Assembly: GCA_051955775.1 (NCBI GenBank)
Contig: JBQCGJ010000094.1
Coordinates: 1-47,362, forward strand
Reading direction: 5' to 3'
Source: Gaiellales bacterium
GTDB taxonomy: Bacteria; Actinomycetota; Thermoleophilia; Gaiellales; JAICJC01
Length of the DNA stretch: 47,362 nt
In this document: in pieces, positions 1 through 47,362 of the stretch
Layout of the letters: every line of letters starts with the position of its first letter
Position numbering within the stretch: the stretch's first letter is position 1
Program-made: the position numbers and the translations under genes
The notes under the pieces: model-generated
What the model was told of the DNA's origin: nothing
The model's input: only the letters and a program-made list of their open reading frames with translations
The model's database searches: none

Positions 1-9
1 TACAAATCC
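1..9 (-). repeat. possible truncated REP-like copy at the window edge
   Basis: TACAAATCC is identical to 25306-25314, the outer end plus flank of the REP copy at 25278-25310. The rest would lie outside the window. Confidence 0.3.
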
Positions 10-42
10 AGATCCTTGCATATACTCGGGGCGCCGGAGATT

Positions 43-76
43 TTGTAAAAGGCCGGGCTCGTGTACCCGGTACCGG
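43..76 (+). repeat. REP-like repeat copy (TTGTAAA-N12-TGTACCCGGTAC-CGG)
   Basis: It shares TTGTAAA and TGTACCCGGTAC, at nearly the same spacing, with the two repeats flanking the RayT gene (25278-25310 and 25933-25965). It lies 8 nt downstream of the glnA stop. Confidence 0.7.
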
Positions 77-84
77 TTGGAGCG

Positions 85-1443
85 TTACAGCGTCGGCAGG
101 TACCTCTCCAGCTCCCACGGCGTGACCTGCACGCGGTACTCGTCCCACTCGGCCCGCTTGAGCGCGATCAGGCGGTCGCGAAGCTCGGGCCCCAGCGCCC
201 GCTCGACCAGCTCCGATTCGGCCGCCACGTCGATCGCCTCGCCCAGCGACTCGGGCAGCGACTCGATACCCAGCGCCCGCCGTTCGGGCTTGGACAGCTC
301 GTACAGGTTCGTCTCCATCGGATCCGGCAGCTCGTATCCGCGTTCGATCCCCTCCAGTCCCGCGTGCAGCAGCCCGGCGAACGCCAGGTACGGGTTGCAG
401 GCCGGATCGGGGCAGCGGATCTCGGCCCGCGTCGCCCGCTCGTGCCCGGGGTGGTACAGCGGCACCCGGATCAGCGCCGAGCGGTTCCGCCGCGACCACG
501 CGATGTACACCGGCGCCTCGAACCCCGGAACCAGGCGCTTGTAGCTGTTCACCCACTGCGCGAACAGGAGCGAGATCTCGCGGGCATGCCGCAACTGGCC
601 GGCGATGAAGCTCTTGGCCACGTCGGACAGGTACCAGCTGTCCTCGGCGTCGAAGAACGCGTTCGACTCGCCGACGAACAGCGACTGATGGGTGTGCATG
701 CCCGAGCCGTTGACCCCGAACAGCGGCTTGGGCATGAAGGTCGCATACACGCCGTGCTTCTGCGCGACCTCCTTGACCACGGCGCGGTAGGTGATGCAGT
801 GGTCGGCCATCTCCAGGCCGTCGGCGTAGCGCACGTCGATCTCGTGCTGGCTGGGCCCGACCTCGTGATGCAGGTACTCGACCGGGATCCCCATCTCCTC
901 CAGCGCCAGCACCGTGTGCTTGCGCAGGTCGACCGAGGCGTCGAGCGGCGTCTCCTCGAAGTAGCCGCCGGCGTCCAGCGGCCGCGGCCGGCCGTCGTCG
1001 TCCAGCTTGAAGTAGAAGTACTCCAACTCCGGCCCCACCTTGAAGGAGTCGAACCCGAGGCCCTGCATGCGCTCCAGCGCCTGCCGCAGCACGTGCCGGC
1101 TGTCGGCGGCGTACGGCTCGCCGTCCGGGGTGCGCACGTCGCAGATCATGCGCGCCACCGACCGCTCCCCGGCCCGCCACGGCATCACGCGAAACGTGGT
1201 GGGATCGGGCATCGCGATCATGTCCGACTCCTCGATGGCGTTGAAGCCGGTCACCGACGAACCATCGAAGCCCATCCCGCGCGTCAGCGCGTTCTCCATC
1301 TCGTCGCGGGTGATGGCGAAGCTCTTGAGCCGGCCCAGGACATCGGTGAACCACAGCCTGATGAACTTGATGTCGTCGTCGGCGACGCGCCTGAGCACGT
1401 CCTCGCGGACCCCCTGGAGGTCCCGGTTCTCGATCACGCTCAT
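85..1443 (-). CDS. glnA: glutamine synthetase, type I
   Basis: Full-length GS-I-like translation (FTDVLGRLKSF, GSGMHTHQSLF, NPYLAFAGLL). ATG at 1443 is preceded by GGAAGGAG. The longer track ORF (to 1503) adds an implausible N-terminus. Confidence 0.95.
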   Translation of the reverse strand: MSVIENRDLQGVREDVLRRVADDDIKFIRLWFTDVLGRLKSFAITRDEMENALTRGMGFDGSSVTGFNAIEESDMIAMPDPTTFRVMPWRAGERSVARMICDVRTPDGEPYAADSRHVLRQALERMQGLGFDSFKVGPELEYFYFKLDDDGRPRPLDAGGYFEETPLDASVDLRKHTVLALEEMGIPVEYLHHEVGPSQHEIDVRYADGLEMADHCITYRAVVKEVAQKHGVYATFMPKPLFGVNGSGMHTHQSLFVGESNAFFDAEDSWYLSDVAKSFIAGQLRHAREISLLFAQWVNSYKRLVPGFEAPVYIAWSRRNRSALIRVPLYHPGHERATRAEIRCPDPACNPYLAFAGLLHAGLEGIERGYELPDPMETNLYELSKPERRALGIESLPESLGEAIDVAAESELVERALGPELRDRLIALKRAEWDEYRVQVTPWELERYLPTL

Positions 1444-1468
1444 CTCGCTCCTTCCCGCTGGTCGGTGG

Positions 1469-1518
1469 TTTCGGGCACAAAAAAACGCCCCCAAGCGACC
1501 CACCCGAAGGTGAGCCTC
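1469..1518 (-). terminator. intrinsic terminator downstream of the HD-GYP gene
   Basis: The minus-strand RNA ACGCCUCC...GGGGGCGU forms an outer stem. An inner CUCACC-UUCG-GGUGGG hairpin follows, then a run of 7 U. Confidence 0.75.
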
Positions 1519-1602
1519 TCGGAGGCGTCATCGCCTCACGCTCGAACCGGCGTCGGCCCGAGCGGCGGATGCAGCATACCAGTCGCCCCGGCGGTGACGC
1601 GT

Positions 1603-3678
1603 TTACAGCCCGGCCGACTCCACCACGGCGATCAGCGCATCGGCCACACGAGGATCGAAATGCGATCCGTAGCAGCGGCGGATCTCCTCGATCGCCTGCG
1701 CGCGGCCCACCGCAGGACGGTACACGCGGTCGCTGGTGAGCGCGTCGAAGGCATCGCAGGCCAGGATCACCCGCGCTCCCAGCGGGATCTGCTCACCCGC
1801 CAGCCCGAGCGGATAGCCGCCGCCGTCCCAGTGCTCGTGACAGGCCAGCACGAGCTCCCGGGCGCCCGCCAGCGCCGGCACCGGCTCGATGATCCGCGCC
1901 CCAAGTTCGGGGTGCAGCCTCATCACGGCCCACTCCTCTTCGGTCAACGGCCCGGGCTTGTTGAGGATCTCCAGCGGGATCCCGATCTTCCCGATGTCGT
2001 GAAGCGCCGCGCCCAGGCTGAGGTCGCGCAGCTCGCGCCCGGTCATGCCGAGCTTCACGCCCACCTCGCCGCTCAGCCCGACCAGTGCCTGTGCGTGGTC
2101 CGCCGTGTAGTCGTCCTTGGTCTCGAGGGCGTTCGCGAGCGCCTTGACCGTGGACAGGAACGACTCGTCCAGCTCGCGGTACAGCTCGTAGTTGGTGAGC
2201 GCCAGCAGCGCCTGATCGGCGATGCCCAGCAGCATCTGCTCGTCGCGCGCCGTCGGCGCCCCCCGCCGCGGGCCGCGCCGCAGCACGATCGCGCCCCGAT
2301 TGCCGCCGCCCTCCCCGATGGGCACGATGACCACCCTGGAGGCCGGAGGCATGTCGGCCGGGGCGGTGGGATCGACCTCGAGCACGGTCAGCCGGCGGCG
2401 GCGAAGCGCCTCGGCGTACGGCTCGCGGGTGGTGTCGAGCCGCCGGGCCCGAAGCCATTCGACCTGCGCCGGGGTGTAGCCCACATGCGCCGAAAGCCGC
2501 AGGTGAACGCCGTCGCCGAGCCACACGCCAAGCGCCGCGCAGTCCACGAGATTGTCGACGGCGGTGGCCACCATGCGGGCGACCTCCTTGATGCTTCCCT
2601 GCTCCGCGAGTGCGGCGCCCAGCTCGAGCAGCGCACCGGCCACGTCGGCCTGCTCCCGCGCCGTCTGGTTCAGCCGTGCGCTGCGGCAGCCGACCGCTGC
2701 GGTCGACGCCACGGCATTCAGCATCCGCAGGTCGTCCTCGCCGAAGCGGCCGGCGCCGAGCCTGGACAGCACGATCACGCCGATCGGCTCGCTCTCGATC
2801 AGCATCGGCACCGCCACCATCGACTCGTCGACGGTGTCGGTACCCGGGATCTGCACGGCGGCGGGGTCCAGGCGGGCGTTGGGGATCACGCGGGGCGTGC
2901 GGTCGGCGAACGTGCGGCCGGCGATGCCCTCCCCGATGAGGCACTCGAAGTCCTCTCCCGACAGGCGGTCGACCGCCGGGTCGACGCTCGAGTGAGCCAC
3001 GGCGATCAGGCGGTCGCCGGCCGGCGAGAGCAGGTAGAAGCGGCACGAGTTGCTCTCGATCATCGCCATCAGCCCGTTCACCACGGCGCGGGCGACATCC
3101 ACCTCGGAGCCGGCGCTCGCCAGTGCGACGGCAAGCGACTCCAGGATCATCGGCGAGGAGGCGCTCTCGGGCTGGCGCCGCGGGCGCTCCTTCGGCGCGA
3201 GGCGCACGCCCGGGGCGTGGATGGCCCCGATCAGCTCTGCGCAGGCCAGGTCTTCCTCGGGGAACGGCTGGGTTGATCGGACGGCGCCCACCAGATAGGC
3301 GCTGAATGCCGAATCGGCGGCCAGTTCCACGATGACGACGGTGTAGCGTCCGTCGCTGGTCTGGCTGACATCGCCCACCGCCGACTCGGCCAGCCCGCGC
3401 AGCCGCATGTCGCCGAGCCGCGCAGCCGGTCCTCCCGGTCGCACCCAGCGGGCGCTCGGAGCGAGATCGGACGCCGAGCCGGACAGCAGCCAGGCGGCGT
3501 CGAGACCCAGCAGCTCTCCCAGAGTCGAACAGGCGGCATCCCCAGCCTCGTCTGGGCCGAGCGACGCTGCGCCGCGCGCCAGGTCCGCCAGCCGGAGCAG
3601 GCGAATGGCGGCGCTGGTCGCCTCCCGGCGCGCCGACCCAAGAGCCGCCGAGAGGTCGGAAACGCTCGTCCGGACCAC
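1603..3678 (-). CDS. multi-GAF sensor HD-GYP domain phosphodiesterase (putative c-di-GMP phosphodiesterase)
   Basis: The C-terminus has HDIGKIGIP ... HHEHWDGGGYP (HD-GYP). The N-terminal ~480 aa looks like repeated GAF-type modules. Confidence 0.85.
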   Translation of the reverse strand: MVRTSVSDLSAALGSARREATSAAIRLLRLADLARGAASLGPDEAGDAACSTLGELLGLDAAWLLSGSASDLAPSARWVRPGGPAARLGDMRLRGLAESAVGDVSQTSDGRYTVVIVELAADSAFSAYLVGAVRSTQPFPEEDLACAELIGAIHAPGVRLAPKERPRRQPESASSPMILESLAVALASAGSEVDVARAVVNGLMAMIESNSCRFYLLSPAGDRLIAVAHSSVDPAVDRLSGEDFECLIGEGIAGRTFADRTPRVIPNARLDPAAVQIPGTDTVDESMVAVPMLIESEPIGVIVLSRLGAGRFGEDDLRMLNAVASTAAVGCRSARLNQTAREQADVAGALLELGAALAEQGSIKEVARMVATAVDNLVDCAALGVWLGDGVHLRLSAHVGYTPAQVEWLRARRLDTTREPYAEALRRRRLTVLEVDPTAPADMPPASRVVIVPIGEGGGNRGAIVLRRGPRRGAPTARDEQMLLGIADQALLALTNYELYRELDESFLSTVKALANALETKDDYTADHAQALVGLSGEVGVKLGMTGRELRDLSLGAALHDIGKIGIPLEILNKPGPLTEEEWAVMRLHPELGARIIEPVPALAGARELVLACHEHWDGGGYPLGLAGEQIPLGARVILACDAFDALTSDRVYRPAVGRAQAIEEIRRCYGSHFDPRVADALIAVVESAGL

Positions 3679-3745
3679 TCCGGAACCTTATGGCGCGGCC
3701 GCCGGGGCGGCCATCCCCGGTTCGCGGTATCGGCGCTGTCCGAGG

Positions 3746-4729
3746 TTACAGGGTGATCACGGTGTACACACCGGCGGCCACCAGCGCCGATGCGGGCAGC
3801 GTGAGCAACCACGCCACGGCGATGTCGGCCGCGATACCCCACCGCACAGCCGACAACCGGGTGGTCGCACCCGCGCCCATCACGGAGCCCGAGATGACCT
3901 GCGTGGTCGAGATCGGAAAGCCGCTGCGCGCGGTGTACCAGAGCACGAGGCTGGCGGTGGTCTGGGCCGCAAACCCCTGCGGCGGCTCCAGCTTGAAGAT
4001 CCTCGTGCCCATCGTGCGCATGATCCGCCAGCCGCCGACGTACGTGCCCGCCCCGATGGCCAGTCCGGCGCTCAGCTTGACGTACCAGGGGATGTAGAAG
4101 CTGTCGATGTGGTGCGTCGTGAACAGGGCGAGGGCGATCACGCCCATGGTCTTCTGGGCGTCGTTGGTGCCATGCAGAAACGCCATCAGGCTGCCCGACG
4201 CGATCTGGAGGCCGCGAAACCCGCGGTTCAGCGGCGCTGGACGGACGCGCCGGAACCCCCAGATGATGGCGAGCATGACCGCCGCAGCGATCGCGAACCC
4301 GATCAGCGGGCTCTGCACCGCGGGCACGACCACCTTGTGCCAGATACCCCACCAGTCGACCGCCTTCGTGCCGTTGGCCGCCACGGCCGCACCCACCAGG
4401 CCCCCGATCAGGGCGTGCGAGGACGACGACGGCAGCCCGAGGTACCAGGTGGCGAGGTTCCACGCGATCGCCCCCAAAAGCGCCGCCACCAGCACCTGCT
4501 CGGTGACCAGATTGGGGTCGACCAGGCCGCTGCCCACTGTCTTGGCCACGGCGGTGTACACGAACGCTCCCACCAGGTTCATGGCGGCCGCGATGGCGAC
4601 CGCCAGCCGGGGGGTGAGCGCGCGCGTGGACACCGAGGTGGCGACGGCGTTCGCGGTGTCGTGAAACCCGTTTGTGAAATCGAACGCCAGGGCGGTGATG
4701 ATCACCACCCACAGGAGGCCGTCGGTCAT
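3746..4729 (-). CDS. pit: inorganic phosphate transporter, PiT family
   Basis: PiT signatures NGFHDTANAVATSV and GTNDAQKTMGVI, in a polytopic membrane protein. Confidence 0.9.
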   Translation of the reverse strand: MTDGLLWVVIITALAFDFTNGFHDTANAVATSVSTRALTPRLAVAIAAAMNLVGAFVYTAVAKTVGSGLVDPNLVTEQVLVAALLGAIAWNLATWYLGLPSSSSHALIGGLVGAAVAANGTKAVDWWGIWHKVVVPAVQSPLIGFAIAAAVMLAIIWGFRRVRPAPLNRGFRGLQIASGSLMAFLHGTNDAQKTMGVIALALFTTHHIDSFYIPWYVKLSAGLAIGAGTYVGGWRIMRTMGTRIFKLEPPQGFAAQTTASLVLWYTARSGFPISTTQVISGSVMGAGATTRLSAVRWGIAADIAVAWLLTLPASALVAAGVYTVITL

Positions 4730-5346
4730 CGATTCTTGAGATAGACGCTCTCGAGCACGTGCGCCGCGCGCTCGCAGCTGTCGACGGCCTGCTCCAGGTC
4801 CTCGTGAATGTCCTTCCAGCGGATCACGACCAGCGGATCCATGCCGCCCGAGAACAGGTTGGCCGTGGCCCTGCGCACCAGCTGGTCGGCCTCGTCCTCA
4901 AGGGCGTGGATTTCGACCAGCAGCGGCTGTGCGTCCCGCAGGGGGCCCAGACCCGCGACCACATCGGACAGCTTGGACACCGCCCGCAGGATCACACCCG
5001 CCTGGTCGATGGCCTCCCGCGGCACCTCCTCGACCCCGTACAGGCTGAGCTCGTCCGCGACCTGATCGATGAAGTCCAGGATGTCGTCCAGCGCTGTCGT
5101 CAGGTCGTAGATGTCCTCACGGTCGATGGGCGTCACGAACGTCTTGTGCAGCAGCTGGACGATCTCGTGCGTGATGCGGTCGCCCTCGTGCTCCCTGTCC
5201 TTGATCTCGGCCACCAGCGCCCTGCGGTCCGGATAGTGCTCGAGCAGGTCGAGCAAAAGCTGCGCAGCCGACACGAGGTTGGCGGCGGCCTGGTCGAACA
5301 GGGTGTAGAACTCGCGTCCCTGAGGCAGCAATCGGAGCTTCGCCAC
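4726..5346 (-). CDS. DUF47 / PhoU-like phosphate transport accessory protein
   Basis: DUF47-type helical protein (LRLLPQGREFYTLFDQ..., HEGDRITHEI) with a 4-nt overlap onto pit. The start is uncertain: GTG at 5346 gives the family-typical N-terminus, and TTG at 5388 is the alternative. Confidence 0.8.
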   Translation of the reverse strand: MAKLRLLPQGREFYTLFDQAAANLVSAAQLLLDLLEHYPDRRALVAEIKDREHEGDRITHEIVQLLHKTFVTPIDREDIYDLTTALDDILDFIDQVADELSLYGVEEVPREAIDQAGVILRAVSKLSDVVAGLGPLRDAQPLLVEIHALEDEADQLVRRATANLFSGGMDPLVVIRWKDIHEDLEQAVDSCERAAHVLESVYLKNR

Positions 5347-5703
5347 GCGGCCACGATACAGGCTCGATCGTGAACGAGTGGTGAACAACCGGTCCGGTCC
5401 GGCGGGGAAGATCGTCCCCTGAGCGACGCGCGCGGCGTGGGACGCCGCCAGCGTGCCCGCAGGCCAGCCGCGCCGCGTCGTCCGGCTCGCGGACGATACT
5501 CGGATCAGGGCAGTGGATCATTTCTCGACCAGCACCCCATCCGTCTGCGGCGGCGCCGAGCACGCAACGTCACCCCTGGCACATGCGTGGTGCGCCTGGT
5601 GGCCGTGGGCGACCGCGGTGCCGATGGCGGCCACCGACCGCGCAGATCCCACGCTGGGCTCGCCCACTCGGGCGGTCAGCACGCACACATAGACCGCTCG
5701 CGG

Positions 5704-6126
5704 CTAGCCGCAGAGGTCGCGCACGAGCAGCTCACCGTGGACGGCATAGCCGCGGCGGCGATAGAAATCGACGGCCCGCTCGTCGGCCCCGGTGGCCGGC
5801 ACCGCCACCTGACGCAGCCGGCGACTGGTGCCGTAGCCCTCAGCCCAGTCGAGCAGCGCATGCCCAACCTTCCGGCCCTGGTCGGCCGGCGGGATCACCA
5901 TGCGGTCGAGCAGAAGCGCCCTGTCGCTCTCACGGGCTGCCACGAACCCCGCCGGGTGCCCGCCGACCTCGGCCACGAACACGATGTCCCCCGGGGGTCC
6001 GGCCGGCGCCACTCCGGCCGCCAGGTGCTCGTGGGCGGCGTCGACCTGGGGCACCGTCTCGGCCACCAGACGGCTCAGCGCGGCGTCGTCGTCCGGCCGC
6101 CGTTCCCGCACCACCACGTCGGTCAC
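5704..6126 (-). CDS. GNAT family N-acetyltransferase
   Basis: 140 aa with an acetyl-CoA-binding-like motif (QGRKVGHALLDWAE) and a ...FYRRRGY tail. Confidence 0.8.
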   Translation of the reverse strand: MTDVVVRERRPDDDAALSRLVAETVPQVDAAHEHLAAGVAPAGPPGDIVFVAEVGGHPAGFVAARESDRALLLDRMVIPPADQGRKVGHALLDWAEGYGTSRRLRQVAVPATGADERAVDFYRRRGYAVHGELLVRDLCG

Positions 6127-6150
6127 AGCGGTGCTCCGGGCGCCGGCCGG

Positions 6151-6633
6151 TCAGACGACGCCGGACGCCTCGTCGATGGCCCGCTGCTCCTCCGGCGAGA
6201 GTTCCACGTCGCTGCGACCATCGCGTACATCCTTGATGTAGATCCTGGCGTAGTCCCGACCCTGGATCGCCGACAACACGATCCCCGACCCGGTGGCGTC
6301 CATCACCGCGATGGTAGCCGACTGCTTGCCGCCCGAGCCTTCGAGCGCATCGTACCGAAGCAGGGAACGCCGCTGGTAGCAGCTGTCCACTCGCGCGCTG
6401 GTCGCCGCCACCTGCCCCTCCACCTGGGCCGAACGGCGATCGATCGCCTCCACCCGCGCGAGCAGGCCGACGGCGTATTCGACAAGGTCATGGGTGTCCG
6501 TACCGACAACCAGCCTCTGGTCGCGGCGCATGCGGCGCACCACCACGAGCAGGTACAGGGTGCACAGAAACAGGAGCCCGGCGGCGGCAGCGGCCGCGAT
6601 CGCCACGTACAGCGCGGTATCGGCGCGGGTCAT
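6151..6633 (-). CDS. DUF4446 family protein
   Basis: N-terminal TM helix followed by a conserved DUF4446-like core (LLRYDALEGSGGKQSATIAVMD...GIVLSAIQGRD). ATGA overlap with the upstream gene. Confidence 0.75.
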   Translation of the reverse strand: MTRADTALYVAIAAAAAAGLLFLCTLYLLVVVRRMRRDQRLVVGTDTHDLVEYAVGLLARVEAIDRRSAQVEGQVAATSARVDSCYQRRSLLRYDALEGSGGKQSATIAVMDATGSGIVLSAIQGRDYARIYIKDVRDGRSDVELSPEEQRAIDEASGVV

Positions 6634-7868
6634 GCTGCGACTTTGAACGCGACGCGATACGTGCCGCTGTTGTTGGACTTGTTGCGTTCGCCGGGCACCG
6701 GGCCGGTCATCACGAAAAGCGTGTACGGCTGGCTGAACTGCGGCTGGTTGGGGGCCGCGAACGGGTTGGAGATCGTCGCCGTCGCCGACCCGTTGGGCTG
6801 GATGGAGGGGATCGTCGCGTTCTGCACCAGCGGGTTCTGACCGGCGTGCTTGAGCTCCAGCATGACCGGCACGCTGACCTCCTGGTAGTGCCCGCCGTTC
6901 TTGACGGTGACCTTGAACGTCAGCCCGCTGGTGAACGTGACCGTGTTCAGCGTCCCGGGTGTGAGCGTCTTGCCGTCGGCCTTGACGGAGACCAGCTCGA
7001 CGCCGTGCAGCCCGTGCACCGCTCCCGGCCGCAGCCGCAGCAACACGGGCGCGAATCCGGTGGTGGTGACGAGCTTGATGTCGGGCGACTTGAGGAAGCG
7101 CGAGGTGGGCACCTGGCCGACGATGTTTGCCGACCGCAGCACGTCGTGTGCCGCGCTCGCGTACGAGTCCGCGTAGATCACGTCAGACGACATCAACCTC
7201 TGCATGCACCTGGACAGCGCCTGCGCGCCGAGCCGGATCTTGCCCCGGCTGGCGCCGTTTGCGGCGCTCACGACGTTGGCCTCCAGGCAGCGCAGGCCGT
7301 TGACCCGGTACTGGAGCGCCTGCAGCAGGTACGGATGCACGGGGACGAGCTGGCTGGTGGGCTTGATCGACTTCGCGGCGGCGTACTGCTCCTGAGCCGC
7401 GCTGACATCCGCCTCCAGCTTCTTCTGCACCTGCGGGGCCGTGATGCCCGGGGTGTTGAGGACCTGCTGGAGCCTGGCGCCCAGCGCGTCGGAGGCGATC
7501 AGCTGCGCCTTCACCTTCGAGAAGTAGGTCTCCGTCGGATTCGACGAGCTGCCCCCGAACAGGCCCTTGACCACCAGGTATCCGACCACCAGCAGTACCA
7601 GGATGCCTGCGCCCAGGACGGCCAGCCGGCCGTACTCCAGCTGCCCGCTGCCGCGGCCGCCGCCTGGCCGGCGGGGGCCGCCCGTGCGGCCGCCGCCAAG
7701 GCGTCCGCTGCCCGGGATTCGGGACGGCCTGGGGATTCGCGGCCGGGGCCCGGATTCGGTCTCCGGTCGGGCGGTCTGAGCCCCGCCTGCGGGCCGCGTG
7801 ACGGCCGTCTCCTGGGTCTGGCTCGGCTCCTCCCAATCCTCGTCGAAGAAGTCTTCAGGAGGCACCAA
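6630..7868 (-). CDS. membrane-anchored protein with a disordered G/R/P-rich N-terminus and a C-terminal CARDB-like domain
   Basis: Single TM (LAVLGAGILVLLVVGYLVV). The C-terminus (VTVKNGGHYQEV...GERNKSNNSGTY) resembles the CARDB fold signature. Confidence 0.65.
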   Translation of the reverse strand: MVPPEDFFDEDWEEPSQTQETAVTRPAGGAQTARPETESGPRPRIPRPSRIPGSGRLGGGRTGGPRRPGGGRGSGQLEYGRLAVLGAGILVLLVVGYLVVKGLFGGSSSNPTETYFSKVKAQLIASDALGARLQQVLNTPGITAPQVQKKLEADVSAAQEQYAAAKSIKPTSQLVPVHPYLLQALQYRVNGLRCLEANVVSAANGASRGKIRLGAQALSRCMQRLMSSDVIYADSYASAAHDVLRSANIVGQVPTSRFLKSPDIKLVTTTGFAPVLLRLRPGAVHGLHGVELVSVKADGKTLTPGTLNTVTFTSGLTFKVTVKNGGHYQEVSVPVMLELKHAGQNPLVQNATIPSIQPNGSATATISNPFAAPNQPQFSQPYTLFVMTGPVPGERNKSNNSGTYRVAFKVAA

Positions 7869-7936
7869 TCCACCCTACCACTCCGCGCGGACGCCGATTT
7901 GCAGGACTCTCGGCACGCTCGTCCAACTCCCCACGC

Positions 7937-9592
7937 GTGGGTCAGACAGCTCGCGACGCCCCTCAGGACCAGCTCTCGGGCCGGCTGGTGGCCGGCCGCT
8001 ACCAGCTGGGCGACATGCTGGGCCGGGGAGGCTTTGGCGCGGTCTACGAGGGCCACGACACACGGGCCGGCGAGGCGGTCGCGGTCAAGGTCTTCGAGCG
8101 GATCGAGGGGCGCGAGTCGCGTGCCCGGCGAGAGGCCCGCACGGCGTCGAAGCTGGAGCATCCCAATGTGCACAGCGTGCTGGGCCTGGAGCACGATGAC
8201 GACCACTCCTACCTGGTGTCCGAGCTGGTGGTGGGCGAGCGGTTCGACCGCACCGACCTCACCGACGAGGAGGCGGTACGGGCGATCGCAGCCGTGGCCG
8301 ACGCGCTCGCCCACGCGCATGCGCGGGGCGTCATCCACCGCGATGTGAAGCCGGCCAATATCCTGATCTCGGTCGACGGCGACGTGCGGCTGACCGACTT
8401 CGGGATCGCCAAGGATGACGACGCCCGCGACCAGACCACCGCCGACGAGCGCGTGCTGGGCACGCTGTCGTACATGGCGCCGGAGCAGGCCCAGGGACGC
8501 AAGGCCACCGGCGCCACCGACGTCTGGTCGGCCGCGCTCACGCTGTACTCCCGGCTGGTCGGCGAGAACCCGTTCAAGGCGCGCTCGCTGGGCGAGCTGC
8601 TGGAGCGCCTCGGCGACGGCATCCGCCCGCTGCACGAGCTGCGGCCCGATCTTCCGCGGGAGCTGTCGCGGGTGCTCAGCCGGGCGCTGGACCACGACCC
8701 CGACCGGCGTCCGGACGCGACCCGGTTCCGCGATCTGCTGCTGGAGGCGATCCAGCCGCCGGCTGCGGAGGACGAGCCGGACCCGTCGGCGCCCAGGCCC
8801 GAGCGCACCGTGCGCAGGCTGCGGATCCCGGCCGTCGACCTCGACCGGCCGCTGCGGGCGGCAGGATCGATCCTGTGCGCCGGGATGCTGGTGTGGGGGC
8901 TCGGTGCGTTCCCCGTCTACCCCCCTGCGTGGACGCTGCCGCTGGCCGTCGTCGTGGCGGCCCTGGCATGGTGGAGGCCCGCCGCGGGCCTGGCGCTTGG
9001 ATCGGCACTGATGGTGCCGGCGTTCTGGAACCACGCCGAGGCCGCAGGCCTGGCGTGGATGGCGCTGGCCGCGGCCTGGATCTGGGTCAGCCGCCGCTGG
9101 CCCGGGCCGCGCTGCCTCTCGCCGCTGGCGGCCGGACCGCTGGCGGTGGTCGGACTGGGGCCGGCGTATGTCCTGGTGGCCGCCTCGGCCCCCACGGCAC
9201 GGCGAAGGGCGCTGGAGGGCGCTGCCGGCGGAGTGGTGACCGTGGTGGCCGGGGGCCTGATGACCGGCCCGGCCGTGCTCGGCATCGCCGGCGCCAGCAG
9301 TCCGGGCGTGCTGGTGACGGCGCTCGCCCACTCGCCGCAGGCGGTGGCGGTGGTGGCTGCCATGTCGGGTTTCGCGACCCTCCTGCCGCTGGCCTGGCAG
9401 CAGCTCGGGAACCGCCGCGTGCAGGCCACCGCGTTGTGGGGCGTGGGCTTCGGGCTGGCGGCCGCGGCCCTGCCGCACATGATCGCCAGCCGCCCGGCTG
9501 GGTGGGCTCCTGCGACGGTCGCGGTGACGCTGGCGGCTATAATCCCGGCCGCCTGGGCGCTCGCGTCACCACGGCTCCAGTACGGGCGATGA
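7937..9592 (+). CDS. Ser/Thr protein kinase with a polytopic membrane C-terminal domain
   Basis: Hanks kinase motifs GRGGFGAVY, VAVK, HRDVKPANIL, DFG and APE, followed by ~260 aa of multiple hydrophobic helices. Confidence 0.9.
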   Translation: MGQTARDAPQDQLSGRLVAGRYQLGDMLGRGGFGAVYEGHDTRAGEAVAVKVFERIEGRESRARREARTASKLEHPNVHSVLGLEHDDDHSYLVSELVVGERFDRTDLTDEEAVRAIAAVADALAHAHARGVIHRDVKPANILISVDGDVRLTDFGIAKDDDARDQTTADERVLGTLSYMAPEQAQGRKATGATDVWSAALTLYSRLVGENPFKARSLGELLERLGDGIRPLHELRPDLPRELSRVLSRALDHDPDRRPDATRFRDLLLEAIQPPAAEDEPDPSAPRPERTVRRLRIPAVDLDRPLRAAGSILCAGMLVWGLGAFPVYPPAWTLPLAVVVAALAWWRPAAGLALGSALMVPAFWNHAEAAGLAWMALAAAWIWVSRRWPGPRCLSPLAAGPLAVVGLGPAYVLVAASAPTARRRALEGAAGGVVTVVAGGLMTGPAVLGIAGASSPGVLVTALAHSPQAVAVVAAMSGFATLLPLAWQQLGNRRVQATALWGVGFGLAAAALPHMIASRPAGWAPATVAVTLAAIIPAAWALASPRLQYGR

Positions 9593-10470
9593 CTGCGGGC
9601 GCAGCCGGCAACGTCTCTCGTCACCTCCCTGCGTTGAGCGTCCTTCGCAACATCGAGCGCAAGATCGGCGGCCTTGTCGAAGGCGTGTTCGGCCGCACCT
9701 TCCGGTCGTCGGTGCAGCCCGTGGAGCTGGCCCGCAAGCTGGCCAAGGAGATGGACGATCACCGCACCATCTCGATCCACAGGGTGTACGTGCCCAACGA
9801 GTACACGGTGTACCTCAACCCGGCCGATCGCGAGCAATTCTCCGCCTACGAGGCGCAGATGACGGCGGAGCTGGAGGAGTACCTGGTCGAGCACGCCCGG
9901 CGCGAGGGATACAGCATCGCCAGCCGGCCGCGAGTGCTGATCGAGACCGAGCCCGACCTCACGGTGGGGATGTTCGGGATCGCGGTGGCGACGGCGGCCG
10001 ACGCCGACCACGACGCCCCGGCAGCCGTGGCAGCACAGCCGCCCCCGGTGGAGGCGCCACCGCTGGAGCCGCCCGCGGTCGGCGCCCCGGTACCCGCCGC
10101 CGACCTGTCGCCGCCGCCCGCTGCGGTGCCCAGCTCGACGATGATCTATGCGCCGGAGCCCGAGCCCGAGCCGGAGCCGCAGCCTGTGGAGCAGGCCGTG
10201 CTCGAATGGAACGGCGGCAGCCTGTCGCTGACCGGCCATGTGACCAGCATCGGGCGCTCCAGCGACTGCACGATCGTGCTCTCCGATCCCAATGTGTCGC
10301 GCCGCCACGCCGAGATCCGTCACATCGGCGAGGGGTACTCGCTGATCGATCTGGGCTCGACGAACGGCACCGAGGTGAACGGGCAGCGGATCGTGGAAAC
10401 TGCACTGATGAACGGGGACGTGATCAACGTGGGCCAGACCAAGCTCACGTTCGAGCGCCGCCTTGGTTGA
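9589..10470 (+). CDS. fhaA: FhaA-like protein (DUF3662 N-terminal domain + C-terminal FHA domain)
   Basis: Motifs LRNIERKIGGLVEGVF... and a C-terminal FHA (IGRSSDCTIVLSDPNVSRRHAEI...STNGTEVNG). ATG at 9589 overlaps the kinase stop (ATGA). TTG at 9634 is an alternative start. Confidence 0.85.
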   Translation: MTAGAAGNVSRHLPALSVLRNIERKIGGLVEGVFGRTFRSSVQPVELARKLAKEMDDHRTISIHRVYVPNEYTVYLNPADREQFSAYEAQMTAELEEYLVEHARREGYSIASRPRVLIETEPDLTVGMFGIAVATAADADHDAPAAVAAQPPPVEAPPLEPPAVGAPVPAADLSPPPAAVPSSTMIYAPEPEPEPEPQPVEQAVLEWNGGSLSLTGHVTSIGRSSDCTIVLSDPNVSRRHAEIRHIGEGYSLIDLGSTNGTEVNGQRIVETALMNGDVINVGQTKLTFERRLG

Positions 10471-10936
10471 GCAACTTCTGCTGGCGCTCAAGGTGGGGTT
10501 CGTGGTGCTGCTCTACCTCTTCATCTGGCGAGTGATCCGGGTCGCCTCGCGCGACATGGCGGCTGGGCAGGAGAGCATGATCCTGGCCCCGCTGAAGACG
10601 CCCAAGCCTGCTCCGCAGGCTCCCCGGCGGGCACCGGGGCGGCTGATAGTGACCCGCAGCCCCGAGCTTCGCGAGGGCAGCGTGATCACGCTCAGCCACG
10701 AGCTCTTCGCCGGCCGCGAGGCGGGCCTCGACATCCCGCTGCCGGCCGACGGGTACGCGTCTCACCGCCACGCCAGGTTCGTGCGCGCCAACGACACCGA
10801 CGCCGTCGAGGATCTGCAGTCGACCAACGGAACGTACGTGAACGGCGAGCGGCTGGACGGTCTGCGCCCGCTCAGCCCCGGCGACCTGATCACCATCGGC
10901 CAGACCCAGCTCACGTACCAGAACGGCGACGCATGA
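10463..10936 (+). CDS. fhaB: FhaB/FipA-like FHA domain protein with an N-terminal TM helix
   Basis: TM helix then an FHA domain (SHRHARF...STNGTYVNGERL). TTG start overlaps the fhaA stop by 8 nt. Confidence 0.85.
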   Translation: MVEQLLLALKVGFVVLLYLFIWRVIRVASRDMAAGQESMILAPLKTPKPAPQAPRRAPGRLIVTRSPELREGSVITLSHELFAGREAGLDIPLPADGYASHRHARFVRANDTDAVEDLQSTNGTYVNGERLDGLRPLSPGDLITIGQTQLTYQNGDA

Positions 10937-12033
10937 GCGTGACCGTGATCGACCGCGCCGTTGTCACCCGAACCGGCAATGTGCGGCGCACCAACGAGGA
11001 CGCCTACCTGATCGCCGAGCCGCTGTTTGTGGTCGCAGACGGCATGGGAGGGGCGCAGGCCGGCGAGATCGCGGCACGCATGGCGGCGGACGAGTTCGGG
11101 CACCTGGACGCCGCCAGGGCACGCGGCGAGCAGGCTCTGCGGGAGATCATCGGGAACGCGAACCAGCGCATCCTGGAACGTGCGAAGAGCGATCCGGAGC
11201 TGGCCGGAATGGGCACCACGGTGATCGCCGCGCTTGTCGGCGACGACGGCCGGGTGGCTTTCGGACACGTCGGCGACAGCCGCGCCTACCTGCTGCGCGA
11301 CGGCGATCTGCAGCAGCTGTCGGAGGACCACTCCCTGGTCTCCGAGCTGGTGCGGGCCGGCGAGCTGTCGGAGGCCGAAGCCGAACGGCATCCCCAGCGC
11401 AGCGTGATCACGCGGGCCCTGGGCGCCGATCCGAATCTGCAGGTGGACACGTTCACGGTCGACGGACGACCCGGCGACATCGTGCTGCTGTGCAGCGACG
11501 GGCTGAACACGATGGTCGACGAGCCCACCATCGCCCGCCTGATGGCGTCCGGCGCAAGCGCTGAGGAGACCGCGCGCGAACTGGTGAAGGCGGCGCTGGC
11601 CGGCGGCGGCGAGGACAACGTGACCGCCATCGTGTTCCGGCTCGGAGAGACCGAGGGCGATGGCGCGGTCACCCCCGCCGTCACCGCCGAAGCGACGCCC
11701 GCCGGCCGCTCGCGGGGCGGCCGGGCGCTTCGCATGACGGCGCGCGTGGTGGCGGTGGTGATGATCGCCGGCCTGCTGGCCGCCGGCGCGGTCGCCGGTC
11801 TGCGGTGGAGCCATTTCGTCGGCGCCGACCAGGCCACCGGCCGGGTGGCTGTGTACCAGGGTCTGCCGGTCAACCTGCCGTTCGGACTGCGCCTGTACCG
11901 CGAGACCTACGAGTCGGGAGTGCTCTATGCGACGCTCTCGACCGCCCAGCGGAAGCAGTTGTTCGACCACCGTCTGCGCTCCTCGGCCGACGCGGTGCAG
12001 GCGGTGCGCACGGTGCAGGCGGAGACGCCGTGA
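10933..12033 (+). CDS. pstP: PP2C-family Ser/Thr phosphatase
   Basis: Motifs VADGMGGAQAGE, DGLN and GGEDNVTAI, plus a C-terminal TM segment. ATGA overlap with fhaB. Confidence 0.9.
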   Translation: MSVTVIDRAVVTRTGNVRRTNEDAYLIAEPLFVVADGMGGAQAGEIAARMAADEFGHLDAARARGEQALREIIGNANQRILERAKSDPELAGMGTTVIAALVGDDGRVAFGHVGDSRAYLLRDGDLQQLSEDHSLVSELVRAGELSEAEAERHPQRSVITRALGADPNLQVDTFTVDGRPGDIVLLCSDGLNTMVDEPTIARLMASGASAEETARELVKAALAGGGEDNVTAIVFRLGETEGDGAVTPAVTAEATPAGRSRGGRALRMTARVVAVVMIAGLLAAGAVAGLRWSHFVGADQATGRVAVYQGLPVNLPFGLRLYRETYESGVLYATLSTAQRKQLFDHRLRSSADAVQAVRTVQAETP

Positions 12034-13319
12034 GATCGGCCCGGCTGCGCGAGCTGCTCAACCTGAGCATGGTCGGGGTGCTGACCGCGATCGGCTTCCT
12101 GTCGGTGTACACCGCCCGACAGCAGGAGATCCAGTCCACCTCGCTGATCTACGCCGGGGTGTTCCTCAGCCTGTTCGTGCTTGCCCATCTGGGTGTGCGC
12201 GCCGGGCTGCCGGACGCCGATCCGTGGCTGCTGCCGCTGGCCGCGCTCTTGTCCGCCCTGGGCCTGATCGAGATCTACCGGCTCGATCCCGTGCTCGCCC
12301 GCGACCAGTCGGTGTGGATCGTGATCGGCCTGGCCGGCTTCATCGGGCTCATCTTCGTGCTCCGCGATCCGCGCCGGCTGGAGAACTACAAGTACCTGCT
12401 CGGCGTCTCGGCTGTTGTCCTGCTCGGAATCACGATGCTGGTCGGTACCACCGTCAACGGCGCCAAGCTGTGGCTGCGCGTGGGCGGCGTCCAGGTACAG
12501 CCCGGCGAGTTCGCGAAGCTCTTGCTCGTCATCTTCCTGGCCGGGTACCTGCGCGAGAAGCGCGAGGTGCTGGCGTTCGCCCACCGCCGCGTGCTGGGGC
12601 TCGGCATCCCCGCCGCCAAGCACTTCGGGCCGCTGCTCCTGATGGCGTTCGCCTCGCTGGGCGTGCTGGCGGTGCTGAACGACCTGGGCACGGCCCTGCT
12701 GCTGTTCGGGATCTTCCTGGCCATGCTGTACGTGGCCACCGGCCGTCACGCCTACACCGTGATCGGGCTGGGCCTGTTCGCGGCCGGATCGTGGTTCGTC
12801 TACCACACCACCGCGCACGTGCGCGAGCGGTTCACGGTGTGGCTGGATCCGTGGGCGACGCCCCACACCACGGGCTATCAGATCGTGCAGTCGGTGGAGT
12901 CGATCGCCGACGGCGGCGTGTTCGGCACCGGCCTCGGCAAGAGCTTTCAGCTCATCGGTACGCCGCCCCACCCGGTGATCCCGGCTGCGCAGACCGACGG
13001 CATCTTCGCGGTGTGGTCTGACGAGACCGGCCTGGCCGGCGCCGCGGCGCTGCTCCTGGTGTACCTGCTGTTCGCCTACCGGGGATTCAAGATCGCGGCG
13101 CTGGCCAGCGATGGCTTCTCGAAGCTCCTGGCCGCCGGTCTCACCTTCGCCTTCAGCCTGCAGGCCTTTCTGATCGTGGGCGGGGTGACCCGGTTGGTGC
13201 CGCTGACCGGCATCACGCTGCCCTTCGTGAGCTATGGCGGCTCCTCCATCGTTTCCAACTTTCTGATGCTGGCGCTGCTTCTGATGGTGTCCCAGCGGGC
13301 AATGGCAAGAAGTACATGA
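12030..13319 (+). CDS. rodA: FtsW/RodA/SpoVE family peptidoglycan glycosyltransferase
   Basis: Polytopic SEDS protein (QPGEFAKLLLVIFLAGYL, TDGIFAV, GITLPFVSYGGSS). The GTG start overlaps the pstP stop (GTGA). The upstream extension of the track ORF was rejected. Confidence 0.9.
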   Translation: MRSARLRELLNLSMVGVLTAIGFLSVYTARQQEIQSTSLIYAGVFLSLFVLAHLGVRAGLPDADPWLLPLAALLSALGLIEIYRLDPVLARDQSVWIVIGLAGFIGLIFVLRDPRRLENYKYLLGVSAVVLLGITMLVGTTVNGAKLWLRVGGVQVQPGEFAKLLLVIFLAGYLREKREVLAFAHRRVLGLGIPAAKHFGPLLLMAFASLGVLAVLNDLGTALLLFGIFLAMLYVATGRHAYTVIGLGLFAAGSWFVYHTTAHVRERFTVWLDPWATPHTTGYQIVQSVESIADGGVFGTGLGKSFQLIGTPPHPVIPAAQTDGIFAVWSDETGLAGAAALLLVYLLFAYRGFKIAALASDGFSKLLAAGLTFAFSLQAFLIVGGVTRLVPLTGITLPFVSYGGSSIVSNFLMLALLLMVSQRAMARST

Positions 13320-14788
13320 ACACGCAGATCCGATCCCTGTTCCGGCTGGTGGCGGTGGGCTTTGCCGTGCTCATCACCATGACGGCCTACTGGCAGATCT
13401 GGGCCGCCGACTCGCTGGCCACGCGCAAGGACAATGCTCGCCTGATCTACCGCCAACTGGCGATCAGGCGCGGCCTGATCCTGGCCGCCAACGGGCGCAC
13501 CGTGCTGGCCCGCAACCGCTCCCACAAGAGCGACGCCCAGACCATCTACACCCGCGTGTATCCGTACGGCAAGCTGTTCGCGCACGTCATCGGCTACAAC
13601 ACGATCGACCAGGGCCGAAGCGGGATCGAGCTGTCGTACAACGACTTCCTGACCGCCGCCAACAACGACCTGGCCACCCAGCTTCGCAACCTGGGCGACA
13701 GCCTGCGCGGCGAGACGGTGACCGGCGACAACCTGGTGACCAGCCTGTCGGTGCCGGCGCAGCGCGCGGCCGCACGCGGCCTGGCCGGCAAGGTGGGAGC
13801 GGTGGTGGCCCTGGAGCCGTCGACCTTCCGGGTGCTGGCGATGGCGTCCTCACCGTCCTTCGACCCCAACACGGTGGTCCAGAACTACGCCCGCCTGAAC
13901 CGGCCGCGCAGCGGCGCGCCGCTCCTGAACCGCGCAATGCAGGGCCTGTACGCCCCGGGCTCCACGTTCAAGACGGTGACCGCCACGGCGGCCCTGGACA
14001 CCGGCAAGTACACGCCCGACTCGACGATCAACGCGTTCGGCACGTGCATCCAGCCCAGCCAGTTCCCGATCTTCGCGCCGCTGTGCAACGCTCCCGGCGA
14101 GAGCTTCGGCGACATCAGCCTGAGCACGGCCATGACGTACTCGGTGAACACGGTGTTCGCGCAGGTGGGGCTGAAGGTCGGGGCGCGGGCGATGACCGAC
14201 TACATGACCCGGTACGGGTTCTTCTCGAAGCCGACGCTGGACTTCCCGGCCGACGAGATGGCCCCATCGGGGCGCTACCACAACGGACGCATGCTGGCGC
14301 CGGGGGCGCCCATGGACGTGGCACGGGTGGCGATCGGGCAGGAGAAGCTGGCGGTGACGCCGTTCCAGATGGCCGAGGTGGCCGCGACGGTCGGCAACGG
14401 CGGCCAGCTGATGCAGCCGACCCTGGTCGACCGGGCCGTGCAGCCCGGCGGATCAGTGGACTACAAGGCCACGCCGCACGTGCTGACCCGGGTGATGTCG
14501 GAACAGACGGCGCAGGAACTCGGTCAGATGATGAAGAACGTGGTGGATGAAGGAACCGGAACAGCCGCGAACGTGCAGGGCCTGACGGTGGCCGGCAAGA
14601 CCGGCACCGCCGAGACCGGCATCCCCGGCATCAATACGGCATGGTTCATCGCGTTCGCACCCGTCATCCACCCCAAGATCGCCGTGGCTGTCACGATCGA
14701 GCACACGCCGGAGTTCGGCGGCCAGATTGCGGCGCCCATCGCGGCCGAGGTGATCAAAGCGTATTTGGCCCGAGGCGTGGCACAGTAG
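13316..14788 (+). CDS. pbpA: penicillin-binding protein 2 (class B transpeptidase)
   Basis: STFK, SVN and KTGT motifs with an N-terminal TM anchor. ATGA overlap with rodA. Confidence 0.9.
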   Translation: MNTQIRSLFRLVAVGFAVLITMTAYWQIWAADSLATRKDNARLIYRQLAIRRGLILAANGRTVLARNRSHKSDAQTIYTRVYPYGKLFAHVIGYNTIDQGRSGIELSYNDFLTAANNDLATQLRNLGDSLRGETVTGDNLVTSLSVPAQRAAARGLAGKVGAVVALEPSTFRVLAMASSPSFDPNTVVQNYARLNRPRSGAPLLNRAMQGLYAPGSTFKTVTATAALDTGKYTPDSTINAFGTCIQPSQFPIFAPLCNAPGESFGDISLSTAMTYSVNTVFAQVGLKVGARAMTDYMTRYGFFSKPTLDFPADEMAPSGRYHNGRMLAPGAPMDVARVAIGQEKLAVTPFQMAEVAATVGNGGQLMQPTLVDRAVQPGGSVDYKATPHVLTRVMSEQTAQELGQMMKNVVDEGTGTAANVQGLTVAGKTGTAETGIPGINTAWFIAFAPVIHPKIAVAVTIEHTPEFGGQIAAPIAAEVIKAYLARGVAQ

Positions 14789-14795
14789 GGAGGCG

Positions 14796-16699
14796 ATGGG
14801 GACGAGCGTCATGATCGGAGAGCTGTTCGACGGCCGCTACCGGCTCGAGAGACGGATCGGGTCGGGTGGGATGGCCGACGTCTACCTGGCCACCGACGAG
14901 TCGCTGGGCAGGCAGGTCGCGATCAAGGTGCTGTCCGACCGCTACGCGCAGGACGACGGCTTCGTGGAGCGGTTCCGCAGGGAGGCGTCGGCGGCCGCCG
15001 GCCTGAACCACCAGAACATCGTGGCGGTGTACGACCGCGGCGAGGCCGAGGGCACGTACTACATCGCCATGGAGTTCCTGGACGGCCCCACGCTGAAGGA
15101 GGAGATCGTGCGCCGGGCGCCGCTGCCGGAGGCCCAGGCCATCGGCTGGGCGACCCAGGCCCTGGACGCACTCGACTTCGCCCACCGGCGAGGCGTGATC
15201 CACCGCGACGTCAAGCCGCACAACATGGTGCTGACCGAGGACGGCCGGCTGAAGGTCACGGACTTCGGCATCGCGCGGGCCCAGAACACGCAGCAGATGA
15301 CCGAGGTGGGGTCGATCGTGGGCACCGCCCAGTACCTGTCGCCTGAGCAGGCACGCGGACAGGCGGTGGGGCCGCAGAGCGACCTGTATTCGATGGGCAT
15401 CGTGCTGTACGAGATGCTGACCGGCGATCTGCCGTTCACCGGCGACGGGGCGGTCGACATCGCCATGAAGCAGGTGAGCGACGCGCCGCCGTCGCTGCGG
15501 GAGCGAAACCGGCTGGTGTCGCCGGCCCTGGAGCAGGTGGTGATGCGCGCGCTGGCCAAGGACCCGGCGCTGCGCCACCCCTCTGCGCGGGCCATGGCGG
15601 ACGAGCTGCGGCGGGTGGGCCGCGGCGGGATGGCCTCGGCCGACACCCAGCAGGCCACCCAGGTGATCGCCGCCTACAACCATGGCCAGAACACCTCGGC
15701 CACCTCGGTGCTGACGCGGCCGCCCGCGGAGGCGCCGCCGGAGCCGAAGCGAAGCGCGCTGCCGTGGATCCTGGTGGCGATCCTGCTGGCCGCCAGCGCG
15801 GTGATCGGGTATCTGGTCTACAACCAGCTCCAGGGCGCGGGGGGCGTCACGGTGCCCGACACGCTGATCGGCGGGTCGTGCCAGAACGCGGCGGCACAGT
15901 TGGCGAACGTCGGGCTCAAGGGCGACTGCCGGCACGTGCCTTCGACGCCTGCGCAGAAGGGGCATGTGTTCAAGACCGATCCGACGGGAGGCTCGAGCGT
16001 CGACTCCGGATCGACGGTGAAGCTGTTCTTCGGCAATGGACCGAAGAACGTCACGCTGCCGAACCTGGCCGGGAAGCGGGCCAACGACGCGAGCACGGCG
16101 ATCACGGATCTCGGGCTGCCGGCGCCGCATGTCGTGCAGGTGAACTCACCGAAACAGCCGGGCGGCGACGTCGTCTCGACGCAGCCTGGACCCGGCAGCA
16201 TCCCAGCGGACACGGTGGTCACGCTCAAGGTCGCCACCGGCAATGTGGTGATCCCCGACGTGACCGGCGGCCTGACGTGCAGCCAGGCGTCGCAACAGCT
16301 TTCCGCGCTCACGCTCCAGCCCACCTGCAGCCAGCAGAACGACAACAAGGTGCCGGCCGGGCAGGTCATCGGCGTGTCCGGCCAGTCGCCGGGCAACCGC
16401 GTCCCGCAGGGCTCCGCGGTGACGGTGCTGGTGTCGTCCGGCCCCGGCACGGCCACCGTGCCCAACGTGGTCGGCCTGCCCAGCGACACGGCTCGGAGCC
16501 AGCTCAAGGGGGACGGGTTCAAGGTCGTGTTCGGGCATGACGTGACGTGCACCAAGTCGCTGGACGGCATCGTGGAGTCGCAGACGCCGCAGGGCGGCAC
16601 CACCGCGCAGTACGGGTCGTACGTGTCGATCCGGGTGTGGCAGTACACGCCGAGCGATCCCAGCTGCGGGAACAACGGGACGACCACAACCGCGACCAC

Positions 16700-16703
<4 letters not shown>
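14796..16703 (+). CDS. pknB: Ser/Thr protein kinase with four PASTA repeats
   Basis: Kinase motifs GSGGMADVY, HRDVKPHN and DFG, a TM helix, then 4 PASTA-like repeats. GGGAGG sits upstream of the ATG. Confidence 0.92.
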
Positions 16704-17767
<1,064 letters not shown>

Positions 17768-17891
17768 CGTCCGGCCGACCAGATGTTGGCAGACTCCACT
17801 AAGGCGGCGGGCGGCTGCCGCCGAAACAGACAATGAGCTTGTGCGCAGAGGCGCGAAGCGATCGGCAGCCGACCAGAGAGGAATCCGCATC

Positions 17892-18770
17892 ATGACCAGC
17901 TCCAGCCGCCGTCTGGCAGCCGTCCTTCTGACCACCGCGCTGGCCGCAGGCTGCGGGCAGGCCACCTCGGCGACATCCGGCCCGCCGGCGTCCACGCACG
18001 CCCGCATCAATCCCGACCTGCTGGCGGCCGCCGGCGCAGCCACCGCCCACGCGGGCAGCGCCAGGCTGACGATGCAGATGCGGATGTCGGGCCCCCAGGG
18101 CTCCTACACCGCCCAGGCGCACGGTCTGATGACGTTCTCGAAGCCGTCTCGCGGCTCTCTGTCGATGCTCGTCAAGGTGCCCACCGCCGCCACCCCGCTG
18201 AGCATGAGCGAGCGCATCCTGGGCACGACGCTGTACATGCGGATGCCGTTCCTGAACCAGGTCTCGCCGAAGCTGAAGCCGTGGCTCAAGCTGGATCTGG
18301 CGGCGGCCGGCAAGGCCGAGGGTCTGAACCTGGGCGCGGTGATGAACTCCAGCACCAACGACCCGGCCAGCATCCTGGCCTACGTGCAGGGAGCGTCCGG
18401 AGACGTCAAGGACCTGGGCCCGGCCACGATCGGCGGCGTCAAAACCACGCATTACCACGCGACCATCGACTACGCCAAGGTGGTGGCCAACCTGCGCAAA
18501 ACCAACCGCGCAGCCGCCGCGACCATTCAGAAGGCGGCTGAGATGTCAGGCCTGACCACCGCTCCGATCGACGTGTGGGTCGACGGCTCGGGGCTCATGC
18601 GCCAGGAGCGGGTGACCGTGGCCGCGCCGAGCACCGGCACCAGCATGAGCATCCTGCTCGACCTGTCGCAGTTCGGGACGCCGGTCAGGGTCAGCCCGCC
18701 GCCGGCGTCGCAGACCACGGACCTGATGAAGCTGCTGAAGTCGATGCCGAGCCCTGGCCAGACGGCCTAG
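17892..18770 (+). CDS. putative lipoprotein (LolA/LppX-like fold suspected)
   Basis: Signal peptide with lipobox LAAGC. GAGAGGAA sits upstream of the ATG at 17892. Confidence 0.7.
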   Translation: MTSSSRRLAAVLLTTALAAGCGQATSATSGPPASTHARINPDLLAAAGAATAHAGSARLTMQMRMSGPQGSYTAQAHGLMTFSKPSRGSLSMLVKVPTAATPLSMSERILGTTLYMRMPFLNQVSPKLKPWLKLDLAAAGKAEGLNLGAVMNSSTNDPASILAYVQGASGDVKDLGPATIGGVKTTHYHATIDYAKVVANLRKTNRAAAATIQKAAEMSGLTTAPIDVWVDGSGLMRQERVTVAAPSTGTSMSILLDLSQFGTPVRVSPPPASQTTDLMKLLKSMPSPGQTA

Positions 18771-18772
18771 GC

Positions 18773-19177
18773 TCAAAAATCCATCGGCAGGATGGCGTCC
18801 TGCTCGAGTGCATTCCGGAACCGCTCGAGCTGGTCCGCCATGTTCTCGCGCGTGACGCGCTCCAGCTCGGCGATCAGGCGGTCCGTCTCGGACGCCAGCA
18901 CCTCGTCATAGCGCTCGACCTCGAACTGCTCGAAGACGCCGGTGGCCCGCCACCGGCAGTCGGGGCAGCGCACTCGAAGCTCCCACCTCGACTCGTCCAC
19001 CTCTCGCCAGTCGACCGGATGCACACGCGACCCGGCGCAGCTCGGGCACAGCTCGATGCGGCGGACGTGCACCTCCGGCTCGGCGTCGCCGGACGGCGCG
19101 GCGCCGGGCTCGAGGTACACGATCTCCACCACCTTGCCGCTGGGGAGCGTGATCTTTTTGATACGAAATTCGGCCAT
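18773..19177 (-). CDS. hypothetical zinc-ribbon protein
   Basis: CPSC...CPDC four-Cys pattern. The ATG at 19177 gives MAEFRIKK. High GC3. Confidence 0.6.
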   Translation of the reverse strand: MAEFRIKKITLPSGKVVEIVYLEPGAAPSGDAEPEVHVRRIELCPSCAGSRVHPVDWREVDESRWELRVRCPDCRWRATGVFEQFEVERYDEVLASETDRLIAELERVTRENMADQLERFRNALEQDAILPMDF

Positions 19178-19242
19178 TTGTGTCGGACGATAGGGGAGCT
19201 TGCAACTGGTGTCCCCTGTATCGGCCACACAAGTGACCACTT

Positions 19243-19261
19243 GAGGGCATCGTGCGCCCTC
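19243..19261 (-). terminator. hairpin downstream of gabT
   Basis: GAGGGC-N7-GCCCTC lies 13 nt after the gabT stop. There is no U-tract. Confidence 0.35.
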
Positions 19262-19273
19262 GGACGTGGTGCG

Positions 19274-20626
19274 TCAGCCCGCTGTGGACGCCAGCGGACG
19301 CACGCCGCAGGCGTGGCCCACGGCGTCCTCCAGGATGTCCAGCGCCTCGTCGATCTGCTCGTCGGTGGCGACCAGGGCCACCAGCACCCGGATGCAGTTT
19401 CCGAGCACGCCCGCCTTGAGCAGGATCAGGCCGTTCTGGGCGGCGTGATCGACCACGGCGGTGGCGACGTCGGCCGCGGGCTCCTTTGACCCCCGGTCGT
19501 GCACGAACTCCATGGCGAGCATCGGCCCCAACCCGCGCACCTCGCCGATCTGGTCGTGCCGCTCGGCCATGGCCTCCATCCGCCGGCGGATGCGCTGGCC
19601 GATCGCCGTGCCGCGGGCCAGCAGATCCCGGCTGTCGATCTCGTCGAGCACGGCCAGCGCTGCCACACACCCCAGCGGCGACCCCACATAGGTGCCGCCG
19701 ATCGCGCTCTCGTGCGGGGCGTCCATCAGTGCCGCACGTCCCACGACGCCGGACATGGGGACGCCGGCGGCGATCGACTTGGCCACCGTGATCAGGTCCG
19801 GCTCGATGCCGAAGTGCTCGATCCCGAACATGCGGCCGGTACGGCCGAAGCCCGACTGCACCTCGTCGGCGATCAGCACGATCCCGTGTTCGGATGCGAT
19901 CTCGCGCAGGCCCCGCACGAACTCCGCCGGCGGCACCACGAATCCGCCCTCGCCCTGCACGGGCTCGAAGATGATGGCGGCGACGTGCGTGGGGTCGATA
20001 TGCGTGACCAGCATCCGCCGCAGGGCGTCCAGGGCCTCGCCGGCCGGGTCCGAGCCCACCCAGCGGTACGGGTTGGGGAACGGCGCCCGGTACACCTCGG
20101 GGGCGAACGGGCCCATGCCCACCTTGTACGGGTGCTGCTTGGACGTCAGCGACATGGCCATCAGGGTGCGTCCGTGGAAGGCGCCCTCGAAGGCGATCAC
20201 CGCCTGCCGGCCGGTGGCCAGCTTGGCCACCTTGACGGCGTTCTCGACCGCCTCGGCGCCGGAGTTGAAGAACGCCGCCTTCTTCGGCCCGGAGATGGGC
20301 ACGCGCTCGACCAGCCGCTCGCCCAGCTCGACGTAGCTCTCGTACGGGACGATGGTGAAGTCGGTGTGCAGGAAGCGGTCGACCTGCCGGTGCAGGGCGG
20401 CCGACACGGCCGCGTTGGTGTGCCCGACATTCAGGCAGCCGATGCCGCCGGACCAGTCCAGGAAGGTGTTGCCGTCGACGTCGGTGACGACGCAGCCGTG
20501 GCCGGAGTCGATCACGACCGGCATGTGGATGTCCTTGAAGTCCGCGATGACGCGGCGCTTTCGATCCAGGATCTCCCGCGACTTTGGGCCCGGCACCTCG
20601 GTACGAACGTCAACCGTCCTCGCCAC
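19274..20626 (-). CDS. gabT: class-III PLP-dependent aminotransferase (4-aminobutyrate aminotransferase-like)
   Basis: Full-length class-III transaminase similarity (GHTNAAV..., DEVQSGFGRTG, ITVAKSI). GTG start is preceded by AAGAGGAGG. Confidence 0.88.
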   Translation of the reverse strand: MARTVDVRTEVPGPKSREILDRKRRVIADFKDIHMPVVIDSGHGCVVTDVDGNTFLDWSGGIGCLNVGHTNAAVSAALHRQVDRFLHTDFTIVPYESYVELGERLVERVPISGPKKAAFFNSGAEAVENAVKVAKLATGRQAVIAFEGAFHGRTLMAMSLTSKQHPYKVGMGPFAPEVYRAPFPNPYRWVGSDPAGEALDALRRMLVTHIDPTHVAAIIFEPVQGEGGFVVPPAEFVRGLREIASEHGIVLIADEVQSGFGRTGRMFGIEHFGIEPDLITVAKSIAAGVPMSGVVGRAALMDAPHESAIGGTYVGSPLGCVAALAVLDEIDSRDLLARGTAIGQRIRRRMEAMAERHDQIGEVRGLGPMLAMEFVHDRGSKEPAADVATAVVDHAAQNGLILLKAGVLGNCIRVLVALVATDEQIDEALDILEDAVGHACGVRPLASTAG

Positions 20627-20707
20627 CGAAACCTCCTCTTATTGGCGGGATCGCAAGGTCCTCCAGCGTATCACGGGCACCCGGCGGCCCGGTAGAATCG
20701 CGCTCCG

Positions 20708-21280
20708 ATGGTGCTCTCCGATCGCTCCATCCGGGAAGAGATCGCCGCCGGGCGGATCGTCATCGACCCGTTCGACGACGCCCTGGTGCAACCATGCTCG
20801 GTCGACGTGCGGGTGGGGTCGGCGTTCCGGGTCTTCCGCAACTCGCGGTACCCGTACATCGACGTCAAGCAGCCGATGGAAGACCTGACCGAGCTGGTCA
20901 CGGTGGCCGGCGACGACCCCTTCATCCTGCACCCGGGCGAGTTCGTGCTGGGGGTCGTGCTGGAGCGGATCGGCCTGCCCGACGACATCGTGGCCACGCT
21001 GGACGGCAAGAGCTCCCTGGGGCGCCTGGGCCTCGTCGTGCACCAGACAGCCGGCGTGGTGGACGCCGGGTTCGACGGCCACATCACGCTCGAGCTGGCC
21101 AATGTGGCCAACCTGCCCATCACCGTGTATCCGCGGATGCGCATCGCCCAGCTCAGCTTCATGACCATGACCACCCCGGCCGATCGCCCGTACGGCTCGG
21201 GCTCGCTCGGCTCCAAGTACCAGGGCCAGGCCGAGCCCACGCCCAGCCGGTACCACCTCAACTTCGCGGACCGCCCATGA
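20708..21280 (+). CDS. dcd: dCTP deaminase
   Basis: Motifs MVLSDRSIRE..., VDVRVG and GFDGHITLEL. Confidence 0.92.
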   Translation: MVLSDRSIREEIAAGRIVIDPFDDALVQPCSVDVRVGSAFRVFRNSRYPYIDVKQPMEDLTELVTVAGDDPFILHPGEFVLGVVLERIGLPDDIVATLDGKSSLGRLGLVVHQTAGVVDAGFDGHITLELANVANLPITVYPRMRIAQLSFMTMTTPADRPYGSGSLGSKYQGQAEPTPSRYHLNFADRP

Positions 21281-22116
21281 GGGTGCTGGTCACCGGCGGC
21301 ACGGGCTACGTCGGCCGGGAACTGGTGGCCCGGCTGCGCGAGGACGGGCACGAGGCCACCCCGTTCTCGCGGGCATCCGGAGGTGACGTGCGCGACACGC
21401 AGGCTGTGGAGTCGGCGGTCGAGGGCCAGGAGGCGATCTGCCACCTGGTGGCGATCCTGGACGGATCGGACGCCGACTTCGAGGCCGTCAATGCTCAGGG
21501 CACGAGGAACGTCGTCGACGCGGCCAAGGCGGCCGGCGTCCGCCGGTTCCTGCTGATGAGCGCGTCCGGCGTCAACGAGCAGAACGCCACCCGCACCCGG
21601 TACTGGGGCAGCAAGTGGCAGGCCAAGAAGGCCGTCATGGAGAGCGGGCTGGACTGGACGGCGTTCGAGCCCAGCTTCGTGTTCGGCCGCGGCGGGGGGG
21701 CTCTGCAGGAGTTCGAGCGGCTGCTGCGATTGCCGGTGGTGCCGGTGGCGGGCAACGGCAAGTACCGCCATCAGCCGGTGTGGGTGGGCGACGTGGCGTC
21801 CGCCTTCGCCGCCGCTCTCGCCCGTCCGGAGACGGCAGGCCGGCGGTACGAGGTGGGCGGCCCGCAGGTGTTCACGTTCGACGAGCTGCTGGACGAGCTG
21901 GCGCGGATAACCGGCCGCCGGCCGCGGCCGAAGCTGCACGCACCCGTTGGCCTGGCCAAGGCCCAGACGGTGTTTCTGAAGCACCTGCCGCCGCCACTGC
22001 GGGCAACATCCGAGCAGATCGAGATGCTCGTGGCGGGCACCGAGTGCGACATCGGGCCGATGCGCGAGGAGCTGGGGATCGAGCCGGCGTCGCTGGCCGA
22101 CGCGTACACGCGGTAG
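21277..22116 (+). CDS. NAD(P)H-binding SDR (NDUFA9/NmrA-like epimerase family)
   Basis: MRVLVTGGTGYVG Rossmann motif. ATGA overlap with dcd. Confidence 0.8.
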   Translation: MRVLVTGGTGYVGRELVARLREDGHEATPFSRASGGDVRDTQAVESAVEGQEAICHLVAILDGSDADFEAVNAQGTRNVVDAAKAAGVRRFLLMSASGVNEQNATRTRYWGSKWQAKKAVMESGLDWTAFEPSFVFGRGGGALQEFERLLRLPVVPVAGNGKYRHQPVWVGDVASAFAAALARPETAGRRYEVGGPQVFTFDELLDELARITGRRPRPKLHAPVGLAKAQTVFLKHLPPPLRATSEQIEMLVAGTECDIGPMREELGIEPASLADAYTR

Positions 22117-22132
22117 ATCGCCGGTCGCGCGC

Positions 22133-22162
22133 TTGATCGGCGTCGTCCGTCGTTGCTACCAT
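22133..22162 (+). promoter_or_regulatory. candidate sigma-A-type promoter (TTGATC-N18-TACCAT)
   Basis: The hexamers sit at 22133-22138 and 22157-22162, inside a convergent intergenic region with no downstream CDS. Confidence 0.3.
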
Positions 22163-22168
22163 CCGGGC

Positions 22169-22395
22169 TACCACGGAAAGGAGGTGGTCCGACTTGTTAG
22201 AAGGCTCAAGACGGGCGAGTGGAGGTGCTCGCGGGTAGGGGCGAGTCCCTGAACCGAGAGGGAATCGCTGCAGCCGGCGTTGGGACAGCCTCCGCCACCT
22301 CCGGGTGGTCGGAATCGGCAATCGCCGCTACCTAATCCAAGCGATCTCACCGTCACGGGGCGCGTTGGCTTGTACGCTAACGCGCCCCGTGGTGC
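22169..22395 (+). ncRNA. candidate structured small RNA (family not recognised)
   Basis: 327-bp gap between convergent genes. Hairpins at 22215-22232, 22241-22268 and 22295-22308. GGAGGTGG (22180-22187) is complementary to CCACCTCC (22295-22302). A terminal 13-bp stem lies at 22354-22391. No ORF here has genome-typical codon usage. Confidence 0.3.
22354..22391. terminator. 13-bp perfect stem hairpin between convergent genes
   Basis: CACGGGGCGCGTT-N12-AACGCGCCCCGTG, followed on the plus strand by GUGCUUCUC. Confidence 0.55.
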
Positions 22396-22443
22396 TTCTC
22401 GGCCACAGAGTGCGGCGCGCAGGGCGCCCGCAGACCAGCCTCG

Positions 22444-23181
22444 CTACATGCCCCAGCGATCCTGGCCCAGGAGTTGGAGTTCCGGGCCCGCATCCGCCAG
22501 TGCCGACACCGCGCCGTCTCCCCGCTCCTCGACCCGCACCGAGACCGTCCGCGCCAGCCTGTCCTCGACCTCGATCTCGGCGCCTGCGGAGTCGCGCATG
22601 ATCGTCGTCGAGTCCTCGCCGTCCCCGTCGCGGCGCTCGATGGTGTAGGTCAGCCCCGGCTCCACCCCGGCCCGCTTCATGTAGTGCAGGATCTCCTCGG
22701 CCTCGTTCTCCAGCCGCAGCACCGTGACCCGGCTGCCGGCCGGCACGGCCGGGATGGGCTCGCCGGGCTCGCGCGGGTAGTCGCCGATCGGATGGCCGTG
22801 CGGGCACGTCCGCACCTCGCCGATCATCTCCAGCATCTTGGCCTCGATGCGCGGCGACACCGAATGCTCCATGGCGTGCGCCTCCTCGTGCACGTCGTCC
22901 CACGGCAGCCCCATCACCTTGACCAGGTAGGCCTCGACCAGCCTGTGACGCGCGACGATCCGCTCGGCAACCTCACGGCCGCGGTCCGTGAAGTGGATCA
23001 GCTTGTGCTCGTCCCGGCGCACGAGTCCGTCGTCGACCAGCCGTCGCAGCATCTCGCTGGCAGAGGGCTGCGACACCTGAAGCGCGCGGGCCAGGTTTGC
23101 CTGGGTGCGCTCGATGCCGGCCTCGTACATCCAGTAGATGCTCTCCAGGTACTCCTGAGCGGCCTCGGACAGCGTGTCCAT
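22444..23181 (-). CDS. DtxR/IdeR/MntR family metal-dependent transcriptional regulator with a C-terminal FeoA/SH3-like domain
   Basis: HTH region (LARALQVSQPSASEMLRRL). Metal-site region (HEEAHAMEHSVSP..., CPHGHPI). Confidence 0.85.
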   Translation of the reverse strand: MDTLSEAAQEYLESIYWMYEAGIERTQANLARALQVSQPSASEMLRRLVDDGLVRRDEHKLIHFTDRGREVAERIVARHRLVEAYLVKVMGLPWDDVHEEAHAMEHSVSPRIEAKMLEMIGEVRTCPHGHPIGDYPREPGEPIPAVPAGSRVTVLRLENEAEEILHYMKRAGVEPGLTYTIERRDGDGEDSTTIMRDSAGAEIEVEDRLARTVSVRVEERGDGAVSALADAGPELQLLGQDRWGM

Positions 23182-23220
23182 ACGGGCGCCGAGTATAAGC
23201 GCCGCCCGGCTGCCACGAGT

Positions 23221-23523
23221 TCACACCTGGACGAACACCTCGCCGTCTCGCACGACCACCGGAAACGCCTCCACGTCCTCGGTGGCGGGCAGCGCCAGCA
23301 CGGCGCCGGTGCGCACGTCGAAGCGCGCGCCGTGCCGCGGGCAGATCACGTCGAAGCCCTCCCTGTCGCCCTCGCACAGCGGCCCGTCGTCGTGGCTGCA
23401 GCGATCCTCGATCGCGTACAGCTCGTCGTCGATCCGGTACACACCCACGAACAGCGAGCCGGACTGGACGATGGTCACGCCGCCCTCGGGCAGCTCGTCC
23501 AGGCGGCCTACCCGGACTTCCAC
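23221..23523 (-). CDS. Rieske [2Fe-2S] ferredoxin-like protein (SUF-associated)
   Basis: CSHDDGPL ... CPRHGARF Rieske motif. GTG at 23523 overlaps the sufU end by 16 nt. The longer track ORF N-terminus is implausible. Confidence 0.8.
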   Translation of the reverse strand: MEVRVGRLDELPEGGVTIVQSGSLFVGVYRIDDELYAIEDRCSHDDGPLCEGDREGFDVICPRHGARFDVRTGAVLALPATEDVEAFPVVVRDGEVFVQV

Positions 23524-23933
23524 GTGATGCCGTCGCCGTCCTCGCCCCACTCGGGGGGCGCCTCGCCCTTGAGGTCGGCCAGCGCGACCCTGAGCACACC
23601 CACCGACAGCATCGCGCACTTCAGCCGCAGCGGCATCAGCGGGATCCCGAGCTCGTCCAGCACGTCGTCCTTGCCGATCTGCTCGACCTCCGACACGGGT
23701 CGGCCCTTGACCGCCTCGGAGATCATCGAGGCCGCGGCCTGGCTGATCGCGCAGCCCTGTCCGTTGTAGCGGACGTCCGTGACCACGCCGTCCTCGACCA
23801 GGAGCTCAACGGACAACTCGTCGCCGCACAACGGGTTGACGCCCTCGGCCGTGACCGTGGGATGGTCGAGATGCCCGTGGTTGCGCGGGTGGTTGTAGTG
23901 ATCGAGGATGTTCTCCCGGTACAGGTCGTCCAT
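23508..23933 (-). CDS. sufU: SUF system NifU/IscU-type Fe-S scaffold protein
   Basis: Motifs NPLCGDEL, GQGCAIS and LKCAML. Confidence 0.9.
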   Translation of the reverse strand: MDDLYRENILDHYNHPRNHGHLDHPTVTAEGVNPLCGDELSVELLVEDGVVTDVRYNGQGCAISQAAASMISEAVKGRPVSEVEQIGKDDVLDELGIPLMPLRLKCAMLSVGVLRVALADLKGEAPPEWGEDGDGITWKSG

Positions 23934-23969
23934 GCTGGACGGAAGTCTACTTGGACCGCCTCAGGCCCC

Positions 23970-25217
23970 TCACACGCCGAAGGTGCGCTTGACCTTGTCC
24001 AACCCGCGGGCCAGCGCGTCCAGGTCCTCCACCGTGTTGTAGAGATAGAGCGATGCGCGGGCGGTCGCGACCAGGCCGTAGCGGCGCATCGCGGGCTGCG
24101 TGCAGTGGTGGCCCGCGCGCACGCAAACGCCATCGGTGTCCAGCACCTGAGCCACGTCGTGGGAGTGCACGCCGTCGACCACGAACGACAGCACCCCGCC
24201 GCGGTCGGGGGGCGGCGGGCCGTACACGGTCACGCCGTCGATCCCGGACAGGAGCTCGTACCCGTACTCCACCAGGGTCTGCTCGTGCGCGTGGATCGCC
24301 TCCAGACCGATGGCGGTGATGTAGTCGACGGCGGCCCCGAACGCGACCACCTCGGCCACCGGCGGGACACCGGCCTCGAACTTGTACGGAAGCTCGTTCC
24401 AGCTCGTGCGGTCGAGCCCCACCTGCGCGATCTGCCCGCCTCCGGTGAGGAAGGGATCCATGTCCCGCAGGAGCTGCTCACGGCCCCACAGCGCGCCCAC
24501 GCCGGGGCCGCACATCTTGTGGCCGGAGATCGCGTAGAAGTCGCACCCCAGCTCCTTCACGTCCACCGGCCGGTGGGGCGCCGCCTGGGCGCCGTCCACC
24601 ACCATCACCGCGTCCCGCTCGTGCGCCCAGCGCGACAACGCCTGGATGTCGTTCACGGTGCCCAGCGAGTTGGACACGTGGCCGGCGGCGACCAGCTTGA
24701 TGTTCTCGACGCTGCTCAGCTTCTCCAGCGACTCCGGGTCGAGCTCCCCGCCGTCGCCCAGCCGCAGGTAGTGCATGGTGGCGCCGGTGCGCTGCGCCAG
24801 CAGCTGCCACGGCACCAGGTTGGAGTGATGCTCCATCTCGGTGGACACGATGGCGTCGCCGGGGCCGATGAACTTGAGGCCGTACCCGTAGGCGACCAGG
24901 TTCAGCCCCTCCGTGGAGTTGCGGACGAAGATCACCTCGCTGCGGGAGCGGGCGCCGAGCAGGGCTGCCACCTTGTCCCGCGTGCCCTCGTAGCGTTCGG
25001 TGGCGGTCTCGCCCAGGCGGTACACGGCCCGGTGCACCGCCGCGTACGAGGTCTCGTACACGTCGACCAGGGTGTCGATGACCGCTCGCGGCTTCTGGGA
25101 CGAGGCCGCCGAGTCGAGATAGTGCAGCGGCCCGCCGCCGGGTGGGTTGGCCAGGATCGGGAAGTCCTGCTTCAACCGCTGGGCGTCGAGCGGCGTCTTG
25201 GCCGGGGCAACCGCCAT
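23970..25217 (-). CDS. sufS: cysteine desulfurase, SufS type
   Basis: Class-V aminotransferase (SGHKMCGP, RAGHHCTQP). Confidence 0.92.
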   Translation of the reverse strand: MAVAPAKTPLDAQRLKQDFPILANPPGGGPLHYLDSAASSQKPRAVIDTLVDVYETSYAAVHRAVYRLGETATERYEGTRDKVAALLGARSRSEVIFVRNSTEGLNLVAYGYGLKFIGPGDAIVSTEMEHHSNLVPWQLLAQRTGATMHYLRLGDGGELDPESLEKLSSVENIKLVAAGHVSNSLGTVNDIQALSRWAHERDAVMVVDGAQAAPHRPVDVKELGCDFYAISGHKMCGPGVGALWGREQLLRDMDPFLTGGGQIAQVGLDRTSWNELPYKFEAGVPPVAEVVAFGAAVDYITAIGLEAIHAHEQTLVEYGYELLSGIDGVTVYGPPPPDRGGVLSFVVDGVHSHDVAQVLDTDGVCVRAGHHCTQPAMRRYGLVATARASLYLYNTVEDLDALARGLDKVKRTFGV

Positions 25218-25220
25218 GCC

Positions 25221-25235
25221 TGCAGTCTAGATGCC
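25221..25235 (-). promoter_or_regulatory. promoter/operator-like motif shared with the sufC upstream region (contains a TAGACT -10 box)
   Basis: TGCAGTCTAG-ATGCC here versus TGCAGTCTAG-cg-ATGCC at 29373-29389. On the minus strand TAGACT lies 6 nt upstream of the sufS ATG and there is no SD. Confidence 0.5.
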
Positions 25236-25277
25236 AACCCTCTGCAGCCCGTCACCGCAAGATGCCCCCCGCCCCAA

Positions 25278-25310
25278 CCCGTACCGGGTACAGGTTGGTC
25301 GCCTTTACAA
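25278..25310 (-). repeat. REP-like inverted repeat, left flank of RayT
   Basis: Its reverse complement TTGTAAA-GGCGACCAACC-TGTACCCGGTAC-GGG matches 25933-25965 at TTGTAAA and TGTACCCGGTACGGG. Confidence 0.85.
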
Positions 25311-25838
25311 ATCCCGCTCGACGTAGCGGCGCATGGCGGCGTCGCTCCCAAACTGGCGAAGAAACCAATCCGACCGCAGCCCCTCCGGCAGCCAGGCTCC
25401 GGACACCGATGCCGAATAGCTCGACCACCGCCAATCCTCGGGACGAGCGACGAGACCGGCCCTAACCGGGTTCAGCGCGATGTAGCGCGCAAGCTCGATT
25501 GCGTGCGACTCGTGCTCCACGAGCGCCGCGCGAAACCGGCTCTGGAAAACGTGCCCGACCCGCTCGTACAGCTTGTTGAACATCCTCGCGTATCCGAGCC
25601 CGATCGCCCGCATGCCCTGCGAGAGGTCGCCGTCGGGGGCCTGCAGCAGGAGGTGGTAGTGATTGTCCATGAGGCAGAAGGAGTGGCAGCTCCATCCTCG
25701 GCTCACCGCCTGCGTTTCAACCAGCCACAGAAACAGCTTCCTGTCGCCATCCGACCGGAAGATGTCCTGGCCTGTTGCGCCGCGGTTCGTGATGTGAGCG
25801 GTCGCGCCGGCGGGAAGCACACGTGGTGTTCGGGGCAT
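25305..25838 (-). CDS. REP-associated tyrosine transposase (IS200-like Y1/HUH family)
   Basis: DNHYHLLL (HUH) and RYIALNPVRAGLV...WRWSSY motifs. The ATG at 25838 gives MPRTPRVL. Confidence 0.85.
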   Translation of the reverse strand: MPRTPRVLPAGATAHITNRGATGQDIFRSDGDRKLFLWLVETQAVSRGWSCHSFCLMDNHYHLLLQAPDGDLSQGMRAIGLGYARMFNKLYERVGHVFQSRFRAALVEHESHAIELARYIALNPVRAGLVARPEDWRWSSYSASVSGAWLPEGLRSDWFLRQFGSDAAMRRYVERDL

Positions 25839-25932
25839 GCCCTCAACGTAACCCGCACGCCTCGCAGGATGAACCCCGTCGGGTCCTGATTTCACACTCC
25901 GGGCGCTGACTCGTCACACACAGTTGTAAAGA

Positions 25933-25965
25933 CGGGACACCTGTACCCGGTACGGGGTACTCCGG
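25933..25965 (+). repeat. REP-like inverted repeat, right flank of RayT
   Basis: TTGTAAA-GACGGGACACC-TGTACCCGGTAC-GGG. It includes the imperfect palindrome CCTGTACCCGGTACGGG. Confidence 0.85.
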
Positions 25966-25983
25966 GGGTGGTCGGGCTGGGCG

Positions 25984-27132
25984 TCAGGCGGGCAGGCGGC
26001 TTTCGATCGCCGCGGACACCCGCTCGCGGACGGGATCGGAGCCGATCCGCTCCAGCACGTCCTCGAAGAACCCGCGCACGATCAGCCGCTGCGCCTGACC
26101 CCGGGTCAGCCCGCGGGCCATCAGGTAGAACAGCTGCGCCTGGTCGACCTGGCCCACGGTTGCGCCGTGCGTGCAGCGCACGTCGTTGGCCTGGATCTCC
26201 AGTCCGGGGATCGGAGTGGCCTGGGCGTCGGTGGACAGCAGCAGGTTCCGGTTCTCCTGGTACGCGTCCGTCTTCTGCGCGTCCTTGTCGACGCGGATCA
26301 CACCCCGCCACACCGCCCGTGCGCGATCGTCCAGAACGCCCTTGAAGGCAAGGTCAGAGGTCGTGTTCGGCGCCCCGTGCTCCTGGGTGGTGTCGAAGTC
26401 GGCGTGCTCTCGCCCCGTCAGGTAGTAGGCGCCGGTGACCTTGACCGTCGCTCCCGGGGCCGCCAGGTAGTTCTCCATGCGCGACTTCGCGCGGTCGCCG
26501 CCGACGGCAGCCGCCACCCAGTCAAGCTCCGCGTCGCGGCCGACCGTGGCGCGGTGGGTGCCGAACTGCCGCGTTCCGGGGTCGTGCTCCTGCACGGTCA
26601 CGTACTCCAGCCGCGCCTCGTCGCCCACGATCAGCTCCACGACCACGTTCATGTAGACGGGGCCGGACGACCGGAACTCCTCCAGGAACGTCGCCTTCGC
26701 GCCCCGCTCGAGCACGATCAGCACCCGGTGGAACGCCGCGCTGCCCTCGCCGCCCAACTCGACCACGGAGCTCAGCGGCTGCTCCACCGACACCCCCGCG
26801 GGCACGTACACCAGCACGCCGTCCTGCCAGTGCGCGGCATTCGCCGCTGCGAACTTCTCGCCGTCGGGGACGACGGAGCCGAGATGCCGCTCGACCAGCT
26901 CGGGCCGCTCGGCGACCGCCTCGCCGAGGCGCATGAAGGCCACGCCGTCCGGCACGTCGCCACCCAGCTCGATGGCAGCCGGCTGCGGCTGGTAGCCGTC
27001 CGGGTCGAACCCGCGCAGGTTGGTGAACCGCCACGCCTCCTCACGGTTGGTGGGAACCGGCAGCGACTCGTACACCGCCAGCGCAGCCGACCGCTTGCCC
27101 GCCAGCCAGGCGGGCTCAGCAAGCGTGGTCAC
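25984..27132 (-). CDS. sufD: Fe-S cluster assembly protein SufD
   Basis: SufD-like beta-helix sequence. The GTG start shares 1 nt with the sufB stop (TAGTG). The 803-aa track ORF is an out-of-frame extension over sufB. Confidence 0.88.
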   Translation of the reverse strand: MTTLAEPAWLAGKRSAALAVYESLPVPTNREEAWRFTNLRGFDPDGYQPQPAAIELGGDVPDGVAFMRLGEAVAERPELVERHLGSVVPDGEKFAAANAAHWQDGVLVYVPAGVSVEQPLSSVVELGGEGSAAFHRVLIVLERGAKATFLEEFRSSGPVYMNVVVELIVGDEARLEYVTVQEHDPGTRQFGTHRATVGRDAELDWVAAAVGGDRAKSRMENYLAAPGATVKVTGAYYLTGREHADFDTTQEHGAPNTTSDLAFKGVLDDRARAVWRGVIRVDKDAQKTDAYQENRNLLLSTDAQATPIPGLEIQANDVRCTHGATVGQVDQAQLFYLMARGLTRGQAQRLIVRGFFEDVLERIGSDPVRERVSAAIESRLPA

Positions 27133-28559
27133 TATCCGACCGATCCTTCCATCTGGAGCTGGATCAGCCGGTTCATCTCGACCGCGTACTCCAGCGGCAG
27201 CTCCTTGGTGATGGGCTCGATGAAGCCCGACACCACCATCGCCGACGCCTCCGTCTCGGACAACCCGCGGCTCATCAGGTAGAACAGCTGCTCCTCGCCG
27301 ATCTTGGACACCGTGGCCTCGTGGCCGATGTCCACCGCGTTCTCCTTGATGTCGATATAGGGGTACGTGTCCGTGCGGCTGTCGTCGTCCAGGATGAGCG
27401 CGTCGCAGACCACCTTGGAGCGCGAGTTGACCGCCCCGTCGTTGACCTGCAGCAGCCCGCGGTAGGAGCTTCGGCCGCCGTCCTTGGAGATCGACTTGGA
27501 GGTGATCACAGACGACGTGTTGGGCGCCATGTGGGTGATCTTGCCGCCGGCGTCCTGGTGCTGGCCGCGGCCGGCGAACGCGATCGACAGCACCTCGCCG
27601 CGCGCTCCCTCGCCCTTCAGCAGCACCGCCGGGTACTTCATGGTGATCTGCGACCCGAGGTTGCCGTCGACCCACTCCATGGTGGCGTCGCGCTCGGCAA
27701 CGGCGCGCTTGGTGACCAGGTTGTAGACGTTGGTCGACCAGTTCTGGATCGTCGTGTAGCGGCACCGGCCGCCCTCCGCGACGTGGATCTCGACCACCGC
27801 CGAGTGCAGCGAGTCGGTCGAGTAGATGGGGGCCGTGCAGCCCTCCACGTAGTGCACGTAGGCGTCCTTGTCGACGATGATCAGCGTGCGCTCGAACTGG
27901 CCCATGTTCTCGGCATTGATGCGGAAGTAGGCCTGCAGCGGCAGCTCCACGCGCACGCCCGGTGGCACGTAGATGAATGACCCACCCGACCACACGGCCG
28001 AGTTCAGAGCCGCGAACTTGTTGTCGTTGTAGGGGATGATCGTGCCGAAGTAGCGCCGCACGATGTCCTCGTGCTCGCGCAGTCCGGAGTCCATGTCGAG
28101 GAACAGCACGCCCTGCTCGGAGAGCTCCTTCTGCAGGTTGTGGTAGACGACCTCGGACTCGTACTGCGCGCCCACGCCGGCCAGATACTTCTTCTCCGCC
28201 TCGGGGATGCCCAGCTTGTCCCAGGTGTCGCGCATGCCCGGCGGCAGGTCGTCCCAGCTCTTGGCCTGTGTCTCGACGGGCTTCAGGTAGTAGTAGATGT
28301 TGTCGAAGTCGATCCGGCCCAGGTCGGCGCCCCACTTCGGCAGCGGGCGCTCGGTGAAGTGCCGGTAGGACTTGACCCGGAACTCGGTCATCCACTCCGG
28401 CTCGCTCTTGTGCGCGGAGATCTCGCGCACCACCTGCTCGTCCAGCCCCTTGCGGGTGCGGAAGATGGGCTCGAAATCGTCGTGGAATCCGTACTTGTAC
28501 TCGCCGATTGCGGTTGCTTCGCGCTCGGCGTCTGTCAGCTGTGTCCTGGTGTCAGCCAT
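27132..28559 (-). CDS. sufB: Fe-S cluster assembly protein SufB
   Basis: Highly conserved SufB sequence (YKYGFHDD..., [17 protein letters not shown]). The ATG at 28559 overlaps the sufC end by 8 nt. Confidence 0.93.
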
Positions 28560-29334
28560 GATGGGCCACCGCCTCCTCGTCCACGCCGTACGGTGCGTAC
28601 CCTTCCCGCTCCAGCTTGTCGGCAACCTCGGGGCCGCCGGTCTCGACGATCCTGCCGTTCACGAGCACGTGCACGACATCCGGCTTGATGTACTGCAGCA
28701 GGCGGGAGTAGTGGGTGATCACGAGCACGCCCATGTCCGGGCCGGCCAGCCGGTTGACGCCGTCGGCAACGATGCGCAGGGCGTCGATGTCGAGCCCCGA
28801 GTCGGTCTCGTCGAGGATCGCCAGACGCGGCTTGAGGACCGCCATCTGGAGCATCTCCATGCGCTTCTTCTCGCCGCCGGAGAAGCCGTCGTTGAGGTAT
28901 CGCGAGGTCATGGAGCGGTCGATCTTGAGAATCTCCATGTTCTCCTGGAGCAGTTTGCGGAACTCCGGGATGCGGATCGGGTTCTCGTCGCCTTCGGGTG
29001 TCCGCCGGTGCGCGTTCACCGCCATCCGCAGGAAGTTGGCCACCGTCACCCCGGGGATCGCCGACGGGTACTGGAAGGCCAGGAAGATGCCCAGCCGGGA
29101 GCGCTCGTCGGGCTCCAGGTCGAGCACGTCGTGGCCCTCGAACGTGACCTCTCCGTCGCTCACCTCGTAGGCCGGGTGGCCCATCAGCACGTGGGCCAGG
29201 GTGGATTTGCCGGAGCCGTTCGGCCCCATGATTGCGTGCACCTGCCCGCGCGACATCTCCAGGTCGAGTCCGCGCAGGATCTCCGACCCATCGATCGAGG
29301 CGTGCAGATTGGAAACAACAAGATCAGCAGGCAT
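28552..29334 (-). CDS. sufC: Fe-S cluster assembly ATPase SufC
   Basis: Walker [10 protein letters not shown], signature [12 protein letters not shown] and Walker [19 protein letters not shown] sits upstream of the ATG at 29334. Confidence 0.93.
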
Positions 29335-29372
29335 GTCGTCCTTCCGGACGTGTACGGTCAACTAGCTCGGTT

Positions 29373-29389
29373 TGCAGTCTAGCGATGCC
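29373..29389 (-). promoter_or_regulatory. suf operon promoter/operator-like motif (TAGACT -10 box on the minus strand)
   Basis: Second copy of the TGCAGTCTAG..ATGCC motif, about 40 nt upstream of the sufC start. Confidence 0.5.
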
Positions 29390-29394
29390 CATCC

Positions 29395-29422
29395 TTGCCA
29401 GGCGCTGGGATCGTGCTAGGCT
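29395..29422 (+). promoter_or_regulatory. tatA promoter (TTGCCA-N16-TAGGCT), leaderless configuration
   Basis: The -10 box ends 7 nt before the tatA ATG at 29430, and there is no SD in between. Confidence 0.5.
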
Positions 29423-29429
29423 GGACCGC

Positions 29430-29678
29430 ATGTTCGAACCTTCCTGGGAAAAGCTCTTGATCGTGCTCGTGATCGCGTTGATCGTGCTCGGGCCCAAGAA
29501 GCTCCCCGAGGTCGGTCGGTCGCTCGGCAAGGGAATCCGTGAGTTCAAGGACGGCGTGACGGGCAAGGAGGAGGAGCAGCCGCCGGCACAGCCGCCGACT
29601 GCGATCACTCCGCCGCCCGCGTCGCCGGCGTACACGCCTCCCACCCCGACGGACCCGGTCTCCAGCCACACCGAGTAG
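29430..29678 (+). CDS. tatA: twin-arginine translocase subunit TatA/E
   Basis: LLIVLVIALIVLGPKKLPEVGRSLGKGIREFK, followed by a Pro-rich tail. Confidence 0.9.
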   Translation: MFEPSWEKLLIVLVIALIVLGPKKLPEVGRSLGKGIREFKDGVTGKEEEQPPAQPPTAITPPPASPAYTPPTPTDPVSSHTE

Positions 29679-29682
29679 CGCC

Positions 29683-30462
29683 ATGGCGCGGACCCGCCGG
29701 GTCGATCCCGACGAGCAGCTGACGCTGGTCGAGCACCTCGACGAGCTTCGCACTCGGCTGATCATCACGCTGTCCGCGCTGGCGATCGGCATCGCGGTCG
29801 GGTTCTGGCAGAGCTCGGCCATCCTGGCTGCCGCCAAGCGGCCTGCCGAGGATGCCGTCGGCCATCATCTGCAGTACCTGCAGACGGGGCCGCTGGACGC
29901 GTTCATGGCCTCGATGTCGGTGTCGTTCTACGTCGGGCTGCTGGTCGCGCTGCCGATCGCCAGCTACCAGATCTACTCGTTCGTGATCCCGGCCTTCTCC
30001 CGGGAGCATCACCGGGCGATCCGGCCGCTGGCCATGCTGATGCCGCTGCTGTTCGCGCTGGGCGCGGCCTTCGGCTGGTATGTGGTCATCCCGCCGGCCA
30101 TGAACTTCCTGCTGAACTTCAACGCGTCCGACTTCAACGTGCAGCTGCGGGCGTCCAACCAGATCAGCTTCGTGGTGCTGACCATGGCGGCCATGGGGCT
30201 GATCTTCGAGATGCCGGCGATCATGTTCACGCTGGCCAAGATGCACATCGTGACCGGGCCCAGAATGCGCCGCACGTGGCGGTATGCCGTGGTCATCCTG
30301 GCGCTGGTGGCGGGCATCCTGCCGGGCGCCGACCCGGTGTCGTTCGTGGCGGAGTTCGTGCCCCTGCTGGTGCTGTACGGCGCGTCCTATCTGATCGTGG
30401 TCGGCGTCGATCGCAGCCGCGCGCGGAACGCCGCATCGGAACACGAGGCCGAGCCGGCGTGA
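29683..30462 (+). CDS. tatC: twin-arginine translocase subunit TatC
   Basis: Six-TM TatC-like protein (LVEHLDELRTRLI...). Confidence 0.9.
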   Translation: MARTRRVDPDEQLTLVEHLDELRTRLIITLSALAIGIAVGFWQSSAILAAAKRPAEDAVGHHLQYLQTGPLDAFMASMSVSFYVGLLVALPIASYQIYSFVIPAFSREHHRAIRPLAMLMPLLFALGAAFGWYVVIPPAMNFLLNFNASDFNVQLRASNQISFVVLTMAAMGLIFEMPAIMFTLAKMHIVTGPRMRRTWRYAVVILALVAGILPGADPVSFVAEFVPLLVLYGASYLIVVGVDRSRARNAASEHEAEPA

Positions 30463-31670
30463 TCCTGGGGGCCGACTGGGTGCTGCCGGTGGACGGCGCG
30501 CCCATCCGACACGGGCGCGTGCGCGTCGAGGGTACGGACATCGCAGCGCTGGACGAGGGCGGAGCGGCCGACCTGGCGTTCGAAGGCTGCGTGATCCTGC
30601 CGGGACTGGTCAACGCGCACAGCCACCTGGAGTACGCCCGCATGAGCGGCTTCGGCGACGGCAAGGCGTTCACCCCGTGGATCGAGGAGCACATTGCGCG
30701 CAAGGACGCACTCGACCACCCTGCCGACTCGCTGGTGCAGGCGGTCGAGGGCGCTCACGTGTGCCTGGCGGGCGGGATCACGACGGTGGCGGACTGCAGC
30801 TACATGGGCACCACCGCCGCCGCGTCCGCTGAGGCCGGCCTGCGGGCGATCGTGTACCTGGAGGGATTCAGCGTATGGGAGGGGCTCGGCGACCGGATCA
30901 GGGCCGGACTCGACGCCATGCCGACCTCGGGGCTGGTGACGGCAGGGGTGTCGCCGCACGCGCCGTTCACCGTCACGCTGGACGACTACCGGATGATGAT
31001 CGGGATCGCGCGCGAGCGTGGCCTGCCTGTGGCCACGCATCTGCTGGAGTCTCAGCGCGAGCACCTCCACCTCGACCACTTCGCCGACCTGCTGGGACCG
31101 GACGTGGTGTCCATACACGGGGTCTACCTGACCCCGCAGGACATCGCGCTGGCCGCCGCGGCCGACGTCCCGGTCATCCACGGCCCGCGTTCGAACGCGC
31201 TCCTGGGGTGCGGTATCGCACCGGTCGAGGAGATGCTGGCGGCGGGCCTGCGGGTCGGCCTCGGCACCGACTCGCCGGCGTCGGCCATGGCGTTCGACCT
31301 GTGGGACGAGATGCGCTGCGCCATCATGATGGCCCGCGCCCGGGCGGCACGGGCCGATGCCATGACGGCCATGACGGCACTCGAGCTGGCAACCCTGCGC
31401 GGCGCGCAGGCGATCGGACTCGGCGAGCGCACCGGCTCGCTGACGCCGGGCAAGGCGGCCGACCTGACCGTGCTCGACCTGCGGGGGACGCCGTTTCTGC
31501 CCTGGGACGACCCGGTGGTTGCCAGCGTCTACGCGGGGAATCCACAGCGAGTCGTAATGACCATGGTCGACGGCGAGATACGCTACGACAGAGCGTCTCC
31601 ACCGCCGGACGGCGAGAGCGCCACCCTCGTCCGCGCCAAGATGCTCGCCGCCACCGCGCCAGGTACCTGA
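30459..31670 (+). CDS. amidohydrolase family protein (chlorohydrolase / nucleoside-base deaminase-like)
   Basis: LVNAHSHLEY metal-binding motif, then ...HLLES... and GTDSPAS. GTGA overlap with tatC. Confidence 0.8.
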   Translation: MILGADWVLPVDGAPIRHGRVRVEGTDIAALDEGGAADLAFEGCVILPGLVNAHSHLEYARMSGFGDGKAFTPWIEEHIARKDALDHPADSLVQAVEGAHVCLAGGITTVADCSYMGTTAAASAEAGLRAIVYLEGFSVWEGLGDRIRAGLDAMPTSGLVTAGVSPHAPFTVTLDDYRMMIGIARERGLPVATHLLESQREHLHLDHFADLLGPDVVSIHGVYLTPQDIALAAAADVPVIHGPRSNALLGCGIAPVEEMLAAGLRVGLGTDSPASAMAFDLWDEMRCAIMMARARAARADAMTAMTALELATLRGAQAIGLGERTGSLTPGKAADLTVLDLRGTPFLPWDDPVVASVYAGNPQRVVMTMVDGEIRYDRASPPPDGESATLVRAKMLAATAPGT

Positions 31671-32450
31671 ATGCTCTTCGAAAAGATCCGCCGCACACAG
31701 AAGCCCGTCTTTCTGTTCCTTGCTGTCATGTTCGGGCTCGGTTTCGCCCTGCTCGGAGTGGGCAGCTCGGGCAACATCAACGCCCTGGACTTCCTGCACC
31801 TGGGCGGGGGCAGCAGCAATCCCAACTCCATCTCGTCGCTGAACGCAGCGGTGAGCAAGGATCCGAACAATGCCGGCGCGTGGATCCGTCTGGCCCAGGC
31901 GTACACCGCGGCGGGACAACCCGACCAGGCGGTCAACGCCTACAGCAGTTATCTGCGGCTGCGGTCCAAGGACACCTCCGCGCTGAGCGCCGCATCCACG
32001 CTGCTCGAGCAGCAGGCGGTGCAGAACCTGCGAAACGCCTCCGCCTACCAGGCCGCGGCGGGGTTCTACGAGAACGGCACGGGCGGGTCCGTGATGCGAA
32101 ACCTGCCGTTCGGCAGCTCGCTGACGGATCCGCTGGCCACCCAGCAGGCCCAGCCGTATACCGACCAGGTGAACGTGCTCAGCCAGCAGGGCACGGCTGA
32201 CTTCCAGCGAGCGACCGAGTACCGCCAGAGCCTGGCCAGGCTGGATCCCAAGAATGCCTTCAACCAGGAGGCGCTGGGGTACGACGCCTACTACGCGCGG
32301 GCCTACCCGACGTCGGCGGCGGCCTTCAAGGAGTTCCTCAAGCTGACGCCCAAGGGCAGCCAGCAGGCCAAGCAGGTGCAGTCGATCCTCAAGCAGGTTG
32401 AGCTGCTGGCGAAGACGAGCAGCACCGGCACCCCGCCGACAACGCCGTAA
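31671..32450 (+). CDS. membrane-anchored TPR-like repeat protein
   Basis: N-terminal TM helix, then TPR-like helices (AWIRLAQAYTAAGQPDQAVNAY). Confidence 0.65.
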   Translation: MLFEKIRRTQKPVFLFLAVMFGLGFALLGVGSSGNINALDFLHLGGGSSNPNSISSLNAAVSKDPNNAGAWIRLAQAYTAAGQPDQAVNAYSSYLRLRSKDTSALSAASTLLEQQAVQNLRNASAYQAAAGFYENGTGGSVMRNLPFGSSLTDPLATQQAQPYTDQVNVLSQQGTADFQRATEYRQSLARLDPKNAFNQEALGYDAYYARAYPTSAAAFKEFLKLTPKGSQQAKQVQSILKQVELLAKTSSTGTPPTTP

Positions 32451-32837
32451 TCAGATCCGCTGCACGCGGCGGGCGGTGTGCAGGAAGCCTACGACGCCCG
32501 CCAGCACGAGCACCAGCCCGATGGCGAGCCACGGTCGCGGATCGAGGTAGTCGTCGCAGCCTGCGGCTGTCGCGGTGTGCCAGCACACGGTGCCGGGCCC
32601 CTTGCGCTGGACGTAGGCGACGAGCAGAAACGGCAGGCCGGCGCCGGCTGCTGCACCGAACGCCGACCCGGAGACGGCGTGCCGGCCCCAGCGAAGCGCG
32701 GCGAACAGCGCCGCTCCCGCCACCGGTAGGTACAGAAACCCCGCGAAGCTGATGAAGGCGATCGAGCTCGCGCCCACCGCCGCCCAGACCAGGAACCAGC
32801 CCCAGTCGCCCGCACCGGGTTGGCGTTGCCTGTCCAT
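32451..32837 (-). CDS. hypothetical integral membrane protein
   Basis: About 4 hydrophobic helices and high GC3. It starts 16 nt downstream of the methyltransferase stop on the same strand. Confidence 0.55.
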   Translation of the reverse strand: MDRQRQPGAGDWGWFLVWAAVGASSIAFISFAGFLYLPVAGAALFAALRWGRHAVSGSAFGAAAGAGLPFLLVAYVQRKGPGTVCWHTATAAGCDDYLDPRPWLAIGLVLVLAGVVGFLHTARRVQRI

Positions 32838-32853
32838 GCCCCCATGATAGGAC

Positions 32854-33939
32854 TCACCGTGCGCATGCGGCGCGCCGTGGCACCGCCGGCGGGGCGCACA
32901 GCTGACCCGCCGCCGTCACGGCGGCGTCCACCAGGGCCCTGCTGGGGCCGACCACGAACAGGTGCTCGGTGTTCCGCAGGTGCGAGACGCGGCCGACCCG
33001 AACGCCGGCGGGATTGTGGATGCCGATGCGCGCACCCACGTAGCGATCGTTCTCGACCCGGAGCTCGCCCACATAACCCCGCTCGGCCAGCAGCCCACGC
33101 ACGCGCAGGGGTTCGTGGAACCCCTCGTCGGAGAACGACACCACCAGCCACGGCGTGGTCAGGTCCTCGACGAGGCTGCTCAGGGCGGGCCAGGCGCCGC
33201 GCCTGGAGTTGTACGCACTGCGCCGCTGCCGGACGTCCACCCGTTTGCAGGCCACGCCGTAGTGCGGGGGCGCGTCCCCCAGCACCAGGGTCTCCCACAC
33301 GTGGTAGTTGCCGAGATACGAGTGCTGGTTGTACGGCGGATCGATGTAGGCGCACTGCTCGCCGTCGAGCTGCCGCGCCAGTGAGTTGGCATCGGTGCGG
33401 CGGACAGTGCCCGGCGGCCCGCAGACCGCCTGCGGCGGCCGCAGCTCGAGCCGGTTGAGGGCCCGCGGAGCCCAGCTCTTGAGGTACGCCATCTGCACGC
33501 CGACGGTCGAGTCCACCCTGTCGGCCGCCTCGACCAGGCTGGTCAGGGCCAGGCCGCGCAAGGCCGGCGGGAGGTCGAGGTGCTCGATGCCGGCCCGGAT
33601 TGCGTCGATCCGTCGGCCGTTGTCCTCCGTGAAGTACCGCGAGGCTCTGCAGAACGTCTCGGTGACGTACCCGTCCACGTCGGGCAGCCGGTTCAGCTTC
33701 GCCAGGATGGCCGGAAGCTGCCGATGGTCGTCCGGGGCGGCGGCGATGTACGCCCAGCCGAACACCTCCGAGTAGGCGGCCGTGTCGTTGGACAGCACGC
33801 GCACGCCTGCCCGGCGCAACTCCTGCCCGACACGGGTGGTGCCGGCGAACAGATCGACCGCCGAGCGCACCGGCAAGGACCGCACGACGCCGCCGATGGC
33901 GGGCACCAGCAGCCGCTTGCTGCCGAGGTACTTGATCAC
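32854..33939 (-). CDS. D12-class N6-adenine DNA methyltransferase (Dam-like)
   Basis: IKYLGSKR N-terminus, DLFAGTT (FxGxG-like) and a DPPY catalytic motif. The GTG at 33939 gives the family-typical start. The track ORF extension was rejected. Confidence 0.85.
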   Translation of the reverse strand: MIKYLGSKRLLVPAIGGVVRSLPVRSAVDLFAGTTRVGQELRRAGVRVLSNDTAAYSEVFGWAYIAAAPDDHRQLPAILAKLNRLPDVDGYVTETFCRASRYFTEDNGRRIDAIRAGIEHLDLPPALRGLALTSLVEAADRVDSTVGVQMAYLKSWAPRALNRLELRPPQAVCGPPGTVRRTDANSLARQLDGEQCAYIDPPYNQHSYLGNYHVWETLVLGDAPPHYGVACKRVDVRQRRSAYNSRRGAWPALSSLVEDLTTPWLVVSFSDEGFHEPLRVRGLLAERGYVGELRVENDRYVGARIGIHNPAGVRVGRVSHLRNTEHLFVVGPSRALVDAAVTAAGQLCAPPAVPRRAACAR

Positions 33940-34040
33940 GGCCCGTGAGCGTAGATGAGGGGCACGTCGGAGCCGGCGTCGTGCAGGCCGCGGAACCATC
34001 GCCGTGCGACCGGAGTCATAAGCACAACGACCTGGAGGAG

Positions 34041-34991
34041 ATGATGGAACGCAGACGGCAGATCGCATGTGCGGCGCTGGCACTGGTCGCGCTGTCGGGC
34101 CTGGCCGGGGCGCTGGCGGGCTGCGCGAGCTCGTCGAGCAGTGACAGCTCAGGGGGCGGATCGAGCACGGCCGCCTCGACCGCGGCCGCCAGCCTGGCGG
34201 CTGCCCCAGCGGCCGGCGAGAAGCTGTCCGGCTCTGGCTCCTCACACGGCGCCTCGGGGCAGAACGTCAGCGACATCGGGGTGCAGCCCGCCCGCCTGCC
34301 GTCGGACATCATCAGGACAGCCGAGGTCGGGCTGCAGGTCGCCCACGGCCGGGTGGCCAGGGACCTCCTGCACATCACCGCAATCGCCGGCCAGATGGGC
34401 GGCTACGTGGCCCAGGACACCCTCGGCAGCGACGGTCAGCGTTCGGGGGTGATCGTCGTCCGCGTTCCGGTCAGGCGGTTCGGGGCAACGCTGGACGCGA
34501 TCTCCGGGCTCGGCCGCGTGCAATCCGAGAGCGTGAACGGGCAGGACGTGAGCCAGGAGTTCGTCGACCTGGGTGCGCGGCTGCAGAACCTCCAGGCACA
34601 GCAGGGGTTCCTGCGCGGGCTGATGGCGCGCGCCACCACGATCTCCGACTCGATTGACATCGAGAACCACCTGACCGATGTCGAGCTGAGCATCGAGCGG
34701 ATCACCGGCCAGCTTCGGTACCTGCGCAACCGCACCAGCTTCTCGACCATCACCGCCGAGCTGTCGGAGGCCGGTGCGGCGCCGCCCGTGCACCACCACG
34801 CCAGCTCGCTGTGGAAGGCCGCGGCCCGGTCGCTGCACGGCGCGCAGTCGGTGGTCGAGGCGGTCATCGTCGGCGCCGGCTACGTCGTGCCGCTGACCGT
34901 GCTGGCACTGCTCGCCCTGGTCATCGGGCGGATGCTGTGGCCTCGCGTGCGGCCGCTGCCGGCCCCGGAGTCGGGCCCCGCGGACACCTGA
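34041..34991 (+). CDS. DUF4349 domain lipoprotein
   Basis: GGAGGAG RBS and lipobox LAGC. A coiled-coil DUF4349-like core is followed by a C-terminal TM helix. Confidence 0.75.
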   Translation: MMERRRQIACAALALVALSGLAGALAGCASSSSSDSSGGGSSTAASTAAASLAAAPAAGEKLSGSGSSHGASGQNVSDIGVQPARLPSDIIRTAEVGLQVAHGRVARDLLHITAIAGQMGGYVAQDTLGSDGQRSGVIVVRVPVRRFGATLDAISGLGRVQSESVNGQDVSQEFVDLGARLQNLQAQQGFLRGLMARATTISDSIDIENHLTDVELSIERITGQLRYLRNRTSFSTITAELSEAGAAPPVHHHASSLWKAAARSLHGAQSVVEAVIVGAGYVVPLTVLALLALVIGRMLWPRVRPLPAPESGPADT

Positions 34992-35051
34992 GGCTGAGCC
35001 GCGGCACGGCCGTGCGCTCTATGGTGTCGGCACGCCACCAGGAGGACGCAT

Positions 35052-35906
35052 GTGAACGGGCCCACGCCGGAGCAGATCGAGTCGTATCGCCGCGACGGCT
35101 TTCTGGTGGTCGAGCAGTTTCTGGAGCCCGGCGAGGTGGAGCGCGCCCGCGAGCACTTCGAGCTGGCGTTCGAACACACGTGGGAGACGGGCCTGGCGCC
35201 GGACGAGGTGAACTACCAGCCGGGACACACGCCCCCCGACCGCACCCGCCAGCTGTGCAACGTATGGAAGGCCGACCGCGTGCTGGCGGCCACCACCCTG
35301 GCCCGCCGCAACGCCGAGTTCGCCGCCGGTCTGACCGGCGCCGAGGGCTACCGGCTGGCCCAGGACAACGCGATCTGGAAGCCGCCGTCCGGCAAGTCGC
35401 TCTTGTGCCACCAGGACGCGGCGTACTGCGAATGGCTCGACCCTCCCAACATGACGACGTGCTGGATGGCCCTCGACGACACCGCCGCCGACACCGGCAC
35501 CATCTACTACGTGCGCGGTTCCAACCACTGGCCGCACTCCCCGCTGGGCGGAAGCTTCCACGCGCCCGACGACTGGCTGGCCCACGTCCGTGAGGCCAGG
35601 CCGGCCGGCGAGGAGCTGGAGCTGGTGGCGATCGAGGTGCCGGCCGGCGGCGCCGCGTTCCACGACGGCTGGACGTTCCACGGCAGCCCGCCGAACGAGC
35701 GGGCAGACGCGCAGCGGCGGGCCATCATCAGCCACCTGATCACCAGCGACACGCGCTGGAACCCCGACCACCCGCACCCGGTGTACTCGCGCTACCGGCG
35801 ACCGGGAGAACGCGAGATGGACGAGGCGTTCTTCCCGATCCTGTGGCGGCGCGACGGCCACCGCAGCGACTGGATCGACGACTGGTGCGCAGCGGTGGCC
35901 GCGTAG
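35052..35906 (+). CDS. phytanoyl-CoA dioxygenase (PhyH) family Fe(II)/2OG oxygenase
   Basis: YRRDGFLVVEQFL and HQDAAY (HxD) motifs. GGAGGA sits upstream of the GTG start. Confidence 0.8.
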   Translation: MNGPTPEQIESYRRDGFLVVEQFLEPGEVERAREHFELAFEHTWETGLAPDEVNYQPGHTPPDRTRQLCNVWKADRVLAATTLARRNAEFAAGLTGAEGYRLAQDNAIWKPPSGKSLLCHQDAAYCEWLDPPNMTTCWMALDDTAADTGTIYYVRGSNHWPHSPLGGSFHAPDDWLAHVREARPAGEELELVAIEVPAGGAAFHDGWTFHGSPPNERADAQRRAIISHLITSDTRWNPDHPHPVYSRYRRPGEREMDEAFFPILWRRDGHRSDWIDDWCAAVAA

Positions 35907-35941
35907 CGGCGACAGCCGAGCGCTGAAGCGCGGACGCGCCC

Positions 35942-35960
35942 GGCCGGTGATTCACCGGCC
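35942..35960. other. perfect 9-1-9 palindrome GGCCGGTGA-T-TCACCGGCC
   Basis: Seen directly in the sequence. It lies 36 nt after the PhyH stop and ~100 nt upstream of the phosphoesterase gene. It could be a terminator hairpin or an operator. Confidence 0.5.
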
Positions 35961-36058
35961 ATGCACGCAATCAGCACAGAAGCTTTACCCCCGTCCGCGG
36001 TTGCCCCGGGCAGACTCCGCCGTGAACTCCCACAGGGTCCACAACGGAGGAGCTTCCC

Positions 36059-36994
36059 ATGCCCGGTTTCACCGGGCGGTGGCTTGGGCTGGCTGCGCTT
36101 GCCGCGGCTCAGACCGTGCTGCCGCTTGCCCCCACGTCGCACACCGCCACGCCGACCGCCAACGCGCCCTGCGCCGGAGCTGCAGCCCCGGCGACGTACA
36201 AGCACGTGATCACCATCATGGAAGAGAACCACGCCTACTCCAGCATCATCGGCTCGTCGCAGGCGCCGTACGAGAACTCACTGGCCACCGCGTGCGGGCT
36301 GGCCAAGGAGTACTACGCGGAGAGCTATCCCAGCCTGCCGAACTACATCGCGCTGACCAGCGGCACGATCCCGGCCAGCGTCGCGAATCGCGACTGCCTG
36401 CCCAGCGGCTCGTGCACGACCGGCGCCACGAGCATCTTCGACCAGGTCGGCAGCAGCGGATGGAAGGTGTACGCGGAGTCGATGCCGTCCAACTGCTACC
36501 GCAAGAACACCTCGAACGGCCTGTACCTCCCGCGTCACACGGCGGCGCCGTACTACACCAGGCAGAACTCGGCCTGCGGCTCGCAGATGGTGCCGCTGGG
36601 CGGCCTGTCCTCCGGTGCGCTTGCGTCGGACCTGGCCAGCGGGACGCTGCCGAAGTACAGCTTCGTCGTCCCCAACGCCACCAACGACATGCACGGGGGC
36701 TGCGTGTCGTGCGGAGACACGTGGCTCTCCAACTGGGTGCCCAAGATCATCGCGTCACCCGCCTATCAGAACGGTTCGACCGCGATCTTCATCACGTTCG
36801 ACTCCGACAACGGCTCGGCGGGCAACCACATCCCGGCCATCGTGGTCAGCCCTTCGGTCGCTCCCGGCACAACCAGCTCGACCCGGTTCACGCACTACTC
36901 GCTGCTGCGCACGACCGAGGATCTGCTCGGCATCGGCTCCCACCTGGGCAAGGCCGCGGGGGCGCCCAGCATGCGATCGGCGTTCCACCTCTAG
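36059..36994 (+). CDS. secreted phosphoesterase family protein (AcpA / phospholipase C-like)
   Basis: Signal peptide, then HVITIMEENHAY, PNYIALTSG and NDMHGG motifs. Confidence 0.8.
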   Translation: MPGFTGRWLGLAALAAAQTVLPLAPTSHTATPTANAPCAGAAAPATYKHVITIMEENHAYSSIIGSSQAPYENSLATACGLAKEYYAESYPSLPNYIALTSGTIPASVANRDCLPSGSCTTGATSIFDQVGSSGWKVYAESMPSNCYRKNTSNGLYLPRHTAAPYYTRQNSACGSQMVPLGGLSSGALASDLASGTLPKYSFVVPNATNDMHGGCVSCGDTWLSNWVPKIIASPAYQNGSTAIFITFDSDNGSAGNHIPAIVVSPSVAPGTTSSTRFTHYSLLRTTEDLLGIGSHLGKAAGAPSMRSAFHL

Positions 36995-37021
36995 ATGATC
37001 GATCGATAGGTCGATCAGCCG

Positions 37022-38551
37022 CTAGGCGTCGGCCGTGACCAGGCGGATCGGGGTGATCCCGAGATCCTGGTCGCGGGCCGGCGTCGCGGAGACCACGGCT
37101 GAGGCGTGAGGCGGGCGAGACGGATGGCGCAGGACGTGCCGGCCGAGCACGGCCGCAACCAGGCTGGTGGGCAGGAGGTGAGCCGCCGGCGGAAGCGGGG
37201 CCGATGGCGGCGCCGAGAATTCCGCGGCACGGCTCTTGAACAGCGGGGTCGGCAGCACCGGGGCTCGCAAGTAGCGAGCCGGCACGGCGCGCCGGTTCGG
37301 CTGCCACAGGCGGCCGAAGGCCTGCCACGGCGTGTCGTCCAGGGTCTGCAACTGCACGGTCGTGCCGGTGTGCGGAGCCACCACCACCCGCCCGTTCCCG
37401 GCGTACAGGCCCACGTGGTAGGCGTATCCGCGCGATGTGACGAGGAACACCAGGTCGCCGGCCTCGAGCTGGCTGCGGCGAATCGGCTGGGACATCGCCC
37501 ACAGCACCTGCGCCGTCGGCCGGCCCGGCAGCGCATGCCCGGCCATCGCGAACGCGTAGTCCACCAGGCCGGAGCAGTCGAACCCGCCCTCGGCCTCACT
37601 CTCGCCGCCCCACACGTACGGCCAGCCGATCTGCGACTCGGCGGCGGCGACGATCCGGCCGCGAACTCCCTTCGCGTTCGACCTGGGGTCCGCCACCAGG
37701 CGGCGGTGAAACGGCGGCCGTGTGTCCGGGTGCTTCCGCAGCCAGCGAGCGGCCGCCTTCGGGCCCAGGAACTCCGGAGGCGAGCCGCTGCTTGCCAGCG
37801 AGATCCCGGACCTCCCGCCGGCGGCCCCGTTGCCGCCACCGACGATGTACACCGGGCCGCCGCCCCCGCCGATGTGCAACACCGAGCCGCCACCGCCGTG
37901 GTGCGGGGGCCGAGGAGGCGGTGTGGCCGGGGCGACCTCGGCTGCCGCCGCGGTGGACGTGGCGATCACGATCTCCGAACCCGCCGGCAGGCCGCCCTGG
38001 GCGGTGTTCACATGCAGTACGAGCACGCTCGCGGTTTCACCCGTCAGCCCCGGCTCCGAGGCCGGCTGCGAACTCTCCACGTCCAGCGTGCCCCACGTGC
38101 CCACAGCGATCGCCTGGCCGGCCGCCGGGGTAACCGCCTGGCCGGACACGGTCAGCGACGAGAGCTGCAAGCTGACGACCGGCGACACCTGGGCTGCCTG
38201 GGCCGCCGAAACGGAGGACGCCGCCCCGCTGAACTCGATGGCGCCCGCCATCAGAGAGCCGGACGACGCGGAGGCCGATGCGGAGGCCTGGGTGTCCAGC
38301 ACCGATGCCTGCTGCGCCGCCATGCCCACGCTCACAATCGACCCGTCGGAGGGGTACGAGAAGCCGCCGGTGATGCCGCTGGCCACGGTCGCGCTCCCGG
38401 GCATGATGACCTCGACTCCAAACGCCGTTGCCGAAGGCGGCGACGGCGCGTCGGCCGCACCGGACGGCGCGTTGGCCACCCAGGCCGCAAGCGCAGCGAC
38501 CGGCACGGCAAGCTTGACCGCCAGGCGTGGTCTCATCGAACCCCGGAGCAT
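37022..38551 (-). CDS. NlpC/P60 (C40) peptidoglycan hydrolase with a long Ala/Ser/Gly-rich N-terminal region
   Basis: C40 core (WPYVWGGES...GFDCSGLV...YHVGLY) and a signal peptide. The start is ATG 38551 or ATG 38536. Confidence 0.85.
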   Translation of the reverse strand: MLRGSMRPRLAVKLAVPVAALAAWVANAPSGAADAPSPPSATAFGVEVIMPGSATVASGITGGFSYPSDGSIVSVGMAAQQASVLDTQASASASASSGSLMAGAIEFSGAASSVSAAQAAQVSPVVSLQLSSLTVSGQAVTPAAGQAIAVGTWGTLDVESSQPASEPGLTGETASVLVLHVNTAQGGLPAGSEIVIATSTAAAAEVAPATPPPRPPHHGGGGSVLHIGGGGGPVYIVGGGNGAAGGRSGISLASSGSPPEFLGPKAAARWLRKHPDTRPPFHRRLVADPRSNAKGVRGRIVAAAESQIGWPYVWGGESEAEGGFDCSGLVDYAFAMAGHALPGRPTAQVLWAMSQPIRRSQLEAGDLVFLVTSRGYAYHVGLYAGNGRVVVAPHTGTTVQLQTLDDTPWQAFGRLWQPNRRAVPARYLRAPVLPTPLFKSRAAEFSAPPSAPLPPAAHLLPTSLVAAVLGRHVLRHPSRPPHASAVVSATPARDQDLGITPIRLVTADA

Positions 38552-38639
38552 GATTCGATCATATACTCCCGTAACTTGCTGGGGAATGGGTGTCGAACCC
38601 GTGACCGATATGTGATGGAGCGGTGATCGACAAGCCCGG

Positions 38640-40637
38640 GTGGGCGGTCATCTAGGCTTGCCTGCTGTGTTGGCGACGCTGGCCGTGCTGGTGATCCTCG
38701 CCTGCGGGGCGGCCGCGTCCGTGGCCCTGCTGCCGCCGGGCGAGACAAGCCTGGCGCTTCGCATCGCCTCCGTGTTCGGGCTCGGCTACGCATTCGTGGC
38801 GCTGCTCGCAAGCCTGCTCGTGCTTGCTCACGTGCTGACCGTGTGGGTCACGGCTGTGGTGCTGATCGCCGCGGTCGGCGGCATGATCGCGGTCGCCGTG
38901 CGCCGCGACGGCACGGCGGGCACGATGTCCCTGCTCGCCGCGGAGGTGCGGGAAGCCGGCGCTGCGGGGCTGCTGGGCTTTGCGGCCGTGGCCGCCGTCG
39001 GCCTGGCCAGGCTGGGCGTGCCGCGAGATCCCCTGGCCGGTGGCTGGCGATACTGGAGCGACGGGCTGGAGATCGCTGACGCCGGCCACATCCCATCGCA
39101 GTCGCTGCAGTGGGGCGCCCTGCACCCGCCCGCCATCAGCAAGCTTGCCGCCAACGCGTACAACGCAACGCTCGCGTTCCCGCTCGTCCACCACCCCTAC
39201 GACGCGATGGCCGCGTCGCTGTGGCTGTCGGCCGCCGGCCTGGCGGCGGGGCTGTGGGCACTCGGCTGGGAGATGGGGCTGCGCTGGGCGGCGCCGATGC
39301 TGGCGCTGGCCGGGCTGGTCGGCCAGGGCTGGCCGGGAGGGTTTCGGCTCGATTCGATCATCACGTACAAGCTGCAGTTCTTCGAGGACGAGGACATCGG
39401 CCGCATGTGCGCGGTGGTGGCGGCGGCGCTGGCGATCGCGGCCGTCCGCGGCGACGCCGGGCGCCGGCGGGCACTGTTGGCCGGCGCCGTGCTGGCGGCC
39501 GCCGCCCTGTCGCACCTCGTACCCACGCTGGTGCTGGTGGGGCTGATCGTCGCCTACGCCGTCGCCCACGCCCTGCTCGAGGGGGAATTCGCGGTCGCCG
39601 GCCGCGCGCTCGCGATCACGCTCGGGGTGGCTGCGGTGATCACCTTCGGCACGCTCGGAGCGGCCGGCGGCGACATCGGCCTGGGCGGCGCCAGCGGGGG
39701 CGGGTACAAGCTGTACGAGGGCCGCGACGACCCCACCGCGGCGCTGCTGGGCAAGTTCATCCCCACCCGTCCCAAGAGCTCGCACCGTTTCTACGTGTCT
39801 CCGCGCGAGGTGCTCTCGGCCTTCTTCACCCGCGCCACATTCCTGGGGGCTACCGTCGGCAGCGTGGCCGTCGTCGTCGCCATCGCCGTGGCCCTGGCCC
39901 TGGCCGCTATCCGGCTGGGCGGCCCGCCCGGCCGGGTGGCCACGCTGACGGCGGCGCTGCTCGCGCTGGAGCTGGTCGGGGCGGCGCTGGTGTTCTCGTT
40001 TCGGTACGCCTATTACATCCAGGGCACGTTCGGCACCAGGCGGCTGTTCGACTATGCCTCGCTCCCGCTGCTGCTGGTCGGCGCCGCCGCGCTGGACGCC
40101 GTGCTGCTGCGGATCGGCCGGGCCGACAACCGGCTGACAATGGGCAGCGCGGGGGCGGTGCTGGCGGCCGCCCTCCTGTACACGGGCGTCCACGGCCTGC
40201 GGTCCGGCTTCGGCAGCGCGAACGTGAGCGACGATCTGATCGCCGCGGCCGTGAAGCACACGCCGTGCAACACCCGGCTTCTGACGCCGTTCACGACCCG
40301 CGGCTCGTTCCAGGCGCTGACCGGCCGGGCAAGCGTGCGGGAGGGCCTGATGGTGTTCCTGCGCCCGGACATCCTCACCCAGGCACTTGCCGTCCAGCGC
40401 GCGAGCGCCCGGTTCTATGCCCACCCGGCCGCGAATGCGGGCCTGCTTCGCTCGCTGGCCATCGACGACGTGCTGGCGTATCGCAGCTCGCAGGCCGCGC
40501 TCGACCGGGTGCAGCAGCTCCGGCGGGTTGGAGCCATCGGCGACGTGCTCGTGTACCGCGTGGTGGGAATCCCGGACGCATCCGCACCCCGGCCGCACGA
40601 CGCTCCGGGATACCACTGCGTGGTGTCGCCGCTGTGA
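38640..40637 (+). CDS. large polytopic membrane protein (GT-C-like glycosyltransferase fold suspected)
   Basis: More than 12 hydrophobic helices plus a C-terminal soluble part. An in-frame alternative GTG at 38667 follows a TAGGCT box. Confidence 0.6.
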   Translation: MGGHLGLPAVLATLAVLVILACGAAASVALLPPGETSLALRIASVFGLGYAFVALLASLLVLAHVLTVWVTAVVLIAAVGGMIAVAVRRDGTAGTMSLLAAEVREAGAAGLLGFAAVAAVGLARLGVPRDPLAGGWRYWSDGLEIADAGHIPSQSLQWGALHPPAISKLAANAYNATLAFPLVHHPYDAMAASLWLSAAGLAAGLWALGWEMGLRWAAPMLALAGLVGQGWPGGFRLDSIITYKLQFFEDEDIGRMCAVVAAALAIAAVRGDAGRRRALLAGAVLAAAALSHLVPTLVLVGLIVAYAVAHALLEGEFAVAGRALAITLGVAAVITFGTLGAAGGDIGLGGASGGGYKLYEGRDDPTAALLGKFIPTRPKSSHRFYVSPREVLSAFFTRATFLGATVGSVAVVVAIAVALALAAIRLGGPPGRVATLTAALLALELVGAALVFSFRYAYYIQGTFGTRRLFDYASLPLLLVGAAALDAVLLRIGRADNRLTMGSAGAVLAAALLYTGVHGLRSGFGSANVSDDLIAAAVKHTPCNTRLLTPFTTRGSFQALTGRASVREGLMVFLRPDILTQALAVQRASARFYAHPAANAGLLRSLAIDDVLAYRSSQAALDRVQQLRRVGAIGDVLVYRVVGIPDASAPRPHDAPGYHCVVSPL

Positions 40638-42652
40638 GGCGCAGGTACACCCGAGCGGCGGTACTGGGCGGCGCCACCGTGGTCGGCGCCGGCGTGATCG
40701 GCGTGCGGCTCGCGTCGGGCGGACGCCGGCTGCCTCCCCCGCCGGGAAACGCTCCGTCCGCACACATGGCCGAGAGCGCGTTCGAGCGGATGCCGGCCGG
40801 CCCGGGATGGGGATACCTGTGGGTACCCGTGCACTACTCCCGCCCGCTCGCGGTGGGCGGGCAGGGCGCCGTCTACCCGGTCCCGGCCGGACTCCACCAG
40901 ACCGCGGCCGATCAGCAGATGCCGGTGATGCGCCGCGATTTCGGGCATGCCGACGGCGAGCAGGTGCTGGACTTCACCATCGACGACCCGACGCTGCGAC
41001 CGGGTGTCCTGCTGCGGTCGTCCACCCCGTACCGGTACGCCTCCGCCACGATCGAAGCCGGGCAGCTGGTGCTGGCCGACAACGAGTTCGACGGGCGCGT
41101 CGAGCGGGCGCGCGCGGGCACCGCAGCGGTCACGGCGGGCCTTGCTCATCGGCTTCAGGTGCGCTACCTCGGCGGGCGGATCTGGGCGCGGGCCTGGCCG
41201 CTGCACGACTCGGCCCCGGGATGGCAGGTGGAGGCATCCATCTCGACCCGGGAGACAGGCGATCCGGGGATCCTGTGCGTGCATCCGACGAGCCTGCGCC
41301 CCAGCTCGCTGCTCGTCCATCGCCACCAGGCGGCCACCGACGAGACGCCCTCCCCCACGCCGCCGGCATGCCCGGTGCTGATGGCGGGGATCCCCGAGTC
41401 CACACCCGGGGGCCACCGCATCCGGCTACGGGCATGGTCCGCCTCGCCGGCGACCGTCCGTTTCGAATGGAGCGAGCACGGCCCGCAGGGCCCGTTCCAG
41501 CATGGACAGGAGCTGTCGGCCGATGCCGCGCCGTACACCGCGCTGACGGCCGTCGAGACCGCCGCGCCCGTCCTGGACTGGCGGGTACGGGTGACGTCGA
41601 AGACGAGCGGTGCGGTGTGGGTGTCGCCGCCTCAGCGGGTGACGCTGCCGGATCCCGCCGGGCCGCTCACCCTGCTCAGCGCCTGCTGCTACAAGCTGAT
41701 CGGGGCCACTCGCAACGAGGGCTACCAGCGGCTCGAGGCCGCCGCGGCGCACACGCCGGCCAGCCTGGTGTTCGAGGGCGACCTCGGCTACCCCGGCAAC
41801 TGGCGCGACGCGGTCTATCACCGCAGCGCCGACTACTTCGCCGACCGCTTCCAGCGCGCGCTGGTCGACCCCGGGTTCGCCCGTGCGCGGCGGGTGGCGC
41901 CGGTCGGCTTCATCATGGACGACCACGACTACGGGCCGGACAACAACGCCAACCGCACGAACGTGGAGCCCTGGGCGATCGCGGTCAAGGACTCGATCAC
42001 GGCCGACCCCACCACCGACGGGTACTTCGACTTCCGGTTCGGCGACGTGCACTGCCTGACCCTGGACGGCCGCCGCTACGCCGATCCCGTGACGGCACCC
42101 AACAGCCCCTCCAAGACCAAGCTGGGGATGGGCCAGCGAAGCTGGATGGAGCACATCCTGCGCACCTCGGACGCGCGCCTGTTCGTGCTGTTCAGCGCCG
42201 ACATGTTCGGCACCCGCTGGAACGACGGTACCGGCAAGCGCACGCTGGACTGCTTCATCTACGGCTGGCCGGACGAGTACCGGTGGGCGATGACGCTGTT
42301 CATGGACACCCAGCTGCGCGGGCGCCGGGTGCTGATCCTCAGCGGCGACTGCCACTCGCTTCGCATCAACCAGCTGCCCGACCCCGAGGGCCGGCAGGCC
42401 GCAGCCGGGATGCGGGTCACCGAGTTCGTGTGCGCGGGCATCCGGGCGGAGCTGTGGGAGGCGGCCGCGCCGGACGACCACACCGTCGACCGCAGCCGGT
42501 ACGTGCTCGGCCAGTCGGGCTCCGGCCTGGTCGAGATCGACGCCCCGGGTGCCACTCAGCGATCGATCACCCTGCGTGCGATCACGTCATCCGGGCCGCA
42601 CCTCGATGCGTGGCGGCCGCTGGTGCTGCCGTTCTCGCCGCAGGCGGGCTAA
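40634..42652 (+). CDS. PhoD-like metallophosphatase with a Tat-type signal and a long N-terminal extension
   Basis: RRRYTRAAVLGG twin-arginine N-terminus. The C-terminal half has MDDHDYGPDN and LSGDCHS metallophosphoesterase motifs. GTGA overlap with the upstream gene. Confidence 0.75.
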   Translation: MRRRYTRAAVLGGATVVGAGVIGVRLASGGRRLPPPPGNAPSAHMAESAFERMPAGPGWGYLWVPVHYSRPLAVGGQGAVYPVPAGLHQTAADQQMPVMRRDFGHADGEQVLDFTIDDPTLRPGVLLRSSTPYRYASATIEAGQLVLADNEFDGRVERARAGTAAVTAGLAHRLQVRYLGGRIWARAWPLHDSAPGWQVEASISTRETGDPGILCVHPTSLRPSSLLVHRHQAATDETPSPTPPACPVLMAGIPESTPGGHRIRLRAWSASPATVRFEWSEHGPQGPFQHGQELSADAAPYTALTAVETAAPVLDWRVRVTSKTSGAVWVSPPQRVTLPDPAGPLTLLSACCYKLIGATRNEGYQRLEAAAAHTPASLVFEGDLGYPGNWRDAVYHRSADYFADRFQRALVDPGFARARRVAPVGFIMDDHDYGPDNNANRTNVEPWAIAVKDSITADPTTDGYFDFRFGDVHCLTLDGRRYADPVTAPNSPSKTKLGMGQRSWMEHILRTSDARLFVLFSADMFGTRWNDGTGKRTLDCFIYGWPDEYRWAMTLFMDTQLRGRRVLILSGDCHSLRINQLPDPEGRQAAAGMRVTEFVCAGIRAELWEAAAPDDHTVDRSRYVLGQSGSGLVEIDAPGATQRSITLRAITSSGPHLDAWRPLVLPFSPQAG

Positions 42653-42924
42653 CGCACCCGCGACGCGACCGGCCCACGGCTGGGAGCTCGCGGCCCCCGC
42701 GGCATGCGCACCGGATGCGGGCCGGGGTTCCGGGGCCGCCGGTCCCATGACCACGGCGGCTCCAGCGGCATGGGCAGCCTGTCGGAGCCGTGGTCGTCCC
42801 CGTCGTCGGCGGATCCCCCCCACGAAGCGCCGTGCAGCCGGTGGCGAAACCTCCAGTACACGATCCCTGCCACCAGGACCCCCGAGAGGTGAAACGCCAG
42901 CCCAAACAGATCCAGCAGCGTCAC
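42649..42924 (-). CDS. small hypothetical membrane protein
   Basis: 91-aa ORF with one N-terminal TM helix and high GC3. No recognisable family. Confidence 0.4.
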   Translation of the reverse strand: MTLLDLFGLAFHLSGVLVAGIVYWRFRHRLHGASWGGSADDGDDHGSDRLPMPLEPPWSWDRRPRNPGPHPVRMPRGPRAPSRGPVASRVR

Positions 42925-43010
42925 CCGCCCACCCTAGCACCACCTGCTAACCCGAAGGTTCGACATTCAGGAATTGCCACCGGGGGCGCCGGGTGGAGGA
43001 TGATGCGGGC

Positions 43011-44657
43011 ATGAGGCGCGTTCTGCATCCCCTCCGCAGCGTGCTGGCCAACCCCGCACTGGTCAGGCTCCAGTTGTCGTGGGCCGGGTCGATGCTCGGC
43101 AGTTGCGCCTATGTCATCGCGCTGTTTGTGGTGGCGTTTCACTCCGGAGGCGCCACCGCCGTCGGACTGATCCTGGTCGTCAAGACCGCGACAGCTGCGA
43201 TCGCCTCGCCCATCATGGGCGGACTGGCCGACCGGCATTCGCGGCGATCCCTGATGGCCCTGAGCGACAGCGTGCGGGCGGCGCTCACCGTGGTCATGGC
43301 GCTGCTGGTCCACACCGGCGCACCGATCGTGACGGTGTACCTGATGGTGGTCGCAGTCAGCGTGGTGGGCGCTGTGTTCCGGCCGGCGCAGGGTGCCCTG
43401 GTACCCGCCCTGGCCACCTCACCGGAGGAGCTGACTGCGTCCAACGCGCTCTCCGGCACGATCGAAAGTGTGGGGATCTTCGCCGGCCCCGGCATCGGCG
43501 GGCTTGTCATGGCGGTCGCAGGAACTGACGCCGTGTTCATCCTGTGCGGCATCGCGTACGGTTTCTCGGCCGTGTTTGCGCTGTCGATCGACGAACCTGC
43601 ACGGGTGCAGGCGGATCACGTGCCTGATGACCGCGAGGGCAAGGCCGGGGTCAGCGGGCTGAGCCTGTTCACGTCCGCGCCCACGCTGGTCGCGGTTACG
43701 CTGACGTACGCCGCTCAGGCCCTGGCGGCGGGAGCTCTGGGCGTGTTCATGGTCGCCCTCGCGATCGACGAGCTCGGGCTCGGGTCACCCGGCGTGGGGT
43801 ACCTCGACGCCGTCTTCGGCGTCGGCGGCGTGGTCGGGGGTGCGATCATCACGGCCATGTCCGGGACGAGACGGCTGGCGGCGGCGTTCGGGATCGGAGT
43901 GGCGGGATGGGGCATCGGCGTCGCTCTGTGCGGCGTCACCACGAGCACGGTCGTCGTGTTCGCGCTGATGGCCGGAGTCGGGGCGGTGAACACCGTGGTC
44001 GACGTGGCGGCCGTCACGCTCATCCAGCGGTCCGCCCCGGACGCGGTGCTGGGCCAGGTGTTCGGCATCCTCGAGAGCCTGATGCTCGCGTCCCTGGGCG
44101 CCGGGGCGTTGCTGGCCCCACTGGCCATCCGCGGGATGGGATTGCGCGGGTCGCTCGTCGTCACCGGGCTGGTGCTGCCCGTCGTGGTCGGGCTCGCCCA
44201 GCGCCAGCTCGTCAAGCTCGACAGGCTCGATCCCGATCTGGCACACAGGGTCGAGCTGCTGCGCGGCAACCGCGTGTTCGCCCCGCTTGCCGAGGCCACA
44301 TTGGAGCAGCTGTCGCGCCAGCTGGAGGCGGTGCAGGCCGCGGCCGGGTGTGAGGTGATCCACCAGGGCGACCACGGCGACCGCGTGTACCTCGTCGAGA
44401 CCGGCCGGCTGGAGGTCGACGTGGACGGCCAGGCCGGTGCTGATCTGGAGGCGGGCGATGTGTTCGGCGAGATCGCGCTGCTCGAGGACGTCCCCCGCAC
44501 CGCGACGGTGCGGGCCGTCACCGAGTGCAGGCTGTTCACTCTCGGCCGCGACGAGTTCCTCGCCGCCGTCACCGGCCACCCGCGGAGCGCGGCAGAGGCC
44601 GCGGTGGTGGTGTCGTCGCGCCTGGGCGCCCTGCGCCCCGGGGTGGTGACCACGTGA
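43011..44657 (+). CDS. MFS transporter fused to a C-terminal cyclic-nucleotide-binding (CAP/cNMP) domain
   Basis: About 12 TM helices with an MFS-type loop (GGLADRHSRR). The C-terminus has GDVFGEIALL...RTATVRA. Confidence 0.85.
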   Translation: MRRVLHPLRSVLANPALVRLQLSWAGSMLGSCAYVIALFVVAFHSGGATAVGLILVVKTATAAIASPIMGGLADRHSRRSLMALSDSVRAALTVVMALLVHTGAPIVTVYLMVVAVSVVGAVFRPAQGALVPALATSPEELTASNALSGTIESVGIFAGPGIGGLVMAVAGTDAVFILCGIAYGFSAVFALSIDEPARVQADHVPDDREGKAGVSGLSLFTSAPTLVAVTLTYAAQALAAGALGVFMVALAIDELGLGSPGVGYLDAVFGVGGVVGGAIITAMSGTRRLAAAFGIGVAGWGIGVALCGVTTSTVVVFALMAGVGAVNTVVDVAAVTLIQRSAPDAVLGQVFGILESLMLASLGAGALLAPLAIRGMGLRGSLVVTGLVLPVVVGLAQRQLVKLDRLDPDLAHRVELLRGNRVFAPLAEATLEQLSRQLEAVQAAAGCEVIHQGDHGDRVYLVETGRLEVDVDGQAGADLEAGDVFGEIALLEDVPRTATVRAVTECRLFTLGRDEFLAAVTGHPRSAAEAAVVVSSRLGALRPGVVTT

Positions 44658-45193
44658 GCGGGCTCGTGGCACGCTGCCGGATGGGCGACCAGGACGCCTG
44701 GCGGGAGCTGGTGGAGCACCACTCCCGGTACGTGTACGCCATCCTCATGCGCGGGTTCCGCCTGCCCGCGGGCGAGGCCGAGGACATCTTCCAGGACGTG
44801 TTCGCGCGCGTGTTCGAACGGCTCGACACGCTGCGCGACGACGACGCCCTGGTGGCGTGGATCGGGCGCCTGACCCGATCGCTGTGCGTGGACCACCTCC
44901 GCCGCCAGCGCGAGACGCAGGAGCTGACCGACGAGGGCGCCGGGCAGGACGACCACGAGCTGGAGCAGATCGAGCTGGCGGTCGTCGTCCGTGAGGCACT
45001 GACACGGCTGCCCGAGGCGTGCGGCGAGATCATCGAGCGGTTCTTCTTCCAGGAACAGCCGTACGCGCAGATCAGCGCGGAGCTGGACATCCCGCCGGGC
45101 ACGGTGGCCAGTCGCATCAGCCGCTGCCTCGATCGGTTGCGGACGACGATTGATGGAAGCGAACTGGGATCGCAACCGTCTAGGAGAACATGA
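44654..45193 (+). CDS. ECF-type sigma-70 family RNA polymerase sigma factor
   Basis: Region 2 (EDIFQDVFARVF, WIGRLTRSLCVDHLRR) and region 4 (QPYAQISAELDIPPGTVASRISR). GTGA overlap with the MFS stop. Confidence 0.88.
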   Translation: MSGLVARCRMGDQDAWRELVEHHSRYVYAILMRGFRLPAGEAEDIFQDVFARVFERLDTLRDDDALVAWIGRLTRSLCVDHLRRQRETQELTDEGAGQDDHELEQIELAVVVREALTRLPEACGEIIERFFFQEQPYAQISAELDIPPGTVASRISRCLDRLRTTIDGSELGSQPSRRT

Positions 45194-45447
45194 ACATCAA
45201 CGAGCACGAGCTTGAACGACTGCTGCGGATGCTTCCGCCTGCGCCCACCGCCTGGGTGCGGACGGCGCAGGAGTTGCCATTCGTGAAGGACGAGGTCGCA
45301 GAGATCCTGGAGCGGGCGGCCGCCAACCCGGCCTTCCGTGAGGAGCTGCGACGCGATGCCGACGGCGCCCTCCGCCGTGAGGGCCACATGCTGACGCCGG
45401 ACGTGGTCGCACACATCCTGCGCAAGCTGCCCGGCGCTCGGAGCTGA
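45190..45447 (+). CDS. 85-aa hypothetical soluble protein in the anti-sigma position
   Basis: ATGA overlap with the sigma gene. High GC3, no TM and no Cys. Contains the segment NPAFREELRRDADGALRREG. Confidence 0.6.
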   Translation: MNINEHELERLLRMLPPAPTAWVRTAQELPFVKDEVAEILERAAANPAFREELRRDADGALRREGHMLTPDVVAHILRKLPGARS

Positions 45448-45456
45448 GGCCCCGTC

Positions 45457-45484
45457 AGGAGGTTCGCCCGCCGGGCGGCCTCCT
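45457..45484 (+). terminator. strong GC hairpin after the 85-aa gene (terminator/attenuator candidate)
   Basis: AGGAGG..CGCCC-GCC-GGGCG..CCTCCT. There is no U-tract. Confidence 0.4.
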
Positions 45485-45510
45485 CCACCGACCGCCGGCC
45501 CCAGTCTGGG

Positions 45511-45516
45511 TAGGAT
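45511..45516 (+). promoter_or_regulatory. -10-like TAGGAT box 7 nt upstream of the S8 peptidase ATG (leaderless configuration)
   Basis: TANNNT hexamer with no SD before the ATG at 45524. Confidence 0.4.
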
Positions 45517-45523
45517 CGCCCCC

Positions 45524-46381
45524 ATGACGACGGAACGGGGGGTGTCGGTGGTCCTGCACGCGGGCGACGAAGCGAGCCGGCCGGCGCACGGAGTCGGCGG
45601 CGAGGCCGCCCGCGACCTGCCGGGAGCGAGGGTGTGGCCGGCCAGGGTCGACCGCGAGTGGGCGCTTGGCGGGTCGACCGGCGCCGGCGTCACCGTGTGC
45701 ATCGTGGACAGCGGCGTCGACGCCGGCCACCCGCGCGTCGGAGACCTGAAGCAGGCCATGGCCGTCAGCATCGAGGACGGGCAGGCGGTGATCGAGCCGG
45801 ACGAGCTGGGCGACGTGTGCGGCCACGGCACCGCATGCGCCGGCATCGTCAGGTCCCTCGCGCCCGAGTGTGAGATCGTCAGCATGCGCGTGCTGGGAGA
45901 GGGGTTCATCGGCAGCGGGCCGGCGCTGATCGAGGGCCTGCGCTGGGCGGTCATGCAGGGGTTCGACGTCATCAACATGAGCCTGTCCACCACCAAGGAG
46001 CGATTCATCGGCGACCTGCACTCGCTGGCCGACGCGGCGTACTTCCGGCGCAGCCTGATCGTGGCCTCCGCCCACAACATGCCGGTTCGCAGCTACCCGT
46101 GGCGATTCGCGTCGGTGGTGTCGGTGGCCAGCCACGACCTCGGCGATCCGATGGTCTACCTGCGCAACCCGGACCCGCCGGTCGAGTTCTACGCCCACGG
46201 GATCGACGTCGACGTCGCGTGGAGCGGCGGGTCGACGCTGACGGCGAGCGGCAACAGCTTCGCGACGCCTCACATCTCGGGAATCTGCGCGCTGATGCGC
46301 TCCAAGCACCCGCAGCTGACGCCGCCCGAGGTGAAGACGCTGCTCGGCCTGACGGCGGCCAATGCGGAGGCTGCGAGATGA
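45524..46381 (+). CDS. S8 (subtilisin-like) serine peptidase, no signal peptide
   Basis: Catalytic triad contexts VDSGVD, HGTACAG and GNSFATPHISG. The N-terminus is hydrophilic. Confidence 0.88.
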   Translation: MTTERGVSVVLHAGDEASRPAHGVGGEAARDLPGARVWPARVDREWALGGSTGAGVTVCIVDSGVDAGHPRVGDLKQAMAVSIEDGQAVIEPDELGDVCGHGTACAGIVRSLAPECEIVSMRVLGEGFIGSGPALIEGLRWAVMQGFDVINMSLSTTKERFIGDLHSLADAAYFRRSLIVASAHNMPVRSYPWRFASVVSVASHDLGDPMVYLRNPDPPVEFYAHGIDVDVAWSGGSTLTASGNSFATPHISGICALMRSKHPQLTPPEVKTLLGLTAANAEAAR

Positions 46382-47022
46382 GCGACCCGCGCACCGGCGC
46401 CGCGCTGGGGCTGCTCCCGGACGACGAGCTCCACCGATCGCTGCTGGCCTCGATCGTGAACGTTGCCCGAGCCATCTTCGGCGCCCGGGCGGCGTCGGTG
46501 TTCCTGCTCGACGAGGACGCTGACGAGCTGGTGTTCGAGGCGGTCAGCGGCGCGGGCGAGGATTCGCTGGTGGGTCGCCGGTTCCCCTCCAGCACGGGGA
46601 TCGCCGGCTGGGTGTTGACGACCCGGCAGCCGCTGGTGCTGGACGACGTCAGCCGCGACCCGCGGTTCGCAGCCCAGGCGGCCGAGTCGACCGGCTACGT
46701 GCCACGGGCGATCATGGCCGTGCCGCTGCTCTCCGGGGAGCGGTCGCTGGGCGTGCTCGAGGTGCTCGACCGCCCCGCGGGCGAGCGGTTCACGATGGAG
46801 CAGGCCGACCTGATCGCGATGTTCGCAGCGCAGGCCGCGATCGCGCTCGACCTGCTGCTGCGTTCACGCGCGGCCCGGGCGGCGCTGGACGATGGCAGCG
46901 CCGACACGGCGGTGCTGGCGCGCATCGCCCAGACGCTGCTCGACCAGGAGGACGAGGAAGACCGGCGGGCCGGCCGGGAGTTCCTCGAGGCGCTGGAACG
47001 GGTGCTGGCGCGGCCGCGCTGA
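46378..47022 (+). CDS. stand-alone GAF domain protein
   Basis: GAF-like core (ASVFLLDEDADELVFEAV...GIAGWV...AIMAVPLL...LGVLEVL). ATGA overlap with the S8 stop. Confidence 0.8.
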   Translation: MSDPRTGAALGLLPDDELHRSLLASIVNVARAIFGARAASVFLLDEDADELVFEAVSGAGEDSLVGRRFPSSTGIAGWVLTTRQPLVLDDVSRDPRFAAQAAESTGYVPRAIMAVPLLSGERSLGVLEVLDRPAGERFTMEQADLIAMFAAQAAIALDLLLRSRAARAALDDGSADTAVLARIAQTLLDQEDEEDRRAGREFLEALERVLARPR

Positions 47023-47064
47023 GCGGACTTGCTGGAGGGGCATGGCGATACTTCGAAAGGTGTG

Positions 47065-47091
47065 GGAAGATCGACGGCGTCAATCGCGTCT
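47065..47091 (+). promoter_or_regulatory. ECF-like promoter candidate GGAAG-N17-CGTCT
   Basis: The spacing and both half-sites resemble the generic ECF GGAAC-N16/17-CGT pattern. It lies 35 nt upstream of the micro-ORF start. Confidence 0.35.
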
Positions 47092-47125
47092 CTTAAGCAG
47101 CGTCCCACTACAGCAGGAGGTCAGT

Positions 47126-47296
47126 ATGGGAACCGATGAGCGCGAGGCTGGGAAGCACCCACGCGCCGACGGTGAGCCCGACGTCGAGGCCCACCAGCAT
47201 TTCCACAAGGCACGGGACGAGGAGCAGCCCAACCCTGAGGACCGCGACGACGACGACAAGCCGGACGTCGAGGCCCATCAGCACTTTCACAAGTAG
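47126..47296 (+). CDS. 56-aa His-rich acidic micro-protein with two PDVEAHQHFHK repeats
   Basis: An AGGAGG RBS sits 5 nt before the ATG. The two 33-nt repeats (47177-47209 and 47261-47293) differ at 4 positions, all synonymous. A terminator-like palindrome follows. Confidence 0.7.
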   Translation: MGTDEREAGKHPRADGEPDVEAHQHFHKARDEEQPNPEDRDDDDKPDVEAHQHFHK

Positions 47297-47307
47297 GTGG
47301 CGCGGAC

Positions 47308-47335
47308 GCGGCGGGCTCGATCGAGCCCCCCCCGC
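47308..47335 (+). terminator. GC-rich palindrome hairpin after the micro-ORF
   Basis: The perfect palindrome GGGCTCGATCGAGCCC (47313-47328) has flanking GCGG/CCGC. CCCCCTTT follows it. Confidence 0.5.
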
Positions 47336-47362
47336 CCCCTTTGACCCGCGCGGCCCCAGAAA

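Follow-up and report, generated by a model that had tools for sequence, protein, structure and literature searches.

Background

Among the bacterial partnerships between a transposase and a repeat that are "domesticated" and passed on vertically, REP-RAYT systems are the chief example; nearly all work on them concerns Proteobacteria. Complete genomes of Actinomycetota reportedly contain only members of the IS200 type.

A unit in which a TnpA-REP/RAYT gene is flanked by REPs is termed a REPtron (Nunvar 2010, PMC2817692; Ton-Hoang 2012, PMC3333891), and the structure of TnpA-REP is available as 4ER8 (PMC3479197). The Y---NP signature marks class 2 of the TnpA-Y1 enzymes, with HUH plus Y---NP serving as the criterion (PMC6006769). 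Within this class, the combination of NH[YF]H, FQ and Y[IV]xLNP corresponds to subclass 2.1 (Table 1 of Quentin 2018, PMC6006769), which is equivalent to Group 1 of the RAYTs (Bertels 2017, PMC5581495) and to the TIRYT proteins (Di Nocera 2013, PMC3733652). GGGGWSAS is the repeat signature of the "TIRtrons" (PMC3733652), and subclass 2.1 has been reported without REP association (PMC6006769).

Here we analyse a transposase gene with inverted repeats that lies in the suf cluster of a Gaiellales bacterium, within a contig of 47,362 nucleotides that was studied over its whole length (hereafter, the window). We consider it likely that this is a locus of the REPtron/TIRtron type, i.e. a single-copy, vertically inherited class-2 HUH/Y1 transposase that is close to TIRYT and devoid of an HTH domain, bracketed by inverted copies of its cognate repeat. 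Apart from the window, six further loci of the same clade were read (L226, L043, L227, L044, L228 and L045), plus one fragment with the 3' end of the gene (L138).

The transposase unit and its neighbourhood

The host had been described as actinobacterial in type, in agreement with the 70% GC content and with the named relatives of SufD and GlnA, which are from Gaiellales. According to Pfam, the minus strand carries a suf cluster in the order sufC, sufB, sufD, a gap of 766 bp, sufS, sufU, a gene for a Rieske protein and a gene for a DtxR-type repressor. The gap, which extends from the sufD stop (25984) to the sufS start (25217) exactly as given in the first-pass annotation, does hold the single HUH/Y1 open reading frame that had been assigned to it (25305-25895, counted from a GTG). 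Translation almost certainly begins at the ATG at 25838 and yields a protein of 177 aa, because the closest homologs are also 177 aa long and begin at the equivalent ATG. The features of the region are as follows:

28552-29361, minus strand: sufC (Pfam)
27132-28625, minus strand: sufB (Pfam)
25984-27132, minus strand: sufD, the upstream neighbour of the transposase unit (Pfam SUFBD_core, 1e-80)
25924-25957, plus strand: 5' (upstream) repeat, TTGTAAAGACGGGACACCTGTACCCGGTACGGGG (repeat search; conserved in L226, L043, L227, L228 and L044)
25839-25923, minus strand: sequence preceding the transposase gene; TACGTT (25845-25850) resembles a -10 element and stands 6 nt before the ATG, in a leaderless-promoter arrangement
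25305-25838, minus strand: gene for a RayT-like HUH/Y1 transposase, 177 aa (Pfam Y1_Tnp, 3.4e-8; NCBIfam; AlphaFold/Foldseek; motifs)
25278-25310, minus strand: 3' (downstream) repeat, TTGTAAAGGCGACCAACCTGTACCCGGTACGGG (repeat search; aligns with six other 3' copies and two solo copies)
25218-25229, minus strand: putative leaderless promoter, TAGACT (25224-25229)-N6 directly before the sufS ATG
23970-25217, minus strand: sufS (cysteine desulfurase), the downstream neighbour of the unit (Pfam Aminotran_5, 2.4e-137)
23508-23933, minus strand: sufU (Pfam)

The window contains one copy of the transposase gene and no tnpB. The otherwise puzzling 766 bp between sufD and sufS are accounted for by the unit, which may be of use for annotation.

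Family and fold of the transposase

The transposase is intact and has kept every catalytic residue. The HUH residues H60 (codon 25659-25661) and H62 (codon 25653-25655) and the catalytic tyrosine Y119 (codon 25482-25484) are invariant in the alignment of 19 clade members, in which the window protein displays the motifs NHYH, VFQSRF and YIALNP. The tyrosine motif is thus of the Y---NP type, and the two motifs initially singled out, NHYHLLL and RYIALNPVRAGL..WRWSSY, are both found in the protein. Pfam detects no domain other than Y1_Tnp in the 177 residues, and in particular no C-terminal HTH.

The sole NCBIfam match of the window protein is REP_Tyr_transpos (NF047646; E = 6e-21), with a score of 74.8 bits that falls below the curated equivalog cut-off of 80, a near miss that weighs against equivalog status and not against relatedness. 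This family is matched by all 19 clade members, while transpos_IS200 (NF033573) is matched by one of the 19, weakly (E = 0.008), and not by the window protein. A search of the PDB sequences with the profile of the clade returned a single match, the E. coli TnpA-REP (4ER8), whose HmH and YiyiNP align with the HUH and Tyr motifs. The AlphaFold model of the transposase (pLDDT 91) likewise finds 4ER8 as its best Foldseek match (E = 4.3e-9, TM 0.65/0.70), three to four orders of magnitude ahead of the TnpAs of ISDra2, IS608 and IS200 (E around 1e-5 or weaker, TMq about 0.49). By profile, fold and motifs the transposase is therefore a class-2 TnpA(REP)/RAYT and not an IS200 TnpA, and the possibility raised at the outset, that it might cluster with canonical IS200 TnpA, is not borne out, since REP_Tyr_transpos alone is matched in NCBIfam and 4ER8 is the best fold.

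The NHYH, FQ and YIALNP motifs of the window protein agree with those that Table 1 of PMC6006769 lists for subclass 2.1. The next relatives outside the clade, which share 42-52% identity, are 280-290 aa long, and some of them carry HTH_23 or HTH_28 (PF13384 or PF13518). Judged from sequence, the window protein appears to have split off, in a short form devoid of the HTH, from its nearest branch among the RAYTs, TIRYT / subclass 2.1 / Group 1, rather than from the classical REP-proliferating ones; the names "TIRtron" and "REPtron" fit the unit equally well.

The flanking repeats and their co-variation with the transposase

The gene had been described as bracketed by 33-nt inverted repeats of the form TTGTAAA-N11-TGTACCCGGTACGGG, and these are indeed present at 25924-25956 (plus strand) and 25278-25310 (minus strand); in the repeat search they can be extended to 45 nt with 78% complementarity. 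The combination TTGTAAA-N8-14-TGTACCCGGTAC occurs three times in the window, versus 0.00 expected from 100 shuffles. The imperfect palindrome noted within each copy was recovered as well, with seven matches of the 17-mer in the window at up to three mismatches, versus 0.19 expected. Each repeat is built from the tag TTGTAAAG, about 10 nt, and an outer palindrome with the core GTACCCGGTAC, which is perfect in double-stranded DNA. The TAA stop codon of the transposase (25305-25307) lies within the TTGTAAA of the left (3') repeat.

An 11-nt spacer does separate the two parts of the repeat; in the 5' copy, however, it is not the random sequence suggested by its description as variable. Read on the strand of the gene, the 5' repeat has the palindrome first and GGTGTCCCGTCTTTACAA after it, and the latter scores high with a matrix of the TIRYT type: it ranks 2nd among about 94,700 positions of the window with a weight matrix derived from 117 TIRYT repeats with GGGGTCAGGTCTTG, and it equals the TIRYT core GGGGTCAGGTCTTGACA at 13 of 17 positions. 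This signal is also present in L226, L228 and L044, and is weak or absent in L043, L227 and L045. The similarity is suggestive of descent of the inner repeat from a TIRYT repeat of the GGGGTCAGGTCTTG type. Among the TIRYT-like relatives of about 285 aa, GGGGTCAGGTCTTG inverted repeats, which represent the GGGGWSAS signature, were found at most of 80 loci, with the upstream copy about 33 nt from the start codon and the downstream copy 0-17 nt from the stop.

As to secondary structure, the 3' repeat together with its flank is predicted to form an 11-bp hairpin (CCAACCTGTAC/GTACGGGTTGG; -10.4 kcal/mol, z = -1.84). Compared with shuffled controls, the single-stranded DNA hairpins of the repeat copies are not significantly more stable (z from -0.5 to -1.8). 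No terminator with a T-tract is predicted, and the Rfam search gave no match.

Inverted repeats surround the gene in all six intact clade loci that were read (the window, L043, L227, L044, L228 and L045), and three types can be distinguished. Type A, TTGTAAAG-N-(C)TGTACCCGGTAC(G/C)GG with the GTACCCGGTAC palindrome, flanks the gene in the window, in L043 (87% identity of the transposase) and in L227 (82%). In L226 (97%) the 5' type A copy is complete and the 3' copy has lost the tag and the first bases through a deletion, and L138 shows the 3' end of a RayT with a 3' type A copy. Type B (L044 and L228, 74-75% identity) retains the tag and has GGTACCTGGTACC as its palindrome. Type C (L045, 65% identity) reads (G/T)GAAAGG followed by CCGGTGCCAGGCA-NN-TGCC(T/A)GGCACCGG, abbreviated as CCGGTGCCAGGCA..TGCCTGGCACCGG. 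In types A and B the tag, TTGTAAAG(G/A), is 9-11 nt away from the palindrome, and in type C the GAAAGG/TAAAGG adjoins it. The repeat thus co-varies with the protein, as its type switches with the lineage of the transposase, and the stop codon lies inside the tag of the downstream repeat in all intact loci.

Inheritance of the unit and the sufD-sufS junction

The unit occupies the equivalent position between sufD and sufS in the window, L226, L043 and L227. L138, in which the 3' end of RayT and the repeat are combined with a methyltransferase arrangement like that of L043, is counted among the occupied suf junctions. The identities to the window proteins are:

L226: RayT 97%, SufS/SufD about 99% (SufD 98.8%)
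L043: RayT 87%, SufS/SufD 90%
L227: RayT 82%, SufS 87.5%

Because the identity of RayT tracks that of SufS/SufD, and because dN/dS of the transposase is 0.11-0.17, we conclude that the gene has descended vertically under purifying selection, as has been described for RAYTs (PMC5581495). L226, the closest relative, has suffered a deletion of about 190 bp in which the gene lost its C-terminus and the 3' repeat its tag. Over longer times, however, the whole unit must have moved or been reacquired, since members of the clade are found in at least three unrelated contexts: at the suf junction (window, L043, L226, L227), near upp/ATP synthase (L044, L228) and at another locus (L045). All relatives of the transposase on plasmids are below 60% identity (best 43.8%). 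The GC3 of the transposase gene is 0.81, compared with 0.90-0.96 in its neighbours.

The suf junctions of relatives were reached through homologs of SufD and by reading their contigs. None of those compared presents a clean empty site; alternative inserts are found instead. In place of the unit, a GNAT remnant with a small ORF is found in L229, whose SufS is 87.7% identical, and an amidohydrolase-like gene in L230; L043 and L138 carry an additional methyltransferase. Since relatives carry such different inserts here, the junction is a variable slot. Methyltransferase genes come after the unit both in L043/L138 and in L044/L228; a transposase-methyltransferase cargo pair was considered and rejected, as the methyltransferases of the two groups, which align at 41% over 46 aa, are not related to each other and are located beyond the repeats.

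Leaderless promoters are a known architecture in Actinobacteria, and on this basis promoters may be proposed for both the transposase gene and sufS; a scan for consensus sigma-70 promoters found nothing. The arrangement TANNNT-N6-ATG/GTG occurs at nine sites in the window, compared with zero to four at other spacers, and seven of the nine precede long ORFs of high GC3, among them the transposase gene (25838) and sufS (25217). It is found before the transposase gene in six of six intact loci read, and before sufS it is kept in L226, L227, L229 and L043. The transposase gene therefore probably has a leaderless promoter of its own, and sufS, too, seems to possess a putative one, from which sufS-sufU could be transcribed regardless of the insert upstream. 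Inserts would be tolerated at this junction because sufS and the transposase gene would each be served by their own promoter. The first-pass annotation had stressed the presence of the unit inside an essential suf operon; its location was correctly given but is less striking than this suggests, for the junctions of relatives hold varied inserts and sufS has an apparent promoter of its own. The sufD-sufS junction is a permissive slot between two putative transcription units, and not a disrupted operon.

Solo copies and dispersed repeat families

The expectation that the repeat should also exist beyond the two copies of the unit holds, with a third copy at 43-76 of the window and an orphan in the MAG MFD06085.bin.2.163 (L011). 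Two further features of the window belong here:

43-76, plus strand: TTGTAAAAGGCCGGGCTCGTGTACCCGGTACCGG, a solo repeat of the 3' type that lies in the spacer following glnA
1-11, plus strand: TACAAATCCAG at the contig end, matching TTTACAAATCC of the transposase 3' end/repeat

The window is a whole contig and its first bases are TACAAATCC, which, to judge from the match, may belong to a second repeat in inverted orientation, being its inner end, in a doublet cut by the contig end. At the site orthologous to 43-76 in L231, where GlnA is 91% identical, a type-C repeat lies downstream of glnA, and a second solo type-C repeat is found 2 kb away. Solo copies sit directly after the stop codons of glnA and other genes. 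The tag TTGTAAAGG is retained in solo copies, although it is noncoding there.

Away from any RayT gene, type A is represented by two copies, i.e. the one at 43-76 and the L011 orphan. A scan of 185,579 representative genomes for the type-A repeat yielded 42 singletons, with L011 as the sole real, exact-pattern copy; four matches in Planctomycetota were rejected as a common conserved sequence of unrelated nature. The metagenome scan gave 20 type-A matches, of which only the RayT-flanking L138 is real, and no further type-A copies were found in L043, L226, L227 and L044. The copy number of type A is low wherever it can be measured, with one extra copy in the 47-kb window.

Type C is found in MFD06085.bin.2.163 at no fewer than 16 sites, in at least 14 stretches on at least 12 contigs, and several Gaiellaceae and other Actinomycetes MAGs have multiple type-C sites among the matches listed. 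Ten of the 16 sites listed for this MAG are clearly free of ORFs and the rest are ambiguous, as judged by stop-to-stop ORFs, a criterion for "intergenic" that is too lenient in DNA of 70% GC. The same MAG combines the type-C gene (L045, contig_32354) with a suf cluster free of the unit (L229, contig_12101) and with the type-A orphan (L011). In at least one sister genome, then, the clade goes together with repeat families that are truly dispersed.

Proposed mechanism and alternative explanations

In analogy to the E. coli TnpA-REP, the enzyme would recognise the tag and the hairpin on single-stranded DNA, cleave and rejoin it through Tyr119 with the aid of a metal bound by the HUH motif, and in this way process solo or paired repeats in trans. 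The gene would remain where it is, because the recognised strand of its two ends lies on opposite strands.

One might consider the locus as an autonomous insertion sequence of the IS200/IS605 type, which transposes as a whole unit and has recently arrived in the suf operon. Such an element would agree with the occurrence of the clade in three or more unrelated contexts, where the repeats mark the exact boundaries, with the GC3 of the gene below that of its neighbours, and with the MAG MFD06085.bin.2.163, in which the suf junction is free of the unit and a 65%-identical gene is found elsewhere. However, the two ends are formed by one and the same repeat in inverted orientation rather than by distinct subterminal hairpins, tnpB is absent, there is one copy in 47 kb, and the position has been kept across a SufS divergence of 1-12%, with the divergence of the transposase following that of housekeeping genes under purifying selection. 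Moreover, the protein has Y---NP instead of Y---Q, it does not match transpos_IS200 and is closest in fold to 4ER8, and there are no close relatives on plasmids (best 43.8%). We therefore regard a recent insertion sequence as unlikely.

That the unit is a domesticated or decaying relic, whose gene has acquired another function in the host or has none and whose repeats are inert leftovers, is improbable in our opinion. The very low copy number of type A, the deletion of about 190 bp in L226 that takes the C-terminus and the 3' tag, the loss of the unit from the L229 and L230 junctions (or its never having been there) and the weakness of the hairpins point in this direction. On the other hand, the window copy is intact and its dN/dS of 0.11-0.17 signifies selection on the protein, the tag TTGTAAAGG is retained in noncoding solo copies, a sister system of type C has 16 or more dispersed sites, and orthologous intergenic sites carry repeat types specific to the lineage. 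Still less credible, indeed very improbable, is the chance flanking of the gene by palindromes that serve the host as regulatory sequences, as terminators or as sites bound by a dimeric protein. The solo copies do lie right after stop codons, at spots typical of terminators, and the core is a perfect palindrome in double-stranded DNA, but the repeat changes with the transposase lineage and is always inverted around the gene, the stop codon of the transposase is overlapped in all lineages by the 3' copy, and the searches for T-tract terminators and in Rfam gave nothing.

We thus return to the REPtron/TIRtron-type locus as the preferred reading. The original proposal of a REPtron-like unit is supported by the match to REP_Tyr_transpos, by 4ER8, by the inverted cognate repeats and by synteny, with the addition that the unit also has features of a TIRtron. 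No new kind of system is revealed here, as annotation pipelines already call such genes "REP-associated tyrosine transposase"; the unit is real, but within the domesticated transposase units, a known class, it is rather ordinary. As a short, HTH-less relative from the TIRYT branch with lineage-specific repeats in Gaiellales, it nonetheless extends the host range into Actinomycetota, and its composite repeat offers a link, at the level of sequence, between terminal inverted repeats and REPs. One may speculate, as a tentative and rather doubtful possibility, that the Gaiellales clade is an evolutionary bridge from TIRtrons to REPtrons, along which the HTH tail was lost, the terminal repeat with its GGGGTCAGGTCTTG core gained an outer palindrome, and REPs proliferated in some lineages. 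If true, this would show how REPs can originate from the ends of transposases and would imply active REP-RAYT systems in Actinomycetota.

Comparison with known systems

With the REPtron of the E. coli TnpA-REP, the window unit shares a HUH/Y1 gene with the Y---NP motif, present once in the 47 kb of the window, the bracketing by inverted cognate palindromic repeats, a repeat that co-varies with the protein, intergenic solo copies after stop codons and vertical inheritance. 4ER8 is the top match both in structure and in sequence, but the window protein is just 18% identical to it and scores under the equivalog cut-off of the curated NCBIfam profile. The tag of the REPtron, GTAG (GT[AG]G), is at the foot of the hairpin, whereas that of the window, TTGTAAAG, is 9-11 nt from the palindrome, and the type-A repeat is low in copy number where this can be measured. 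In addition, REPtrons have their hosts in Proteobacteria, in contrast to the Gaiellales-like Actinomycetota of the window.

The likeness to TIRYT units lies in the shared motifs NH[YF]H, FQ and Y[IV]xLNP, in a downstream repeat that overlaps or abuts the stop codon, in the low to moderate copy number of the repeat, and, more tentatively, in the similarity of the inner part of the window repeat to the TIRYT core. However, TIRYT proteins are about 285 aa long and carry a C-terminal HTH (Bac_DnaA_C / HTH_23 / HTH_28), whereas the window protein has 177 aa and no HTH; the outer palindrome and the TTGTAAAG tag are extras of the window repeat; and the upstream repeat is about 33 nt from the start codon in TIRYT units and about 85 nt in the window. 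TIRYT/subclass 2.1 has also been reported as not associated with REPs, yet a sister lineage has a long perfect palindrome at 16 sites or more.

The IS200/IS605 elements (IS608, ISDra2) have the HUH/Y1 fold in common with the window protein (Foldseek E around 1e-5), and both have ends with hairpins, which in the window are predicted ones. Their tyrosine motif is Y---Q instead of Y---NP, their ends are distinct left and right subterminal hairpins, as opposed to inverted copies of one repeat, and they often come with tnpB and in several near-identical copies, whereas the window has neither tnpB nor a second copy, and its gene is syntenic and does not match the IS200 family of NCBIfam. Thus, among the systems compared, the unit is neither a strict REPtron with GTAG-type REPs nor an HTH-bearing TIRYT, and it displays features of both.

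The sufD-sufS junction

Inserts at the sufD-sufS junction vary among related Gaiellales genomes, as follows.

Inserts at the sufD-sufS junction of three relatives
L229:11150-11809, GNAT remnant and an 87-aa ORF
L230:11150-11821, amidohydrolase-like gene
L043:3062-3778, transposase unit and a SAM methyltransferase

In the closest relative (L226:1155-1600, SufD 98.8% identical) the transposase gene is truncated by a deletion of about 190 bp, leaving codon ~127 joined to the 3' repeat's palindrome, with a short ACCCGGT similarity near the deletion junction. The intact gene of the window (25305-25838) has a GC3 of 0.81, clearly lower than the 0.90-0.96 of sufB, sufC, sufD, sufS, sufU and glnA.

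The window suf cluster has an unusual tail: sufU overlaps a Rieske [2Fe-2S] gene that comes after it (together at 23221-23933), and a gene for a DtxR-type iron repressor is next. In L227, another relative carrying the unit, sufU and the Rieske gene form one fused gene.

Repeats at other loci

In the window, a type-A repeat (43-76) lies in the spacer downstream of glnA. The orthologous site of the relative L231 (11364-11398) has an oppositely oriented type-C repeat; this reflects either independent insertions at one spot or turnover of the repeat type.

In the sister MAG MFD06085.bin.2.163, the transposase is of type C. The orphan repeat at L011:1830-1920 is of type A and adjoins a different palindrome with a 19-bp stem containing GGGGTCAGGCACC; repeats of different families may form a small cluster here. 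Some type-C repeats (L279, L240, L266, L267, L283, L312, L329) are short tandem arrays of a GTGCCAGGCAC unit rather than a single palindrome. Another Actinomycetes MAG, MFD10007.bin.1.148, has at L243:1098-1569 a transposase homolog (47.5% identical) with a type-C-like half-repeat directly 3' of it. Four Planctomycetota MAGs (L006, L017, L031, L032) have in common a near-identical TTGTAAAGGATCTGGTCCGGTACCCGGTAC stretch, which in all probability belongs to a conserved gene and is not related to the repeat.

A putative leaderless promoter motif

The motif TANNNT-N6-ATG/GTG occurs nine times in the window, compared to 0-4 occurrences at other spacer lengths, and long high-GC3 ORFs lie downstream of seven of the nine sites.

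Seven of the nine TANNNT-N6-ATG/GTG sites (window positions)
38551, minus strand
32837, minus strand
25838, minus strand
25217, minus strand
7865, minus strand
5346, minus strand
3678, minus strand

Together, this enrichment and the seven sites that precede such ORFs suggest frequent leaderless transcription in the genome.

Follow-up and report, generated by a model that had tools for sequence, protein, structure and literature searches.

A conserved micro-ORF encoding D-V-E-A/G-H motifs is linked to subtilase-GAF and MFS transporter genes in Gaiellales

Near the end of a Gaiellales contig, a 56-codon open reading frame lies beyond genes for a subtilisin-type (S8) peptidase and a GAF-domain protein. 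The locus raises two questions: whether so short an ORF is a gene at all and, if it is, what its product does in this company. We analysed the whole 47,362-nt stretch, hereafter the window, together with related loci from other genomes. The features discussed below are listed in Table 1.

Table 1. Features of the micro-ORF locus (positions in the window)
Feature	Position	Strand	Basis
MFS (MFS_1/MFS_3) transporter with C-terminal cNMP-binding domain	42993..44657	+	domain scan, synteny
ECF-type sigma factor gene, start codon uncertain; optional member	44525..45193	+	Sigma70_r2, r4_2; TIGR02937 E = 1.5e-27
Degenerate box copy GGAAGCG-N15-CGTCT, inside 3' end of ECF gene, just before NHLP-like gene	45155..45181	+	sequence reading
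NHLP-like small protein, 85 aa; optional member	45190..45447	+	NF038399 E = 5.8e-9, below family cut-off; PF14407 weak
S8 subtilisin-type peptidase, 285 aa, catalytic domain only	45524..46381	+	Pfam Peptidase_S8 E = 1e-28
GAF-domain protein, 216 aa; constant micro-ORF neighbour	46372..47022	+	Pfam GAF E = 5e-22
Bipartite box GTGGGAAGAT-N15-CGTCT, ~36 nt upstream of ATG	47062..47096	+	conservation across related loci
Shine-Dalgarno AGGAGG, 5-nt spacer (TCAGT) to ATG	47115..47120	+	sequence; kept in relatives
Micro-ORF, 56 codons + stop; acidic disordered protein with two PDVEAH modules	47126..47296	+	sequence, repeats, relatives
Repeat unit 1, PDVEAHQHFHK; D-V-E-A-H = residues 19-23	47177..47209	+	repeat search, alignment
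Repeat unit 2, PDVEAHQHFHK, C-terminal end of protein; D-V-E-A-H = residues 47-51	47261..47293	+	repeat search, alignment
Palindrome GGGCTCGATCGAGCCC, perfect, 3' of micro-ORF stop codon	47313..47328	+	inverted-repeat search

The ORF opens with an ATG at 47126-47128 and closes with a TAG at 47294-47296. As originally predicted, AGGAGG stands 5 nt before the ATG. The product, MGTDEREAGKHPRADGEPDVEAHQHFHKARDEEQPNPEDRDDDDKPDVEAHQHFHK (56 aa), contains 18 Asp and Glu, 8 Lys and Arg, and 7 His residues (12.5%), and neither a signal peptide nor a hydrophobic stretch was found in it. AlphaFold2 returned a pLDDT of 65 and a pTM of 0.17, indicating that the micro-protein is disordered, so that its motif sites should be accessible.

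The original prediction also held that the protein carries two identical PDVEAHQHFHK repeats differing only at synonymous sites, under selection on the peptide. Both points stood up to analysis. The two 33-nt units differ at exactly four positions (CCC/CCG, CAC/CAT, CAT/CAC and TTC/TTT), all of them third-position and synonymous. The synonymous share among the possible single-base changes in a unit is 17-25%, and four of four synonymous differences have a probability of 0.0009-0.004 under neutrality. According to the repeat search, the similarity extends to 46 nt at 83% identity. In the antisense ORF at 47108-47290 the same four differences are non-synonymous, which indicates that selection acts on the plus-strand frame. 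Among 56 two-module relatives, D19, V20 and E21 of the first unit are invariant and A22 and H23 are at least 90% conserved; in the second unit, D47, V48 and H51 are invariant. The dN/dS of the whole micro-ORF against its closest orthologue is 0.84. The constraint is therefore confined to the motifs, a pattern equally compatible with a binding motif.

Relatives of the micro-protein were not reached by a word-index protein search with the single peptide, which returned the query itself only; they required exhaustive phmmer and profile searches. The former yielded 9 relatives among 1.84 billion representatives and the latter at least 1001, which are unannotated. A Pfam-A and NCBIfam scan of six members, including the window protein, gave no meaningful match at E-values up to 10, in keeping with the original statement that no named family could be recognised. 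A full-text literature search on the motif strings returned unrelated matches only, so that the family is without relevant literature.

Family proteins are about 50-130 aa long, acidic and intrinsically disordered, and come from Gaiellales/Thermoleophilia, mostly uncultured soil actinobacteria. Each contains one to five modules, spaced by about 23-27 residues, in which an acidic run is followed by [P/D]-D-V-E-[A/G]-H and a short basic tail. Across 302-305 modules, the Asp, Val, Glu and His are invariant or nearly so and the flanks vary. Conservation beyond this D-V-E-A/G-H core is limited to an N-terminal M-G/S-x-D-E-R (MGxDER) and to an EPED linker in members with two modules. Between motifs the sequence is polar and poorly conserved, and it usually differs from segment to segment within one protein. 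Histidine makes up 7.3% of family residues, cysteine is essentially absent, and Leu, Ile, Phe, Trp and Tyr together account for less than 5%. A second His follows at P2' in 45% of modules, and x-H-K in 26%. The larger repeat emphasised in the original prediction did not carry over to these relatives: the identity of the 11-mer between units is not conserved, nor is the HxHxH element (HQHFH), and only D-V-E-[A/G]-H is invariant. Since nearly all relatives have tails that vary from module to module, a reading of the protein as many identical product copies was dropped, and the identical pair of QHFHK tails is specific to this genome.

Taken together, the repeat comparison and the relatives leave little doubt that the micro-ORF is a real, conserved coding gene. 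The alternative is that GC-rich DNA produced the ORF by chance, or that it is a DNA- or RNA-level repeat, an antisense peptide or an upstream leader ORF. Such an origin could be suspected from a short ORF at a contig end whose motif contains a palindrome, GACGTC, that makes the antisense strand read G-L-D-V twice, and whose product is His-rich like the leader peptides of his operons. It is nevertheless highly improbable given the synonymous-only repeat differences, which are non-synonymous on the antisense strand, and the existence of at least 1001 relatives in which start, Shine-Dalgarno sequence and motif are conserved. In all aligned relatives AGGAGG or GGAGG occupies the same place before the retained start codon, and the orthologous loci keep the ORF without frameshifts, as anticipated. 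Rfam covariance models had no match in 46900-47362 at E-values up to 1. Attenuation is further opposed by the absence of consecutive His codons from the micro-ORF. The downstream gene and its orientation vary between loci, often to convergent, so the ORF cannot be the leader of a fixed operon. Beyond the stop codon, the palindrome GGGCTCGATCGAGCCC could fold into a stem-loop at the end of the transcript. It lacks the canonical form of an intrinsic terminator, and a scan for terminators found none.

The gene keeps constant company. In 16 of 16 assessable orthologous Gaiellales/Thermoleophilia loci (L001-L017, without L005, whose contig ends too early), a family member adjoins the S8-GAF pair, the gene for an MFS transporter with a cNMP-binding domain (MFS-cNMP), or both. 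The same linkage was found in all seven further informative contexts (L035, L036, L037, L039, L040, L042 and L044), bringing the total to 23 of 23 informative loci; the short contig L040 shows the MFS partner alone. The linkage persists across at least six gene orders and in both orientations. In most loci the micro-ORF is convergent with S8-GAF and not co-transcribed with it; L042 has the operon-like order micro-ORF, S8, GAF. Constant partners are thus S8, GAF and MFS-cNMP, and the optional ones are the ECF gene, the NHLP-like gene and a cNMP-binding protein. These data make a functional link of the micro-ORF to S8-GAF and MFS-cNMP very probable.

The partners named in the original prediction need some revision. 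Co-localisation with S8 and GAF genes was confirmed in the assessable related loci, but the third proposed partner, the ECF gene, is merely optional: it is present in most related clusters, is absent within 9 kb of the micro-ORF in L037, and is represented near L035 by a SnoaL-type ECF alone. The peptidase, described as adjacent, is linked at the level of the locus but not directly, as the GAF gene intervenes. The MFS-cNMP gene, among the most constant partners, had gone unmentioned. According to the closest relative, L001, the sequence past the contig end would contain unannotated ORFs and a GAF-ANTAR gene and no further micro-ORF copies. Beside the S8-GAF pairs of Streptomyces (L018-L027), neither an equivalent small ORF nor the promoter box described below was found; the protease must therefore have other substrates or roles.

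The S8 protein has subtilisin BPN' as its best PDB match (E = 1e-25). Its triad, D62/H101/S243, corresponds in the alignment to D32/H64/S221, and 30 orthologues retain it. The oxyanion Asn is intact and is followed by a 6-residue deletion, likewise conserved in 30 orthologues. The residue after this deletion, in the S1 region, is Arg or Lys in the close relatives of the window and Glu or Asp in most other lineages. The N-terminus reads as polar, and no hydrophobic N-terminal signal was seen in it. Between the GAF and S8 genes there is a 10-nt overlap, and the GAF protein has as closest solved relatives the cNMP-binding GAF domains of PDE2/5/6/10 and adenylate cyclase chain 1ykd. The MFS-cNMP gene is the divergent neighbour of the micro-ORF in most loci.

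The NHLP-like protein bears a resemblance to two families, Os1348 and Frankia_peptide. In Pseudomonas, the 85-aa Os1348 has been described as a 'precursor' associated with antibiotic activity and efflux genes (PMC7726476), and NHLP, Os1348 and Frankia_peptide proteins contain a three-helix LigA-like domain (PMC12353581). The micro-protein is comparable in being a small protein of the same cluster with an apparently common promoter box, but it is disordered and built of repeats, without relation in sequence or fold. A 'PDVVAH' string in the NHLP-like protein of the window, considered as a shared motif, is not conserved in orthologues and was treated as coincidence.

Upstream of the micro-ORF, a bipartite box, GGGAAGAT-N15-CGTC, occurs with fixed spacing in every related locus (25 distinct sites). 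Its halves lie at 47064-47071 (GGGAAGAT) and 47087-47090 (CGTC) in the window, which contains a single match at up to one mismatch, compared with 0.14 expected. The layout is that of a GGAA-type -35 plus a CGTC-type -10, as for ECF-sigma-dependent genes, and no sigma-70-like promoter was found. The box is probably a promoter, and it looks like an ECF-type -35/-10 pair. Better copies than the degenerate one within the ECF gene, GAGGGAAGAAA...CCGTC.GGTG, were found at the same position by PWM scan in L003, L004, L005, L008, L010, L011, L014, L015, L036 and L042. With this second, weaker class of the box before them, the NHLP-like, S8 and GAF genes appear to form one regulon with the micro-ORF. 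The ECF sigma factor of the cluster is a candidate to recognise the box; the main text of the ECF re-classification paper mentions no ECF group with an S8/GAF context.

Feedback regulators such as anti-sigma factors typically sit under the promoter of their own regulon, and a box common to the micro-ORF and the NHLP-like-S8-GAF genes is what a regulatory protein would be expected to have. On this account, the D-V-E-A/G-H motifs would be short linear binding motifs, not cleavage sites, of a disordered protein that could serve as multivalent adaptor, inhibit S8 as a pseudosubstrate, antagonise the ECF sigma factor or bind the GAF or cNMP domains as a ligand, with feedback on the regulon. The disorder, the invariant 5-residue motifs set in variable linkers in one to five copies at the spacing given above, and the near-neutral evolution outside the motifs would all suit such a role. 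We nonetheless consider it rather unlikely. The ORF and its box are retained in L035 and L037 without the cluster ECF gene, the Pfam and NCBIfam scan revealed zero similarity to a known anti-sigma domain or protease inhibitor, and an inhibitor has no obvious need for multivalency.

The reading that we tentatively favour, although we hold it with less than even confidence, makes the disordered micro-protein a substrate or precursor that the cytoplasmic subtilase would cut at several sites, V-E-A/G-H occupying P4-P1. Subtilases recognise their substrates through P4-P1, where P4 is hydrophobic and P2 small, and PatA, a subtilase of the cyanobactin pathway, cleaves behind G-(L/V)-E-(A/P)-S, which has the same L/V-E-A pattern. 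The linkage to an S8 gene with intact triad and oxyanion Asn argues for this reading, as does the apparent fit of the motif to the subtilase P4-P1 preference. Precursors with several cores, in which subtilisin-like proteases cut at recognition sequences of 4-5 residues, have precedent in the literature (PMC4663559).

In the proposed scheme, the micro-ORF would form its own transcription unit, expressed from the ECF-like box and the strong Shine-Dalgarno sequence. Its product would work with the cytoplasmic S8 peptidase, the translationally coupled cNMP-type GAF protein and the MFS-cNMP transporter. Each D-V-E-A/G-H would serve as an S8 docking and cleavage site, with Val in S4, Glu at P3, Ala or Gly at P2 and His at P1. 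Cleavage would release acidic fragments and short basic peptides starting X-His, here QHFHK, with the GAF partner gating protease activity. The fragments might be exported via the MFS transporter, or cleavage might simply mark regulated destruction of the micro-protein.

Several observations count against a role as S8 substrate. His is an atypical P1 residue for subtilisins. The 6-residue deletion at S1 and the variable residue after it leave no clear complementary pocket. Co-variation of S8 pocket residues with the P4 Val/Phe variants (DVE(A/G)H versus DFEGH lineages) is confounded by phylogeny and speaks neither for nor against this role. The differing segments between motifs of one protein speak against many copies of one product. 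Further, no RiPP-modifying enzyme was found in the cluster, where a heterocyclase, an oxidase and a prenyltransferase were looked for, and this was also counted against a substrate or precursor, together with the mostly convergent orientation of the ORF relative to S8-GAF and the homologous Streptomyces pairs that lack such an ORF.

Comparison with two characterized systems places the substrate or precursor reading in context. Cyanobactin precursors contain one to four cassettes flanked by conserved 4-5-residue recognition sequences, with variable sequence between (PMC4663559). Like these PatE precursors, the micro-protein combines a repeated short invariant recognition sequence with variable segments and a candidate S8-fold processing enzyme, and D-V-E-(A/G)-H resembles the PatA site at P4-P2. 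Unlike PatA and PatG, however, the S8 protein of the window scores 22 bits against TIGR03895, for which the cut-off is 421, and lacks the DUF and macrocyclase inserts; the heterocyclase, oxidase and prenyltransferase of cyanobactin clusters are missing here. Unlike PatE, the micro-protein has no long leader, and its segments are polar and basic, lack Cys/Ser/Thr patterns and often reach the C-terminus. The hosts also differ, an actinobacterium here and a cyanobacterium for cyanobactins.

The Phr pentapeptide precursors of Bacillus are matured by subtilisin-family proteases. The proposed system would share with them a small unmodified ribosomal peptide, release by an S8 protease and a short species-specific product. 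By contrast, Phr has a Sec signal peptide and is cut extracellularly, whereas precursor and protease are without signal peptide here. Phr also lacks a repeated invariant motif, and its partners are Rap phosphatases rather than GAF, MFS-cNMP and ECF proteins.

A third account is that the micro-protein binds metal, the Asp, Glu and His of D-V-E-A-H and the frequent H-x-H-K chelating a divalent ion (Cu, Ni or Zn). It could then be a buffer or chaperone, or be trimmed to an X-His-Lys-type metallophore exported by the MFS_3 protein. The invariant D, E and H are classic ligands, the window protein and its family contain His at the frequencies reported above, including the P2' and x-H-K positions, and the neighbouring transporter bears the Pfam name MFS_3, the family of siderophore-type exporters. 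The micro-protein likewise resembles Hpn-type proteins and GHK in being small, Cys-free and rich in His, Asp and Glu with H-x-H elements, and a cut behind the motif His would leave X-His at the new N-termini, as in GHK. Yet its His content is modest (12.5% here, 7% in the family) and the second His is unconserved: it is missing from more than half of the modules, leaving one Asp, one Glu and one His per module as constant ligands. The invariant Val and the restriction to Ala or Gly have no role in chelation and remain unexplained by metal binding. Moreover, the genes that constantly accompany the micro-ORF are those for a protease and cyclic-nucleotide sensors; regulators responding to metals, metal transporters and metalloenzymes are not among them. 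We therefore regard metal binding as unlikely.

Should the proposed mechanism be true, the locus would encode a compact and simple peptide-processing module, comprising a precursor, an intracellular subtilase, a GAF protein, a cNMP-domain exporter and an ECF-type promoter, which would be unusual for Actinobacteria. The micro-protein would also be the first candidate substrate for the widespread and unexplained S8-GAF pair, that of Streptomyces included. A further extension, which we consider doubtful, is that the locus represents a new system for unmodified ribosomal peptides, in which an ECF-type promoter would drive a multi-site precursor, a GAF-gated cytoplasmic subtilase would cleave it behind every D-V-E-A/G-H, and a cNMP-gated MFS transporter would export short, lineage-specific basic X-His-(Lys/Arg) peptides to act extracellularly as a pheromone or a Cu/Ni metallophore. 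If this peptide-system reading were true, abundant uncultured soil Gaiellales would possess a pathway for peptide signals or metallophores that belongs to a new class.

In each case, the invariant pentapeptide constitutes a directly testable cleavage or binding site, in a family that has at least 1000 members in public metagenomes and is without a name or a Pfam or NCBIfam model. Even if the micro-protein is only a regulatory disordered protein, its sharp promoter box and motif provide a clear-cut example for annotating small proteins; the start is misplaced by some gene callers, as in the 79-aa protein P0002.

The micro-ORF opens with an ATG that follows AGGAGG at the 5-nt distance claimed in the original prediction, and its two 33-nt repeat units differ, as also claimed, at four third-codon positions, each synonymous. 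Because only 17-25% of the possible single-base changes in the unit are synonymous, four of four such differences would occur with P ~0.0009-0.004 under neutrality. GACGTC is a palindrome, so an antisense ORF likewise spells G-L-D-V two times, and the four differences are non-synonymous in that frame. The + strand frame is thus the target of selection. An Rfam search of the micro-ORF region returned no match, and the locus being a non-gene, an RNA or a leader peptide is so improbable as to be essentially excluded. A perfect 16-nt palindrome and then a C-rich run follow the stop codon; the terminator scan did not call a canonical terminator at the palindrome, and the contig ends 34 nt further on.

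The micro-protein represents a real, widespread and unannotated family whose motif, promoter box and gene partners are well defined. A word-indexed protein search with the single micro-protein recovered only the query, and phmmer, run exhaustively against 1.84 billion representatives, yielded nine relatives of 51-58 aa, each with two PDVEAH units, one being a 79-aa protein with a mis-called start. A profile (A1) built from 17 sequences retrieved at least 1001 proteins at an E of 0.01 or better, all 'hypothetical', none with a Pfam domain and nearly always from metagenomes or Gaiellaceae MAGs. The original prediction had recognised no named family; likewise, Pfam and NCBIfam held no model for the six members tested, and a full-text literature search with the motif gave no relevant hits. 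The finding itself is solid, it yields directly testable hypotheses, and the family is confined to uncultured lineages.

To describe the repeats, we numbered residues from the motif His as P1 in 305 modules from 122 sequences, mostly two to five per protein, with a single module in a few relatives such as locus L003. Positions P9-P7 were acidic, P6 was Pro (53%) or Asp (31%), and P5-P1 were an essentially invariant D-V-E-(A 74%/G 26%)-H. Downstream, P1' was variable, P2' was His in 45% and P3' was Lys in 52%. Modules were mostly spaced by 23-27 residues, and the tail after the last His was usually basic and 4-6 residues long; within one protein, tails were usually unlike between modules. Residues D19, V20, E21, D47, V48 and H51 were invariant among 56 aligned two-module members. 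Among more distant relatives, some had D-F-E-G-H with expanded Gly-rich repeats behind it and others had repeats of E-D-T-E-G-Q/H. Whole-ORF dN/dS was 0.84 versus the closest orthologue, L001. The motif invariance, the variable tails and this ratio place the constraint in the pentapeptide, the N-terminal MGxDER and the EPED linker, and not in the HQHFHK tail, whose HxHxH pattern had originally been singled out. A metal-binding peptide would be consistent with D, E and H being invariant and with H-x-H-K being frequent, but would leave the Val and Ala/Gly unexplained and has no metal-related gene context; we consider it unlikely. According to AlphaFold2 with the 56-sequence alignment (pLDDT 65, pTM 0.17; sole helix short, residues 20-31), the micro-protein is disordered. 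That it is a regulatory or pseudosubstrate disordered protein whose motifs are binding sites seems rather doubtful.

Scanning genomes with the GAF protein as query identified 17 orthologous clusters in Gaiellales/Thermoleophilia MAGs, plus S8-GAF pairs in Streptomyces. A family member was present in 16 of 16 assessable clusters, L005 being left out since its contig ends too early, and 7/7 further informative contigs had the same neighbours. Usually, the micro-ORF lies on the opposite strand, convergent with the GAF gene and divergent from the MFS-cNMP gene. It is co-directional and 3' of GAF in the window and L001, occurs as two tandem copies adjoining the MFS gene in L007, and sits between the MFS gene and S8 in L009 and L042, the latter having an operon-like micro-ORF, S8, GAF order. 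In L037 it lies 3' of the MFS gene, and in L035 it adjoins GAF-S8-MFS without an ECF gene. That this obligate linkage persists through these rearrangements argues strongly that the micro-ORF is functionally connected to S8-GAF and MFS-cNMP. Of the predicted co-localisation with S8, GAF and ECF genes, the S8-GAF part held; the ECF/NHLP-like pair is optional, S8-GAF and MFS-cNMP being the constant partners. The Streptomyces pair, found in many genomes, has ~55% identity, the same S1-pocket deletion and no MFS-cNMP gene; micro-ORF and promoter box were both absent from the pairs examined (L018-L027). The 85-aa NHLP-like gene, to whose product the micro-protein is unrelated, lies directly 3' of the ECF gene with a 4-nt overlap, occupies the usual position of an anti-sigma factor and is kept in nearly all related clusters.

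Positions of features in the window and at related loci (L-numbers)
Feature	Locus	Position	Strand	Remark
MFS transporter, C-terminal cNMP-binding domain	window	42993-44657	+	
ECF sigma factor	window	about 44525-45193	+	
Degenerate box copy	window	45155-45181	+	
NHLP/Os1348/Frankia_peptide-like protein	window	45190-45447	+	85 aa; NF038399 E = 5.8e-9, below cut-off; resembles PF14407 Frankia_peptide
S8 peptidase	window	45524-46381	+	
GAF protein	window	46372-47022	+	10-nt overlap with S8 (46372-46381)
Long ORF	window	46892-47296		early start call
Promoter-like box	window	47064-47090	+	sole match in 47 kb at <=1 mismatch; 0.14 expected
Antisense ORF	window	47108-47290		
AGGAGG	window	47115-47120	+	5-nt spacer before ATG; read of 46800-47362
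Micro-ORF	window	47126-47296	+	ATG 47126, TAG 47294-47296; product MGTDEREAGKHPRADGEPDVEAHQHFHKARDEEQPNPEDRDDDDKPDVEAHQHFHK
33-nt repeat units	window	47177-47209; 47261-47293	+	
Palindrome	window	47313-47328	+	GGGCTCGATCGAGCCC
Weaker-class box	L003; L015; L042	4269-4303; 4336-4370; 5927-5961		plus seven more loci
Stand-alone cNMP-binding genes	L036	6820-7233; 11584-11991		
GAF-ANTAR/STAS/RsbW-like HATPase_c_2	L001	9833-10561	-	
GAF-ANTAR/STAS/RsbW-like HATPase_c_2	L043	3476-4207	-	
GAF-ANTAR/STAS/RsbW-like HATPase_c_2	L043	5667-6902		
Expanded/duplicated relatives (examples)	L009	1912-2193	+	
Expanded/duplicated relatives (examples)	L010	6740-6976	-	
Expanded/duplicated relatives (examples)	L013	6733-6945	-	
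Expanded/duplicated relatives (examples)	L016	4421-4744	-	
Expanded/duplicated relatives (examples)	L007	3055-3219; about 3380-3637	+	

Upstream alignment revealed a box, GTGGGAAGAT(T/C)-N14-(C)CGTC(T)nGTG, of invariant spacing, 35-75 nt 5' of every start codon, at 25 distinct sites across related loci. The micro-ORF has this conserved box and a Shine-Dalgarno sequence to itself. The promoter scan found no sigma-70-type promoter. In general, ECF promoters combine a GGAA-type -35 with a CGTC-type -10 some 16-17 nt apart. A position-weight scan detected a weaker second class, GAGGGAAGAAA-N-CCGTC.GGTG, in ten loci, within the 3'-terminal part of the ECF gene and directly 5' of the NHLP-like gene. 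This points to an internal promoter of the ECF type ahead of the NHLP-like, S8 and GAF genes. These genes and the micro-ORF form one putative regulon, probably under the cluster's ECF sigma factor; the nearby ECF gene is missing from two clusters. Some gene callers start the micro-ORF ~28 codons early, as in the 79-aa family protein P0002. The 'conserved' N-terminal extension of P0002 (MAILR.. WEDRRR) is the translated promoter box GTGGGAAGATCG, which accounts for its apparent conservation.

Among the partners, the S8 protein consists of the catalytic domain alone and is nearest to subtilisin BPN'. It retains the Asp/His/Ser triad and the oxyanion Asn, carries at the S1 pocket a 6-residue deletion that is specific to its clade, and has no signal peptide visible in the sequence. 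The GAF domain is nearest to the cyclic-nucleotide-binding GAFs of PDE2/5/6/10 and adenylate cyclase chain 1ykd. With the MFS-cNMP pump and the stand-alone cNMP-binding genes of relatives, the cluster is rich in cyclic-nucleotide sensor domains.

Subtilases generally favour hydrophobic residues at P4 and small ones at P2, and PatA cuts cyanobactin precursors at G-(L/V)-E-(A/P)-S. We tentatively propose that the S8 peptidase docks on and cuts at the modules, Val occupying P4, Glu P3, Ala/Gly P2 and His P1; the Val and Ala/Gly agree with the subtilase preference, and the motif resembles the PatA site. Such cuts would yield short basic peptides that the MFS pump could export; in this micro-protein the peptide would be QHFHK, once at the free C-terminal end and a second time as part of the linker. 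However, His is not a usual residue at P1, the S1 region shows no conserved acidic residue, the cluster is without modifying enzymes, the segments between motifs are poorly conserved, and the Streptomyces pairs do without such a gene. By analogy, the system is most like PatE/PatA, a multi-cassette precursor cut by a subtilase, and Phr, an unmodified pheromone precursor. The micro-protein is a member of neither, since the S8 protein falls far short of the PatA/PatG model and the cluster has no tailoring enzymes, and since the signal peptide of Phr is absent. Multi-cassette cyanobactin precursors with 4-5-residue recognition sequences are documented (PMC4663559).

Two relatives that share the window's gene order have GAF-ANTAR, STAS and RsbW-like HATPase_c_2 genes a few kb past the micro-ORF, which hints that an additional layer of partner switching or antitermination may lie close by. 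Among relatives of the micro-ORF, repeats expand rapidly and genes duplicate, each copy keeping the same promoter box; examples include five copies of EDTEGQARRREEEA, four of GGG(S/D)EPxN downstream of D-F-E-G-H, and a gene present as two tandem copies.
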